From a virus (lineage: Duplodnaviria; Heunggongvirae; Uroviricota; Caudoviricetes): a stretch of 8,174 nucleotides of DNA. Of this stretch, positions 1 to 8,174 are shown one piece after another. Location of the stretch: the IMG/VR virus record IMGVR_UViG_2681813263_000010; one strand, 5' to 3'. Under the pieces are notes generated by a model, which made no database searches, was not told where the DNA came from, and saw nothing but the letters and a program-made list of their open reading frames with translations. The translations under genes and the position numbers were made by a program. How positions within the stretch are numbered: position 1 is the stretch's first letter; the number at the start of each line of letters is the position of its first letter.

Positions 1-130
1 AGAGTTTTTTGCGGGCGTTTTGCCAGTCCTTACGAGCCTGTTCAGACGGGAATAACCCGTAGCCAGAGTTGTATACATCCCCACTGGCAACAATTTTTTC
101 CCGCTCTTCCTGTGTAAATACTTTTGCCAT
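1..130 (-). CDS. hypothetical protein, first 43 codons only (gene runs off the left edge)
   Basis: Minus-strand ATG at 130-128 opens a stop-free frame to position 1 (MAKVFTQEEREKIVASGDVYNSGYGLFPSEQARKDWQNARKKL...). A G-rich SD-like stretch (GGGGG) lies about 5 nt upstream, just after the TGA of the preceding gene (148-146). Not in the ORF track (partial, short). No family recognised. Confidence 0.4.
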   Translation of the reverse strand, partial: MAKVFTQEEREKIVASGDVYNSGYGLFPSEQARKDWQNARKKL

Positions 131-145
131 AAGCGCCCCCGGCAA

Positions 146-871
146 TCACTTTTCCGACACAATACGACCGGAGGAATCGACAATCTGTCGAACAATATCC
201 CGGTGCTTGTTCAGCTCCCGCAACGCGGCGCAGACACGCTCCCACTTCTGGACATGACTTTTCGCCCGACGCAGTTCGCGGTTTGCCATATGCAGCGATG
301 GTAAAACCAGGTCATCCGCTTGCGTTTCGGTGAACGATGGCAACGACTGCACAATGTCCGCCACAGTTTCTGTTTTAATTTCTTCCTGTGTTGCAGCTTC
401 CTGTACCGGTAACGCAACACCTGCTGGCTGAGGAAAGACTTTACCATCCGTTTCCGCTATGGATGCGGCTTTCGGCTCTGCCGGTAAATCAGCGCCCGGT
501 ATGCAGTACCGAAATTTACCGCCCTGATTCACGCGAATCAGACGCCCTTTGCTGATTGCCATGGCCAGCGATGAATTCGCCCGGCGGGAGGTAATCCCGA
601 ACATCAGTGCCAGCTCATCCGCCGTTTGTGGGCCATGTTGTTCAATCGCCTCAGTCAGCATTTGCGCTGTCACTTTCGGTACCGGTGACACTGGTTCACT
701 TTCACCAGCCTGAATCAGCCACCACATCGAACCCTTGTTATCCGCTTCACCACGGCGCTTCAGTTTCCACAGTTCGTTGACCGCATCTTCACGGCTGATT
801 CCAAGGCGGGACGCCACCACATGTGAAGAGGCTCTTTTCAGTGCTTTCAGTGCGTCAAATACAGTTTCCAT
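146..871 (-). CDS. phage hypothetical protein with two tandem HTH/winged-helix-like repeats (replication-module accessory gene)
   Basis: ORF-track 146..889 opens on TTG; the better start is ATG at 871-869 ([11 protein letters not shown]...), preceded by GGAGG about 8 nt upstream. 241 aa. Two internally similar segments (..[23 protein letters not shown].. and ..[28 protein letters not shown]..) suggest duplicated DNA-binding-like domains. Lies 21 bp downstream of the DnaC-like stop. Confidence 0.75.
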
Positions 872-892
872 TAAAACATCCTCCAACAAAAA

Positions 893-1513
893 TTACTTCA
901 CAACTCCCGGAAAGCTGACATTTGAACGCCAGCTATCCCAGTTAAACGTCACCCACCGACAACCGTTCATGGTCATGCGGTCCATAATCCTCTCACCAAG
1001 AAGCGTGCTCATTGCGGCATGATTCAGGTTTGTTAACATCCCGACACTGCACAGTGATGCTGTCCGGCGATCAATTATCTGGTGCAATACCACCTGCTCG
1101 TTTTTCGTCTCCCGCTGAATGCCTATTTCATCCAGGACCAGCAAATCAACCCCGCAAAGCTCCTGTAAAAATTTTTCACCGGATTTGCCGTTGTCGTAGC
1201 TGTCATGCAACACGCTCATGACATCAGACACGGTGACGATAATCACGCTGCGCCCCTTCGCCATCAGCCAGTTACCCATCGCCGCTGCAAGGTGATTTTT
1301 CCCGGTGCCGGTTTTACCGCTGAACACAAAATTCGTGCACCCGGTCATCAGTTCGTCAGCTATGGATTTGGCCTGGCTCAGCGCGTATTTTTGCCCGTCG
1401 TTCTGCACCTGATAATTCGCAAACGAGCATTTGCTGTGCAGAGGCTGGATGCCCGAACGATTCAGGATTTTTTCCACCCGCAACTGGCGATTCTGGCGGT
1501 TAATCTCCTCGCT
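893..1513 (-). CDS. DnaC-like replicative helicase loader (AAA+ ATPase), C-terminal 207 codons visible; 5' end masked
   Basis: Translation contains Walker A (FSGKTGTGKNHLAAAMG) and Walker B (DLLVLDEIG) in a DnaC/IstB-like context; stop at 895-893. Start lies in N-run 1514-1898. The ORF track fuses it with the upstream initiator through the N-run. Confidence 0.9.
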   Translation of the reverse strand, partial: SEEINRQNRQLRVEKILNRSGIQPLHSKCSFANYQVQNDGQKYALSQAKSIADELMTGCTNFVFSGKTGTGKNHLAAAMGNWLMAKGRSVIIVTVSDVMSVLHDSYDNGKSGEKFLQELCGVDLLVLDEIGIQRETKNEQVVLHQIIDRRTASLCSVGMLTNLNHAAMSTLLGERIMDRMTMNGCRWVTFNWDSWRSNVSFPGVVK

Positions 1514-1898
1514 NNNNNNNNNNNNNNNNNNNNNNNNNNNNNNNNNNNNNNNNNNNNNNNNNNNNNNNNNNNNNNNNNNNNNNNNNNNNNNNNNNNNNNN
1601 NNNNNNNNNNNNNNNNNNNNNNNNNNNNNNNNNNNNNNNNNNNNNNNNNNNNNNNNNNNNNNNNNNNNNNNNNNNNNNNNNNNNNNNNNNNNNNNNNNNN
1701 NNNNNNNNNNNNNNNNNNNNNNNNNNNNNNNNNNNNNNNNNNNNNNNNNNNNNNNNNNNNNNNNNNNNNNNNNNNNNNNNNNNNNNNNNNNNNNNNNNNN
1801 NNNNNNNNNNNNNNNNNNNNNNNNNNNNNNNNNNNNNNNNNNNNNNNNNNNNNNNNNNNNNNNNNNNNNNNNNNNNNNNNNNNNNNNNNNNNNNNNNN

Positions 1899-2773
1899 CG
1901 CCTCACACCATCCAGCATGGTCTCTGGTGGCACCCCCTCGCGCAATCTGGCCTTCCAGGCACTGAATGCGGATTTCTTCGGGTTTGCCCCGGCACGCAAC
2001 GGGTATTCCCGCCAGACCTGTTCGAACACATCCGGATAATCCACTCGTCCCACAGGCTGCCCGGTGTTTTCCGGGGCTACCCGATCGGCTTCCCGCTGAA
2101 TGGCGGAATCGGCTTCAGGCTGCTGCAGTTGGAGTGATTGCTCCGGCCTTGCGGTCATCACCTGCTGCACAGCGCCCGAATCGGCTTTCAGCGCATACGC
2201 TGAATCGGCTTCCGGTGTCGAGCCTGCTGGCTGACCAGGATTGACGGTCTGAACATCCCCTGCCTGGTTCGTGGCGTTTTTTACGCCATGGACCATAGTG
2301 TTTTGATCTTCTTTATCTGTATCTTTATCTGTATCTGTCGTGACTCGTCGTGACATGTGCGTGACATTTCGTGACGCGCCGTGACAATCGCCATTTTGTT
2401 CCCGCTTTCTTTCCCTCTCTCGCTGCGCCCTCTTGCGCTCTGCAGGAGATTTTGCGGTTTGCGAAATATTGCCGTTGTCCTCTTTAAGCACCTGGCGTTT
2501 TTCCCATCCAGTGATTAAATCACCATCAAGTACCCGCCCCTGCATCGTCTGCAAAATTGAATCAATTACCTCTTCTGTCACGTCGAGCGCACTTGCCAAA
2601 TCTTCTGTCGTGACATCAATGTGACCTCGCGTGACATTTCGTGACGCGCTCACCAGGAGGTGGATATACACTGCCATCACTGTTGCAATTGGCTGCCCTG
2701 ACACCCTGGCAATTGTTCGCCACTTAGGGTCATTTGGCATGTCATGCCATAATCTGAGCCAGGCGTTAGCCAT
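1899..2773 (-). CDS. phage replication initiator / replisome-organizer protein (O-like, YdaU-like); 3' end masked
   Basis: ATG at 2773-2771 (MANAWLRLWHDMPNDPKWRTIARVSG...) with SD-like AGAGGTGA upstream (track start GTG at 2779). About 290 codons visible before the N-run. Sits immediately upstream of the DnaC-like gene, as in lambdoid O-P / Rac ydaU-ydaV modules. Iteron repeats lie inside the coding sequence. Confidence 0.8.
2310..2337. repeat. AT-rich 12-bp tandem direct repeat (tctttatctgta x2 plus partial) flanking iterons; putative DNA-unwinding element
   Basis: tctttatctgta at 2310-2321 and 2322-2333, then tctg. Encodes the TDKDTDKD repeat in the initiator protein on the opposite strand. 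Confidence 0.75.
2339..2385. repeat. iteron cluster 1: five CGTGAC repeats phased at 10-11 bp (putative origin of replication)
   Basis: CGTGAC at 2339, 2349, 2360, 2370, 2380 (helical phasing), all inside the initiator gene, as for lambda ori inside O. Confidence 0.75.
2577..2649. repeat. iteron cluster 2 (GTCACG 2577; CGTGAC 2609, 2630, 2640; TGTGAC 2620) including a 21-bp exact copy of part of cluster 1
   Basis: gcgtgacatttcgtgacgcgc occurs exactly at 2359-2379 and 2629-2649; tcttctgtc occurs at 2571-2579 and 2601-2609. Confidence 0.7.
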
Positions 2774-2844
2774 ACTCACCTCTTCTGATACCGAATCTTT
2801 TTACTCACGAGTTGCCGGGAGCGATTCGATATGGCTATTGTCAG

Positions 2845-3090
2845 TCAATGTACTGCCACAGCATTTCCTGCCGGGCCACCACGGTTCATCTGATTGAAAC
2901 CGGCGATTGCCACTGCGACAAAATCATCAGCGTCTCTCACCAGTCGTTCATGCGTCTCCACCAGTTCCCGAAAATAAGCTGAACTGTGGCTGCGCATTCG
3001 AGCCACCAGCGGAGGTGGCATTGCCCTTTCGATCGCAGGTAACAACGCCTGAATTTTTTCAACAGCGTCAGGGGTGTCTTTATCCAGCCA
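2845..3090 (-). CDS. cII-position protein (YdaT-like by synteny), C-terminal 82 codons visible; 5' end masked
   Basis: Stop TGA at 2847-2845; frame stays open to the N-run at 3091 (...WLDKDTPDAVEKIQALLPAIERAMPPPLVARMRSHSSAYFRELVETHERLVRDADDFVAVAIAGFNQMNRGGPAGNAVAVH). Lies 71 bp upstream of the initiator start. Family assignment is positional only, not sequence recognition. Confidence 0.5.
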   Translation of the reverse strand, partial: WLDKDTPDAVEKIQALLPAIERAMPPPLVARMRSHSSAYFRELVETHERLVRDADDFVAVAIAGFNQMNRGGPAGNAVAVH

Positions 3091-3718
3091 NNNNNNNNNN
3101 NNNNNNNNNNNNNNNNNNNNNNNNNNNNNNNNNNNNNNNNNNNNNNNNNNNNNNNNNNNNNNNNNNNNNNNNNNNNNNNNNNNNNNNNNNNNNNNNNNNN
3201 NNNNNNNNNNNNNNNNNNNNNNNNNNNNNNNNNNNNNNNNNNNNNNNNNNNNNNNNNNNNNNNNNNNNNNNNNNNNNNNNNNNNNNNNNNNNNNNNNNNN
3301 NNNNNNNNNNNNNNNNNNNNNNNNNNNNNNNNNNNNNNNNNNNNNNNNNNNNNNNNNNNNNNNNNNNNNNNNNNNNNNNNNNNNNNNNNNNNNNNNNNNN
3401 NNNNNNNNNNNNNNNNNNNNNNNNNNNNNNNNNNNNNNNNNNNNNNNNNNNNNNNNNNNNNNNNNAACGTAATATTTTTTCTCCTGTAAGNNNNNNNNNN
3501 NNNNNNNNNNNNNNNNNNNNNNNNNNNNNNNNNNNNNNNNNNNNNNNNNNNNNNNNNNNNNNNNNNNNNNNNNNNNNNNNNNNNNNNNNNNNNNNNNNNN
3601 NNNNNNNNNNNNNNNNNNNNNNNNNNNNNNNNNNNNNNNNNNNNNNNNNNNNNNNNNNNNNAAAAGTAAATAGTGATGCTATTTCAAAGTGATTAGCAAT
3701 CTTATTAGAATTGGATGT

Positions 3719-4219
3719 ATGAAAAGAAAATCATTGTCAGACACCGACCTCAACGCCGCCAGAAGACTGAAAGAAATCTGGATGGCAAAGAAATCTCAGT
3801 TGGGATTGACTCAGGAACGTGCGGCGGAAATTATGGGGTTTTCAACACAAGGGGCGGTAAGTCACTACCTAAATGGTCAAACCCCACTAAACCTTGAGGC
3901 TGTTCTAAAGTTTGCTGGCTTACTGAAAGTTCCCCCTGAGTCAATCAGGCCAGACATGGTAGATTTGCTGCAAATTGCAAGGATGTATTGTCGAGAACCA
4001 CAGCAAGATAACATAGTCGCATTACCAGCAGACACAGAACAAACAGAGGATGAACTACCGTTTGCCGTAGAGCCGATGGAACGAGATTTAATCCATACGT
4101 TCAGAGCTTTTCCGAAAGAAGATCAAGAACACATGCTTCAGGAGATGAAAGATAAAAAAGAATCAATGGATCGTACGGTTGCGCGGTGGTTAGCTGCACA
4201 AAAAGGCCGTCGCGCCTAA
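3719..4219 (+). CDS. HTH (XRE/Cro-CI type) transcriptional regulator, PaaR-like regulator of the three-component TA operon; candidate immunity repressor
   Basis: ATG 3719 (MKRKSLSDTDLNAARRLKEIW...), 166 aa, stop TAA 4217-4219. HTH segment LTQERAAEIMGFSTQGAVSHYLNG. C-terminal motif DLIHTFRAFPKEDQEHMLQEM resembles the DicA C-terminal region as recalled. No peptidase S24 module. Track start GTG 3689 has no SD. Confidence 0.8.
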   Translation: MKRKSLSDTDLNAARRLKEIWMAKKSQLGLTQERAAEIMGFSTQGAVSHYLNGQTPLNLEAVLKFAGLLKVPPESIRPDMVDLLQIARMYCREPQQDNIVALPADTEQTEDELPFAVEPMERDLIHTFRAFPKEDQEHMLQEMKDKKESMDRTVARWLAAQKGRRA

Positions 4220-4238
4220 ATCAGAGGAGATATGTAAA

Positions 4239-4433
4239 ATGAGTACAGTCCTTTCCCCAATGGTTTCAGAATTTGAGACAGTTGAGCAAGAAAATAGTTA
4301 CAACGAATGGCTGCGGGCCAAAGTAGCAGCAAGCCTCGCGGATCCCCGCCCGGCGATTCCGCATGATGAGGTAATGGCGGAAATGGAACAAATTATTGCC
4401 CAAATTGCTGCTGCAACTCACAGAGGTGAATNN
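4239..4433 (+). CDS. paaA: PaaA-family antitoxin (64 aa; stop codon partly masked)
   Basis: SD GAGGA 4225-4229, ATG 4239. N-terminal 45 aa (..LSPMVSEFET.EQENSYNEWLRAKVA.SLADPRPAIPHDEV) matches the PaaA2 antitoxin of E. coli O157 paaR2-paaA2-parE2 as I recall it; the C-terminal 19 aa differ. In-frame codon 4431-4433 is tNN, consistent with a stop. Confidence 0.8.
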
Positions 4434-4469
4434 NNNNNNNNNNNNNNNNNNNNNNNNNNNNNNNNNNNN

Positions 4470-4587
4470 TTATGGCTACCATCTGCTCGTGATGATTTGC
4501 GCCAGATCGTAGCCTACATAGCTAAAGAAAATCCCGCGGCAGCACGCAGAATGAAAATTCGAATTGAAACATCCGTTTTGCCGCTCA
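4470..4587 (+). CDS. parE: ParE/RelE-superfamily toxin, N-terminal part visible (start in gap 4432-4469, 3' part in gap 4588-4730)
   Basis: LWLPSARDDLRQIVAYIAKENPAAARRMKIRIETSVLPL fits the ParE N-terminal helical hairpin pattern (..A..DL..I..YIA..NP.AA......L......LP). Immediately downstream of the PaaA-like antitoxin. Confidence 0.7.
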
Positions 4588-4730
4588 NNNNNNNNNNNNN
4601 NNNNNNNNNNNNNNNNNNNNNNNNNNNNNNNNNNNNNNNNNNNNNNNNNNNNNNNNNNNNNNNNNNNNNNNNNNNNNNNNNNNNNNNNNNNNNNNNNNNN
4701 NNNNNNNNNNNNNNNNNNNNNNNNNNNNNN

Positions 4731-4931
4731 GTATCCCTTTCCTGGTTGCTGACAGGAAAAGAAGATAGCAATAGAGAGACACTTGATGATGATGAGAAAG
4801 CCCTGCTTGATGTTTACAGAAATCTGCCACCTGTAGAACGCAGAAATATGCTTGCAGCTTTTCAAATGCGACTTCAAAAACTGACTGAATTTTATTCAGA
4901 ATACGTTGACCCAGCAACGCGTCAAAAATAA
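4731..4931 (+). CDS. DicA-like HTH repressor, C-terminal 66 codons (N-terminus masked, or a 3' remnant)
   Basis: VSLSWLLTGKEDSNRETLDDDEKALLDVYRNLPPVERRNMLAAFQMRLQKLTEFYSEYVDPATRQK, stop TAA 4929-4931. WLLTG is the typical end of a Cro/CI-type HTH domain; the following motif parallels DicA (..ELLELFNALPESEQDTQLAEM..) as recalled. Position upstream of ydfA-ydfB matches dicA in Qin. Confidence 0.5.
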   Translation, partial: VSLSWLLTGKEDSNRETLDDDEKALLDVYRNLPPVERRNMLAAFQMRLQKLTEFYSEYVDPATRQK

Positions 4932-4953
4932 TTCTTTATTTTACAAAACAATA

Positions 4954-4975
4954 CCGCCGAAAGGCGGTTTTTTTT
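4954..4975 (+). terminator. rho-independent terminator
   Basis: Stem CCGCC (4954-4958), loop GAAA, stem GGCGG (4963-4967), then T8 (4968-4975), 23 bp after the DicA-like stop. An A-rich tract upstream could allow weak activity on the other strand. Confidence 0.8.
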
Positions 4976-4980
4976 GCCTT

Positions 4981-5025
4981 TTATGAATTCATAATGTTGA
5001 CATATGTTCATTTAAAGAGAACAAT
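4981..5025 (+). promoter_or_regulatory. 14-bp perfect palindrome (operator candidate) abutting a sigma70-like promoter for the ydfA-dicB operon
   Basis: TTATGAATTCATAA (4981-4994) is perfectly self-complementary. TTGACA at 4997-5002; 17 bp downstream AACAAT (5020-5025) is a weak -10. About 75 bp upstream of the ydfA ATG. Confidence 0.4.
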
Positions 5026-5098
5026 GTATTCCATCAAAGCACAACGGTGCGACAGGTTTTAGTTCCGCCACCCGGCGTTAAGGGGAAATGAGGTCAGC

Positions 5099-5254
5099 AT
5101 GGATACTATCGATCTTGGCAACAACGAATCTCTGGTATGTGGCGTGTTCCCCAACCAGGATGGAACGTTCACCGCCATGACTTATACCAAAAGCAAAACG
5201 TTTAAAACCGAAGCTGGCGCGCGTCGCTGGCTGGAAAGAAACTCAGGTGAGTGA
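5099..5254 (+). CDS. ydfA: YdfA-like small prophage protein (51 aa)
   Basis: SD GAGGT 5090-5094, ATG 5099, stop TGA 5252-5254. MDTIDLGNNESLVCGVFPNQDGTFTAMTYTKSKTFKTEAGARRWLERNSGE, recognised as Qin-prophage YdfA-like. Not in the ORF track (short). Confidence 0.85.
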   Translation: MDTIDLGNNESLVCGVFPNQDGTFTAMTYTKSKTFKTEAGARRWLERNSGE

Positions 5255-5255
5255 T

Positions 5256-5384
5256 ATGGATTTCGACACAATCATGGAAAAGGCTTACGAAGAATACTTC
5301 GAAGGCCTTGCCGAAGGCGAAGAAGCTCTCAGCTTCAGCGAATTTAAACAGGCGCTTTCCAGTTCGGCAAAATCTAACGGCTGA
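5256..5384 (+). CDS. ydfB: YdfB-like small prophage protein (42 aa)
   Basis: ATG 5256, one nt after the ydfA stop; SD GGTGA 5246-5250; stop TGA 5382-5384. MDFDTIMEKAYEEYFEGLAEGEEALSFSEFKQALSSSAKSNG. Confidence 0.85.
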   Translation: MDFDTIMEKAYEEYFEGLAEGEEALSFSEFKQALSSSAKSNG

Positions 5385-5412
5385 TAAGCGAAACAGCACG
5401 CGAGGAATCAGT

Positions 5413-5523
5413 ATGCAGAAACGAGAACCCGTCATCATCGCGCCAGACTATACCGATGATGAACTTTATGAGTGGATTTTGGCGGCATCAGTTTCATTGC
5501 TGGCTGATGTCCGCCCTTTTTAA
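5413..5523 (+). CDS. YdfC-like small ORF (36 aa); 3' end overlaps the DicF-like sRNA
   Basis: SD GAGGAA 5402-5407, ATG 5413, stop TAA 5521-5523. MQKREPVIIAPDYTDDELYEWILAASVSLLADVRPF; the N-terminus resembles YdfC as recalled. The ORF-track 5251..5523 entry is the same frame with a spurious upstream start overlapping ydfB. Confidence 0.5.
   Translation: MQKREPVIIAPDYTDDELYEWILAASVSLLADVRPF
5465..5521 (+). ncRNA. dicF: DicF-like small RNA (processed from the dicB-operon transcript) with 3' terminator hairpin
   Basis: tttatgagtggattttGGCGGcATCAGtttcattgctggCTGATgtCCGCCcttttt resembles K-12 DicF as recalled (UUUCUGGUGACGUUUGGCGGUAUCAGUUUUACUCCGUGACUGCUCUGCCGCCC). Stem GGCGG.ATCAG / CTGAT..CCGCC (5481-5515), U-run 5517-5521. 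Position after ydfC matches Qin. Confidence 0.6.
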
Positions 5524-5703
5524 AGTGAATTTTGTGATGCGGTGAATGCGGCTCAGCGCACGCGGAACAGTTAAAACAGTAAGGAAAATCCCTTATTCCG
5601 GCGTTAATTATTAACTGGTTAACGTCACCTGGAGGCACCAGGCACCGCATCAACAAAGTTCACTTCGGTGATGAAAGGAAAGAGAAAATGTTGAATGTAG
5701 CTA

Positions 5704-5732
5704 TTGAAAACCAGAACGGGTGGAATTATAGT
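5704..5732 (+). promoter_or_regulatory. candidate sigma70 promoter: TTGAAA-N17-TATAGT
   Basis: TTGAAA 5704-5709, 17-bp spacer, TATAGT 5727-5732. Lies inside the stop-free frame upstream of the Rha ATG, arguing that this stretch is leader rather than coding. Confidence 0.4.
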
Positions 5733-5794
5733 GCATCTGCACCTCATAAAACGGGGGCCGGGCGTGGAAACCCGAACGTTACTCGAGCGCATAG

Positions 5795-5815
5795 CCGCGC
5801 TGAAGCGGTTTTTTT
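5795..5815 (+). terminator. weak terminator-like hairpin plus U-run (possible attenuator or sRNA 3' end)
   Basis: CCGC (5795-5798), loop GCTGAA, GCGG (5805-5808), followed by T7 (5809-5815). Only a 4-bp stem; an alternative GCGC/GCGC pairing (5787-5790 with 5797-5800) is mutually exclusive with it. Confidence 0.35.
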
Positions 5816-5984
5816 ATGCGTAATGCACAGCTCCATTCAAATTATGGTGGGATGTGCAGGGCAGTCGCAAGACTGGCCGGGTTCTCGAGTGACCGGTATT
5901 TCCACCCCTGTACGTCTCACCACCCTTATGGTCGTGGAAAACCTCGGTGGTGAGTTAATTAACTTATCACTCGAGGATGCCATC

Positions 5985-6542
5985 ATGGCTACTATCCCTG
6001 CCCTTTCTCACCCTGACGTAACCATCGAAAATGGTCGCGCTGTCACTACGTCTATTGCGATCGCAGAGTTCTTTGGCAAGCGTCACGACAATGTGTTACG
6101 TGCCATCGCAAATACTGAATGCTCACCTGAATTTAACGCCCTCAATTTTGAGGACGTCACCTACACTGACGCCAAAGGCGAAAAACGCCCGATGTACCAA
6201 ATCACCAAAAACGGCTTCGTTTTCCTGGTGATGGGATTCACTGGCAAAAAAGCCGCTGCATTCAAAGAAGCCTACATTGCTGAGTTCGACCGCATGGAGG
6301 CCGAACTGCGCCAGAATAACACCCCACCCACTGACAAAATAATTCCAGGCGATGGCCGCACCCTGGTTGTTCACTTCGACGAACGCGGCAACATCAGATT
6401 CACCGAAACCGTTCCTGATGGCGCACGGGTCTGTACCATGGAGACTTTCCGGTTTTATCTGGAAGAACAGGGATGGACTCTTGTTAACCGGGGCGCAATT
6501 AAAAATATGACTGTAGAGCAATTACTCAAAATTCATTGTTGA
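5985..6542 (+). CDS. Rha-family phage regulatory protein (185 aa)
   Basis: SD GAGGA 5972-5976, ATG 5985, stop TGA 6540-6542. N-terminal domain ..ENGRAVTTSIAIAEFFGKRHDNVLRAI...DAKGEKRPMYQITKNGFVFLVMGFTGKKAAAFKEAYIAEFDRME matches the Rha (pRha) signature. Track ORF 5688..6542 is the same frame with an upstream extension judged non-coding. Confidence 0.8.
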   Translation: MATIPALSHPDVTIENGRAVTTSIAIAEFFGKRHDNVLRAIANTECSPEFNALNFEDVTYTDAKGEKRPMYQITKNGFVFLVMGFTGKKAAAFKEAYIAEFDRMEAELRQNNTPPTDKIIPGDGRTLVVHFDERGNIRFTETVPDGARVCTMETFRFYLEEQGWTLVNRGAIKNMTVEQLLKIHC

Positions 6543-6552
6543 GGACGCGATA

Positions 6553-6741
6553 ATGGAAACGTTATTACCAAACGTTAATACGACTGAAGGTTGTTTTGAA
6601 ATTGGTGTCACTATCAGTAACACGGTATTTACTGAAGATGCCATTAACAAGAGAAAACACGAACGGGAGCTATTAAATAAAATATGCATTGTTTCAATGC
6701 TGGCTCGTTTGCGTCTGATGCAAAAAGGATGCTGGCGATGA
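6553..6741 (+). CDS. dicB: DicB cell-division inhibitor (62 aa)
   Basis: SD GAGGA 6541-6545, ATG 6553, stop TGA 6739-6741. METLLPNVNTTEGCFEIGVTISNTVFTEDAINKRKHERELLNKICIVSMLARLRLMQKGCWR, near-identical in pattern to K-12 DicB as recalled. Confidence 0.9.
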   Translation: METLLPNVNTTEGCFEIGVTISNTVFTEDAINKRKHERELLNKICIVSMLARLRLMQKGCWR

Positions 6742-6929
6742 ATACAGCATTTGCACTCGTTCTGACCGTTATTCTTAATACGGGCGAACCAGCTGAACTG
6801 GTTACCGGAGTATACAACTCCATGAAAGAATGCGTGGCTGCTGCAGCTGAACAGAAAATTCCCGGTAACTGTTATCCGGTTGATAAAATCATTCACCAGG
6901 ATAATAAAGAAGTCCCGGCAGGTCTTTAA
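6738..6929 (+). CDS. ydfD: YdfD-like small protein (63 aa; family reported as lysis-associated)
   Basis: ATG 6738-6740 overlaps the dicB stop (ATGA); SD AAGGA 6724-6728; stop TAA 6927-6929. MNTAFALVLTVILNTGEPAELVTGVYNSMKECVAAAAEQKIPGNCYPVDKIIHQDNKEVPAGL. Hydrophobic N-terminal segment. Confidence 0.85.
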   Translation: MNTAFALVLTVILNTGEPAELVTGVYNSMKECVAAAAEQKIPGNCYPVDKIIHQDNKEVPAGL

Positions 6930-7228
6930 AGCANNNNNNNNNNNNNNNNNNNNNNNNNNNNNNNNNNNNNNNNNNNNNNNNNNNNNNNNNNNNNNNNNNN
7001 NNNNNNNNNNNNNNNNNNNNNNNNNNNNNNNNNNNNNNNNNNNNNNNNNNNNNNNNNNNNNNNNNNNNNNNNNNNNNNNNNNNNNNNNNNNNNNNNNNNN
7101 NNNNNNNNNNNNNNNNNNNNNNNNNNNNNNNNNNNNNNNNNNNNNNNNNNNNNNNNNNNNNNNNNNNNNNNNNNNNNNNNNNNNNNNNNNNNNNNNNNNN
7201 NNNNNNNNNNNNNNNNNNNNNNNNNNNN

Positions 7229-8145
7229 CGGCTGCTCAGGACTGCGCTTATAAATTTATTGTCTGCGAGGATAAACCTGGTATACCCCGCCCTGCCCTCG
7301 ATTCCTGGGATGCTGAATATATGCAGGAAAACCGCTGGGATGAGGAGTCTGCTTCCTTTGTCCCGGTTGAGACTGAATCCGAACCGATGAACGTCACTTT
7401 TGACAAGCTGGCCCCTGAAGTACAGAACGCTGTCATGGTTAAGTTCGACACATGTGAAAACATCACCGTTGATATGGTGATTAGCGCGCAGGAACTGTTG
7501 CAGGAAGACATGGCAACATTCGACGGACATATCGTTGAAGCGTTGATGAAAATGCCAGAAGTTAACGCCATGTGTCCGGAGATTAAACTGCATGCCATCG
7601 GGTGGATTAAGCATAAATGTAAGCCTGGTGCAAAATGGCCAGAAATTCAGGCAGAGATGCGCATCTGGAAAAAATGTCGCGAAGGTGAACGCAAGGAAAC
7701 CGGAAAATACACGTCTGTTGTTGATCTCGCCCGTGCCAGAGCCAATCAACAGCACACTGAAAATTCAACAGGAAAAATCAGCCCGGCCATTGCTGCCATT
7801 CATCGCGAATACAAGCAGACATGGAAAACACTGGATGACGAACTGGCCTACGCTCTCTGGCCTGGTGATGTGGATGCCGGAAACATTGACGGCAGCATCC
7901 ATCGCTGGGCAAAAAATGAAGTTATCGACAACGACCGCGAAGACTGGAAGCGTATCTCGGCATCAATGCGCAAACAGCCTGATGCCCTTCGCTACGACCG
8001 CCAGACTATTTTTGGCCTTGTCCGTGAACGTCCGATCGACATTCACAAAGACCCTGTGGCACTGAACAAATACATTACTGAATACCTGACTACAAAGGGC
8101 GTGTTTGAAGATGAAGGAACAAATCAGAGCGCAACTGATACTTGA
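7229..8145 (+). CDS. hypothetical prophage protein, C-terminal ~305 codons visible (5' end masked); YdfE-position gene
   Basis: Long stop-free frame from the gap edge to TGA 8143-8145 (..AAQDCAYKFIVCEDKPGIPRP...EYLTTKGVFEDEGTNQSATDT). Antisense ORFs over the same span are N-run artefacts or shorter. No family recognised. Confidence 0.6.
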
Positions 8146-8174
8146 GGTGTACTGGCAATAGCGGACACTACCAT

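Follow-up and report, generated by a model that had tools for sequence, protein, structure and literature searches.

A probable prophage replication origin embedded in its own initiator gene, accompanied by a second, putatively accessory array of the same iteron

Iteron origins located inside an initiator gene are an already known kind of arrangement. The ori-bearing region of lambda gene O encodes the interdomain linker of the O protein. In P4, ori and crr are two arrays of octamer-type iterons at roughly helical-turn spacing, both bound by the alpha protein, the second of which enhances replication in cis. In lambda and the Stx phages, ori consists of iterons followed by an AT-rich tract in the middle of gene O (PMC7466680). 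In SPP1, gene 38 contains oriL, composed of AB boxes and a DNA-unwinding element (DUE), and its product G38P has a further target in oriR, the two separate genome regions being bound with similar affinity (PMC5737612).

The stretch of DNA analysed here (8,174 nt, hereafter the window) is the early region of an Escherichia coli lambdoid/Rac-like prophage, in which several stretches are masked as N. On the minus strand, the gene order is a YdaT-family gene, the replication-initiator gene, a DnaC/IstB-like ATPase gene and a DUF1627 gene. The visible part of the initiator gene spans 1900-2773 (minus strand, ATG at 2773-2771), and its 3' end falls within the N run at 1514-1898. Annotated full-length copies of this gene encode 356 aa and share 95-97% DNA identity with the window gene; they are found in phages Tritos, Evi and vB_EcoS-640R1, in E. 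coli F8704-2 and in many E. coli chromosomes, and a 3-kb query gave a partial or fuller match in 4001 of 5426 complete E. coli genomes. Directly downstream, the open reading frame list places an AAA+ helicase-loader gene of the DnaC/IstB-like type (893-1639, minus strand), whose 5' part is masked and whose start was taken from an ortholog. This ortholog (L003:6296-7042, 95% identical) matches PF01695 IstB_IS21 at 3.7e-19 and PHROG 50, DnaC-like helicase loader, at 9e-84. A scan for promoters and terminators returned one promoter-like and two terminator-like matches, which is within shuffle expectation and indicates no enrichment.

The initiator matches PHROG 3729, replication initiation protein, with an E value of 1e-257. 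RefSeq labels it 'phage replisome organizer', a name that comes from RefSeq annotation only. A Pfam search of the protein gave no match at E <= 0.01; it thus does not match the Phage_rep_O model of the lambda O family, and the labels 'replication protein O' on the GenBank phage records find no support in this search. TIGR01714 scored 15.4 bits against a curated cut-off of 49.8, and all NCBIfam matches were sub-threshold. The AlphaFold2 model predicts with confidence an N-terminal domain of aa 1-95 (coding region 2489-2773, minus strand), with helices at 4-14, 16-25, 29-45, 56-63 and 67-77, a loop (46-55) that includes a short strand, and a wing (78-88). This domain is a winged helix of the DnaD-N/organizer type, the lowest-rmsd structural matches being the DnaD N-domain. 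Beyond it, the model places a basic helix (110-126), a disordered linker (133-241) and a helical C-domain; the C-terminal part of the protein is masked in the window. A family profile of the C-domain matches the DnaT structures 6aep (E 4e-4) and 2ru8 (E 5e-3); the NCBIfam DnaT match to the initiator (E 1.5e-3) is far below the model cut-off, and relatives with the same C-domain carry PF17948. Clustering at 50% identity (E <= 1e-3) gives 2238 clusters, so that the family is a large one. Thousands of E. coli genomes contain it, and its members are left unannotated in some phage records.

The hexamer CGTGAC (GTCACG on the coding strand of the initiator gene) has 10 copies in the window, where 2.92 would be expected; none of 200 dinucleotide shuffles reached 10, and 9 of the 10 copies fall within 2339-2645. 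The remaining window, early promoter region included, holds no extra copy of the core except one at 6082. Cluster I (2339-2385, minus strand) is made of five phased GTCACG copies starting at 2339, 2349, 2360, 2370 and 2380, with spacings of 10, 11, 10 and 10 bp, and encodes aa 130-145 in the disordered linker. Cluster II (2609-2645, minus strand), about 260 bp away, has four phased GTCAC(G) copies at 10-11 bp spacing, starting at 2609, 2620 (the variant TGTGAC), 2630 and 2640; it encodes aa 43-55 (SASRNVTRGHIDVT), where helix 3 ends and passes into a loop. The two clusters have the same core in the same orientation, and both lie within 310 bp of one gene. A single inverted copy (2577-2582, GTCACG on the plus strand) is found 33 bp from cluster II, where it encodes D64-V65-T66 in the turn preceding the putative recognition helix.

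Exact copies also link the two clusters. The 21-bp sequence GCGTGACATTTCGTGACGCGC is present at both 2359-2379 and 2629-2649, and the 11-bp sequence TCTGTCGTGAC at both 2334 and 2604; in each case the offset is 270 bp, that is, 90 codons in frame. The number of copies per array is that of iteron origins (at least 3 direct repeats near helical-turn phasing), and two separated arrays of one iteron constitute a bipartite arrangement of the kind known from P4 ori/crr, SPP1 oriL/oriR and P1 incC/incA. The first-pass annotation had described from the letters alone five CGTGAC repeats phased at 10-11 bp over 2339-2385, and a second cluster at 2577-2649 with a 21-bp exact copy; the repeats are where it had put them, and self-comparison of the sequence agrees on the exact copies, at an offset of 270 bp. 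It had also placed an AT-rich 12-bp tandem repeat beside cluster I, which Tandem Repeats Finder (TRF) recovers as TCTTTATCTGTA x2.2 at 2310-2336, equivalent to 4.8 hexamers over 2310-2338.

This tandem repeat belongs to a longer AT-rich run of hexamers, (GATAAA/GATACA)n on the coding strand, at 2300-2338, which we propose as a DNA-unwinding element. The run has 30% GC, the minimum of the gene, is purine-rich on the coding strand and strongly strand-asymmetric, and directly adjoins cluster I, as the unwinding element of an iteron origin adjoins its repeats. Together, cluster I and the AT-rich run encode aa 130-157, a segment with pLDDT below 50 between two folded domains, so that they have the interdomain location inside the initiator gene expected of such origins. 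Among near-identical prophages the copy number of the hexamer varies by one. In nearly all homologs, the 36-nt segment of lowest GC begins no more than about 30 nt from the last linker iteron, usually just after it; its hexamers are GATAAA, GATACA or CAGATA, also when the gene as a whole has 60-68% GC. The other side of cluster I is flanked by a polypyrimidine tract on the plus strand (2386-2445; polypurine on the coding strand), which we list as an origin flank; its AT skew goes down to -1.0 with a GC skew of -0.52, and it encodes the basic helix KRAQRERERKRE. A search of the region for DnaA boxes found none. We also considered the palindrome at 2265-2295 as a third origin element of the lambda type and rejected it, as it is not conserved across the initiator family and hairpin scores are inside the shuffle range for most genes.

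As the repeats lie in coding sequence, the level at which they are maintained can be read from codon choice. Successive cores are read in all three frames (GCG TCA CGA, AAT GTC ACG, GGT CAC), showing that the repetition is a property of the DNA and not of the peptide. Phasing at 10-11 bp spreads the copies over the frames, so that a peptide is repeated only between copies whose offset is divisible by 3; in the translation of the initiator such repetition is limited to SRNVT, present twice, and TDTDKDTDKE, present once. The earlier proposal that the DNA repeats are mirrored as protein repeats therefore holds for these peptides, as a partial side effect, and fails for most copies, which are in different frames. 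We then compared the gene with 500 synonymous shuffles, in which codons were permuted within the gene while protein and codon usage were kept fixed. GTCACG appeared on average 1.5 times in the shuffled genes, with a maximum of 5-6, against 8 observed; none of the 500 had any 6-mer reaching 8, and most homologs behave alike.

Synonymous sites were further examined in 15 homologs with the GTCAC core, over the first 285 nt, at 65-78% nucleotide identity. At conserved four-fold codons, the mean entropy of third positions was 0.22 bits inside the cluster II cores and 1.69 bits outside, where these codons are saturated. More specifically, V47 GTC, T48 ACG, G50 GGT, H51 CAC, V54 GTC and T55 ACG were unchanged in 15 of 15 homologs. 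Codon choice also follows the iteron class. The Val codon of the peptide ALDVT is GTG in all 18 GTCAC-class genes, which creates the inverted core, and at the same site the GTAAC-class genes have GTT, GTA and GTG, in one gene each. For the other VT dipeptides, GTCAC-class genes encode Val by GTC in 88 of 99 cases; of the Val codons in the GTAAC class, 34 of 37 are GTA or GTT. These patterns of codon use indicate that both arrays are under purifying selection at the DNA level.

To place the locus in its family, we collected relatives comprising four full-length homologs (47-53% aa identity), phage records and 52 genomic loci from Gamma-, Beta- and Alphaproteobacteria, and scored 53 diverged homologs formally. 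In most of the collected genes, the commonest 6-mer is a repeat phased at 10-11 bp that forms two clusters, one near nt 129-165 and the other near nt 355-450, counted along the gene. Phased arrays were present at both positions in 43 of the 53 and at the linker position only in three, giving a phased linker array in 46 of 53; the remaining seven had none of the three cores tested. Of the 43 two-array genes, 26 had the core GTCAC(G), 11 had GAACG(C) and six had GTAAC(G), and in each of the 43 the best-scoring core was phased in both arrays. A bipartite layout peculiar to this prophage can be rejected: as judged from these genes, it is a property of the initiator family.

Within this common layout the arrays vary in size, the N-domain array having 2-6 copies and the linker array 2-5, and the first-to-first distance between them is mostly 248-310 bp. 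Insertions in the arrays consist of two units (10 + 11 = 21 bp = 7 codons), by which the reading frame is preserved, and the loop encoded by cluster II tolerates insertions of 7 aa. The linker array with its AT-rich run is the most constant element of the family. In relatives fused to an HNH domain, the N-domain array is kept while the linker array and the AT-rich run are absent, suggesting that the N-domain array may act independently of the origin. The three or four motif classes, considered with the relatedness of the sequences, suggest that independent switches of the core have been few, and gene conversion between the two arrays could contribute to their concerted change.

The genes on either side of the initiator vary as well. 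Its downstream partner is DnaC/IstB-like in this window and in four other loci (L004, L005, L007 and L023), lambda-P-like in three (L006, L010 and L035), a DnaB in L040 and a primase-helicase in Pseudomonas phage phi1. Upstream genes also vary among relatives, and the N-domain is the sole constant companion of the repeats. Partners that change around a constant N-domain point to this domain as the probable reader of the repeats.

Based on these results, we propose that this part of the initiator gene probably serves the lambdoid/Rac-like prophage as its replication origin, together with a second, accessory array. The N-domain of the initiator would bind the GTCACG core, which recurs once per helical turn, and the five linker copies at 2339-2385 would assemble an initiator oligomer. 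This oligomer would adjoin the purine-rich AT-rich run at 2300-2338, which would then melt, and the putatively DnaT-like C-domain, together with the neighbouring DnaC-like ATPase, would deliver host DnaB to the opened DNA. The second array (2609-2645 and the inverted copy at 2577) would provide accessory sites for the same protein inside the sequence coding for its DNA-binding domain; by looping or cooperative loading, these sites may strengthen or regulate assembly of the origin complex, or alternatively they may act as a roadblock to transcription through the gene. We infer all of this, from initiator binding and unwinding of the AT-rich run to delivery of the helicase and what the second array does, from the sequence and its conservation.

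The linker array and the AT-rich run are likely the core origin. The first-pass annotation had read the two clusters as a bipartite iteron origin inside the initiator gene, and the computational evidence supports that reading, given the linker placement, the selection at the DNA level and the recurrence of both arrays in 43 of 53 homologs. One refinement concerns the second cluster: the three relatives with a linker array only suggest that it is probably accessory and not half of an obligatory origin.

A first alternative is that both arrays are sites for the initiator, or for another phage protein, that serve regulation, with the true origin located elsewhere; the roles considered here were autorepression, a roadblock in the replication operon, incompatibility and copy control. 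Purely regulatory iteron arrays do exist, such as P1 incA, and the HNH-fusion genes, in which the N-domain array persists with neither linker array nor AT-rich run, are consistent with a function of this kind. However, a strand-asymmetric run of AT-rich hexamers lies against the linker array in almost the entire family, GC-rich genomes included, and a linker array with an abutting AT-rich run is the classic iteron-plus-DUE signature, which counts against regulation alone. Moreover, the only other copy in the window, early promoter region included, is the one at 6082, and the N-domain, the repeats and the AT-rich run stay together while the helicase or loader partner changes. We therefore regard a purely regulatory function as unlikely.

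Alternatively, the linker array alone could be functional, and cluster II could be its echo, produced by intragenic duplication or gene conversion and tolerated because it falls in a permissive loop. The exact 21-bp and 11-bp copies at an in-frame offset of 270 bp are what such an event would leave behind, the loop accepts 7-aa insertions, and three homologs do without cluster II altogether. Against this, the array occupies the same codons in 43 of 53 lineages from three proteobacterial classes, its synonymous sites are frozen among genes that are only 65-78% identical, and the inverted copy 33 bp away is maintained through codon choice. Repeated conversion free of selection would not keep positions and phasing so constant, and we consider an echo of the linker array quite improbable.

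Finally, the idea that selection acts on the protein and yields the repeats incidentally, similar codons happening to encode both NVTRGHxDVT and a repetitive linker, has in its favour that the peptide ASRNVTRGHxDVT..ALDVT is kept from E. coli to Bordetella and Pseudomonas and that SRNVT occurs twice in the initiator, but we reject it as highly implausible, since the cores are read in three frames, 8 copies are observed where 1.5 are expected with the protein fixed (0 of 500 shuffles match), core third positions are invariant while other conserved four-fold codons are saturated, and one and the same DVT peptide uses a different Val codon according to the iteron class.

With an origin embedded in the initiator gene as the preferred reading, the position of the second array raises a further point. 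The N-domain is otherwise highly conserved, and the residues in it that best separate the GTCAC and GAACG classes are mostly those that the array itself specifies (aa 45-55 and 65-67); aa 28-33 also differ between the two classes. If the loop and the turn aided DNA recognition, or oligomerisation on the repeats, one mutation would change both the site and its reader. That the N-domain array couples the reader in this manner to the sequence it reads, a mutation of the array altering the binding site and the reading segment together, is a speculative and rather unlikely proposal; if true, it would offer a self-referential route to new origin specificities, hence to replication incompatibility groups of prophages in competition with one another.

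A literature search returned no description of the origin of this initiator family or of its repeat string, and the Eru papers on Stx-phage replication types mention neither iterons nor this family. A second array with the same core, kept at synonymous sites in the sequence coding for a DNA-binding domain across dozens of lineages, appears to be undescribed. For these proteobacterial phage initiators, a large and uncharacterised family, the analysis provides a concrete and testable map of the proposed origin. It also provides a natural case of overlapping codes, in which synonymous-site selection preserves a protein-binding array among the codons of a folded domain. Groups of replication specificity, or incompatibility, among co-resident prophages are predicted by the iteron classes GTCACG, GTAACG and GAACGC, and the accessory array could serve as a simple model for the influence of a second iteron cluster on the firing of an origin.

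Among the closest known systems is the YdaU-YdaV module of the Rac prophage of E. coli K-12, the carrier of oriJ, for which the literature search found no source placing oriJ on the sequence. The two loci share the order YdaS/Cro-like gene, YdaT, initiator and DnaC-like YdaV, and have in common the C-terminal end IPPGFRG and the AT-rich hexamer run encoding NKDTDKDLK. The Rac linker has a repeat of its own (GATGTTCAA-like), of which further copies lie where the gene encodes the N-domain. The Rac module differs in that its N-domain is DUF1376 and its repeat sequence is distinct from that of the window.

The likeness to lambda ori lies in the placement of the iterons and AT-rich run in the linker-coding part of the gene, in the order of the elements, where transcription passes first through the iterons and then through the AT-rich tract and a helicase-loader gene lies directly downstream, and in the iteron number, which varies among relatives (4 versus 6) and thereby changes protein length. 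In contrast to lambda, the initiator of the window has no Phage_rep_O match, and its partner is DnaC-like and not P. The repeats also differ, being a 6-7-bp core that recurs once per helical turn, unlike the lambda iterons, which are 19-bp units with internal dyad symmetry. In addition, the window gene has a second array about 260 bp upstream, within the region coding for the DNA-binding domain.

P4 resembles the window in having two arrays at roughly helical-turn spacing, but its arrays are about 4.5 kb apart and are not known to lie inside the sequence coding for the DNA-binding domain, and the alpha protein is a primase-helicase unrelated to the initiator described here. SPP1 oriL resembles the window in the placement of the origin in an organizer gene, in the repeated boxes with an adjoining AT-rich DUE and in an initiator that lacks an AAA+ domain. 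It differs in that G38P belongs to another family (pfam09524; PMC5737612) and that the host of SPP1 is a Firmicute, and, in contrast to the two regions bound by G38P, both arrays of the window are contained within 310 bp of one gene.

The repeat array in the region encoding the N-terminal domain of the initiator is longer by exactly 21 bp in locus L009 (E. albertii) and in two E. coli O157 prophages (homologs P0022 and P0102). This expansion corresponds to two repeat units, or seven codons (TCHGVSL/R), and results in six phased copies; as the array grows by pairs of units, the reading frame is preserved. Such pairwise expansion may account for the alternating 10/11-bp spacing of the repeats. 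The AT-rich run (window 2310-2338; columns 493-498 of alignment A1) also varies in copy number, with one 6-bp hexamer unit fewer in the window than in three near-identical relatives (E. coli F8704-2, Tritos and 640R1; 95-97% DNA identity). In P0020, an E. coli homolog of 302 aa that is probably a copy from a defective prophage, the missing segment covers three of the iterons in the linker along with the AT run and the next part of the linker.

We also compared lengths with the closest complete-genome match, NZ_CP050998.1, which the window exceeds by 57 nt over positions 98-3090. The hexamer run contributes a net -6 to this difference, and about +63 nt falls at some point inside the masked N run 1514-1898, so that neither the 3' end of the initiator gene nor the start of the DnaC-like gene can be fixed exactly from the window.

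An intact homolog of about 299 aa, starting from MSNSWLRLWHDMPNDPKW, was found in Pseudomonas phage phi1 (KT887557; L060:2501-3400), over a stretch where no CDS is annotated. It is flanked on one side by a small hypothetical gene and on the other by a primase-helicase that bears the label "replication protein P". Its GTCACG arrays are located at L060 2630-2665 and 2888-2925 and are followed by tgtataaagatacagaagaagag.

In one subfamily of initiator relatives, the N-terminal winged-helix domain is fused straight to an HNH endonuclease (PF01844/PF14279), which stands in place of the linker and C-domain. Its members are a gene on a contig of Logan SRR27947145 (L062:4001-4546) and proteins P0154, P0172, P0185, P0209 and P0232. 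In the contig gene the GTCACG core is still present as four phased copies plus the inverted one, with both the linker array and the AT run absent, and the gene that follows begins with the alternative N-domain MRDYSKIGPKFW. One possibility is that the fusion is a nuclease directed at the origin; another is that it is a homing element.

Elsewhere in the window, the 5' end of ORF 5688-6542 contains two Rfam matches on the + strand, isrK (5739-5815; 59.6 bits) and the C4 antisense RNA (5840-5927; 76.7 bits). The region resembles the antirepressor control module of P1/P7 type, here within a lambdoid prophage.

A palindrome flanks lambda ori, and just past the AT-rich run the window carries a reminiscent 13-pair palindrome (TGGTTCGTGGCGT-TTTTT-ACGCCATGGACCA; 2265-2295). 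Its central stem shows a compensatory change in homolog P0042 (TGGCGA/TCGCCA), and the palindrome is not conserved across the initiator family. YdaU of the E. coli K-12 Rac prophage (L063:2120-2977) differs from the window initiator in its N-domain, DUF1376, and shares with it the C-terminal end IPPGFRG and the AT-rich hexamer run encoding NKDTDKDLK. The ydaU gene has a linker repeat of its own (GATGTTCAA-like; L063 2472-2563), with further copies in the N-domain coding region at L063 2263 and 2348, indicating that the design recurs with a different reader domain. Judged from sequence, this repeat region is a plausible location of Rac oriJ.

Follow-up and report, generated by a model that had tools for sequence, protein, structure and literature searches.

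The window, by which we mean the whole 8,174-nucleotide stretch of viral DNA that was analyzed (IMG/VR record IMGVR_UViG_2681813263_000010), carries genes for a regulator, an antitoxin and a toxin in that order on one strand (Table 1). An earlier note, made from the sequence alone, had read them as a three-component paaR-paaA-parE cassette. All three reading frames are present where that note had placed them, and the three proteins are assigned to their families because of matches to PDB and Pfam entries, with nothing in the evidence contradicting the assignment. Moreover, database comparison indicated that the window proteins are related to PaaR2, PaaA2 and ParE2. The interval that had been given for the cassette ends at position 4587, which is the edge of a run of Ns and not the end of a gene.

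Table 1. Features at the locus, in window coordinates
Feature	Position	Strand	Remarks
Operator-like 15-bp palindrome AATAGTGATGCTATT	3669..3683	.	Centre about -43 from the regulator ATG, OR2-like position; putative function
Promoter-like site TTCAAA-17-TAGAAT	3683..3711	+	7 nt between the end of the -10 element and the ATG
Operator-like 15-bp pseudo-palindrome ATTAGCAATCTTATT	3692..3706	.	Between -35 and -10, OR3-like position; putative function
Regulator, 166 aa	3719..4219	+	Lambda-CI-like N-terminal domain and C-terminal domain common to PaaR and DicA proteins
PaaA-family antitoxin, 64 aa, without DNA-binding domain	4239..4433	+	Stop codon visible only in its first base
N run, 38 nt	4432..4469	.	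Hides antitoxin stop and toxin codons 1-4; 13 nt with TAATG stop/start overlap in relatives
ParE-family toxin, codons 5-43 and first base of codon 44	4470..4587	+	N-terminal alpha-hairpin
N run, 143 nt	4588..4730	.	Where the remaining 161 nt of parE are expected
Another CI/DicA-type repressor gene (127 aa), 3' half with codons 62-127 and stop	4731..4931	+	100% identical to the corresponding codons of L003/P0002
Terminator-like hairpin followed by T run	4953..4968	+	Belongs to the foreign repressor gene
Promoter-like site TTGACA-17-AACAAT	4997..5025	+	Overlaps palindrome TGTTCAtttaaagaGAACA (5005-5023), operator type of another immunity group

The visible DNA is 100% identical over positions 3662-4431 and 4470-4587 to a cryptic prophage of S. 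sonnei 53G (HE616528), with 100% identity to further S. sonnei genomes as well, and the regulator protein is identical; the S. sonnei type proteins are, in E. coli annotation, WP_001343764.1, WP_005142544.1 and WP_014334020.1. The exact regulator protein occurs in 6004 index blocks of a public assembly collection, finished S. sonnei genomes among them, and two complete E. coli genomes likewise carry an intact cassette whose toxin has 96 aa. A phage collection contained no near match to the cassette. Intact relatives have a 19-nt spacer between regulator and antitoxin and a 1-nt overlap between antitoxin and toxin, and the intact S. sonnei cassette is flanked by ydaS/ydaT, replication genes, ydfA and dicB. 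Relatives that are 100% identical carry ydaT-ydaS divergent from the regulator; in the window these two genes are hidden by Ns, and a 25-nt island between two N runs maps inside ydaS of those relatives. The cassette is located in a lambdoid immunity region, behind the repressor and in the rexAB position that the earlier note had proposed, and paaA2-parE2 likewise stands in place of rexAB in CP-933P (PMC9986795). We conclude that the locus is very probably a PaaR-PaaA-ParE three-gene module in the immunity region of a Shigella sonnei-type lambdoid cryptic prophage, and that the cassette is an ordinary, common allele of a studied toxin-antitoxin family that can be annotated correctly.

The regulator and its upstream region

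The regulator matched Pfam HTH_3 (E 8e-9) and, over residues 2-81, lambda repressor (PDB 1lmb; E 2.9e-9), and matches to 1lmb and 3bdn together fell within residues 2-90 at E values of 3e-9 to 1e-8. By BLASTP, the C-terminal 44 residues were 52% identical to PaaR2 (E 5e-15) and the C-terminal 64 residues matched the other O157 paralogue's regulator at 56% identity, and outside this C-terminal domain BLASTP gave no similarity to either regulator. Pfam and NCBIfam profiles gave no Peptidase_S24 match anywhere in the protein; the C-terminal part matched PaaR/DicA instead, the hit to the C-terminal part of DicA in NCBIfam (E 7e-8) being below the curated cut-off. PaaR2, too, lacks an S24 peptidase domain (PMC8630535). 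We regard the DNA-binding domain, which is unlike the PaaR1/PaaR2 type, as a domain swap within the family and not as grounds for exclusion from it.

Upstream of the regulator, the position of the -10 element, 7 nt before the ATG, implies a leaderless transcript, and no Shine-Dalgarno sequence was found upstream of that ATG. In S. sonnei (L008), the motif of the operator-like palindrome at 3669-3683 has three copies in the ydaS-regulator interval, two downstream of parE and none elsewhere in 12.5 kb; an enrichment statistic for it is circular, as the counted sites are those from which the motif was derived. Two of these five copies are visible in the window. The sites upstream of the regulator lie at about -68, -43 and -20 from its start, a spacing much like that of lambda OR1-3 relative to PRM. 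Both paaR2 and lambda cI are leaderless (PMC8630535).

The suggestion that the regulator doubles as the prophage immunity repressor is not new, as PaaR2 has been published as a CI analogue with that role (PMC8630535). PaaR2 was described as lacking sequence similarity to CI (PMC8630535). The lambda CI homology of the window regulator's N-terminal domain, and the lambda-like OR positions of its operator-like palindromes, are additions to the earlier note. This widespread Shigella/E. coli allele ties PaaR-type regulators to lambda CI by detectable homology and by lambda-like operator spacing, and for studying how a CI-like repressor controls a toxin-antitoxin pair it may be better suited, as a cleaner model, than PaaR2.

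The toxin-antitoxin pair and its specificity class

The antitoxin matched the PaaA2 family of Pfam (PF21217; E 3e-23, 81.9 bits against a cut-off of 27), NCBIfam NF050103 (94.3 bits, cut-off 50) and PaaA2 itself (PDB 3zbe; E 2.4e-22), with no Pfam match other than PF21217, and the toxin gene parE lies directly downstream. PaaA-family proteins are short (about 63 aa), and as a member the window antitoxin would be expected to neutralize its cognate ParE and to be degraded by Clp proteases. Toxin codons 1-4 and 44-96, the latter with the C-terminal beta-sheet part, are hidden by Ns, as is the antitoxin/toxin junction. Nevertheless, the visible 39 residues alone passed the curated cut-off of the Pfam ParE toxin family (PF05016 ParE_toxin; E 9.5e-6, 26.5 bits, cut-off 23), which places the fragment in the ParE/RelE group, and by its similarity to EcParE2 in the EcParE2 branch. 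Relatives with an intact 96-aa parE gene carry the sequence of the fragment in its 5' part (100% identity), and a 96-aa relative with the identical prefix scored 64.1 bits against PF05016 and E 6.7e-37 against ParE2 (PDB 5cw7_B).

For region-wise comparison, the locus L042, which encodes exact PaaR2, PaaA2 and ParE2, served as the reference. The antitoxin is identical to PaaA2 at 40 of 45 positions in its N-terminal part and at 2 of 18 in its tail, which agrees with the earlier description of a conserved N terminus followed by a divergent tail. The toxin is identical to ParE2 at 23 of 43 positions in its N-terminal hairpin and at 39 of 49 in the rest. The antitoxin tail and the toxin hairpin co-vary while the remainder of both proteins is conserved, a pattern that would fit a swappable specificity module.

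A different alignment is obtained with the second O157:H7 paralogue (L031), which we infer to be PaaA1/ParE1 by elimination, since two loci occur in O157 genomes and exact PaaA2 is encoded at the other one. Its toxin is identical to the window toxin at 38 of 43 hairpin positions (88%) and 41 of 49 core positions, and its antitoxin shares the tail-helix core MAEME[QN][IL]IAQIA, which is also common to most of the 40 members inspected from a 435-protein PaaA match list. Among those 40, the form VMAEME..IAQIA is the majority type. On these alignments PaaA2 is the member with the unusual tail, and the tail of the window antitoxin, called divergent in the earlier note, is the family norm; the functional ideas of that note are likewise already in the literature.

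The earlier note had further claimed that the pair may have a different specificity. According to Hallez 2010, in the summary given by PMC4803016, PaaA1 fails to neutralize ParE2 and vice versa. The claim holds in part: tail and hairpin do differ from those of PaaA2 and ParE2, but non-cross-neutralization of PaaA1 and PaaA2 is already published and the tail is of the common class. A stronger form, in which the tail sets a neutralization specificity distinct from every characterized PaaA/ParE pair, could draw on the low identity to PaaA2 (2/18) and ParE2 (23/43), on five changes among the 43 hairpin residues relative to the other O157 paralogue and on a tail that is one residue longer than in that paralogue and ends in AAATHRGE instead of VTNKSE. 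We nevertheless consider it improbable, given the shared tail-helix core, the 88% hairpin identity and the non-cross-reactivity already reported, in the text cited above, for the two O157 classes. The window pair most likely belongs to an existing specificity class, because the difference between the two O157 paralogues has been described before, and tail and hairpin together point to the common PaaA1/ParE1-like class and not to that of PaaA2/ParE2.

By its promoter geometry, the 166-aa repressor would be made from a leaderless transcript starting at its own ATG. The lambda-CI-like N-terminal domain is predicted to bind 15-bp AATAG-N5-CTATT palindromes in an OR1-3-like arrangement, and the two further sites downstream of parE in intact relatives may be OL-like. 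Transcription of paaA and parE would continue on from the repressor gene, the two genes taking the place that rexAB has in lambda. PaaA, without a DNA-binding domain of its own, would neutralize ParE by wrapping two helices around it, as is established for PaaA2-ParE2. By binding, the repressor would silence the divergent ydaS/ydaT (Cro/CII-like) operon and control the operon to which it belongs, the same control of both operons that was found experimentally for PaaR2 (PMC8630535). Most likely the module serves as an addiction element stabilizing the immunity region, a hypothesis put forward for CP-933P (PMC8630535); the literature also covers PaaR2/YdaS/YdaT, OL/PL and leaderless translation (PMC8630535, PMC9986795).

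N runs and the repressor fragment behind the toxin gene

The DNA that resumes behind the 143-nt N run is of another immunity type: it comes from the 3' half of a repressor gene other than that of the cassette and not from the downstream region of parE itself, a point that the earlier note had missed. Because foreign sequence follows the N run, an intact toxin cannot be assumed in the window, and the module may be non-functional there as a toxin-antitoxin pair. Either the toxin is truncated in the window or the scaffold is chimeric.

One reading, to which we give an even chance, takes the N runs as gaps in a draft scaffold and the junction of parE codon 43 with the foreign repressor fragment as unreliable; the true locus would then, like all finished relatives, have an intact 96-aa parE and behind it the terminator and operators that belong to it. 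Consistent with assembly gaps, all five measurable N runs are longer than their counterparts in 100%-identical relatives (by 63, 71, 6, 25 and 61 nt); the run that is 25 nt too long falls in the 13-nt stop/start overlap with flanks that are 100% identical, and a 25-nt island is left between two runs of Ns. A draft contig of S. sonnei (L016) shows 886 Ns where 719 nt are expected, and its 157-nt parE deletion begins at the exact base at which the window N run starts. In S. sonnei 53G, an IS is present at a distance of about 10 nt from where the window has its right end, which suggests that the window is a whole scaffold. Moreover, the parE-repressor junction is absent from 5426 complete E. coli genomes, no ParE-repressor fusion exists among 5.8 billion proteins, parE is intact in 9 of 9 IMG/VR contigs with the same parE 5' end, and the left operator type mismatches the window repressor as assembled. 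Against an artifact, the foreign segment at 4731-5477 runs without Ns into 5478-6933, which is 99% identical to the S. sonnei prophage, and neither repeats nor composition provides a ready cause for the gaps. Repeat collapse was rejected as the origin of the N runs, the 3' part of parE being single-copy in two E. coli carriers, as were biased base composition, the hidden segments having ordinary GC content, and a kinship of these hidden stretches with the other type of prophage, to which they showed no similarity.

Searches aimed at the junction found no second copy of it. A gapped DNA pattern across the N run had no match in viral or genome contig collections, and exact junction patterns had none in metagenome contigs; the viral contigs that matched one of the flanks were ordinary prophages, intact and of one of the two types. 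No protein spanned both halves when ParE(1-43)+repressor(62-127) was searched as a chimera. An exact-protein search with YdfA gave ten contexts, 0 of 10 with the parE-repressor junction, and the Rha-like open reading frame, in two start variants, had no exact-protein match.

The other reading, possible but held at less than even probability, is that the arrangement is real and that illegitimate or IS-mediated recombination with a prophage of another immunity type removed the 3' part of parE, so that the repressor and an orphan PaaA antitoxin remain beside a dead remnant of the toxin gene and one half of a foreign repressor gene. Taken at face value, the 143-nt N run falls short of the 161 nt that would complete parE, and by much more of the 344 nt that both genes together require, as the next gene lacks 183 nt; the five comparisons above, however, demonstrate that N-run lengths are unreliable. 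Other differences are also private to the window (111 nt missing in frame at 91/92; IS1 absent), and an independent S. sonnei record (P0059) has a 64-aa truncated ParE with its break at the same codon, so that public records do include a ParE that has lost its C-terminal part. Loss of the toxin with retention of the antitoxin would be the expected viable exit from an addiction module under the hypothesis of PMC8630535. Nevertheless, no second example of the junction occurs in any collection searched, and a left promoter whose operator is that of the repressor truncated in the window would leave dicB and its neighbors unrepressed unless another prophage supplies the repressor.

In the most specific form of a genuine rearrangement, recombination between prophages of two immunity types would have severed parE after codon 43 while retaining the repressor and antitoxin genes, which would thereby have been linked to the 3' half of the repressor gene from the other prophage and to the left operator and promoter of that repressor. 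We consider this event less likely than not. If it did occur, the window would preserve a natural footprint of an immunity region escaping the toxin-antitoxin module proposed to guard against such recombination, and the orphan PaaA could protect the host against incoming ParE1-class modules. A truncated toxin, if real, would bear more generally on the proposed protection of immunity regions from recombination by such modules.

A 9-nt direct repeat, CTCACAGAG, occurs near the starts of both N runs with its copies 142 nt apart and explains nothing testable.

Comparison with known systems

The closest studied relative, paaR2-paaA2-parE2 of CP-933P in E. coli O157:H7, was reportedly described by Hallez in 2010, Sterckx in 2014 and 2016 and Jurenas in 2021. 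The window cassette shares with it the gene order, a lambdoid immunity-region site divergent from ydaS/ydaT, an antitoxin without a DNA-binding domain, a promoter geometry of the leaderless type, and the antitoxin N-terminal part, toxin core and last 44 regulator residues at the identities given above. In contrast, the antitoxin tail is unrelated, the toxin hairpin is divergent, and the window regulator's DNA-binding domain is unrelated to that of PaaR2 and detectably homologous to lambda CI. The operators differ as well, AATAG-N5-CTATT in the window against the half-site consensus GTTTAGTAA in CP-933P (PMC8630535).

With L031, for which we infer the designation paaR1-paaA1-parE1 of CP-933M, the window shares the tail class VMAEME.LIAQIA, the toxin hairpin and core, and the last 64 regulator residues. 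The regulators differ in length (133 aa against 166 aa in the window) and have dissimilar N-terminal DNA-binding domains, and the antitoxins, of 63 and 64 aa, end in unlike residues. In the S. sonnei 53G prophage, behind a complete parE of 96 aa come the terminator of that gene and two copies of the operator, where the window has an N run and the foreign repressor fragment.

Like lambda cI-rexA-rexB, the locus combines a repressor with a CI-homologous N-terminal domain (E 3e-9), three operator-like sites in an OR1-3-like arrangement, an apparently leaderless repressor start and accessory genes that would be co-transcribed behind the repressor. Unlike lambda, the window regulator has a short C-terminal domain of the PaaR/DicA type in place of the S24 peptidase/RecA-cleavage domain, and its accessory genes are a toxin-antitoxin pair instead of RexAB.

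Family assignment and relatives of the cassette

Matches in Pfam, NCBIfam and the PDB bore out the three-gene cassette of regulator, PaaA-like antitoxin and ParE-like toxin proposed in the earlier note. The 64-aa protein matched PF21217 'PaaA2' with 81.9 bits (Pfam), NF050103 with 94.3 bits (NCBIfam), and the solved PaaA2 chain 3zbe with an E value of 2.4e-22 (PDB search). Membership of the toxin in ParE was likewise upheld, as the 39-aa fragment passed the Pfam ParE_toxin threshold on its own. The regulator contains an HTH_3 domain (Pfam), and its residues 2-81 aligned with the lambda repressor N-terminal domain (1lmb; E 2.9e-9). Its C-terminal part is similar to that of DicA (NCBIfam); over the last 44 residues it has 52% identity to PaaR2, and over the last 64 it has 56% identity to its counterpart in the second O157:H7 paralogue. 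We conclude that the cassette belongs to the paaR-paaA-parE family by all testable features except the regulator DNA-binding domain, in place of which a CI-like domain has been swapped in. It is an uncharacterized member of a known family; its exact sequences are common in public genomes, and Pfam and NCBIfam give them the correct names.

The cassette was found at 99.3-99.5% identity in two complete E. coli genomes, both of which annotate an HTH protein, a RelB-family antitoxin and a 96-aa RelE/ParE toxin. The exact regulator protein was found in 6004 index blocks of a public assembly collection, and Shigella sonnei 53G (HE616528) is among the finished genomes retrieved. The S. sonnei 53G prophage is 99.9-100% identical to visible positions 1-1513, 1899-3090, 3662-4431, 4470-4587 and 7229-8174, and, IS1 copies of S. 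sonnei aside, ~99% identical to 5478-6933. In finished relatives, the order is DUF1627, a DnaC-like gene, a replication gene, ydaT, ydaS, divergently regulator-paaA-parE, and then ydfA ... dicB and an exonuclease gene. An S. sonnei 53G IS1 (9973-10670 of that prophage locus) is inserted at window 6445-6454, where the two alignments overlap by 10 nt and the site in the window is uninterrupted.

Coordinates of the cassette and neighboring features
Feature	Position	Strand	Remarks
Operator-like palindromes	3669-3683 and 3692-3706		visible copies, two of three upstream
Regulator ORF	3719-4219	+	166 aa
Antitoxin ORF	4239 onward	+	64 aa; first base of stop codon is last visible base, 4431
Toxin fragment	4470-4587	+	118 nt, after 38 N; reads LWLPSARDDLRQIVAYIAKENPAAARRMKIRIETSVLPL
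Foreign repressor gene terminator	4953-4968
Promoter-like site	4997-5025		overlaps palindrome TGTTCAtttaaagaGAACA
Rha/antirepressor-like ORF	5688-6542		284 aa
isrK Hfq-binding RNA	5739-5815	+	Rfam, 59.6 bits
C4 antisense RNA	5840-5927	+	Rfam, 76.7 bits
dicB and DUF1482 gene	6553-6929		dicB 62 aa
N runs (six in 8174 nt)	1514-1898, 3091-3465, 3491-3661, 4432-4469, 4588-4730, 6934-7228

State of the toxin gene

What the earlier note chiefly overlooked is the condition of parE. Readable sequence returns at 4731, beyond 143 N, and there enters codon 62 of a second repressor gene, which is of the CI/DicA type and specifies 127 aa. The visible 3′ half (codons 62-127) is 100% identical to the foreign repressor P0002 and ends in a stop at 4929-4931. 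The palindrome TGTTCAtttaaagaGAACA is present at both regulatory regions of prophages with the 127-aa repressor and was not found in the S. sonnei prophage. Read literally, the assembly has a truncated parE, together with a left operator and promoter of another immunity type. The run offers 143 positions, versus 161 nt to finish parE and 183 nt to finish the foreign repressor gene. We note that the 9-nt sequence CTCACAGAG is directly repeated, once where paaA ends and once at parE codons 42-45 (6699-6707 and 6841-6849 in the S. sonnei 53G locus; window ~4417-4425 and 4584 onward), the copies being 142 nt apart and both near the starts of N runs.

All five measurable N runs exceed the matching stretch of identical-flank relatives, by 63, 71, 6, 25 and 61 nt, the 25-nt excess falling in a 13-nt TAATG stop/start overlap, which suggests that the runs are scaffold gaps of estimated size, not masks that preserve length, and that their lengths are probably not to be taken at face value. 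Moreover, a 25-nt island (3466-3490) stands between two runs, and S. sonnei 53G has an IS ~10 nt from where the window ends on the right. In the S. sonnei draft contig CXDD01000391.1, 886 N fill a place for which 719 nt would be expected, and parE (1615-1809) has lost 157 nt internally, beginning with the base that opens the window's run (4588); the resulting 64-aa product, P0059, carries the database name 'putative plasmid stabilization-like protein from prophage'. Taken together, these features resemble a draft scaffold built from short reads with gap sizes estimated, and they favor a gap or chimera, with the cassette actually intact, a reading that we consider evenly balanced. Consistent with an intact cassette, every finished relative examined carries one, none of 5426 complete E. 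coli genomes has the parE-to-repressor junction, which was also not found in further searches of viral, genome and metagenome contigs, and a protein search returned no ParE-repressor fusion. In addition, the nine IMG/VR contigs that share this 5′ part of parE all have an intact parE and then matching operators. Against a simple chimera, however, the foreign segment continues without N into 99% S. sonnei-like sequence, the 3′ part of parE is non-repeated in E. coli carriers, and the window departs from its relatives in other ways of its own, one being the in-frame loss of 111 nt at 91/92. The missing bases fall inside the DUF977 gene and are present in every otherwise 100%-identical relative, and no direct repeat was seen at the junction. 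A real truncation of parE is tentative and somewhat doubtful; recombinational loss of the toxin is possible and is the only reading with some novelty.

Downstream, the leftward operon includes dicB and a DUF1482 gene, as it does in prophages of the Qin/Rac type, and their repression would hinge on the operator type truly preceding ydfA. The isrK and C4 matches both fall within the first ~80 codons of the Rha/antirepressor-like ORF, the long start of which is probably spurious, and the region looks like an antirepressor control module of the P1 c4-ant or Gifsy-1 isrK-anrP type.

Antitoxin tail and specificity

An O157:H7-type locus encodes exact PaaA2 and ParE2 (containing the PDB sequences) and the 123-aa PaaR2. 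With the window-type proteins as reference, identity to PaaA2 was 40/45 over antitoxin residues 1-45 and 2/18 over the tail, as the earlier note had recognized, and identity to ParE2 was 23/43 over toxin residues 1-43 and 39/49 over 44-92. The second O157:H7 paralogue gave 37/45, 38/43 and 41/49 for antitoxin 1-45, toxin 1-43 and toxin 44-92, respectively, and has the tail motif MAEME[QN][IL]IAQIA in common with the window. Both loci are present at different places in O157-type genomes, and therefore the second is, by elimination, paaR1-paaA1-parE1, which the literature assigns to CP-933M. A VMAEM..LI.QIA tail was found in almost all of 40 representatives sampled from 435 family members (5.8 billion proteins searched). 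By these comparisons, the tail in the window is the norm for the family and that of PaaA2 the outlier, and the toxin-antitoxin pair falls in the common PaaA1/ParE1-like class.

The tail and the two-helix hairpin of the toxin vary jointly while the remainder of both proteins is conserved, which, in four distinct pairs only, fits a co-evolving contact surface. Work by Sterckx et al. in 2016 reportedly indicates that the second helix of PaaA2 sets specificity. A specificity differing from PaaA2/ParE2 was a reasonable idea but not a new distinction, as, according to a review, ParE2 is not neutralized by PaaA1, nor ParE1 by PaaA2 (PMC4803016).

The regulator compared with CI and PaaR2

A promoter-like TTCAAA-17-TAGAAT ends 7 nt 5′ of the ATG at 3719 and no Shine-Dalgarno sequence is present; therefore, the promoter geometry implies a predicted leaderless regulator message. 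In S. sonnei, a 15-bp palindrome, AATAG-N5-CTATT, occurs in three copies between ydaS and the regulator and two just downstream of the parE terminator, with no further copy elsewhere in 12.5 kb. Shuffle statistics are circular because the motif was derived from the counted sites themselves, and the informative part is the location of the copies. The visible copies are centered ~-43 and ~-20 from the ATG, and the hidden third lies near -68. Relative to PRM, lambda has operators OR1, OR2 and OR3, and the candidate sites at ~-68, ~-43 and ~-20 resemble these, respectively.

The PaaR2 system has a PL/OL region, and PaaR2, which is without a RecA-cleavage domain, is a functional CI analogue expressed from a leaderless gene, as is cI, with YdaS Cro-like and YdaT CII-like (PMC8630535). 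There, paaA2-parE2 replaces rexA-rexB and PaaR2 replaces CI (PMC9986795). The suggestion that the regulator doubles as the immunity repressor therefore agrees with what is published for PaaR2 but is not new. The PaaR-type regulators of the window and of the two O157:H7 loci have only a ~45-65-aa C-terminal domain in common, and their N-terminal DNA-binding domains are mutually unrelated, being CI-like in the window and of other kinds in PaaR2 and the paralogue. Such a modular swap, judged from sequence, would match differing immunity specificities. Whereas PaaR2 is described as having no sequence similarity to CI, homology to the corresponding domain of lambda CI is detectable in the N-terminal domain of the window regulator.

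What the first reader, a model, noticed from the sequence alone, without database searches (positions are those of the whole stretch)
3719..4931. Two HTH regulators flanking the TA pair share a DicA-type C-terminal motif
The regulator at 3719-4219 ends with DLIHTFRAFPKEDQEHMLQEM and the fragment at 4731-4931 carries ALLDVYRNLPPVERRNMLAAFQM. Both parallel the DicA C-terminal motif (ELLELFNALPESEQDTQLAEM, as recalled), pattern LL..F..LP...Q..L.EM. This suggests the TA-operon regulator and the DicA-like repressor are paralogues, and raises the possibility of heterodimerisation or operator cross-talk between immunity control and dicB-operon control.
Basis: partly seen in the sequence, partly recalled or inferred. 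Interest (0 to 1): 0.4.

Follow-up and report, generated by a model that had tools for sequence, protein, structure and literature searches.

The report
Shared tail of short prophage repressors
The two sequences really do share a DicA-like C-terminal tail, a portable helical module found on many short prophage repressors, but they are not whole-gene paralogues. The second one is only a gene end, and it is placed next to the toxin-antitoxin pair across a gap in a draft assembly.

Summary
The similarity is far above chance. An HMM built from seven third-party tails scores 32.8 and 29.8 bits, while none of 5000 shuffles per sequence exceeded 13.1. Tail-only profile comparison gives P=7e-6.

It is a module of about 50 residues: a short helix, an invariant proline turn, then a long amphipathic helix. 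It replaces the LexA/S24 domain in short lambdoid repressors and is attached to interchangeable helix-turn-helix domains.

The gene at 3719-4219 is a PaaR2-like regulator with a lambda-CI-type N-domain, and it heads a paaR-paaA-parE module. The stretch 4731-4931 is the last third of a different repressor gene with a 186-CI-type N-domain. It carries its own terminator, promoter and operator.

The window is a complete 8174-bp draft contig. Its N runs are scaffold gaps, and the parE-to-fragment joint lies in one of them. That joint was found nowhere else I searched.

The operators differ and the tails belong to different subclasses, so cross-talk is unsupported.

This is a modest, mostly ordinary result.

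The parts
3670..3682 (.). PaaR-type operator-like inverted repeat ATAGTGATGCTAT, upstream of the regulator. The rest of the divergent control region lies in the assembly gap 3491-3661.
   Evidence: This is the only exact match in the window. The same motif recurs twice downstream of parE in finished genomes: L005 6064-6076 and 6092-6104, and L001. Binding is inferred, not shown.
3719..4219 (+). PaaR2-like repressor gene (166 aa), first gene of a three-component paaR-paaA-parE module at the cI/dicA position.
   Evidence: Homologues start at MKRK. The exact protein occurs in many genomes with PaaA2 and ParE immediately downstream. It is 78% identical to the commonest E. coli homologue, P0009, which sits in the same arrangement. 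The role of PaaR2 is taken from PMC8630535.
3722..3988 (+). N-terminal DNA-binding domain, lambda CI N-domain type (residues 2-90).
   Evidence: phmmer against PDB: 1lmb/1rio lambda repressor, residues 2-81, E 3e-9. Pfam HTH_3 E 8e-9. AF2 predicts helices at 8-28, 32-39, 45-51, 59-69 and 78-90.
3995..4051 (+). Predicted flexible linker (residues 93-111).
   Evidence: AF2 pLDDT is below 50 for residues 93-111. Linker length and sequence vary among homologues.
4046..4216 (+). DicA-type C-terminal tail, PaaR subclass (residues 110-166): helix 119-129, proline turn, helix 133-165.
   Evidence: for homology; for predicted structure; for a gap-free 38-sequence alignment with an invariant Pro.
4239..4431 (+). 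paaA (PaaA2-type antitoxin). Its stop codon falls in gap 4432-4469.
   Evidence: The visible 64 codons are identical to L001 relB/PaaA2. Pfam PaaA2 E 3e-23. PDB 3zbe PaaA2 E 1e-23.
4432..4469 (.). Assembly gap (38 N). The homologous stretch in finished genomes is 13 nt.
   Evidence: The N run is present in the public record itself. Length comparison.
4470..4587 (+). 5' part of parE (ParE2-type toxin), codons about 5-43 of 96.
   Evidence: Matches the L001/L005 toxin. Pfam ParE_toxin E 2e-17 and PDB 5cw7 E 7e-37 were obtained for the full-length homologue.
4588..4730 (.). Assembly gap (143 N) that hides the joint between parE and the repressor fragment.
   Evidence: The N run is in the public record. 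A complete parE needs a further 161 nt. The five other gaps are all over-estimated by 6-71 nt.
4731..4931 (+). 3' third (residues 62-127 plus stop) of a different short repressor gene (L002/L020 type, 127 aa): the last N-domain helix, the linker and a complete tail. There is no HTH.
   Evidence: 100% identical to the 3' end of the full-length genes in L002, L020 and L022. The parent carries Pfam Phage_CI_repr. AF2 of the parent predicts N-domain helices 9-69 and tail helices 81-92 and 95-119.
4761..4928 (+). DicA-type tail, L002 subclass.
4953..4975 (+). Intrinsic-terminator-like hairpin with a T run, after the repressor gene end.
   Evidence: Conserved in L002/L020.
4983..4992 (.). Role unknown. 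It has no counterpart in the divergent control region of the parent prophage.
   Evidence: Matches with up to 2 mismatches are not enriched over shuffles.
4997..5025 (+). Sigma-70-like promoter in front of ydfA (TTGACA, 17 nt, AACAAT). It is the PL/dicBp equivalent of the L002-type prophage.
   Evidence: The same cassette occurs inverted in the L002 divergent region (31 nt, 84% complementary).
5006..5022 (.). L002-type operator-like inverted repeat GTTCATTTAAAGAGAAC, in the promoter spacer. No cognate DNA-binding domain is visible in the window.
   Evidence: This is the only site in the window. Its counterpart is GTTCACTTAAAAAGAAC at L002 3739-3755. Binding is inferred.
5099..5254 (+). ydfA (DUF1391), first gene of the dicB-type operon, which continues with ydfB, a truncated ydfC, isrK/C4, rha and dicB.

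Best explanation
The shared motif marks a homologous, portable C-terminal module of about 50 residues. It consists of a short helix, an invariant proline turn, and a long amphipathic helix with a basic end.

In 'short' lambdoid prophage repressors this module takes the place of the LexA/S24 self-cleaving domain of lambda CI. A flexible linker joins it to interchangeable Cro/CI-type HTH domains.

Inferred function: the tail mediates self-association of the repressor. It would form dimers and, for PaaR2, higher oligomers that can bridge the operators at the divergent promoter and at the distal PL/dicB-type promoter. Because the tail cannot be cleaved through RecA, such repressors have to be switched off by antirepressors.

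In this contig, 3719-4219 is a PaaR2-like repressor (lambda-CI-type N-domain plus PaaR-subclass tail) that heads a paaR-paaA-parE module.

The stretch 4731-4931 is the 3' third of another repressor gene (186-CI-type N-domain plus L002-subclass tail), followed by its own terminator, promoter and operator in front of ydfA.

The two are joined only across a scaffold gap. The fragment is therefore either a recombination relic or, slightly more likely (about 0.55), part of a second co-resident prophage mis-joined by the assembler. As seen, it is not a functional regulator.
For: Shown by tool results:
- Tail homology.
- The same predicted helix-Pro-helix architecture in both proteins, after a low-confidence linker.
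- A gap-free alignment of 38 tails with an invariant Pro and a conserved hydrophobic pattern.
- A tail profile searched against 1.84 billion representatives gives only 71 hits at E<=1e-3. Forty of them are 115-200 aa, and in 39 of those the match ends within 20 residues of the C-terminus. Thirty-three of the 40 carry HTH_3. S24 peptidase is not among the 17 Pfam families returned for the 40 proteins.
- Module shuffling: N-domain and tail identities are discordant. The PaaR-subclass tail plus paaA-parE sits behind three different N-domains. Eight repressor types sit in front of the same ydfA; all seven without S24 carry the tail, and the one with S24 lacks it.
- The fragment is identical to the end of full-length genes.
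- The N runs are in the public record.
- The joint was not found in 5426 complete E. coli genomes, in the genomes read that carry the identical regulator, in phage records, or in nine IMG/VR contigs with this parE.

From the literature:
- PaaR2 occupies the cI position, represses PR- and PL-like promoters and octamerises (PMC8630535).
- Gifsy-type short repressors are dimers that are inactivated by antirepressors, and DicA and RacR belong to that group (PMC3121763).
- Rem is an antirepressor of DicA (PMC10448788 / its preprint).

The best structural match of the L002-type model over its full length is SinR, in its complex with SinI (1b0n; 106 columns, E 1e-3).
Against: No experiment or multimer model here shows that the tail, rather than the N-domain or linker, carries oligomerisation. 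The monomer AF2 models say nothing about interfaces.

The SinR match is weak (TM 0.42-0.50).

Gifsy repressors themselves were not aligned here.

I did not verify that P0009 is the published O157:H7 PaaR2.

The artefact-versus-recombinant question cannot be settled, because the joint is in the gap. The contig also lacks an IS1 copy that Shigella sonnei 53G carries between rha and dicB, so this strain's prophage genuinely differs from the finished references.
Confidence: 0.72

Rival explanations
1. One reading: the two genes are paralogous regulators flanking the TA pair. Their shared tail lets them hetero-oligomerise or cross-regulate each other's operators, which would couple immunity control to dicB-operon control.
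For: The tails are homologous. Cross-acting control between co-resident prophages is documented for antirepressors (PMC3121763). If the scaffold is an artefact, both full-length repressors may coexist in this genome.
Against: The N-domains belong to different families, and direct BLASTP finds no alignment. The operators are unrelated sequences. The tails are only 13-26% identical, with subclass-specific invariant residues. The fragment has no HTH and no evident start codon or ribosome-binding site in the visible sequence. Its adjacency to the TA pair is a scaffold link.
Confidence: 0.07
2. The similarity is chance or convergence: a generic acidic amphipathic helix such as many regulators carry at their C-terminus.
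For: Raw identity in the 21-residue register is only 5/21 between the two window sequences. Direct BLASTP finds nothing. No Pfam family covers the tail.
Against: The third-party HMM scores 30-33 bits against a maximum of 13.1 in 5000 composition-matched shuffles. hhalign gives P 7e-6. NCBIfam gives E 7e-8 and PHROG 5736 gives E 2e-7 on the tail alone. The alignment is gap-free with an invariant Pro across 38 sequences. A scan of 1.84 billion proteins returns almost only HTH-plus-tail proteins.
Confidence: 0.03
3. The tail is mainly the docking surface for antirepressors (Gifsy/Rem-type, or the Rha/AnrP-like protein encoded at 5688-6542), and oligomerisation resides elsewhere.
For: Short repressors of this class are inactivated by small antirepressors that bind them as A2B2 complexes. 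Rem derepresses dicBp. An isrK-C4-rha antirepressor-type module lies in the same operon. In SinR, the analogous helical hook is the surface that SinI binds (established knowledge; 1b0n is the top fold match).
Against: This model does not exclude the best explanation. Nothing here maps the antirepressor contact. Rem shows no similarity to the tail (score -2.2 bits), so a SinI-like mimicry mechanism is not indicated for Rem.
Confidence: 0.25
4. The DicA-type C-terminus is a RovA/SlyA-like winged-helix DNA-binding region, as proposed for DicA by Yun et al. 2012.
For: The published pairwise alignment shows 29% identity over 55 residues (PMC3441716).
Against: Neither DicA nor its tail hits Pfam MarR, even at E<=10. 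AF2 predicts two helices around a proline turn, with no wing or beta hairpin. One of the 40 tail-bearing proteins has a marginal MarR hit (E 7.6e-4); I did not check where in the protein it falls.
Confidence: 0.03
5. The parE-to-fragment joint is real. An illegitimate or modular recombination would have replaced the 3' end of parE, the PaaR-type OL region and ydfA with the end of an L002/L020-type repressor gene and its PL region. That would leave the dicB-type operon under an operator whose repressor is not encoded in cis.
For: The contig is continuous from 4731 to 6933. It switches back to the S. sonnei type inside a stretch of about 230 bp (roughly 5700-5930) that is near-identical in both parents, as homologous recombination would produce. 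Lambdoid immunity regions are mosaics. The strain lacks an IS1 copy present in the reference.
Against: The joint lies in an N gap. It was not found in any other genome or contig I searched. The gap estimate (143) is shorter than the 161 nt needed to finish parE, while all other gaps are over-estimates. A mis-scaffold through the shared ydfA leader predicts an apparent gap of about 71 nt plus the usual over-estimate, which fits 143. The identical stretch is also exactly what makes assemblers switch paths.
Confidence: 0.45

Closest known systems
PaaR2 of the paaR2-paaA2-parE2 module, cryptic prophage CP-933P, E. coli O157:H7 (Hallez 2010; Jurenas 2021, PMC8630535)
   Same: A 166-aa regulator at the cI position, divergent from ydaS-ydaT. 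It is followed by a PaaA2-type antitoxin and a ParE2-type toxin (Pfam PaaA2 3e-23; PDB 3zbe and 5cw7 hits). It is 78% identical to the common E. coli homologue in the same arrangement. Operator-like repeats lie upstream. A TAGAAT -10-like hexamer lies 8 nt before the ATG and there is no Shine-Dalgarno sequence, which is compatible with the published leaderless start (read; inference).
   Different: The protein differs by about 22% from that homologue. In this contig the PL/OL region that PaaR2 is reported to repress is not present after parE. An L002-type promoter stands there instead, across a gap. Oligomeric state is untested.
DicA, repressor of the Qin prophage dicB operon (E. coli K-12)
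   Same: The same tail module and the same genomic logic: a repressor, a terminator, then a repressed promoter in front of ydfABC...dicB.
   Different: DicA has a P22 C2-type N-domain. Neither window protein does. Both score far below the NCBIfam DicA cut-off (32 and 20-39 bits against 101). The tails are of different subclasses (26-29% identity).
Gifsy-type short repressors GfoR/GftR and their antirepressors (Lemire 2011, PMC3121763)
   Same: Short (about 136 aa) with no Ala-Gly/S24 cleavage apparatus. They are dimeric and controlled by antirepressors. DicA and RacR are listed as members.
   Different: No direct alignment with the Gifsy proteins was made here. No antirepressor for either window protein has been identified.
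SinR/SinI of Bacillus subtilis
   Same: An Xre-type HTH domain followed by a two-helix C-terminal hook used for self-association. It is the best full-length fold match of the L002-type model (1b0n).
   Different: The match is weak (E 1e-3, TM 0.42-0.50), and no sequence similarity was detected. No SinI-like tail-only partner is known. Tail-only ORFs in the databases look like gene fragments.
Lambda CI
   Same: The regulator's N-domain is homologous to the CI N-domain, including the N-terminal arm region. It sits at the same locus and has the same role.
   Different: No S24/LexA-like C-terminal domain was detected. The tail is unrelated to it.

Membership tests
DicA subfamily (NCBIfam NF007257 / PRK09706) | Whole-protein score at or above the curated cut-off of 101 bits | tested here: not met
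   The regulator scores 32.4 bits, the full-length L002-type parent 39.0 bits and the fragment 20.4 bits.
DicA subfamily (NCBIfam NF007257 / PRK09706) | P22 C2-like N-terminal HTH domain | tested here: not met
   DicA matches P22 C2 at E 8e-20. The regulator matches the lambda CI N-domain instead. The L002-type parent matches Pfam Phage_CI_repr.
DicA subfamily (NCBIfam NF007257 / PRK09706) | C-terminal helix-Pro-helix tail (model positions about 70-130) | tested here: met
PaaR regulators of three-component paaR-paaA-parE modules | First gene of an operon with a PaaA2-type antitoxin and a ParE2-type toxin directly downstream | tested here: met
   The window holds paaA (4239-4431) and the parE 5' part (4470-4587). 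Full-length equivalents were tested by Pfam and PDB. The 3' end of parE is not visible because it falls in the gap.
PaaR regulators of three-component paaR-paaA-parE modules | Located at the cI position, divergent from ydaS-ydaT | tested here: met
   The window is colinear with L001, L003 and L005, where ydaS and ydaT are annotated. The window shows the ydaT 3' part up to 3090 and a 25-nt ydaS island at 3466-3490.
PaaR regulators of three-component paaR-paaA-parE modules | Octamerisation, and repression of both PR-like and PL-like promoters | not testable with these tools
   Literature only. In this contig no PaaR-type operator is present near the ydfA promoter.
Lambda CI / LexA-type self-cleaving repressors | C-terminal Peptidase_S24 domain (which carries the self-cleavage activity) | tested here: not met
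   Neither protein has an S24 hit, and S24 is not among the Pfam families returned for 40 tail-bearing proteins. L023, at the same locus in another prophage, does have S24 and lacks the tail.
Gifsy-type short, antirepressor-controlled repressors (Lemire 2011) | Short length (about 125-170 aa) without the cleavage apparatus | tested here: met
   The proteins are 166 aa and 127 aa with no S24 domain.
Gifsy-type short, antirepressor-controlled repressors (Lemire 2011) | Inactivation by a cognate antirepressor | not testable with these tools
   Only context is available: an isrK/C4/rha antirepressor-type module at 5688-6542.
Gifsy-type short, antirepressor-controlled repressors (Lemire 2011) | Sequence homology to GfoR/GftR | not tested
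   No Gifsy repressor sequences were retrieved. The link rests on the paper's statement that DicA is a member.
SinR-like repressors | HTH domain plus a C-terminal two-helix oligomerisation hook | tested here: inconclusive
   Foldseek's top hit is 1b0n_A over 106 columns, but with E 1e-3 and TM 0.42-0.50. The query is a monomer model.
MarR/RovA/SlyA winged-helix (proposed for the DicA C-terminus, Yun 2012) | Match to the MarR-type winged-helix domain | tested here: not met
   DicA and its tail give no Pfam MarR hit at E<=10. The predicted structure is two helices.

The most novel reading that the evidence does not exclude
The DicA-type tails may define compatibility classes among co-resident prophage repressors. 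Tail-only remnants might then not be inert. If the 4731-4931 fragment is really joined to the paaR-paaA-parE operon, it could be transcribed with it, since no terminator is visible before 4953. If it were also translated, or fused to a truncated ParE, it could act like SinI. It would form non-productive hetero-oligomers with the full-length L002-type repressor of a sister prophage. That would tune expression of that prophage's dicB-type operon.
Probability: 0.04. Interest if true: 0.6.

Novelty: new member of a known kind. Interest (0 to 1): 0.3.

Why it matters
The result links PaaR2, the regulator of a well-studied three-component toxin-antitoxin module, to DicA and the Gifsy-type short repressors through a specific C-terminal module. 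The PaaR2 and DicA papers I read do not point out this module. One of them instead attributes the DicA C-terminus to RovA/SlyA homology, which is not supported here.

This gives a concrete target for mapping PaaR2 octamerisation and the contacts between DicA and its antirepressor. It also explains how immunity specificity (the N-domain plus its operators) can be swapped while the tail and the downstream TA cargo stay together.

There is a practical lesson as well. The apparent 'two regulators flanking a TA pair' architecture depends on a scaffold gap and should not be built upon.

Tried and rejected
1. Masks. I first treated the N runs as deliberate masks and tried to infer frames and the completeness of parE from their lengths. 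I dropped this when five of five runs proved 6-71 nt longer than the homologous sequence, and when the runs turned out to be in the public record.

2. Search for the hybrid joint elsewhere. None of these searches found the joint:
- megablast against 5426 complete E. coli genomes and against phage records
- a gapped pattern and a parE anchor in genome contigs
- the parE anchor in metagenome contigs
- the parE anchor in IMG/VR, which gave 9 contigs, none with the fragment
- exact-protein look-ups of the regulator, YdfA and the truncated YdfC
- a look-up of the Rha protein, which is not on record
Only the DicB look-up found the source contig itself.

3. Direct BLASTP of the two window proteins gave no hit. 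Profile methods were needed.

4. Single-linkage clustering of N-domains at E<1e-3 was too coarse, because most HTH_3-type domains chain together. I replaced it with pairwise N-domain and tail identities.

5. I tested whether the antirepressor Rem mimics the tail, as SinI mimics the SinR hook. It does not.

6. No Pfam family covers the tail. No solved structure covers it either.

7. The 4983-4992 palindrome is not repeated in the parent prophage's control region, so I do not regard it as the main operator.
Full report
**What the window is.** The 8174 bases are a lambdoid (Qin/Rac/CP-933P-like) prophage immunity region.
- The minus strand carries replication genes and ydaT/ydaS.
- The plus strand carries a 166-aa HTH regulator (3719-4219), a PaaA2-type antitoxin (from 4239), the first part of a ParE toxin (4470-4587) and a 201-nt gene end (4731-4931).
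- After that come a terminator, a promoter, ydfA, ydfB, a truncated ydfC, an isrK/C4/rha module and dicB.

An exact-protein look-up of the window's DicB returned a public record of exactly 8174 bp: contig CXDG01000164.1 of draft assembly GCA_001252135.1. Its sequence equals the window, including every N run.

So the N runs are scaffold gaps, not masks. Five of them can be measured against genomes that are 99-100% identical on both flanks. All five are too long, by 6, 25, 61, 63 and 71 nt. Reading frames and distances across the gaps therefore mean nothing.

**Checking the observation.** K-12 DicA contains the recalled ELLELFNALPESEQDTQLAEM exactly.

Raw identity in that register is low: 5/21 between the two window sequences, and 8/21 and 7/21 to DicA. 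Direct BLASTP of the regulator against the fragment's full-length parent finds nothing.

Profile methods settle the question.
- The NCBIfam DicA model aligns only the regulator's C-terminus (residues 106-162 to model positions 74-130, E 7e-8). It aligns the fragment at E 3.6e-4.
- BLASTP of the regulator against DicA aligns tail to tail (E 2e-6).
- An HMM built from seven tails of other repressors, with neither window family included, gives 32.8 and 29.8 bits. The best of 5000 composition-preserving shuffles of each sequence reached 13.1 bits.
- PHROG 5736 independently links the regulator, DicA and the L002-type protein through the same region.

**What the motif is.** The three proteins have different N-terminal domains.
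- The regulator's is the lambda CI N-domain (PDB 1lmb, residues 2-81, E 3e-9).
- DicA's is the P22 C2 N-domain (E 8e-20).
- The fragment's parent has Pfam Phage_CI_repr (E 1e-12).

AF2 models of the regulator and of the 127-aa parent both show the same plan: a helical N-domain, a poorly predicted linker, a short helix (119-129 and 81-92 respectively), a proline turn, and a long helix (133-165 and 95-119).

A gap-free alignment of 38 tails gives the consensus L...Q..LL..F..LP..EQ...L.....KK, with an invariant Pro and a regular hydrophobic pattern.

A profile of the tail was searched against 1.84 billion representative proteins. It returned only 71 hits at E<=1e-3.
- Forty of them are 115-200 aa long.
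- In 39 of those 40 the match ends within 20 residues of the C-terminus.
- Thirty-three of the 40 carry Pfam HTH_3.
- Peptidase_S24 is not among the 17 Pfam families returned for them.

The same ydfA gene is preceded in different prophages by eight different repressor types. All seven that lack S24 carry the tail, and the one with S24 lacks it. The tail also occurs in repressors of isolated temperate phages.

**Module shuffling.** N-domain and tail similarities are discordant.
- The regulator is 68% identical to P0025 in the N-domain but only 26% in the tail.
- It has no meaningful N-domain similarity to P0031 (27% over 45 aa, score 34) but is 76% identical in the tail.
- The L002-type tail (42-47% identity) occurs on P0160 and P0187. 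Their N-domain is the one that elsewhere carries the PaaR-type tail.

At least three tail subclasses are visible: PaaR, L002 and DicA types. The PaaR-subclass tail together with paaA-parE sits behind three unrelated N-domains: 166-aa, 132-aa and 123-aa proteins. The linker therefore looks like a recombination boundary.

'Paralogues' is thus true only of the tail.

**The regulator.** The regulator is a PaaR2-like protein.
- The exact sequence occurs in many genomes, always followed by PaaA2 and ParE. The names attached to it and to its partial forms say Shigella sonnei.
- It is 78% identical to the commonest E. coli homologue in the same arrangement.
- The TA proteins match PDB PaaA2 and ParE2.
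- The literature places PaaR2 at the cI position of CP-933P. It represses PR- and PL-like promoters and octamerises (PMC8630535).

I did not verify that P0009 is the published O157:H7 protein.

**The fragment.** Bases 4731-5100 are 100% identical to the end of full-length 127-129-aa repressor genes and their downstream region in several E. coli genomes.
- The visible part starts at residue 62. It therefore has only the last N-domain helix, the linker and the tail, and no recognition helix.
- The downstream promoter (TTGACA, 17 nt, AACAAT; 4997-5025) has GTTCATTTAAAGAGAAC in its spacer.
- That promoter-operator cassette is repeated, inverted, in the parent's divergent control region.
- The PaaR-type operator ATAGYGATGCTAT occurs in the window only at 3670-3682.
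- In finished genomes it is repeated after parE, in front of ydfA.

As scaffolded, the contig therefore pairs a PaaR-type repressor with a foreign PL-type promoter and operator.

**Is the juxtaposition real?** The joint lies in the 143-N gap.
- Completing parE alone needs 161 nt.
- The joint was not found in 5426 complete E. coli genomes, in the genomes read that carry the identical regulator, in phage records, in nine IMG/VR contigs with this parE, or in the genome and metagenome scans.
- The piece 4731-6933 is L020/L038-type up to about 5930 and S. sonnei-type from about 5700. The overlap is near-identical in both parents (0-3 mismatches per 100 nt).

This pattern fits either homologous recombination or an assembler switching paths between two co-resident prophages.

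If parE were wrongly linked to this piece through the shared ydfA leader, the expected apparent gap would be about 71 nt plus the usual over-estimate. That fits 143.

On the other hand, the strain lacks an IS1 copy that S. sonnei 53G has between rha and dicB. Its prophage therefore genuinely differs from the references.

I lean to an assembly artefact (about 0.55), but this cannot be decided here.

**Mechanism.**
- Shown: tail homology, the predicted two-helix architecture, the exclusive association with Cro/CI-type HTH domains, and the absence of any S24 hit in these proteins.
- From the literature: short repressors of this class are dimers that antirepressors inactivate (PMC3121763). Rem does this to DicA. 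PaaR2 octamerises.
- Inferred: the tail is the self-association element that replaces the CI C-terminal domain. It allows cooperative and long-range operator binding without RecA-dependent cleavage.

The best full-length fold match is SinR in its SinI complex, where a comparable two-helix hook does exactly this. The match is weak, however.

The published proposal that the DicA C-terminus resembles RovA/SlyA (PMC3441716) finds no support.

**Verdict.** It is wrong in the other respects: the genes are not whole-gene paralogues, the second element is not a regulator as seen, and the flanking architecture is unverified. Operator cross-talk is unlikely, and hetero-oligomerisation is untested and disfavoured.

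The components are known kinds. The explicit link between the PaaR2 and DicA tails and the evidence for shuffling are a modest addition.

Noticed in passing
window 1514-1898, 3091-3465, 3491-3661, 4432-4469, 4588-4730, 6934-7228: The N runs are scaffold gaps present in the public record (contig CXDG01000164.1, assembly GCA_001252135.1). Five of the six can be measured against finished genomes, and all five are over-estimated by 6-71 nt. ORFs that read through the gaps, such as the 628-aa and 230-aa ORFs in the ORF list, are artefacts.
   Followed up: yes
window 5739-5815 and 5840-5927, inside ORF 5688-6542: Rfam finds isrK (59.6 bits) and C4 antisense RNA (76.7 bits) at the 5' end of the Rha/Phage_ASH-type ORF. 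This is an isrK-C4-ant (AnrP-like) antirepressor-type module, and it sits where K-12 Qin has dicF. No DicF match reached the threshold.
   Followed up: partly
L025-L028, L024, L032-L035 (related loci): The PaaR-subclass tail together with paaA-parE is found behind three unrelated N-terminal domains (132-aa, 123-aa and 166-aa regulators). This suggests that the tail-coding end plus the TA cargo moves as one recombination unit, with breakpoints in the linker.
   Followed up: partly
L029-L031 (proteins P0013-P0023): These 244-255-aa repressors have a lambda-CI-type N-domain, a second complete HTH domain and then the PaaR-type tail. Where the neighbourhood was read (P0018, L029-L031), they are followed by HipA_2 and DUF3037 genes rather than paaA-parE.
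   Followed up: no
L039 1750-2414; L062 and L067 5936-6498: Other prophages carry different TA pairs in this region. L039 has HigB/HigA between the repressor and ydfA. L062 and L067 have PhdYeFM/ParE about 1.7 kb downstream of ydfA. The region looks like a hot spot for TA cargo, comparable to rexAB in lambda.
   Followed up: no
window 5413-5523: ydfC is truncated to 36 codons. The same short form occurs in several E. coli prophages with different repressors (L036-L045).
   Followed up: partly
window 91/92 and 6445-6454: Relative to S. sonnei finished genomes, the contig lacks 111 nt at position 91/92. It also lacks the IS1 copy that 53G carries between rha and dicB; about 10 bp at 6445-6454 aligns to both sides of that insertion site. 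Three other draft assemblies carry the same DicB on contigs of only 1.5-1.7 kb that begin about 60-145 nt upstream of dicB.
   Followed up: partly
proteins P0149, P0155, P0161, P0162, P0166, P0167, P0172, P0174, P0177: Public protein sets contain many 50-90-aa tail-only ORFs. Most are visibly frameshifted or truncated repressor genes. A few (P0161, P0162, P0172) could be free-standing tail proteins, which would be of interest as SinI-like antagonists.
   Followed up: no
L002 3737-3767 versus 4265-4295 (window 4995-5025): In the L002-type prophage the -35/operator/-10 cassette of the leftward promoter is repeated, inverted, as the rightward promoter in front of ydfA (31 nt, 84% complementary). 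This mirrors the identical PR/PL elements reported for CP-933P.
   Followed up: partly

Follow-up and report, generated by a model that had tools for sequence, protein, structure and literature searches.

The 8,174-nt window (the whole stretch of DNA analysed here) comes from a Qin/Rac-like cryptic prophage of E. coli or Shigella and represents its immunity region; the readable sequence corresponds to the early region of such a lambdoid prophage. Six runs of Ns interrupt it. Two kinds of immunity region are represented (Table 1): one in which the repressor gene is paaR2, followed by paaA2 and parE (A-type), and one with a gene for a DicA-like repressor (B-type), of which the window retains the 3' piece.

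Table 1. Features of the 8,174-nt window and the lengths of its N runs
Feature	Position	Strand	Description
Replication genes (DUF1627, DnaC-like, O-like), ydaT, ydaS	left part	-	
N run	1514-1898		385 Ns; 322 nt in references (excess 63)
N run	3091-3465		375 Ns; 304 nt in references (excess 71)
N run	3491-3661		171 Ns; 165 nt in references (excess 6)
A-type (PaaR2-type) operator-like inverted repeat	3669-3683		AATAGTGATGCTATT; OR side, just upstream of paaR2
paaR2	3719-4219	+	CI-analogue repressor, 166 aa; Pfam HTH_3
paaA2	4239-4431	+	antitoxin, 64 codons; of the stop codon only the first base (T, 4431) is readable
N run	4432-4469		38 Ns; 13 nt (AATGTTACCCGTT) in relatives, i.e., paaA2 stop and parE codons 1-4 (excess 25)
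parE, codons 5-43	4470-4587	+	limited to the N-terminal helical hairpin, with 1 nt of codon 44; reads LWLPSARDDLRQIVAYIAKENPAAARRMKIRIETSVLPL
N run	4588-4730		143 Ns; covers the A-type to B-type junction
DicA-like CI-type repressor, 3' piece	4731-4931	+	residues 62-127 and stop of a 127-aa protein
Intrinsic terminator	4953-4976	+	after the DicA-like stop
PL-like promoter, B-type	4997-5025	+	TTGACA, 17-nt spacer, AACAAT (promoter scan)
B-type operator-like repeat	5005-5023		TGTTCATTTAAAGAGAACA; between the PL-like promoter hexamers; 0.03 expected
ydfA	5099-5254	+	B-type ancestry
ydfB	5256-5384	+	B-type ancestry
ydfC stump	5413-5523	+	36 aa; B-type ancestry; 36-codon stump also in L020 and L032
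isrK Hfq-binding RNA	5739-5815	+	59.6 bits, above Rfam gathering score
C4 antisense RNA	5840-5927	+	76.7 bits, above Rfam gathering score
rha/ant-like gene, dicB, DUF1482 gene, exonuclease gene	after the ydfC stump		
dicB	6553-6741		62 aa, intact
N run	6934-7228		295 Ns; 234 nt in references (excess 61)

The left-hand genes belong to a three-component paaR-paaA-parE system, in which an HTH regulator and a PaaA2-type antitoxin lie directly upstream of parE, in an order that is the same in every relative. The exact PaaR2 product occurs on thousands of Shigella/E. coli contigs; in all the matches listed, PaaA2 and a 96-aa ParE come next, and in the canonical A-type arrangement (again always, among the matches listed) parE is separated from ydfA by about 280 nt. 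PaaA2 matches its Pfam family (PF21217) at 3e-23 and is identical to the antitoxin of two reference loci (L001 and L040). The 39 readable residues of ParE are 100% identical to residues 5-43 of the 96-aa protein in canonical loci (L040, L004) and align with positions 3-38 of 89 in Pfam ParE_toxin (PF05016, E 9.5e-6), while a full-length A-type relative matches the ParE2 structures 5CW7/5CZE at E 6.7e-37. The toxicity of ParE depends on the complete fold, including the C-terminal beta-sheet and tail (residues 44-96), which are probably absent or truncated in the window. The corresponding 53 codons and stop codon require 162 nt, as against 143 Ns; the canonical parE 3' sequence includes CAGAGCATCCTTACC.

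The 3' piece on the other side of the 143-N run is 100% identical to 127/129-aa HTH repressors (L003, P0002, and P0003), so that both pieces are what the sequence-only reading had taken them for, a ParE N-terminus and a DicA-like C-terminus. The 61 upstream codons of the repressor (183 nt) are missing from the readable sequence. A Pfam search with the visible 66 aa gave no match; the HTH of the full-length relative P0002 spans residues 20-74, of which only residues 62-74 are readable in the window. No start codon, promoter, or OR is visible in the window for this piece, and parE lies upstream instead; in B-type loci the full DicA-like gene is always preceded by its own OR and by ydaS/ydaT, and these loci carry a DnaB-type replication module. 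Because P0002 scores 39 bits against the NCBIfam DicA model (NF007257, cutoff 101), the label DicA-like is used here and not DicA. The B-type repressor shares 27% identity with a 135-aa L013 protein, which does match the model (238 bits against the same cutoff). Residues 106-162 of PaaR2 (window 4024-4216) match positions 74-130 of 135 in the same DicA profile (E 7e-8), which points to a C-terminal domain common to PaaR2 and the DicA-like repressors, despite unrelated operators; this domain presumably serves oligomerisation.

The similarity changes abruptly at the junction, a pattern that the sequence-only reading had proposed to look for. Left of position 4588, the window shows 0 mismatches to L040 over 3,618 visible nucleotides and is 99.8-100% identical to L004-L012. 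A-type identity stops at 4587 and B-type identity begins at 4731, and no bridging sequence is readable. From 4731 to 6000 (~1,270 nt), only 2 mismatches separate the window from L018/L020 (other B-type references are L030 and L003). The positions of mismatches relative to L018 and L040 place the return to A-type sequence within 5918-6014, inside the rha/ant-like gene, where the two types are ~98.5% alike and share an identical stretch of at least 97 nt; to the right, identity to A-type loci (L040, L041, L005) is 99.6%. As both outer flanks are A-type, the B-type segment constitutes a patch of ~1.2 kb within an A-type prophage, with the dicA 3' end on its left and the rha 5' end on its right. 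Its right seam is a homologous crossover. At the left seam, a k-mer and microhomology comparison of the A-type parE 3'/OL region with the B-type dicA 5' region gives a longest shared word of 10 nt, within chance, and GC content shifts across the 143-N run from 0.47 to 0.40, a change too small to be informative.

Some further features of the seams and of the neighbouring references are worth recording. L026 lacks 157 nt from within parE, and the left breakpoint of this deletion (1744/1745) matches the left edge of the 143-N run (4587/4588) to the base. A single public S. sonnei draft scaffold (CXDD01000391.1) carries the deletion, and its 64-aa product (P0061) is a singleton; the coincidence of edge and breakpoint may reflect a branch point common to both assembly graphs or a breakpoint that recurs. 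L040 has part of the rha 5' region a second time, in diverged form, at 1436-2010 beside a single N (1519); this suggests that L040 consists of two contigs, joined at the very repeat in which the window changes from B-type to A-type. Another 111 nt of L040 (7675-7785) are absent from the otherwise identical window at 91/92, where there is no N run; the difference is a clean deletion or an assembly skip.

The isrK and C4 RNAs both lie within the 5' part of a 284-codon 'Rha' ORF (5688-6542). Their arrangement looks like the isrK-C4-antirepressor module of the P1/P7 immI type; the true Rha start is probably the ATG at 5985 (MATIPAL...), and the 283-284-aa annotation of Rha in relatives may be over-extended. 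A search for DicF RNA in the window found none at the Rfam gathering threshold. Further downstream in the left operon, some B-type prophages (L029 and L035, both at 6436-6998) carry an unrelated PhdYeFM-ParE pair; this prophage family has therefore gained ParE-type toxin-antitoxin pairs at more than one place.

The mixed ancestry extends to the operator-like repeats. The A-type repeat AATAG-N5-CTATT has a single match in the window (0.04 expected), whereas in A-type loci one copy lies beside paaR2 and two more surround a promoter-like site between parE and ydfA, so that both OR and OL are marked (e.g., L001 and L004; A-type OL sequence: AATAGCGATGCTATTTACATC). The B-type repeat TGTTCA-N7-AGAACA is present at OR and OL of L003, L018, and L027 and absent from A-type loci; in B-type loci its OL-side copy lies within a promoter beyond the repressor terminator, in the spacer that separates the -35 and -10 hexamers. 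The window thus combines an A-type repeat on the OR side with a B-type repeat at OL and is not a coherent lambdoid immunity cassette. Judged by their joint occurrence at OR and OL within each type, the two repeats are putative operators of the respective repressors. For the prophage CP-933P, PaaR2 operators at OR and OL are documented, PaaR2 being the analogue of CI, YdaS of Cro, and YdaT of CII (PMC8630535). There, paaR2 occupies the place of dicA/cI (dicA in Qin), and a PaaR2-repressed PL/OL lies beyond parE2 (PMC8630535).

What can be said of the hidden sequence depends on whether the Ns can be counted. The 20-nt anchors of the five other N runs are unchanged in public loci (L040, L041, L004, L005, and others), and the true length under each run agrees across every reference holding both anchors; all five runs are wrong, each of them too long (Table 1). 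The run between paaA2 and parE provides an internal control. The 38 Ns correspond to 13 nt in 7/7 reference loci with identical 20-nt anchors, and in every relative paaA2 and parE overlap by 1 nt (stop/start) and occupy different frames. Counted literally, the run places them falsely in one frame, and the ORF list accordingly gives a single 230-codon ORF (4239-4931) spanning paaA2, parE, and the DicA-like piece. Five private insertions, all under Ns, are not credible, since the readable A-type sequence (3,618 nt) shows no mismatch to L040. Errors in N-run length (-12, +137, and +167 nt) also occur in public S. sonnei draft scaffolds of the same prophage (L010, L026). The N runs thus look like scaffold gaps whose sizes were estimated. 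Between them stand two readable islands (25 nt at 3466-3490 and the 118 nt of parE), both 100% identical to the A-type reference; such islands are typical of short nodes from a de Bruijn scaffolder and not of deliberate masking. As a methodological lesson, N runs in such windows are no ruler, arguments on frame or coding capacity across them are void, and an internal control such as the paaA2/parE junction can expose unreliable N counts.

These lengths bear directly on how the sequence-only reading had understood the junction. Its estimates of the missing halves are confirmed, because 162 and 183 nt add up to at least 345 nt, compared to 143 Ns, and its suggestion that the masked length is not true is borne out by the five other runs and by those of L010 and L026. 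Its argument that the gap cannot hold both halves is sound as arithmetic but falls with the N count on which it was built. The same applies to the common frame: positions 4470 and 4731 are indeed both 0 mod 3, but the 143 Ns are no valid measure, and even at true length a shared frame would arise by chance in one of three cases.

A genuine in-frame protein, in which the ParE hairpin would continue through ~48 unseen residues into the DicA-like C-terminal domain, is very improbable. What speaks for it is solely the frame arithmetic, under the assumption that exactly 143 nt are hidden, and the frame read across the neighbouring 38-N run is demonstrably false. When a chimeric query of the ParE N-terminal and DicA C-terminal parts was searched against 5.8 billion protein clusters, no protein covered both parts; the best coverage was 63%, and the matches were ordinary 127/129-aa repressors or ordinary ParE proteins. 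The term toxin/HTH fusion, offered by the sequence-only reading as one option, would moreover be a misnomer, because the visible repressor part lacks the HTH, and the option is not supported.

If the counts are wrong, the hidden stretch could also be much longer than 143 nt and contain an intact parE 3' end together with a complete DicA-like gene, which would make a two-repressor prophage, or an IS element that mediated the join and interrupted the assembly. The unreliability of the N-run lengths leaves room for this, and a full DicA-like gene would allow the operator of the B-type PL to function, with the DicA-like repressor at OL and PaaR2 at OR. In Shigella drafts, gaps and breakpoints within genes are usually due to IS elements, and IS1 is found nearby in related loci. 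However, the N count would have to fall short by 200 nt or more (600 nt or more in the IS case), whereas 5/5 testable runs overestimate the true length by 6-71 nt; as all errors in this window are overestimates, a hidden stretch of at least 345 nt is disfavoured. Neither edge of the run shows IS bases, the flanks being canonical to the last base, and no genome or contig was found in which parE is followed by a DicA-like gene. A long hidden stretch is hence improbable, though less so than the chimeric protein.

The best explanation, held with middling confidence, is a real recombinant that carries a dead 3' stump of the DicA-like gene and a parE that is truncated or ends at the seam. An A-type region with replication genes, ydaT/ydaS, OR, paaR2, and paaA2-parE would extend to 4587. 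It would be joined to the right-hand end of a heteroimmune B-type region (4731 to ~5917), comprising the dicA-like 3' end, terminator, PL/operator, ydfA-ydfB-ydfC', and the rha 5' end, and a crossover in common sequence at 5918-6014 would restore the A-type. The 143 Ns would then be an assembly gap of estimated size that hides the left, non-homologous seam. As such a gap lies over the seam, and as the DicA-like piece has no HTH, start codon, or promoter, it is read as a non-functional 3' remnant; parE is probably truncated or, at best, ends right at the seam. A 3' remnant had already been among the options of the sequence-only reading and, given a physical join, is the most likely one. The direction of the exchange is the opposite, however: a B-type patch sits in an A-type prophage, instead of a toxin cassette in a resident dicA, although both versions leave the DicA-like piece as a 3' stump. 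The seam is an ordinary mosaic or assembly junction and not a toxin-repressor fusion. While the identities, the ancestry of each flank, the unreliable N-run lengths, and the mixed OR/OL repeats are shown, the existence of the join in the genome and the content under the Ns are inferred.

An artificial join, a possibility left out of the sequence-only reading, is the most serious competitor, less probable than the real recombinant but of considerable weight. The source would have contained separate A-type and B-type prophages, and a B-type contig (dicA 3' end to rha 5' end) would have been set into an A-type scaffold during scaffolding or gap closing, joined on the right via the near-identical rha 5' repeat and bridged on the left by Ns, so that the parE-dicA neighbourhood would be absent from the cell. 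Several properties of the window fit this scenario. Within 8 kb there are six N runs of wrong length and islands of 25 and 118 nt, and the edges of the runs match breakpoints or N-run edges of other drafts (the right edge of the first gap is 2 nt from an N-run edge in L010). The right-hand switch falls where A and B are identical over at least 97 nt, a kind of stretch at which short-read graphs collapse, and the closest relative, L040, has a joined rha 5' duplicate beside an N. Both junctions are unique to the window among the sequences searched, and the hybrid OR/OL is functionally incoherent. The left join, in contrast, lies at non-repeat positions with no shared k-mer above chance and would require a second, unmotivated mis-join. 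No searched genome was shown to carry both types, which never occur together among complete E. coli genomes.

The same facts weigh on the real recombinant from the other side. As no k-mer is shared above chance, a shortcut in the de Bruijn graph is not the source of the left join, and a scaffolder needs read-pair support. The canonical A-type parE 3'/OL contig is unique and, if it were in the genome, should have been placed instead, which favours a real join. On the other hand, a real join is disfavoured because the left seam needs an illegitimate event mid-way through two genes, and because six gaps in 8 kb show an assembler struggling with repeats. It is also disfavoured by the record, as neither junction was found in any other sequence searched. 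None of 5,426 complete E. coli genomes holds the parE 5' and dicA 3' parts together, the phage collection yielded nothing for the left junction, and neither junction was detected in IMG/VR, JGI metagenomes, or GTDB representatives. An exact 40-mer from the start of the dicA 3' piece was found on three IMG/VR contigs only, all with the full gene, and was absent from GTDB representatives and JGI metagenomes. Exact-product look-ups of PaaR2, ydfA, and P0002 returned canonical contexts only, among the matches listed. The rha product of the right-hand switch, considered with two alternative starts, is not on record, which likewise counts against a real join, and a pattern specific to this B-to-A switch was absent from IMG/VR and JGI metagenomes.

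Should the join be real, the promoter of ydfA...dicB carries a putative operator without a cognate repressor in cis. Unless this repressor is provided by a co-resident prophage, a hybrid region of this kind should be deleterious. That the join is real and that no DicA-like HTH is hidden, so that PaaR2 would govern the switch at OR while the left operon stood under the operator of another repressor, is rather unlikely. If this were true, the ydfA...rha...dicB operon (dicB encodes a division inhibitor) would be constitutive or dependent on a repressor provided in trans by a co-resident B-type prophage, and such trans repression would amount to a regulatory dependence between two prophages. Even less likely is the variant in which the remnant is translated as a chimera of the ParE hairpin and the DicA C-terminal domain; this product could bind PaaA2, or form mixed oligomers with PaaR2, which has a homologous C-terminal domain. 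A real join would also be a documented case of an immunity region recombined inside a toxin gene. It would be relevant to a proposal in the literature (PMC8630535), according to which paaA2-parE2 guards the immunity region from exchange of this kind. The biological weight is nevertheless small, as truncated genes are a common sight where cryptic prophages have mosaic seams.

All components of the locus are already known, i.e., PaaR2-PaaA2-ParE2, DicA-like repressors, and the ydfABC-dicB operon. The paaR2-paaA2-parE2 locus was reportedly first described by Hallez et al. in 2010. It is a three-component locus in the immunity region of the cryptic prophage CP-933P/Sp12 of E. coli O157:H7 (Jurenas et al. 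2021, PMC8630535). The window resembles that locus in the order and position of the CI analogue, PaaA2, and ParE, in their divergence from ydaS/ydaT, and in the PL/OL beyond parE. It differs in allele, as the window or A-type PaaR2 has 166 aa compared to 123 aa, and ParE 96 aa compared to 92 aa, in the O157-type locus (L022). It also differs in that only ParE codons 5-43 are visible and the OL beyond parE comes from another immunity type. The dicA-ydfA ydfB ydfC-dicF-dicB region of Qin in E. coli K-12 is similar in that a repressor gene lies immediately upstream of a repressor-controlled promoter for ydfA-ydfB-ydfC...dicB; the window shares ydfA, ydfB, and dicB, and the B-type repressor can be aligned with DicA over its C-terminal domain. 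Unlike Qin, the window has only the last 66 repressor codons, no DicF match, and an isrK-C4-rha/ant segment between ydfC and dicB. Relative to lambda, the paaA2-parE pair occupies the place of rexAB.

The closest precedent for the exchange itself is provided by heteroimmune lambdoid hybrids, such as lambda imm434 and imm21, in which an immunity segment is likewise exchanged with one crossover in a common flank. In classical hybrids of this kind the cassette is exchanged as a unit (OL, repressor, OR, and cro), which keeps operators and repressor matched, whereas the left seam in the window cuts two genes and parts OL from its repressor. Recombination of this kind is discussed for the paaR2 region (PMC8630535). 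The phenomenon is thus the immunity-region mosaicism of lambdoid prophages, or an imitation of it by short-read scaffolding, and no new kind of system.

Follow-up and report, generated by a model that had tools for sequence, protein, structure and literature searches.

DicF is a 3'-UTR-derived small RNA (sRNA) processed by RNase E, and it was the founding example of sRNAs that arise by the mRNA-3'-end route (PMC9438474). In E. coli K-12 it is encoded (b1574) in the dicB operon of the Qin prophage, in a slot that follows ydfA-ydfB-ydfC and precedes dicB. According to Balasubramanian et al. 2016 (PMC5069750), DicF base-pairs with the ribosome binding site of ftsZ through its 3' region and with xylR and pykA through its 5' end; the two activities were separated by mutants, and DicF expression is toxic. 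Processing of the long dicF transcript by RNase III has also been reported (cited in PMC5069750 and PMC9438474). In the related cases of CpxQ, SroC and SdhX the sRNA comes after the stop codon, with a conserved seed (PMC9438474). Among prophage sRNAs, the PasD and STnc100 families share a structure or scaffold and carry diverged seeds (bioRxiv 10.64898/2026.05.13.724894). We also considered that preprint as an account of the dicF slot itself and found it unrelated, DicF not being mentioned there.

Layout of the dicF locus

The window, i.e., the whole 8,174-nt stretch of DNA analyzed here, contains six runs of N (1,407 bases: 1514-1898, 3091-3465, 3491-3661, 4432-4469, 4588-4730, and 6934-7228), which leave the locus under study untouched. 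The features relevant to the dicF slot and its flanks are as follows.

4997-5025, plus strand: promoter-like site TTGACA-17-AACAAT (consensus scan, 10/12 matches; position relative to ydfA as in K-12)
5099-5254, plus strand: ydfA homologue, DUF1391 (Pfam PF07151, E = 1.2e-29; RefSeq annotation of matching loci)
5247-5384, plus strand: ydfB homologue (ORF list; RefSeq name of the matching gene)
5413-5523, plus strand: 36-codon fusion ORF, 22 codons derived from ydfC and 14 from the hairpin
5413-5477, plus strand: ydfC-derived segment, start codon to base 2 of codon 22 (comparison with K-12 and BLAST breakpoints)
5476-5478, plus strand: deletion joint within codon 22 (ATT here, ATG in K-12)
5478-5521, plus strand: remnant of the dicF slot, i.e., U-rich lead-in, hairpin and U-tract (fold, pattern scan and DicF covariance model)
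5524-5576, plus strand: conserved box downstream of dicF, kept in the window, its partner box being lost
5739-5815, plus strand: isrK-like RNA (Rfam at gathering threshold, 59.6 bits)
5840-5927, plus strand: C4 antisense RNA preceding a Rha-family gene (Rfam at gathering threshold, 76.7 bits)
6553-6741: full DicB homologue after the Rha gene (Pfam, 6.6e-38)
6684-6929: DUF1482 (YdfD-like) ORF after the Rha gene (Pfam)

The site at 4997-5025 is likely the counterpart of the dicB-operon promoter and would drive ydfA, ydfB and the truncated ydfC (ydfC'). The Rha-family gene was identified by Pfam (Phage_pRha). Since the DicB and DUF1482 genes are found after it, the isrK-C4-rha module has been inserted between the dicF slot and dicB and has not replaced dicB.

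The fusion ORF consists of 36 sense codons from the ATG at 5413 to the TAA at 5521-5523 (ORF list and direct reading; product MQKREPVIIAPDYTDDELYEWILAASVSLLADVRPF), and a Shine-Dalgarno (SD) sequence, GAGGA at 5402-5406, is located 7 nt before the ATG. The hairpin and U-tract (5481-5521) lie inside this frame, as the first-pass annotation had described, and the TAA takes in the final U of the U-tract. Homology to the 72-aa YdfC protein is limited to codons 1-22, so that no full-length YdfC product is encoded, and the 36-aa fusion product matched no family in a Pfam search.

A deletion joins ydfC codon 22 to the dicF slot

Positions 5091-5477 were collinear with K-12 ydfA, ydfB and ydfC codons 1-22 at 95.9% identity (BLAST, L002), and within this block 5413-5477 was identical to the 5' end of K-12 ydfC. 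From 5478 onward the window was collinear with K-12 starting at DicF nt 13 (TTTGGCGG...), and no sequence was found between the two blocks. T5477 can be assigned to either flank, which makes 1 nt the maximum microhomology at the joint. The missing DNA amounts to 506 bp by comparison with K-12 (L002 2389-2894), to 497 bp by comparison with RMDEC465 (L130 927-1423), and to about 946 bp by comparison with SE11. RMDEC465 is the closest undeleted relative of the whole module, and it has in common with the window the downstream variable segment and the Rha-dicB-DUF1482 genes. The 506 bp absent relative to K-12 consist of ydfC codons 23-72, the 340-nt leader between ydfC and dicF, and DicF nt 1-12, and the 5' cleavage site of K-12 DicF is located within the deleted DNA. 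The stretch GAGTGGAT, which precedes the joint, represents ydfC codons 20-22 and is coding DNA rather than a mutated DicF seed. The K-12 DicF sequence given in the first-pass annotation (ggtgacgtttggcgg) agreed with the K-12 genome, and the differences it pointed out in the 5' region and loop are real. It took the 5' difference for a set of substitutions, and the clean breakpoint seen against K-12, SE11 and RMDEC465 identifies it as a deletion joint instead.

The deleted leader carried a second conserved element. In K-12 a leader box (CGTGCGCTTCCGGTTGTG...) can pair with the box downstream of dicF, and this duplex is part of the minimum-energy fold; its energy of -32.4 kcal/mol was matched by 15 of 500 shuffles. 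The leader box was present as an exact match in 88 other fetched loci, and from the predicted fold it probably forms the 5' strand of an RNase III processing duplex, in keeping with the RNase III cleavage reported for the long transcript. A search for it across the window with up to 3 mismatches gave no match.

The hairpin is identical to a non-canonical dicF-slot allele

The hairpin at 5481-5515 contains 13 pairs, an 8-nt loop (UUCAUUGC) and one bulged base, and is followed by U5 at 5517-5521. Its folding energy was -21 kcal/mol (z = -3.4 vs. 200 dinucleotide shuffles), and the consensus/pattern scan classified it as terminator-like; a GC-rich stem-loop followed by a U-tract is what would be predicted of an intrinsic (Rho-independent) terminator. 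The 84 nt from 5477, comprising the hairpin and 40 nt downstream, were 100% identical to the dicF-slot allele of strains SE11, SLK172 and UMNF18, and at least 57 records matched this segment at 99% or better. We therefore rejected a K-12-type parent for the hairpin, and the view that it is an altered form of the K-12 hairpin gives way to identity with a separate allele. In SE11 and SLK172 the same hairpin stands after a full-length ydfC-type gene, a leader and a tail (...CCATGTTGATTACC-TTTTGGCGGC), with dicB downstream; that gene is called only "hypothetical protein", and in SE11 it is the same 219 nt as K-12 ydfC. The window has retained the hairpin of this allele (GGCGGCATCAGTTTCATTGCTGGCTGATGTCCGCC) and the conserved downstream box; the allele's own 5' tail (ATGTTGATTACC) and upstream leader are absent, with ydfC coding sequence in their place. 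In RefSeq the hairpin is unannotated in the SE11 and SLK172 loci and in nearly all other matches listed.

Relationship to DicF

In a permissive scan of 271 nt, the Rfam DicF model (RF00039) aligned over its full length (1-52) to 5467-5516 with 43.3 bits and E = 1.7e-8, a match that is clearly beyond chance. The homology to the dicF locus suggested at first pass, and the ydfC origin of the ORF, were thus supported by the covariance model and by synteny (ydfA and ydfB upstream, dicB and DUF1482 downstream). The Rfam check that had been proposed for the locus was positive in terms of a match, and fell short in that 43.3 bits does not reach the curated gathering score, 48 bits; for this reason a gathering-threshold Rfam scan of the whole window reported only isrK and C4 and no DicF. 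Canonical alleles scored 76.7-77 bits. The SE11-type parent allele scored 34.1 bits, also below threshold. The window outscores its own parent allele because the ydfC stretch partially resembles DicF (UUU.UG.GUG), a resemblance that is coincidental.

The remnant occupies the DicF position between ydfC and dicB, in the same order as in K-12, and has the 3' terminator hairpin and U-tract expected of DicF. It shares with K-12 DicF the stem base GGCGG...CCGCCC, the U5 tract and the next ~50 nt downstream. The upper stem and loop differ from those of K-12, and ACUCC, the stretch opposite the ftsZ SD sequence, is missing from them; the single-stranded 5' tail UUUCUGGUGACG, which pairs with xylR and pykA, is gone with the deletion of nt 1-12. 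The window hairpin lies inside an ORF, whereas that of K-12 is in the 3' UTR. Any RNA released at this locus would represent the end of a coding transcript that is next to its terminator, like CpxQ, SroC and SdhX; unlike in those cases, the terminator has the stop codon at its 3' edge, and seed conservation cannot be shown.

Predicted target pairing

We calculated cofold ensemble heterodimer binding energies against the K-12 ftsZ, xylR and pykA leaders. RNAduplex, which was tried without accessibility, returned long meaningless duplexes and was replaced by these ensemble energies. The values (kcal/mol) were as follows.

K-12 DicF: ftsZ -16.1, xylR -15.1, pykA -11.4
Window RNA: ftsZ -3.3, xylR -6.7, pykA -7.3
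SE11-type parent: ftsZ -4.0, xylR -4.3, pykA -2.8
L012, a natural chimera with the canonical tail and a foreign hairpin: ftsZ -7.3, xylR -15.1, pykA -10.5

The chimera keeps xylR and pykA pairing and drops on ftsZ, so the calculation reproduces the published two-seed model. All 60 of 60 shuffled controls bound ftsZ at least as well as the window RNA, which is a weak control since mononucleotide shuffles lose the hairpin and therefore bind better than structured sRNAs; the comparison between alleles is the informative one. We concluded that regulation of the validated DicF targets, ftsZ, xylR and pykA, is not predicted for the window RNA. The proposal that this copy might regulate a shifted set of targets found no support: the predicted pairing with all three collapses and the leader box is deleted. 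It had also assigned ftsZ pairing to the 5' region, which is contradicted by published work that places ftsZ pairing in the 3' region and assigns the 5' end to xylR and pykA (PMC5069750).

Polymorphism of the dicF slot

An IMG/VR scan with the conserved downstream box found at least 120 loci, which together with the window and four E. coli loci gave 125 matches listed. Among these listed matches, about two thirds carried canonical DicF and about one third were non-canonical (examples of slot alleles are L004 2488-2545, L130 1410-1465, L006, L031, L052, and L012, the IMG/VR loci being L006-L125). The non-canonical slots combine at least three types of 5' tail with at least four types of hairpin/loop, in varied pairings between conserved flanks. 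All 12 of the 12 representative non-canonical loci that were scanned scored below the Rfam DicF gathering score, and no strong predicted ftsZ pairing was found among the non-canonical alleles. It follows that functionally different RNAs may be lumped together when "DicF copies" are counted in pathogenic E. coli. The stem base, U-tract and downstream box were conserved in every slot allele, and all alleles fold into hairpins (-10 to -22 kcal/mol). RNAalifold on 15 alleles detected almost no covariation, the stem base being invariant and the upper stems unalignable. In the part of the literature covered, we found no published description of this polymorphism. The tail and hairpin alleles behave like the PasD and STnc100 families in having a common scaffold and divergent seeds; those families are at other loci, and the window copy differs in being a truncated derivative rather than a full alternative allele.

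Distribution of the junction allele

The junction allele is rare. Probes of 44 and 54 nt across the junction, for which megablast and word-11 blastn were concordant, found it in 8 of 5,426 complete E. coli genomes, at 12 places that were all 100% identical. It was present in two IMG/VR contigs, and no match was found among 50,697 phage records or in species-representative genomes (one per species). The exact 36-aa product occurs on 64 contigs (67 index blocks) of public E. coli assemblies; some sources name it "putative prophage protein". RefSeq/PGAP labels the 66-nt ydfC piece in matching loci "ydfC pseudogene, missing C-terminus".

In the prophages that carry the junction, an Ash/Rha gene always comes next, followed by YdaE or by DicB and DUF1482, and the junction stands behind at least three different immunity modules or prophage backgrounds. 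Over six loci, 5343-5553 was invariant, and ydfA, ydfB and the downstream spacer varied as a mosaic, a pattern that fits a single deletion event followed by spread through recombination among prophages. Given an invariant core found in at least three backgrounds and on 64 contigs, some retention or spread of the allele has occurred. The junction region shows no variation from which selection on the fusion could be judged.

Interpretation of the locus

We think it probable that the locus is a decayed dicF locus, in which the start of ydfC has been joined to a non-canonical hairpin, the DicF-type function has been lost, the hairpin serves as a terminator or attenuator and the ORF is a by-product. 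In a lambdoid prophage, an illegitimate deletion of ~0.5 kb fused codon 22 of ydfC to the U-rich lead-in at its first base. It took away the C-terminal 50 codons of ydfC, the entire ydfC-dicF leader with its conserved box, the 5' end generated by RNase E and the single-stranded 5' tail. The surviving GC-rich hairpin and U-tract would then terminate or attenuate transcription from the ydfA promoter, ahead of isrK-C4-rha-dicB-DUF1482. A terminator or attenuator role is suggested by the stem base, U-tract and downstream box that every slot allele keeps and by the ability of all alleles to fold, and the hairpin most likely acts only as the intrinsic terminator of the ydfA-ydfB-ydfC' transcript. 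As DicF is toxic, inactivating deletions would be expected in resident prophages. On this reading the case is one of ordinary prophage decay, not of a retargeted regulator.

Three observations stand against decay. The junction allele is no isolated case, being found in at least three prophage backgrounds with different immunity modules and invariant over 5343-5553 between variable flanks. The U-rich stretch and the terminator are intact, and these make up the Hfq-binding module in other sRNAs; the ydfC-derived 5' stretch UUUAUGAGUGGAUUUU also resembles DicF UUUCUGGUGACGUUU by chance. RNase E cuts at the motif RN/WUU (slash, cut), and the AAC/UUU before UUUAUGAGUGGAUUUU presumably fits it. This motif and the resemblance together mean that a 55-nt RNA could still be produced. 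A functional sRNA of the mRNA-3'-end type would require an RNase E cut within ydfC' (e.g., AAC/UUUAUG) to release an Hfq-binding RNA of ~55 nt, whose single-stranded tail, formerly coding sequence, would pair with a set of targets different from that of K-12 DicF. The hairpin, the U-tract and the upstream U-run would all serve such an RNA, the fused 5' stretch lifts the covariance score over that of the parent allele (43.3 vs. 34.1 bits), the allele persists in several prophage backgrounds, and natural shuffling of the tail and hairpin modules makes new combinations the norm in this slot; K-12 DicF is itself 3'-UTR-derived and processed by RNase E (PMC9438474). Yet the predictions show no gain, in that the window RNA pairs with ftsZ, xylR and pykA no better than the shuffled (weak) controls do, and the tail is in a putatively translated frame with a good SD sequence, where ribosomes would compete with processing as well as with pairing. 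The conserved leader box is deleted, the allele is rare (8/5,426 genomes), and the tail lacks the sequence variation that might reveal selection. On balance we regard a functional sRNA as unlikely. A specific form of it, an accidental bifunctional RNA in which the cut at AAC/UUUAUG gives a 55-nt Hfq-binding sRNA with UUUAUGAGUGGAUUUU as the seed on a non-canonical dicF-slot scaffold and with targets of its own, appears very improbable; if true, it would amount to a live case of a seed born through the shuffling of modules, at an sRNA locus that is hypervariable among prophages.

The ORF might be functional instead, either through a 36-aa microprotein or because translation of ydfC' melts the terminator, in which case the deletion would have created a translation-coupled attenuator and ribosome traffic would set the read-through into isrK-C4-rha-dicB. 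The SD sequence GAGGA and the ATG are inherited from ydfC, both hairpin arms lie inside the ORF with the stop in the U-tract, and the product is called a protein in some annotations. Amino-acid variants of its cluster are confined to the ydfC-derived part. The last 14 codons, however, come from a hairpin identical to non-coding copies elsewhere, which means that their sequence is set by the RNA and not by the protein; a random frame stays open over 14 codons with a chance of ~0.5, and the product has no Pfam match. Because the stop codon shares the last U of the U-tract, terminated transcripts would probably end without a stop codon and be handled by tmRNA. A functional ORF therefore seems to us quite unlikely, and we read the ORF as a by-product, the ydfC frame happening to remain open over the 14 codons of the hairpin. 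It is most improbable that the junction arose as an artefact of assembly or sequencing, through the joining of two repeated prophage segments. The locus is repeated within genomes, short-read contigs often break there and partial proteins end inside the hairpin, but the same junction with continuous flanks was found in 8 complete genomes (12 places), in NCTC long-read assemblies and in two IMG/VR contigs, and these independent complete assemblies exclude an artefact.

With decay as the preferred reading, the locus should be annotated as a ydfC pseudogene followed by an orphan dicF-type terminator, and neither as DicF nor as a retargeted DicF. The operon is a well-known one of prophages, and this derivative of it is rare and truncated; its ydfC part is already a pseudogene in RefSeq, and in itself it matters very little.

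Neighboring features

Downstream of the hairpin, the spacer at 5577-5610 is hypervariable and lies between two conserved boxes. It is wholly different among loci with identical junction and hairpin, and thus does not co-vary with the hairpin allele. It is followed at 5611-5642 by a conserved palindrome (GTTAACTGGTTAAC) and a small hairpin (CCTGGAGGCACCAGG); K-12, SE11 and the window all have both of them, shortly before the start of dicB or rha.

Upstream of the operon, a ParE/RelE-type toxin-antitoxin pair and an HTH fragment (4239-4931) are located between a repressor gene (3689-4219) and the ydfA promoter, both partly hidden by N runs. Other prophages with the junction have a HigB/HigA pair where the window has the ParE/RelE-type pair. 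A bidirectional terminator-like hairpin (ACCGCCGAAAGGCGGT) with a T-run is found at 4953-4968, directly before the promoter-like site at 4997-5025.

The Rha ORF as annotated (284 aa, window 5688-6542) starts at 5688, and its N-terminal Pfam "Phage_ASH" match (aa 14-109) coincides in position with two RNA genes identified by Rfam, which have the same orientation. The loop of C4 (CUCGAGUG) has its complement, CACUCGAG, at 5968-5975, overlapping the SD sequence of an internal ATG at 5985. Considering the Ash domain over RNA genes and the complementarity between C4 and the SD sequence, the true start of Rha is probably at 5985, and what is called the Ash "domain" may be no more than RNA genes read as protein, by analogy with the c4-icd-ant arrangement of phage P1.

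Follow-up and report, generated by a model that had tools for sequence, protein, structure and literature searches.

The region at 5688-5984 of the analysed window (the whole stretch of 8,174 nt from the viral record IMGVR_UViG_2681813263_000010; all parts of the cassette described here lie on the plus strand) very probably contains the control elements of an immunity cassette that uses antisense RNA, of the same type as in P4, P1 and Gifsy-1, and governs a Rha-family regulator of the Bro network. The cassette is a new copy of an already known prophage RNA switch, in which an IsrK/SeqA-type RNA is combined with a C4/CI-type antisense RNA. By analogy with the known systems, these two RNAs would together control the translation of Rha. 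Our results leave the known paradigm unchanged, but they extend it to one more context and provide quantitative support for an open frame without protein constraint. The host element is a lambdoid prophage of the Qin/DicB type, and the cassette sits between dicF and dicB. An "IsrK-C4 immunity system" has been described as present in lambdoid prophages too (PMC3632133). A search of the window for tRNA and tmRNA returned none.

For the comparative analyses, we used a set of 86 distinct homologous cassettes and a set of 35 close sequence variants. Chance matches from the pattern scan of viral contigs (L121, L133, L159, L165 and L196) were dropped from the Python analyses and are still present as noise in alignment A1.

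Two predicted RNAs in the control region

Both RNAs were recognized by Rfam models at full length, above the gathering scores, and in the canonical order and spacing. The IsrK/SeqA-type RNA occupies 5739-5815 (RF01394, 59.6 bits against a gathering score of 50, E 3.9e-11, model positions 1-77). It consists of hairpin 1 (5739-5758), hairpin 2 (5759-5774), a linker and an intrinsic terminator (5793-5815). The first-pass annotation, made from the sequence alone, had predicted a unit of about 70-80 nt from near 5739 to near 5815, and the ends of this unit coincide to the base with the full-length isrK match. The hairpin and T7 run that it had described are also there, with the T7 at 5809-5815, but the stem has 6 bp (5793-5798 with 5805-5810) instead of 4. 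In the homologue alignment, pairing reached 86.5% in hairpin 1, where both partners had changed in five of the seven pairs, and 90.1% in the terminator. The copy studied here carries an A5741/G5756 mismatch in hairpin 1 relative to the family consensus, and folding of IsrK by itself showed no unusual thermodynamic stability (z -0.08). At the sequence level, this RNA has what is found in members of the IsrK family, namely a full-length covariance-model match, its own promoter and 3' intrinsic terminator, and boxes complementary to the C4 loops.

A sigma-70 promoter, TTGAAA-17-TATAGT, lies at 5704-5732 (-35 TTGAAA at 5704-5709, -10 TATAGT at 5727-5732). This near-consensus promoter had been claimed before our analysis, and we found that it matches the consensus at 10 of 12 positions and is invariant across the 35 variants. 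Its -10 hexamer ends 6 nt before the isrK match, which from the sequence would place the transcription start near G5739. In P4 and Gifsy-1, a -10 hexamer (TATAGT and TATATT, respectively) is located equally far upstream of the isrK match. Judged by this arrangement, the promoter is the counterpart of P4 PLE and of Gifsy-1 PisrK, and the activity of PisrK has been demonstrated (PMC4825925). By analogy, we expect this promoter to be active and the terminator to be efficient at the present locus as well. In the promoter spacer, an 8-nt stretch (GGGTGGAA, 5718-5725) is complementary to the C4 loop a'. We rejected it as a third target, since it does not vary when the type of a box does.

The C4/CI-type antisense RNA occupies 5840-5927 (RF01695, clan CL00128, 76.7 bits against a gathering score of 45, E 3.9e-14, model positions 1-87). 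A 17-bp outer stem (5845-5861 with 5906-5922) encloses hairpin 1 (5862-5875) and hairpin 2 (5876-5897), and two loops are exposed, b' at 5881-5892 and the internal loop a' at 5898-5905. The minimum free energy fold is the Rfam consensus fold (-44 kcal/mol, z -5.04). The stems covary across the homologues: the outer stem reached 97.4% pairing and had 10 of its 15 pairs altered in both partners, hairpin 1 showed such changes in all four of its pairs, and the stems overall were 96-97% paired. Within the 5' end of C4 there is a conserved AUG (5844-5846) in frame with Rha and 141 nt upstream of it, and the distance from this AUG to Rha is 141 or 138 nt in 68 of the 86 cassettes. Its position corresponds to that of the first start codon in Gifsy-1 orf45 (+107). 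A 45-aa ORF at 5816-5953 was considered as the orf45 equivalent and discarded for lack of conservation, having 2, 27, 28 or 45 codons in the different variants; the true orf45 start corresponds to AUG 5844.

The first-pass annotation had suggested, as a speculation, an attenuator in which two mutually exclusive 4-bp stems (5787-5800 and 5795-5808) would set the choice between termination and read-through. Both stems are present in the sequence, and the small GCGC/GCGC stem (5787-5790 with 5797-5800) was paired in 89% of cells in the homologues, with a few double changes. However, this comparative signal is ambiguous and not specific, because the GC repeats keep pairing when the partners are slid by -2 or +2 (81% and 69%, respectively). 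In addition, the 6-bp terminator stem is far stabler than the competing stem, and the strongly covarying alternative partners of this region are the C4 loops, which engage in long-range pairing with the boxes a1 and b1 described below. In Gifsy-1, the competing conformations that have been demonstrated are the a1b1:a'b' pairing on the one hand and local hairpins on the other (PMC4825925). We consider a choice between the two short stems very improbable; the comparative data favour the long-range pairing. The earlier account of the regulatory logic was incomplete in that it missed the larger second RNA of the C4/CI type and the target boxes a1/b1 and a2/b2.

Target boxes and the initiation region of Rha

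Each C4 loop has one complementary box on either side. Box a1 (GTGGAAA, 5764-5770) lies in the loop of IsrK hairpin 2 and is an exact 7-nt complement of a', while box b1 (TTACTCGAG, 5779-5787) lies in the IsrK linker and is complementary to b'. Downstream of C4, box a2 (GTGGAAA, 5934-5940) is the target of a', and box b2 (TCACTCGAGGAT, 5967-5978) is the target of b' and overlaps the Shine-Dalgarno (SD) sequence of Rha, GAGGA at 5973-5977. This finding agrees with the earlier claim that Rha, starting at ATG 5985, is preceded by an SD of its own.

The boxes co-vary over the 86 cassettes, among which we counted at least 17 types of a' and 34 types of b' in 43 combinations. In the alignment of 91 sequences, the a1:a' pairing had all seven pairs changed on both sides with 97.4% of cells paired, and the b1:b' pairing had all nine pairs changed on both sides with 91.3% paired. 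When all pairings were considered over the 91 aligned cassettes, 94.5% of cells were paired; shuffles gave 81.4%, and sliding the partners gave no more than 44.7%. The counts for a2:a' and b2:b' on the 91-sequence MAFFT alignment, 55-64% of cells paired, reflect misalignment around indels. Because of this misalignment, the evidence for the a2 and b2 pairings comes from a per-sequence search comparing cognate and non-cognate partners over the 43 box combinations. In this search, the a1 and a2 cognate runs were 7.0 nt against about 5 nt for non-cognate partners. For a2, an exact 7-mer was present in almost all combinations (mean run 7.0 nt, minimum 5), and the non-cognate mean was 5.3 nt. The cognate run was 9.1 nt for b1 against a non-cognate value of 6.5 nt, and 10.8 nt for b2 against 6.9 nt. 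In almost all cassettes listed, b2 reaches into the SD, a few nucleotides upstream of the start codon.

The controlled gene is Rha (5985-6542, 185 aa; Phage_pRha, E 2e-32), which occupies the place of P4 kil and Gifsy-1 anrP. By analogy, Rha is presumably an antirepressor. Its first residues, MATIPALSHPD, resemble the start of P4 Kil, MATTLTPSHPE. A local hairpin at 5929-5991 (-28.3 kcal/mol, z -5.44) covers a2, b2, the SD and the Rha AUG, with an anti-SD CCUC at 5942-5945. This hairpin is conserved: over the 86 cassettes the mean z is -3.6, z is below -2 in 86%, and the SD window is 74% paired. On the C4 side, the locus combines the covariance-model score and consensus fold with two single-stranded boxes facing a downstream target that covers the ribosome-binding site (RBS), and with a Bro-network regulator as the controlled gene.

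On the basis of these elements and of the known systems, we propose the following mechanism. The constitutive promoter at 5704-5732, lying inside the long ORF, would fire near 5739, and the intrinsic terminator at 5793-5815 would stop most transcripts, giving a 77-nt IsrK/SeqA-type RNA that displays a1 and b1. Read-through transcripts would carry the C4/CI-type RNA, which by analogy would then be processed out. Its single-stranded b' and a' would pair with b2, over the Rha SD, and with a2, and together with the hairpin at 5929-5991 this pairing would leave Rha untranslated; the direction of regulation is likewise taken from the known systems. As in P1 and P4, the C4 pairing may also favour premature termination. 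The boxes a1 and b1 would compete for the C4 loops, both in cis and on free IsrK. Since they compete for the same C4 loops, IsrK could act as a decoy or activator, and the activator role of IsrK has been shown experimentally in Gifsy-1 (PMC4825925).

The open frame through the cassette

The cassette is traversed by a long ORF (5688-6542, 284 aa), in which a 99-codon extension with similarity to the "Ash" domain is fused in frame to Rha (Phage_ASH on residues 14-109, Phage_pRha on residues 120-204). As the first-pass annotation had observed, the 297 nt of 5688-5984 run without an in-frame stop into the Rha ATG, against 5 and 7 stops in the other two frames. Its estimate that such a frame would arise by chance in a few percent of cases was about right for a single sequence, considering that 1.0% of 20,000 dinucleotide shuffles were stop-free. 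Among the homologues, 68 of 86 cassettes (79%) keep the frame free of stops as far as the IsrK start, against 3-7 (3-8%) for the other frames, and 65 of 86 keep it so beyond the -35. In the 35 close variants, there is one genuine stop site in this phase (in L019), against 19 and 20 in the other phases. About 21% of the cassettes do not have the in-frame arrangement, and some of these carry an out-of-frame overlapping upstream ORF like that of Gifsy-1. Fusion in frame is thus widespread without being a requirement.

The evolution of the extension is unlike that of a protein. Codon periodicity, which is strong in Rha (58, 38 and 116 variable sites at the first, second and third codon positions; pN/pS 0.28), was absent from the extension (46, 45 and 48 variable sites), and the pN/pS of the extension (0.76) was near those of the off-frame controls (0.94 and 0.88). 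A check of codon periodicity and covariation on homologues of this region had been suggested in the first-pass annotation, and its outcome is that periodicity is absent and the RNA pairings covary. From the lack of periodicity and the pN/pS value, we conclude that the extension is best read as a run-through frame like P4 eta, not as a folded N-terminal domain. The best explanation is that the absence of stops and the RNA features are under selection in the extension, and that the peptide sequence is not. The earlier view of the region as a short transcript or leader rather than an N-terminal extension holds in part: the RNA unit is real and there is no protein-like evolution, but the frame is actively kept open. 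Because the frame stays stop-free across the homologues, the RNA and open-frame readings both hold, as in the nested P4 eta/kil.

Two other explanations of the frame were weighed against this reading. One takes the 99 codons as a genuine folded N-terminal domain of a functional 284-aa Rha protein, with the RNA motifs being secondary. The profile PF10554 (Phage_ASH) scores 61.7 bits on the extension (cut-off 26) over profile positions 1-105 of 107, an SD-like AGGA (5676-5679) is located 8 nt upstream of ATG 5688, the frame is kept in most cassettes, the long form is called by PGAP in E. coli RMDEC465 and by phage annotators, and P4 Eta is reported to be translated (PMC10111431). However, although the profile score is high, the purifying selection at the amino-acid level that is expected of a folded domain was not found: third positions show no excess of variation, and the pN/pS is indistinguishable from off-frame values. 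Wholesale swaps of the a and b boxes rewrite the peptide yet preserve the RNA complementarity, base pairing accounts for the conservation column by column, and in P4 the Pfam model maps exactly onto seqA, CI and seqC. We consider a folded domain unlikely.

A purely non-coding leader or small-RNA locus, in which composition and common ancestry would explain the open frame and no translation of it would ever occur, seems to us slightly less likely still. It would fit the location of the promoter downstream of ATG 5688, so that transcripts from this promoter cannot encode the long form, as well as the chance of about one in a hundred for a single stop-free sequence and the two natural variants that break the frame (L019, with a TGA in b1, and L040, with a 1-nt insertion). 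On the other hand, the frame survives many independent box replacements, stop trinucleotides are nearly all confined to the other two phases, the frame extends to the IsrK start and beyond the -35 in the proportions given above, and the indel in the a2 region among the variants is exactly 3 nt. Equivalent upstream ORFs are also reported to be translated, namely Gifsy-1 orf45 (PMC4825925) and P4 eta (PMC10111431).

Taking the extension as a run-through frame, the 99-codon frame would be the counterpart of P4 eta. Because ATG 5688 is located upstream of the internal promoter, translation of the long ORF would require transcripts initiated at a more distant upstream site. A candidate source of such transcripts is a promoter of the dicB-operon type at 4997-5025 (10 of 12 consensus matches); a DicF-like terminator (5484-5511) with a T run intervenes between this promoter and ATG 5688. 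By analogy with P4, ribosomes running through the frame would unfold the cassette and the initiation region of Rha, leading to C4-insensitive expression and to an Ash-Rha fusion product, so that translation from upstream would override the RNA control.

Relation to known cassettes and to the Ash family

P4 offers a close parallel for the nested frame. There, the isrK and C4 matches occur in the same order and cover seqA and CI, a -10 TATAGT precedes the isrK/seqA match, and an a-type box lies in the loop of hairpin 2. The P4 eta gene (ORF199) begins upstream of the internal promoter and continues in frame through the RNAs into the short kil. Our long ORF likewise passes in frame through the cassette, and in BLASTP it shows homology to the P4 eta ORF across the cassette and the beginning of the short ORF, with 36% identity and an E of 8e-13, up to IMATxxxxSHP(D/E). 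Phage_ASH covers the equivalent segment in P4, where its match is the "cI protein" ORF, now obsolete, which overlies the CI RNA. As described for P4, eta contains both CI and a promoter, Kil corresponds to a shortened Eta, and termination is prevented when Eta is translated from the upstream promoter (PMC10111431). The two systems differ in several respects. The controlled product is the 65-aa Kil in P4 and a 185-aa Rha-domain protein here, P4 has about 78 additional nucleotides before CI, and the box is GTGAGAA in P4 but GTGGAAA here. The P4 cassette belongs to the replication operon of a satellite, whereas ours belongs to the dicF-dicB interval of a lambdoid prophage. In P4, eta is translationally coupled to ORF88, its start overlapping the ORF88 stop, whereas the long ORF here has its own SD-like site.

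The Salmonella prophage Gifsy-1 shares the order of promoter, 77-nt IsrK, terminator, C4-type RNA about 25 nt later, a2/b2, SD and start of a Bro-network regulator. In this prophage, the isrK and C4 matches cover isrK and the orf45 region, and the C4 position in the orf45 region is the location given for the processed RNA STnc1160 (PMC4825925). There, orf45 begins at the conserved AUG within the 5' end of C4, the counterpart of position 5844 of the window. According to the same study, PisrK drives the operon, the long RNA is translationally silent, IsrK supplied in trans activates by pairing with the a'/b' region, orf45 is translated and coupled to anrP, and IsrK is a structural homologue of P4 SeqA (PMC4825925). 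The upstream ORF of Gifsy-1 is out of frame, however: it has 45 codons from AUG 34210, its stop overlaps the anrP ATG as ATGA, and the distance is 134 nt. The AnrP frame is open for just 27 nt upstream, whereas the frame here is fused at 141 nt and continues upstream of the promoter. Further differences are the effector domain (ORF6N in AnrP, Phage_pRha here), the box (TTGGCGT in Gifsy-1) and the position of the cassette, which in Gifsy-1 adjoins antQ and is not in a dicB operon.

The immI region of P1 and P7 (a1b1, c4, a2b2, icd, ant) was compared by description. It shares the C4 RNA fold of RF01695, the two single-stranded boxes, and one target pair upstream and one downstream, of which the downstream target covers the RBS. 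In the work of Citron and Schuster from 1990 and 1992, coordinated replacement of the boxes reportedly changes specificity and is the basis of P1/P7 heteroimmunity. We know of no described P1 feature that corresponds to a nested long ORF through the cassette. As described for P1, the masked RBS is that of the small gene icd, which is translationally coupled to ant, and the effectors are Ant1/Ant2, where we find Rha. The P1 c4 RNA represses Ant synthesis (PMC8546580).

These comparisons bear on how the locus is annotated. In the RefSeq/PGAP and phage records that we inspected, the long ORF is named a "Rha family" or "Ash family" protein, and no RNA feature is annotated at the locus. Because the records call a protein and list no RNA feature, standard annotation does not show the logic of the locus. 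The extension matches PF10554 nearly end to end, but the modelled segment acts here as RNA with an open frame and without protein constraint. Some papers equate Ash with the P4 derepression protein epsilon, and Phage_ASH has been used as a P4 epsilon marker in satellite searches (PMC8628076); in P4, epsilon (PF25738) was unmatched by Phage_ASH. A broader proposal, which we put forward tentatively and rate at a little under an even chance, is that PF10554, which has been assigned to many proteins of phages, prophages and satellites, is not a protein domain but the translated footprint of the seqA/IsrK-C4/CI-seqC cassette, which would be stop-free only to allow a ribosome run-through that overrides RNA immunity. 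The a and b boxes might then serve as a combinatorial code for cross-repression and de-repression of Bro-type regulators among co-resident prophages and satellites.

In summary, our study places an RNA-based immunity switch with coded specificity ahead of the Rha regulator within a DicB/DicF-type operon of a lambdoid prophage. Comparable switches govern the induction of the Gifsy-1 prophage and the immunity of P1 and P4. Box matches among co-resident elements would predict cross-talk between them.

An IsrK-C4 RNA cassette upstream of Rha

We have located two predicted RNAs upstream of the Rha gene (all window elements positioned below are on the plus strand). An IsrK-type RNA occupies 5739-5815 (Rfam RF01394 isrK, full-length, 59.6 bits against a gathering score of 50, whole window scanned), and a C4 antisense RNA occupies 5840-5927 (RF01695, full-length, 76.7 bits, gathering score 45). 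The first-pass annotation had proposed a small RNA or attenuator here, and its sequence elements were all recovered in place: the promoter-like site TTGAAA-17-TATAGT (5704-5732, 10/12 consensus positions), the hairpin with T7, the stop-free frame, and the Rha ATG (5985) with its own SD, GAGGA (5973-5977). The transcript it predicted coincides to the base with the isrK match. The terminator-like hairpin (5793-5810), which runs into T7 at 5809-5815, has a stem of 6 bp rather than the 4 bp described, and the suggested switch between two 4-bp stems found no specific support. While the call of a small RNA stands, the C4 RNA and the logic of its boxes had been overlooked. By analogy with related cassettes, the promoter would be active and transcription would terminate at the hairpin.

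The IsrK segment by itself is unremarkable in folding stability (z -0.08); the C4 segment alone adopts the Rfam consensus fold (-44 kcal/mol, z -5.04). Two boxes of C4 are single-stranded, b' (5881-5892), the loop of its hairpin 2, and a' (5898-5905), an internal loop, and their complements are present twice, inside IsrK and downstream of C4. In IsrK, a1 (GTGGAAA, 5764-5770) lies within the loop of the IsrK hairpin 2 and is followed by b1 (5779-5787). Downstream of C4, a2 (GTGGAAA, 5934-5940) is followed by b2 (5967-5978), which covers the Rha SD. From C4 to the start codon, the sequence folds into a stable hairpin (-28.3 kcal/mol, z -5.44) in which a2, b2, the SD and the AUG are buried, and this hairpin is a family property, with a mean z of -3.6 and 74% pairing of the SD window in homologous cassettes. 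On the model of the known systems, C4 would be processed and repress at the SD, with IsrK acting as a decoy.

Relation to P4, P1/P7 and Gifsy-1

The isrK and C4 models also match the seqA leader and CI RNA of phage P4, and the box order of the window is the seqA-CI-seqC layout of P4 and the a1b1-c4-a2b2 layout of P1/P7. In P4, the 'cI protein' ORF belongs to a longer frame. An ATG inside that frame overlaps the ORF88 stop and opens ORF199 (eta), and the final 65 codons of the frame, starting MATTLTPSHPE, are kil. The long window ORF (5688-6542) aligns with the eta frame at 36% identity (E 8e-13), and the alignment stops at IMATIPALSHPD, with which the short Rha ORF begins. A constitutive promoter lies within eta (PMC10111431, citing Forti et al. 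1999); its transcript terminates early through CI/seqA interactions and is the source of CI. Kil is a shortened form of Eta; translation of the full-length protein occurs only from the upstream late promoter and blocks termination (PMC10111431). The window has the same geometry, with ATG 5688, preceded by AGGA at 5676-5679, upstream of the -35 element at 5704. By analogy, translation from this ATG may override the switch.

In Gifsy-1, the two models match isrK and a segment inside 'orf45', the region reported to hold the processed RNA STnc1160 (PMC4825925). Hershko-Shalev et al. described IsrK as structurally homologous to P4 SeqA and compared STnc1160 with CI (PMC4825925), and Barquist et al. 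used the term 'IsrK-C4 immunity system' and noted its occurrence in lambdoid prophages (PMC3632133). The equations of IsrK with SeqA and of C4 with CI are already made in the literature, and the window element belongs to a well-described kind of RNA cassette. Gifsy-1 is a variant of the P4-type run-through idea. Its orf45 starts at a conserved AUG in the C4 5' end (window equivalent 5844) but is out of frame with anrP, its stop overlapping the anrP ATG, and anrP translation needs orf45 translation (PMC4825925). AnrP has an ORF6N domain, whereas the window protein has a Phage_pRha domain.

Operon context

The cassette is located in a Qin/DicB-type early operon, with the gene order ydfA-like (DUF1391), two short ORFs, DicF-like RNA, IsrK-C4-Rha, dicB (6553-6741, Pfam DicB, E 7e-38) and a DUF1482 gene (6684-6929) whose start is overlapped by dicB by 58 nt in another frame. 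The two short ORFs were named ydfB and ydfC by position, by analogy with the PGAP annotation of a related E. coli locus. The DicF-like RNA (5467-5516, 43.3 bits) scores just below the gathering score of 48 and has its own terminator-like hairpin (5484-5511). Its position, after the ydfA-like (Pfam-supported), ydfB-like and ydfC-like ORFs and ahead of dicB, makes it a probable true homologue of DicF and places the IsrK-C4-Rha module between dicF and dicB. An STnc100-like sub-threshold match (5528-5657, Rfam, 33.5 bits, gathering score 47, E 2e-4) occupies the stretch from the DicF terminator to the start of the long ORF.

A strong bidirectional terminator-like hairpin (4953-4968) precedes a promoter-like site (TTGACA-17-AACAAT, 4997-5025) a short distance ahead of the ydfA-like gene. 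This site could be the operon promoter and could feed the long Ash-Rha ORF; the DicF-like terminator lies between it and ATG 5688. The window is partly masked (about 1500-1900, 3090-3650, 4430-4740 and 6930-7240; X runs in ORF translations, taken as N), and ORFs across these stretches, among them a replication-protein-like one (893-2779) and 4239-4931, are only partly readable.

The open frame and the comparative test of the pairings

The 297 nt of 5688-5984 hold no in-frame stop, against 5 and 7 in the other two frames, and a frame without stops arises in just 1.0% of dinucleotide shuffles. Among 35 close variants, 33 lack a stop in the Rha phase over about 297 nt, and each of their other frames has 4-12 stops (5-8 in most). 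Stop trinucleotides occur at 19 and 20 distinct sites in the other phases and at one in phase 0, four further phase-0 sites from a single frameshifted sequence not being counted as genuine. The frame stays open though the a and b boxes are swapped among several types, and the only indel between variant groups is of 3 nt. More widely, the frame of the start codon extends without a stop as far as the IsrK start in 68 of 86 cassettes and past the -35 element in 65; the other frames reach the IsrK start in only 3-7. The open frame noted in the first-pass annotation is real and under selection, not a curiosity or an accident. Variable sites at codon positions 1, 2 and 3 number 46, 45 and 48 in the extension and 58, 38 and 116 in the Rha body, and pN/pS is 0.76 in the extension, 0.94 and 0.88 in off-frame controls and 0.28 in Rha. 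Since the extension lies near the off-frame controls and lacks codon-position bias while stops are avoided, what selection maintains is RNA pairing and freedom from stops, not the peptide.

Pfam Phage_ASH (PF10554) covers the extension (residues 14-109 of the long ORF, 61.7 bits), with a footprint of 5727-6014 in the window and 8330-8521 in P4, where it matches the obsolete 'cI protein' ORF across CI RNA. P4 epsilon, which is PF25738, is not matched by it. PF10554 maps onto the translated IsrK/seqA, C4/CI and seqC RNA cassette, and its segment showed no amino-acid-level constraint in the cassettes compared here; it has been used as an epsilon marker in at least one satellite-detection study (PMC8628076). 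Public annotation gives the long ORFs of E. coli RMDEC465 (4134-4985) and ST64B (2147-3304) as a 283-aa 'Rha family phage regulatory protein' and the 385-aa sb41 'transcriptional regulator', with no ncRNA feature for IsrK- or C4-type RNAs inside either.

Homologous cassettes were collected from viral contigs via the Rha protein first and then via a C4 DNA pattern. In an alignment of 91 sequences, the combined structure was 94.5% paired, versus 81.4% for column shuffles and at most 44.7% for slid partners. Both sides had changed in 7/7 pairs of a1:a' (97.4% of cells paired) and 9/9 of b1:b' (91.3%), and in the C4 outer stem and hairpin 1, pairing was 96-97% and compensatory changes were numerous. 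Because the a2/b2 region came out misaligned in MAFFT, the loops of each cassette were used to search that same sequence. Among 86 distinct cassettes there are 17 types of a' and 34 of b', in 43 combinations; nearly all have cognate a1 and a2 boxes that match as exact 7-mers (mean 7.0 nt, minimum 7 for a1 and 5 for a2), and cognate runs average 9.1 nt for b1 and 10.8 nt for b2, versus non-cognate means of 5.0-6.9 nt. The b2 box extends into the SD, a few nt upstream of the start codon, in nearly all the cassettes listed.

On the minus strand of one viral contig (L174), two complete cassettes lie about 1.7 kb from each other, at 3133-3387 and 4841-5095, and differ in their a'/b' boxes (TACGCCAAC with GTTCTCTTGCGA versus TCTGCTAAC with GTTCTCTGATTG). 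Across the collected cassettes (L001-L199, multiple alignment A1), the specificity boxes show great diversity, and a and b types are reassorted independently. This independent reassortment suggests many heteroimmune classes.

Follow-up and report, generated by a model that had tools for sequence, protein, structure and literature searches.

A probable RNA-gated, immunity-type cassette with a Rha gene upstream of dicB in a Qin-like prophage operon

Between the DicF-like RNA and dicB of a Qin-like prophage operon lies a segment of 873 nt that is probably a self-contained immunity-type cassette, RNA-gated and placed upstream of dicB, which comprises a sigma-70 promoter, an IsrK-like RNA, a C4/CI-type RNA and a Rha gene. 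Positions refer to the window, that is the whole stretch of 8,174 nucleotides of viral DNA (IMG/VR record IMGVR_UViG_2681813263_000010) that was analyzed. Both leader RNAs match Rfam families above the respective gathering scores, and the recognition sequences a' and b' of the C4 element co-vary with their sites a1/b1 and a2/b2 through at least 14 specificity types. Cassettes of this kind have been described in P1, P4 and Gifsy-1. Among E. coli prophages the present one is a frequent alternative allele, and it probably subjects the division inhibitor DicB to control by an RNA switch. A preliminary description, made from the sequence alone, had proposed that a Rha-family module with a long structured leader was inserted between dicF and dicB. 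The extra segment and the Rha gene have stood up to the analysis; the leader is more than merely structured, and the unit is not private to this lineage.

The segment between dicF and dicB and its history

The operon around the segment is composed as follows:

4997-5025, + strand: putative dicBp-like sigma-70 promoter of the ydfA-dicB operon (TTGACA-17-AACAAT; consensus scan)
5099-5254, + strand: ydfA (Pfam DUF1391)
5257-5384, + strand: ydfB
5414-5523, + strand: truncated ydfC (36 codons; the codons after around 21 and the ydfC-dicF spacer are deleted, as seen in the K-12 alignment)
5467-5516, + strand: variant of a DicF-like sRNA (Rfam RF00039, 43.3 bits, E 1.3e-7)
5517-5662, + strand: dicF-dicB spacer common to K-12 (146 nt; alignments and direct reading)
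5663-6535, + strand: module absent from K-12 Qin (alignment and direct reading)
6553-6741, + strand: dicB (62 aa; Pfam DicB, 128.7 bits)
6738-6929, + strand: ydfD (Pfam DUF1482, 75.5 bits; its ATG overlaps the dicB stop in ATGA)

The position of the dicBp-like promoter matches the region upstream of ydfA in K-12 and is preceded by an intrinsic terminator (4953-4968); further upstream, 4731-4931 presumably represents the C-terminal sequence of a DicA-like protein with a masked N-terminus, and the candidate DicA-like repressors of the window are placed at 3689-4219 and around 4530-4931. The Pfam matches of ydfA, dicB and ydfD and the alignment with K-12 identify a dicB operon of the Qin type, in which ydfC is truncated and the DicF-like RNA scores slightly under the RF00039 gathering score of 48. 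This RNA has retained its terminator hairpin (terminator-like site 5484-5511 plus a T-run), and a deletion of around 0.5 kb, which fuses ydfC codon ~21 to dicF, has put ydfC sequence in place of its 5' ~12 nt. The window thus shares with K-12 Qin the promoter region, ydfA, ydfB, the 5' part of ydfC, the DicF hairpin, the 146-nt spacer, the dicB leader from TTGTTGAGG onwards, dicB and ydfD, with gene order and flanks kept. It differs in the 873 additional nucleotides between spacer and dicB leader and in the deletion that joins ydfC to dicF, with loss of the DicF 5' end.

In K-12 Qin (NC_000913.3) dicF (1649382-1649434) and the start of dicB (1649609) are 174 nt apart, in agreement with the preliminary description, which has dicB close behind dicF, whereas in the window 1036 nt separate the end of the DicF-like RNA (5516) from dicB (6553); the extra DNA is real. 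The comparison with Qin that had been proposed at the outset places the end points of the module at 5663 and 6535, bounded by a 9-nt direct repeat: CAAAGTTCA at 5654-5662 on the left and CAAAATTCA at 6527-6535 on the right. The right repeat constitutes the last 9 nt of the module and repeats the end of the spacer. The spacer, which gives a partial STnc100 match under the gathering score (33.5 bits), has the left repeat as its end and is closed by a long helix between 5523-5544 and 5643-5665; the right repeat duplicates the 3' arm of this conserved helix. At the module ends the 9-nt direct repeat is present and terminal inverted repeats are absent, and there is no transposase (rha is the sole ORF with a family match in the module); an insertion of the transposon type was rejected. 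As had been described, dicB follows closely on the Rha stop with a Shine-Dalgarno sequence of its own (GAGGA, 6541-6545), which overlaps the rha stop (TGA, 6540-6542); 10 nt separate this stop from the ATG at 6553.

The contiguous K-12-type dicF-spacer-dicB junction was found in 3777 of 5426 complete E. coli genomes (~70%), the module in at most 392 (~7%, roughly 1 in 14) and the rha-dicB joint in at least 145. E. coli VL7S7 and RMDEC465 are examples of strains with the allele of the window. Most dicB operons thus lack Rha, the reverse of what the preliminary description had named as evidence against an insertion. As the gene next to rha on the downstream side, dicB was counted 47 times, kilR 21 times and kil once, and DicF and the spacer lie upstream of isrK-C4-rha in all three contexts alike; the same dicF-spacer-isrK-C4-rha order is found upstream of a 93-aa gene and in Citrobacter. 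An identical rha-dicB joint occurs with two dicB alleles that are around 60% identical in protein, and L062 carries a diverged version of it. Module-less junctions are likewise found with both dicB alleles and are about ten times commoner than the module. The presence of the joint on two dicB alleles and of the unit before kilR and kil shows that the arrangement is not private to this lineage. With respect to the sampling, the scan of genome contigs with Rha yielded only 18 loci, few of them informative, and the viral scan with a DicB alignment returned K-12-type alleles only and was repeated with the diverged allele.

The cassette was probably acquired by a K-12-like dicB operon in an old recombination event with an operon of the kil/kilR type as its source, and it now circulates as an alternative allele. 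Two sequence features make such an old acquisition the more parsimonious history: the repeated copy of the spacer helix arm and the derived Rha tail. The dicB-linked Rha ends in LLKIHC-stop, of which KIHC-stop is encoded by K-12-like spacer and dicB-leader sequence, whereas Rha elsewhere, including Citrobacter, ends in LL[SRGC][IL]K-stop. Against this polarity, as opposed to a deletion in K-12, stand the joint on diverged dicB alleles and its diverged version in L062. It is conceivable, though we hold it to be the less probable course, that the cassette is ancestral in dicB operons and that K-12 Qin and the E. coli majority lost it by deletion between the 9-nt repeats. The product of such a deletion would be exactly the K-12 sequence, and the conservation of the unit before kilR, kil and the 93-aa gene and in Citrobacter would agree with it, as would the identical joint on alleles of ~60% identity and the diverged joint in L062, which indicates that the adjacency of rha and dicB is old. 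This loss would, however, require that a chance copy of the 3' helix arm of the spacer pre-existed exactly at the end of rha, and it sits poorly with a C-terminus that is derived in the dicB context as compared to all others and with the roughly tenfold excess of module-less junctions on both dicB alleles.

The leader RNAs and the Rha protein

Within the module and up to the end of rha the following elements were recognized:

5704-5732, + strand: sigma-70-like module promoter (TTGAAA-17-TATAGT; consensus scan)
5739-5815, + strand: IsrK-like sRNA of 77 nt (Rfam RF01394, 59.6 bits, E 3.9e-11; gathering score 50)
5764-5770, + strand: decoy site a1, in the IsrK part
5779-5787, + strand: decoy site b1, in the IsrK part
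5793-5815, + strand: IsrK intrinsic terminator with a U7 run (terminator scan)
5840-5927, + strand: C4/CI-type antisense RNA element (Rfam RF01695, 76.7 bits, E 3.9e-14; gathering score 45)
5844, + strand: conserved AUG in the 5' arm of C4
5881-5892, + strand: C4 loop b'
5899-5905, + strand: single-stranded a' of C4
5934-5940, + strand: downstream target site a2
5967-5978, + strand: downstream target site b2, which covers the rha Shine-Dalgarno (GAGGA, 5973-5977)
5985-6542, + strand: rha (185 aa; Pfam Phage_pRha PF09669, residues 21-105)

The 'long structured leader' of the preliminary description is indeed structured far beyond chance (its minimum-free-energy fold, in which a1/b1 pair with a'/b' in cis, has a z-score of -5.3), but it is more than merely structured: it consists of an IsrK-like and a C4-type RNA with a promoter and terminator of their own, and the unit can therefore be assigned to the known type of RNA-gated antirepressor cassettes. 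The 5' end of the isrK model falls on the start predicted for the module promoter, near 5739. The promoter is kept in the E. coli variants and in Citrobacter, and its Gifsy-1 version (TTGACA-17-TATATT) was demonstrated by experiment (PMC4825925). The isrK and C4 pair precedes rha at 11 other loci; the RF03163 model reaches only 18.3 bits here, under its gathering score. According to the Gifsy-1 alignment the AUG at 5844 corresponds to the start of orf45, and the equivalent of that ORF begins here; in 44 of 45 distinct leaders this AUG is in frame with rha, with no intervening stop. A 45-aa ORF at 5816-5953 was rejected as the orf45 counterpart, being unconserved and having a stop at codon 3 in L062 and L010. 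A hairpin at 5942-5976 that hides the rha Shine-Dalgarno in the minimum-free-energy fold was likewise discarded, as it shows no covariation and its 63.6% pairing equals that of shuffles.

The Rha domain scores 112 bits (E 2e-32) against a curated cut-off of 29.9 and the substitutions in rha are distributed over the codon positions as 105/76/220, a coding-type pattern, so that the gene is a real member of the Rha family, as claimed. The best PHROG match is phrog_995, labelled 'transcriptional regulator'. Anti-repressor Ant phrogs are further matches of the N-domain, and phrog_2379 (AnrP family) gives a weak link at residues 101-172 (E 3.8e-7). Orthology to AnrP was rejected, given a BLASTP E of 0.018 over short stretches and the fact that AnrP has ORF6N where the protein here has a Phage_pRha N-domain. 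A sequence search of the PDB with Rha gave no relative. By analogy, Rha is most likely an antirepressor-like trigger directed against a non-cleavable DicA-type repressor. The label of phrog_995 and the description of the Rha domain as a winged-helix DNA-binding domain (PMC8951638) would also suit a DNA-binding transcription regulator, for instance of dicB/ydfD or of late genes, in which case the cassette would simply add a regulator. We regard this as rather unlikely, since the characterized C4/CI/IsrK-type leaders all control proteins of the antirepressor type (P1 Ant, P4 epsilon, Gifsy-1 AnrP), and since the N-domain and the C-terminal domain match the Ant and AnrP phrogs, respectively.

Covariation was assessed on a set of 47 distinct leaders representing 14 specificity types. 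The C4 element shows the characteristic fold of a long outer stem enclosing two hairpins, and in 14 sequences the helices reach 99.6%, 98.6% and 100% pairing and show compensatory changes. For a1-a', 100% of the cells are paired and both sides have changed in 6 of 7 pairs; for b1-b' these values are 88.5% and 7 of 9. Together the two pairings give a covariation score of 0.723 as compared to 0.173 in shuffles (0 of 500 reach the observed value), and at most 0.144 when the partners are slid. In a fixed alignment register only 55.5% of b'-b2 is paired, since from type to type the site moves by 1-3 nt; support for b'-b2 therefore rests on an alignment-free comparison, in which the mean complementarity is 10.6 nt for cognate and 6.6 nt for non-cognate combinations. 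In 14 of 14 types the cognate run measures 9-12 nt and stops 6-11 nt short of the ATG. In the window itself promoter, terminator and the six a/b sites are intact and mutually matched.

In current annotation the two RNA genes disappear into a 284-aa product named as a 'Rha family' or 'ash family' protein, which hides the regulators. It is improbable that this Ash-Rha fusion (5688-6542, PGAP) is the real gene and that the RNA matches are incidental to a coding Ash domain. In nearly all variants the frame stays open for 97 codons or more before the rha ATG, it has 7 stops where the other two frames have 256 and 313, Pfam Phage_ASH (PF10554) matches with 54.2 bits, and both PGAP and the literature (PMC8951638) treat Rha/Ash as a two-domain protein. 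Nevertheless, substitutions in the leader lack codon periodicity (84/87/91, as compared to 105/76/220 in rha) and show strong compensatory covariation of the RNA type, while the supposed ORF contains an intrinsic terminator with a U7 run and has the promoter downstream of its ATG. Moreover, the Ash profile maps in P4 on the old 'cI ORF', which overlaps the CI/C4 RNA gene, and in the window its match coincides with isrK and C4. The P4 immunity factor is an RNA. The equation of Ash with the P4 epsilon antirepressor, implied in one paper, was rejected in a test on P4, where epsilon is PF25738 and Ash falls on the ORF over the CI RNA. Finally, that the cassette is an inert relic without present function is very improbable: it sits in a defective-looking Qin/Rac-type prophage next to a deletion-damaged ydfC and dicF, but rha is intact with a signature of purifying selection, the signals and sites of the window still match one another, and the unit is conserved in hundreds of genomes.

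The proposed switch and its implications

The functional steps at this locus we infer by homology with Gifsy-1, P1 and P4. Most transcripts would stop at the IsrK terminator, and those that read through would carry the C4 element. The latter may pair with a1/b1, either as the silent form or in titration by free IsrK acting as a decoy, or alternatively with a2/b2, which would block translation of rha. Rha would be made when ribosomes start at AUG 5844, which is fused in frame to rha here. The genes dicB and ydfD are presumably co-transcribed with rha, as rha and dicB are not separated by a terminator and the Shine-Dalgarno sequence of dicB shares bases with the rha stop. With rha untranslated, dicB and ydfD would be silenced by the lost translational coupling and by Rho polarity; with the switch open, they would be expressed together with rha. 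The Rho-polarity step in P1 c4 was reportedly described by Biere, Citron and Schuster in about 1992. The earlier suggestion that dicB relies on read-through from the Rha unit is plausible from the sequence arrangement, but dicBp may also drive dicB independently of the cassette, by transcription that passes two intrinsic terminators.

Among the prophage genes that halt host division, DicB and KilR are standard cases, and DicB also protects against phage infection. The K-12 model has dicB and kilR controlled only by DicA/RacR-type repressors. Given that an RNA-gated, antirepressor-like cassette with a promoter of its own directly precedes a division inhibitor in around 1 in 14 E. coli genomes, what holds for K-12 may fail to apply to these strains, among them O157:H7 and other pathogenic isolates. 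Literature searches retrieved no paper on dicB, Rha and dicF combined or on 'C4 antisense RNA' with Rha, and the hits for isrK with dicF, among them PMC7547250, yielded no description of this arrangement; for the kilR/kil-linked loci the searches returned no characterization beyond annotation.

More speculatively, the order dicF-spacer-isrK-C4-rha could represent a conserved three-sRNA block that holds the FtsZ/MinC-directed inhibitors (DicB, KilR, Kil) and Rha under a heteroimmune antisense switch, a generalization that we put forward tentatively. If true, a cognate IsrK-type decoy, of the prophage itself or of a co-resident one, would switch on Rha and filamentation in one prophage only, and the a'/b' types, at least 14 in number, would have diversified to stop co-resident prophages from cross-triggering each other. 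The 'Ash domain' (PF10554) would then be the translated image of IsrK/C4 RNA genes, with a frame kept free of stops solely by the need for ribosomes to pass the leader. The many co-varying specificity types supply a natural, ready-made set of orthogonal RNA switches and a testable case of crosstalk between prophages.

Comparison with known systems

The unit recurs in Rac-type and other lambdoid prophages (for example O157:H7 MB9-1 and Citrobacter braakii ATCC 51113), which have the same succession of DicF-like element, spacer, isrK, C4 and rha, with Rha 63-91% identical and the unit directly upstream of a division inhibitor. They differ in that kilR or kil and not dicB lies downstream and in that Rha ends in LL-x-[IL]-K-stop.

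The isrK-orf45-anrP locus of Gifsy-1 in Salmonella (Hershko-Shalev et al. 2016, PMC4825925) shares with the window the promoter, a 77-nt IsrK with terminator and a C4-type element (STnc1160) around 25 nt downstream, the conserved AUG in the C4 5' arm, and equal spacing of the parts. Complementarity among a1/b1, a'/b' and a2/b2 is likewise common to both, and b2 in each case lies on the Shine-Dalgarno sequence of the gene that follows. The minimum-free-energy fold of the window mirrors 'structure A' of Gifsy-1, the experimentally shown cis pairing between the middle of IsrK and the C4 region (PMC4825925). The two loci differ in the protein, as AnrP has ORF6N and the protein here, which is not an orthologue, a Rha N-domain, and in the coupling, as the orf45 UGA overlaps the anrP AUG whereas the equivalent ORF here runs in frame into rha. 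Furthermore, isrJ follows the effector in Gifsy-1 and dicB does so here (an Rfam search gave no isrJ match in the window), and the Gifsy-1 locus lies after Q (downstream of antQ), whereas the present one is part of a DicA-controlled early operon, after ydfA, ydfB, ydfC and dicF. The model of the Gifsy-1 authors stresses the action of IsrK on the orf45 structure and less a masking of the anrP ribosome-binding site by C4 (PMC4825925), so that the actual logic of the switch may not be exactly the one set out here.

In P1, C4 controls the division inhibitor gene icd and ant (PMC8201110). The P1/P7 immI region (c4-icd-ant1/ant2) resembles the window in its C4 fold, in two recognition elements that match upstream and downstream sites, in downstream sites that cover a ribosome-binding site, in the existence of heteroimmune specificity variants and in the coupling of an antirepressor with a cell-division inhibitor (Icd). 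In P1, however, b2 lies on the ribosome-binding site of icd, with ant coupled, and the inhibitor is upstream of the antirepressor, whereas here b2 lies on the rha Shine-Dalgarno and dicB, kilR or kil is downstream of the antirepressor-like gene. In addition, the upstream sites here are located in a separately terminated IsrK-type sRNA.

The seqA-CI-seqC region of P4 likewise gives an isrK-like match followed by a C4 match, has an ORF across the RNA gene that matches Phage_ASH, and has an antirepressor (epsilon) downstream in the controlled operon. P4 CI works by terminating transcription of the replication operon prematurely. In P4 the effector is epsilon (PF25738) and not Rha, and P4 is a satellite phage, whereas the cassette described here resides in a lambdoid prophage.

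The additional segment of the dicB operon

In the window, an immunity region of the Qin/Rac type is followed by the features of a dicB operon on the plus strand. Six N runs mask parts of the window; the interval 4931-6933 is free of them.

4997-5025, +, promoter resembling dicBp (the ydfA-dicB operon promoter)
5099-5254, +, ydfA
5257-5384, +, ydfB
5414-5523, +, ydfC, truncated to 36 codons
5467-5516, +, DicF-like element (43.3 bits, slightly below the gathering score of 48)
5517-5662, +, dicF-dicB spacer of 146 nt (from the K-12 alignment)
5985-6542, +, rha, 185 aa (Phage_pRha, 112 bits)
6553-6741, +, dicB (Pfam, 128.7 bits)
6738-6929, +, ydfD

The preliminary description had placed around 1 kb with a Rha-family gene between dicF and dicB, unlike in K-12, and this is borne out: 1036 nt lie between the DicF-like element and dicB, versus 174 nt in K-12 MG1655 (dicF end 1649434, dicB start 1649609). 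The comparison with Qin, suggested there as a means to fix the insertion end points, indeed does so. In the alignment, K-12 similarity breaks off after ...ACAAAGTTCA (5654-5662) and restarts at TTGTTGAGGACGCGATAATG (from 6536), immediately preceded by CAAAATTCA (6527-6535); the extra DNA (the module) comprises 873 nt (5663-6535), with a 9-nt direct repeat (one mismatch) at its borders. The rha Shine-Dalgarno GAGGA is positioned 7 nt upstream of the rha ATG. As had also been proposed, dicB starts shortly after the rha stop with a Shine-Dalgarno of its own; the distance is 10 nt, and the GAGGA site (6541-6545) overlaps the stop codon (6540-6542).

Codon ~21 of ydfC (GAGTGGAT) is fused to dicF TTTGGCGG by a deletion of ~0.5 kb (K-12 reference L002:3824-4435; L-numbers denote compared loci). 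Since the deletion replaces the first ~12 nt of DicF, the Rfam score falls under the gathering score. The 5' region of DicF pairs with some of its targets, and the target specificity of the window's DicF may be altered or lost. The spacer is strongly conserved across K-12, kilR-linked loci and Citrobacter (window 5517-5665). Its ends pair as a helix of ~20 bp (5523-5544 with 5643-5665) and it includes a partial STnc100 match (33.5 bits, under the gathering score); as a structured element, it may serve in processing the operon mRNA. Besides its partner in the spacer, the helix's 5' arm, TGAATTTTG, also complements the right-hand repeat (6527-6535).

Two tandem DicA-like HTH genes are apparent (3689-4219, HTH_3; and 4731-4931, readable only at its C-terminal part), with an apparent antitoxin/ParE-RelE-type toxin pair (4239-4587) between them. 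N runs obscure part of this region; in the related strain VL7S7, HigB/HigA occupy the equivalent position. A long ORF 3' of ydfD, within 6880-8145 (421 aa as listed, broken by a 295-nt N run), gave no Pfam match; its VL7S7 counterpart is annotated as a 3'-5' exonuclease (recE-like position).

The isrK-C4 leader of rha

The 'long structured leader' of the preliminary description is indeed structured, the minimum-free-energy fold of 5739-5995 reaching -108.3 kcal/mol (z -5.3), but that label falls short, as the leader also contains Rfam matches to isrK (5739-5815, 59.6 bits) and the C4 antisense RNA (5840-5927, 76.7 bits), both above the gathering score; a weak c4-a1b1 match overlaps isrK. A sigma-70-like promoter (TTGAAA-17-TATAGT, 5704-5732) would start transcription exactly where the isrK model begins, and an intrinsic terminator (5793-5815) closes isrK. 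The isrK-C4 pair was found upstream of rha in 11 of 11 related loci scanned. The C4 recognition segments (a', b'), their decoy sites (a1, b1) and their target sites before rha (a2, b2) are as follows.

5764-5770, a1, complementary to a', inside isrK
5779-5787, b1, complementary to b', inside isrK
5881-5892, b', the C4 loop
5899-5905, a', the C4 single-stranded segment
5934-5940, a2, complementary to a'
5967-5978, b2, complementary to b', covering the rha Shine-Dalgarno

Among 47 distinct leaders gathered from IMG/VR and genome loci, 14 combinations of b' and a' occur, and all 14 are accompanied by a cognate b2 (a run of 9-12 nt whose end lies 6-11 nt upstream of the rha ATG) and a cognate a2 (7-8 nt). 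The mean b'-b2 run is 10.6 nt for cognate versus 6.6 nt for non-cognate partners. In an alignment of 14 sequences, Gifsy-1 included, pairing in the three C4 helices is 98.6-100% and is accompanied by compensatory changes; a1-a' is 100% paired (both-side changes in 6/7 pairs) and b1-b' 88.5% (7/9 pairs). The joint covariation score of the two decoy pairings is 0.723, versus 0.173 in shuffles (0/500 reach 0.723), and with slid partners it is at most 0.144. Counted in a fixed register, b'-b2 is only 55.5% paired, because the position of b2 varies by 1-3 nt across types. In the predicted fold a1/b1 pair with a'/b' in cis, which corresponds to the translationally silent 'structure A' experimentally shown in Gifsy-1 (PMC4825925). 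A local hairpin predicted over the rha Shine-Dalgarno was discarded, comparative support being absent.

Co-resident cassettes differ in a' and/or b' in four of the five genomes compared (SFBU1023, L008/L011; ECMA0423, L009/L012; IMG 2869924733, L031/L049; IMG 2671180603, L026/L043), the fifth having identical duplicates; anecdotally, this fits a heteroimmunity reading in which cross-reaction is avoided. Some prophages carry tandem isrK-C4 units of differing a'/b' types (L004:2345-2533 and 3001-3189; L026:~2443 and ~2857), annotated in L004 as an 'ash family protein' and the Rha N-terminus, respectively. Upstream of some other rha genes (82-85% identical), an unrelated sequence stands where isrK-C4 would be (L048:2867-2956; same leader in L035). 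It matches Rfam sRNA-Xcc1 (RF02221, 67.4 bits), likewise ends in a terminator right before a structured element, and seems to be a different RNA leader serving the same effector.

The Rha protein annotated by PGAP begins at ATG 5688 and has 284 aa; its 99-aa N-terminal extension matches Pfam Phage_ASH (PF10554). PF10554 and the PGAP 'Rha family'/'ash family' proteins (280-odd aa) span the isrK and C4 RNA genes (window 5688-5984). ATG 5688 is upstream of the module promoter, and the terminator falls inside the 284-aa ORF. Substitutions by codon position are 84/87/91 in the leader (no periodicity) versus 105/76/220 in rha. In P4 (L266:8171-8584, minus strand) the Ash profile falls on the obsolete 'cI ORF' overlapping the CI RNA gene, and epsilon belongs to a family other than Ash. 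We read the 'Ash domain' as what the RNA genes look like when translated. In nearly all of the 47 leaders the rha-frame stays open (7 stops in total, the remaining frames having 256 and 313); from AUG 5844 onward this is best explained by ribosomes having to read through the leader.

Distribution and origin of the module

In 5426 complete E. coli genomes, the K-12-type contiguous spacer-dicB junction was found in 3777, the module at a coverage of at least 80% in 392 and part of it only in 856; the rha-dicB joint of the window's allele was present in at least 145 and a rha-kilR joint in at least 118. The gene after rha was surveyed in 87 loci whose Rha identity is 63-100%, apart from a single more distant hit. 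It is dicB in 47, kilR in 21, a kil homologue in Citrobacter braakii and a 93-aa protein of unknown function (phrog_6751) in around 10, the remaining loci being unclassified or at a contig edge. Close Rha homologues directly precede the distinct division inhibitors dicB, kilR and Kil (phrog_294), and in some loci the 93-aa gene instead; next-gene examples are L003:3920-4141, L010:3568-3783, L006:3731-3943 and L031:3572-3850. Upstream of rha, a DicF-like sequence and the spacer occur in the dicB, kilR, kil and 93-aa contexts alike. Stx2a phages have the leader and the Rha N-domain. The K-12-like dicB allele and a ~60% identical allele each occur with and without the module, with an identical joint in both; the module allele has spread by recombination.

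The 3' arm of the conserved spacer-closing helix (5523-5544/5643-5665) supplies the left repeat, so the right repeat is a second copy of a spacer piece at the rha-dicB joint. Rha ends in LL[SRGC][IL]K-stop where kilR, kil or the 93-aa gene follows and in Citrobacter, versus LLKIHC-stop before dicB, and the last codons of the latter tail have the same sequence as the spacer end and dicB leader of K-12. The module was probably acquired by the dicB operon: a single recombination would account for both the second helix-arm copy and the Rha tail, with a kil/kilR-type operon as donor, a K-12-like dicB operon as recipient, a left crossover within homologous dicF/spacer sequence and an illegitimate right join 9 nt before the dicB leader. 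A loss from K-12 by deletion between the repeats would yield the same sequences, but only if a copy of the helix arm happened to stand where rha ends; we consider it less likely. Whichever the direction, the event is old, because the joint in L062 has diverged.

Expected effect on dicB and relation to known C4 systems

No terminator-like site was found between rha and dicB, so read-through from the module promoter would carry dicB and ydfD; within rha there is only a weak 9-of-12 promoter-like match (6316-6343). Transcripts from dicBp would have to cross the DicF and IsrK terminators. With rha untranslated, the loss of coupling and Rho polarity, a step known from the P1 c4 literature, would keep dicB silent, and with the switch open Rha and DicB would be produced together. 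The cassette is of interest for its link to division inhibitors, its many specificity types and the mis-annotated RNA genes. Our literature search found no paper on an isrK-C4-rha cassette in dicB or kilR operons.

In Gifsy-1, isrK and C4 (STnc1160) are followed by AnrP, with the same spacing and a/b design as in the window. IsrK read-through transcripts are silent there, and free IsrK switches on orf45 translation, to which that of AnrP, an antirepressor-like protein that induces the prophage, is coupled (PMC4825925). The orf45 start is an AUG within the C4 5' arm, equivalent to AUG 5844 of the window. In Gifsy-1 the 45-codon ORF closes with a UGA overlapping the anrP AUG, whereas the ORF from the C4 AUG continues in frame into rha with no stop in the window and in 44 of 45 distinct leaders. 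In PHROG, the Rha N-domain matches families of the Ant type, and residues 101-172 the AnrP family (E 3.8e-7). The window's Rha was rejected as an AnrP orthologue. In P4, an isrK-like element (seqA) and C4 (CI) have the antirepressor epsilon downstream. In P1, the division inhibitor gene icd and ant are under C4 control (PMC8201110), and the inclusion of Icd in that operon parallels the position of rha beside dicB, kilR and Kil. All parts of the cassette belong to known families, and they are arranged as in P1, P4 and Gifsy-1.

Follow-up and report, generated by a model that had tools for sequence, protein, structure and literature searches.

The open reading frame at the right end of the analysed stretch of viral DNA (8,174 nt; the window) is very probably the 5' remnant of a ydfE-type prophage exonuclease gene, reduced to codons 1-353 and made a pseudogene by truncation with IS600. 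The remnant is the front 43% of the gene. In a preliminary description the frame had been presented as an uncharacterised stand-alone protein. This view was abandoned, as the frame comprises the N-terminal 353 codons of a gene for an exonuclease of 816-823 residues, cut by IS600. A confident match to a named family was found at the level of family identity (exonuclease, YdfE_N, YdfE_C); the N-terminal region itself is still functionally uncharacterised.

Reading frame and operon context

The frame lies on the plus strand and extends without interruption from 7229, the first base after the mask, to the TGA codon at 8143-8145; its first full codon is at 7231. Its visible part consists of 304 full codons (7231-8142) and contains no further lesion. 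The initial count was at least 305 residues behind a masked 5' end; the frame and the mask are real, and the count is corrected to 304. The 3' end, which had been taken as natural, is artificial, as the stop codon belongs to IS600. The frame is a genuine coding sequence and not a chance one, since it matches PHROG 2082 with E 1e-232 and the Shigella sonnei protein P0267 exactly.

The genes dicB and ydfD had been placed upstream of the frame, and Pfam confirmed both. The order dicB, DUF1482, exonuclease is identical in the loci L001, L003, L005 and L015. The frame is the distal end of the early-left (dicB) operon, in agreement with the suggestion that it occupies an accessory or recombination gene position of lambdoid phages. 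In Escherichia coli K-12 the polycistronic unit has been described as ydfABC-dicF-dicB-ydfDE (bioRxiv 10.1101/2023.04.14.536235). Once the repressor is lifted, transcription from the early-left promoter under its control would cover the remnant together with dicB-ydfD. The features of the region are as follows.

6553-6741, plus strand: dicB (cell-division inhibitor), same early-left operon; Pfam DicB PF05358, E 6.6e-38, covering 1-60 of 62
6738-6929, plus strand: ydfD-like DUF1482 gene directly upstream of the exonuclease frame; Pfam PF07358, E 2.9e-21
6935-7228, plus strand: masked stretch, expected from homology to P0267/P0001 to hold the ydfD-exonuclease spacer, the start codon and codons 1-49 (MSKVFICAAIPDE...HYP)
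7231-8142, plus strand: codons 50-353 of the truncated ydfE-type exonuclease gene, non-catalytic N-terminal region; PHROG 2082, P0267, P0273

The masked N-terminus had been estimated at up to about 98 codons. Homology reduces this number to 49, with the visible residues beginning at residue 50. The masked interval upstream of the frame exceeds its counterpart in S. sonnei 53G (L015) by 61 nt, the sequences being otherwise 100% identical (99.9-100% outside the masks in the comparison of mask lengths). Each of the masks at 1514-1898, 3091-3661, 4432-4469 and 6934-7228 is 25-77 nt longer than the matching 53G interval. Mask lengths differ from the true sequence lengths, and thus the start codon cannot be placed from them. 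Provided that the padding lies upstream of the start, the start codon would be near 7084, which is an estimate. Codons 1-49 are probably intact, to judge from the identical S. sonnei genomes, with the start codon and the ribosome-binding site under the mask.

The intact exonuclease and its relatives

The match to PHROG 2082 ('exonuclease') covers only profile positions 50-353 of 823, which leaves about 49 residues in the mask and about 470 residues absent at the C-terminus. The frame is therefore a fragment of a family member and not a complete member. The E. coli protein P0273 (WP_074132287.1, 816 residues), whose residues 50-353 are identical to those of the window, shows directly that a longer protein begins with the remnant. 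The intact representative P0121 is 97% identical over residues 50-353. The protein search also found a 353-residue 'exonuclease [Shigella sonnei]' (P0001) with one mismatch to the visible residues; another protein of its cluster, P0267 (353 residues), occurs on 86 contigs, including complete chromosomes, and matches the visible residues exactly.

When the DNA was compared with phage records by megablast, the same sequence was observed in mEp460_ev081, Tritos, PhiR42_1 and 'PPompW' prophages of Stx-converting strains. In all these records it makes up the 5' portion of a gene whose annotation reads exonuclease, exonuclease VIII or exodeoxyribonuclease. The gene of mEp460_ev081 encodes 823 residues (VUF53467.1, 'exodeoxyribonuclease encoded by cryptic prophage CP-933P') and stands in the order dicB, DUF1482, exonuclease, excisionase, integrase; the order around the intact gene is dicB, ydfD, exonuclease, xis, int. 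The sequence match is present in 4435 of 5426 complete E. coli genomes, and the RefSeq label on equivalent loci is 'exonuclease; incomplete; missing C-terminus'. A single-protein scan for related loci produced seven, six from Escherichia/Shigella and one from a metagenome-assembled genome labelled Proteobacteria, and a full-library HMMER search produced only 168 cluster representatives.

Intact homologues contain a single Pfam domain, the Rv2179c-like 3'-5' exoribonuclease (PF16473, DEDD/DnaQ superfamily), at residues 637-809 and 642-813 (E 3e-67), together with a weak RNase_T match. A PDB sequence search with an intact homologue matched only the DEDD domain. The Rv2179c-like domain is absent from the window frame (Pfam scan) and from the 9 kb downstream in the identical S. 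sonnei loci. No other catalytic domain is recognisable in the intact protein, and this one lies past the break. The intact protein has three parts: a non-catalytic N-terminal region of three predicted domains (YdfE_N, YdfE_C and a helical module common to RecE), a RecE-like middle, and a C-terminal Rv2179c-like DEDD 3'-5' exonuclease domain. The intact exonuclease of 816-823 residues (PHROG 2082) is the same gene as the window frame and has the same neighbours; unlike it, the window copy has lost residues 354 to the end, that is, the RecE-like middle with its CxxC...CxxC segment and the DEDD domain.

The Pfam scan of the fragment found no domain because the scanned version lacked the models PF27430 and PF27432, and this is no sign of an absent family. 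The earlier statement that no motif could be assigned holds for that version, whereas PHROGs, NCBIfam and the newer precomputed Pfam labels do place the frame. These labels, used as precomputed, are PF27430 YdfE_N and PF27432 YdfE_C, both for the S. sonnei protein itself (P0001, P0267) and for almost every close homologue. Membership in the YdfE family is seen from the labels, from synteny (dicB, ydfD, ydfE) and from identity, residues 1-257 of the 353-residue protein being 95% identical to K-12 YdfE.

In MG1655, ydfE (b1577) is annotated as a Qin-prophage pseudogene interrupted by IS2E and followed by the pseudogenes insD7 and intQ. The K-12 gene, after which YdfE_N and YdfE_C on the window's protein are named, is similar to the window frame in its position, in its truncation by an insertion sequence and in the prophage-end decay behind it. 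The exact outcome is different: K-12 ydfE is interrupted by IS2E at codon 257 and continues through codons of the IS to a nominal length of 306 residues, whereas the window gene is cut by IS600 at codon 353 and terminates at once with TGA.

Several phage and GenBank records call the intact homologue 'exonuclease VIII' or 'exodeoxyribonuclease VIII'. If this were correct, the frame would encode the N-terminal portion of RecE, which is the 5'-3' exonuclease for recombination in the RecET module, a reading to which we assign practically no probability. The fragment does match NCBIfam PRK09709 (residues 196-293, gene 245-342, to profile 270-368; E 5e-13), and in a BLASTP comparison with Rac RecE, residues 262-621 of the intact homologue are 36% identical to RecE 278-592 (E 2e-52). 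This alignment contains a well-conserved DKLLAASRGEFV.GISDPNDPKWV motif and the CxxC...CxxC segment. However, by BLASTP neither the first 261 residues nor the nuclease domains are related to RecE. Against the NCBIfam RecE equivalog NF007259 the fragment scores 48 bits and the intact homologue 254.7 bits, far below the cut-off of 1269. At its C-terminus the intact protein has a DEDD 3'-5' exonuclease domain in place of the PD-(D/E)XK nuclease of RecE; the latter domain (PF12684/PF06630) was looked for in intact homologues and not found. An adjacent recT was likewise looked for and not found: the neighbours of the intact exonuclease are xis and int, whereas Rac has recE-recT. The identification as RecE was rejected because of the sub-cut-off NCBIfam score, the type of the nuclease domain and the missing recT, and the label 'exonuclease VIII' is thus an annotation by partial similarity.

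RecE of Rac and the ydfE-type exonuclease resemble each other as large prophage nucleases of the early-left operon with a long N-terminal region and the shared stretch 262-621/278-592. RecE is a PD-(D/E)XK 5'-3' nuclease paired with RecT, whereas the ydfE-type family is of the DEDD 3'-5' type and has no adjacent annealase. The long N-terminal region of RecE has no known function (PMC11611040). An accessory, targeting or interaction role has been proposed for this dispensable region, and by analogy the N-terminal modules of the intact ydfE-type protein may have an accessory, targeting or partner-interaction role for its nuclease. Lambdoid phages have been reported to carry sporadic DnaQ-type nuclease genes near int, as well as nuclease-less 'RecE-2' proteins (Genome Res 2025, PMC12315714), and both fit the position and the mosaic make-up of the ydfE-type gene. 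The ydfE-type gene, which is unnamed in that paper, may be of this DnaQ-type or 'RecE-2' kind.

The mosaic make-up is also seen among 39 diverse representatives of the family, where Pfam recognised seven Exonuc_VIII, five PD-(D/E)XK DUF3799 and three Rv2179c-like domains, and nothing in most; at least 24 of the 39 aligned homologues have no Pfam match at all. Module-wise phmmer searches demonstrated that the N-terminal pieces occur in many combinations.

The IS600 junction and the fate of the 3' part

Aligned with intact copies, window positions 8040-8174 are identical to them up to ...GCAACTGATACT (GATACT) and then read TGAGGTGTACTGGCAATAGCGGACACTACCAT. The intact genes continue with CTCTCGTCGCCAG... 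at the point where the window enters IS600.

8143-8174, plus strand: terminal inverted repeat of IS600 (IS3 family), the end downstream of orfB; identity to annotated IS600 ends

The element is oriented with its transposase genes on the minus strand, and the stop codon of the frame, TGA at 8143-8145, is the first three bases of IS600. These 32 bases also terminate an element with the annotation 'IS3-like element IS600 family transposase' in E. coli 2013C-4830 (L002), E. coli 20.1 (L005) and S. sonnei 53G (L015). The element is 1264 bp long and has the ends TGAGGTGTACTGGCAATAGCGGACAC and GTGTCCGTTAAACTCAGGCTACCTCA. Its terminal repeats were read directly from the sequence; an inverted-repeat finder applied to an IS600 copy did not report these imperfect repeats. 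A terminal repeat, an element of about 1.26 kb with orfA and orfB, and a 3-bp duplication identify the insertion, of which the window itself holds 32 nt only. E. coli 20.1 shows IS600 as a simple insertion, with ACT duplicated as the 3-bp target; behind the element come the remaining 3' codons of the gene (about 470), then xis, int and ompW. In the window gene IS600 has inserted after codon 353, and its terminal TGA closes the frame.

IS600 occupies the identical nucleotide (window 8140-8145; L005 9056-9061) in S. sonnei, E. coli 20.1 and RM6927. The flank in E. coli 20.1 is only 91% identical to the window despite the same insertion site. In E. coli 2013C-4830 (L002, around 4915-4920) and 2012C-4227 the element is shifted by 2 bp. 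Either the site is a hot spot for insertion, or a single old insertion has been spread by recombination. That IS600 insertions in this gene fall within the same 2 bp in different backgrounds is of modest value as an observation. A scan of genome contigs for exact matches to the 38-nt exonuclease/IS600 junction gave none.

The window from 7229 to 8174 is 100% identical to S. sonnei 53G (HE616528.1) and to CP044151.1, and the sequence past 8174 is probably the same as in these genomes. In 53G, IS600 is followed by a 5'-truncated molybdopterin oxidoreductase gene and then by ynfG/H-type genes, with no target duplication; the C-terminal part of the exonuclease was not found within 9 kb by tblastn. 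In CP044151.1 the element is followed by a fragment with a BenE domain, unlike 53G. These far sides indicate that S. sonnei has lost, by deletion or rearrangement, the 3' two-thirds of the gene together with the prophage end that carries xis and int. The loss probably followed the insertion and was due to an IS600-associated deletion. The 53G locus also has two copies of IS1 that flank the gene with the Rha domain, and one of these copies lies directly upstream of dicB; neither is present in the window.

Given the IS600 cut and the deletion, the locus encodes at most a 353-residue protein without the nuclease domain. Any such product would have no nuclease-dependent function, and the remnant is a pseudogene in a decaying Qin-like prophage, parallel to K-12 ydfE. 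The locus is a routinely annotated pseudogene and in this sense already known. IS-driven prophage decay in S. sonnei is well documented. The case for a discovery is correspondingly small, with both the pseudogene and the decay on record.

The N-terminal region

A structure of the fragment was predicted by AlphaFold2 from the alignment of 39 sequences. The model has a mean pLDDT of 86 and three confident domains; its low pTM of 0.41 fits flexibly linked modules.

7231-7383, plus strand: visible half of predicted domain 1 (residues 1-100), small alpha/beta; AlphaFold2
7396-7698, plus strand: predicted domain 2 (residues ~105-205), all-helical; AlphaFold2 pLDDT 90-97
7699-7818, plus strand: linker (residues ~206-245), predicted to be flexible; pLDDT 43-63, lowest alignment occupancy
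7819-8103, plus strand: predicted domain 3 (residues ~246-340), helical; pLDDT 88-95

From residue 262 (window 7867) domain 3 is the start of the region homologous to the non-catalytic middle of RecE. A Foldseek search of the model against PDB and BFVD gave no match at E <= 0.001, and a PDB sequence search with the fragment gave none either. The impression that the visible part has no recognisable fold was thus borne out: the three predicted domains match no solved structure. Anti-phage defence was considered as well and rejected, since PADLOC found no defence-system match for the 353-residue protein; for the intact homologue it gave only a marginal generic DEDDh match (E 3.7e-4).

The cysteine-containing peptides of the fragment had been noted as possibly metal-binding. 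The peptides DCAYKFIVCED, MCPEIK, HKCKPG and KKCRE are indeed present, and P0001 has seven cysteines in 353 residues, some of them in pairs 7-20 residues apart. However, it is hardly credible that the frame encodes a cysteine-based, zinc-finger-like accessory protein, as the cysteines are not conserved. In the alignment of 39 homologues the best cysteine columns are kept in 12, C164 is replaced by Y in 17, and at C198 most proteins have T, R or D. Even intact proteins with 96-97% identity have Y164 and R198. In addition, the cysteines are spread over different predicted domains. The zinc-binding or zinc-finger reading was rejected since the Cys/His ligand set is not conserved.

The intact homologue encoded at L003 3856-6315 has a segment CNxCGxxGGxxCPDCGxVMG (CxxC...CxxC, zinc-ribbon-like) at residues ~550-565, conserved in Rac RecE at ~518-536. 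This segment is in the region deleted from the window copy, and thus a plausible metal site of the family lies outside the examined fragment.

One possibility is that the truncated 353-residue product is still functional, its N-terminal modules binding a host or phage partner without the nuclease, so that the gene would be domesticated rather than dead. The frame is clean over the 304 visible codons, the three domains are predicted with high confidence, and two different IS elements, IS2 in K-12 and IS600 here, have taken the C-terminus and left at least 257 N-terminal codons. Residual activity is conceivable also because many relatives with the N-terminal modules have no detected nuclease domain, the modules occurring in many combinations that include the 'RecE-2' proteins (PMC12315714). 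Finally, the gene belongs to the dicB operon and is transcribed when the repressor is lifted (bioRxiv 10.1101/2023.04.14.536235). On the other hand, it is by chance that the end of the IS supplies a stop codon, and the K-12 remnant breaks elsewhere, at codon 257, inside the start of domain 3 of the window's protein. S. sonnei is a young clone, rich in IS600. In such a clone an intact remnant frame is uninformative about selection. No phenotype of ydfE is reported in the literature searched, where no experiments on the function of the ydfE-type exonuclease family were found either, and PADLOC is negative. Thus we consider a functional product improbable, and prefer the interpretation of the frame as an IS600-truncated pseudogene.

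A more general version of this idea is that the N-terminal modules (YdfE_N, YdfE_C and the RecE-like helical module) form an autonomous, structurally new unit, and that both the truncated product and K-12 YdfE keep a nuclease-independent activity selected in cryptic prophages. This prediction, too, is a doubtful one, about as improbable as domestication of the window copy. If it were true, cryptic prophages would discard a possibly harmful 3'-5' exonuclease and keep the N-terminal activity. Of modest value apart from this is that the N-terminal region of a widespread family has no known function or recognisable fold, as with the N-terminal region of RecE.

Upstream of dicB, the window contains candidate RNAs similar to Rfam isrK (59.6 bits) and C4 antisense RNA (76.7 bits) at 5739-5815 and 5840-5927, both on the plus strand and directly upstream of a frame with the Phage_pRha domain (5991-6542, plus strand). 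The cluster looks like an antirepressor module of the P1 c4/ant or Gifsy isrK type. It lies between ydfA-like genes and dicB, where Qin of K-12 carries DicF; in the window DicF gave no match at threshold.

In the prophage immunity region, an HTH regulator (3689-4219, plus strand) is followed by a PaaA2 antitoxin (4239-4430, plus strand; PF21217, E 3e-23), and the segment runs on under the masks near 4431-4770. The identical locus of S. sonnei has a ParE toxin after PaaA2, and the three genes are a toxin-antitoxin module of the paaR2-paaA2-parE2 type. At the left end, a DUF1627 protein (146-889, minus strand; E 3.9e-93) adjoins a frame at 893-2779 (minus strand) that runs across a mask. The latter frame consists of two replication genes, one for an IstB/DnaC-like ATPase (896-1495) and one for a protein of 354 residues with no Pfam match, which are separate in S. 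sonnei 53G.
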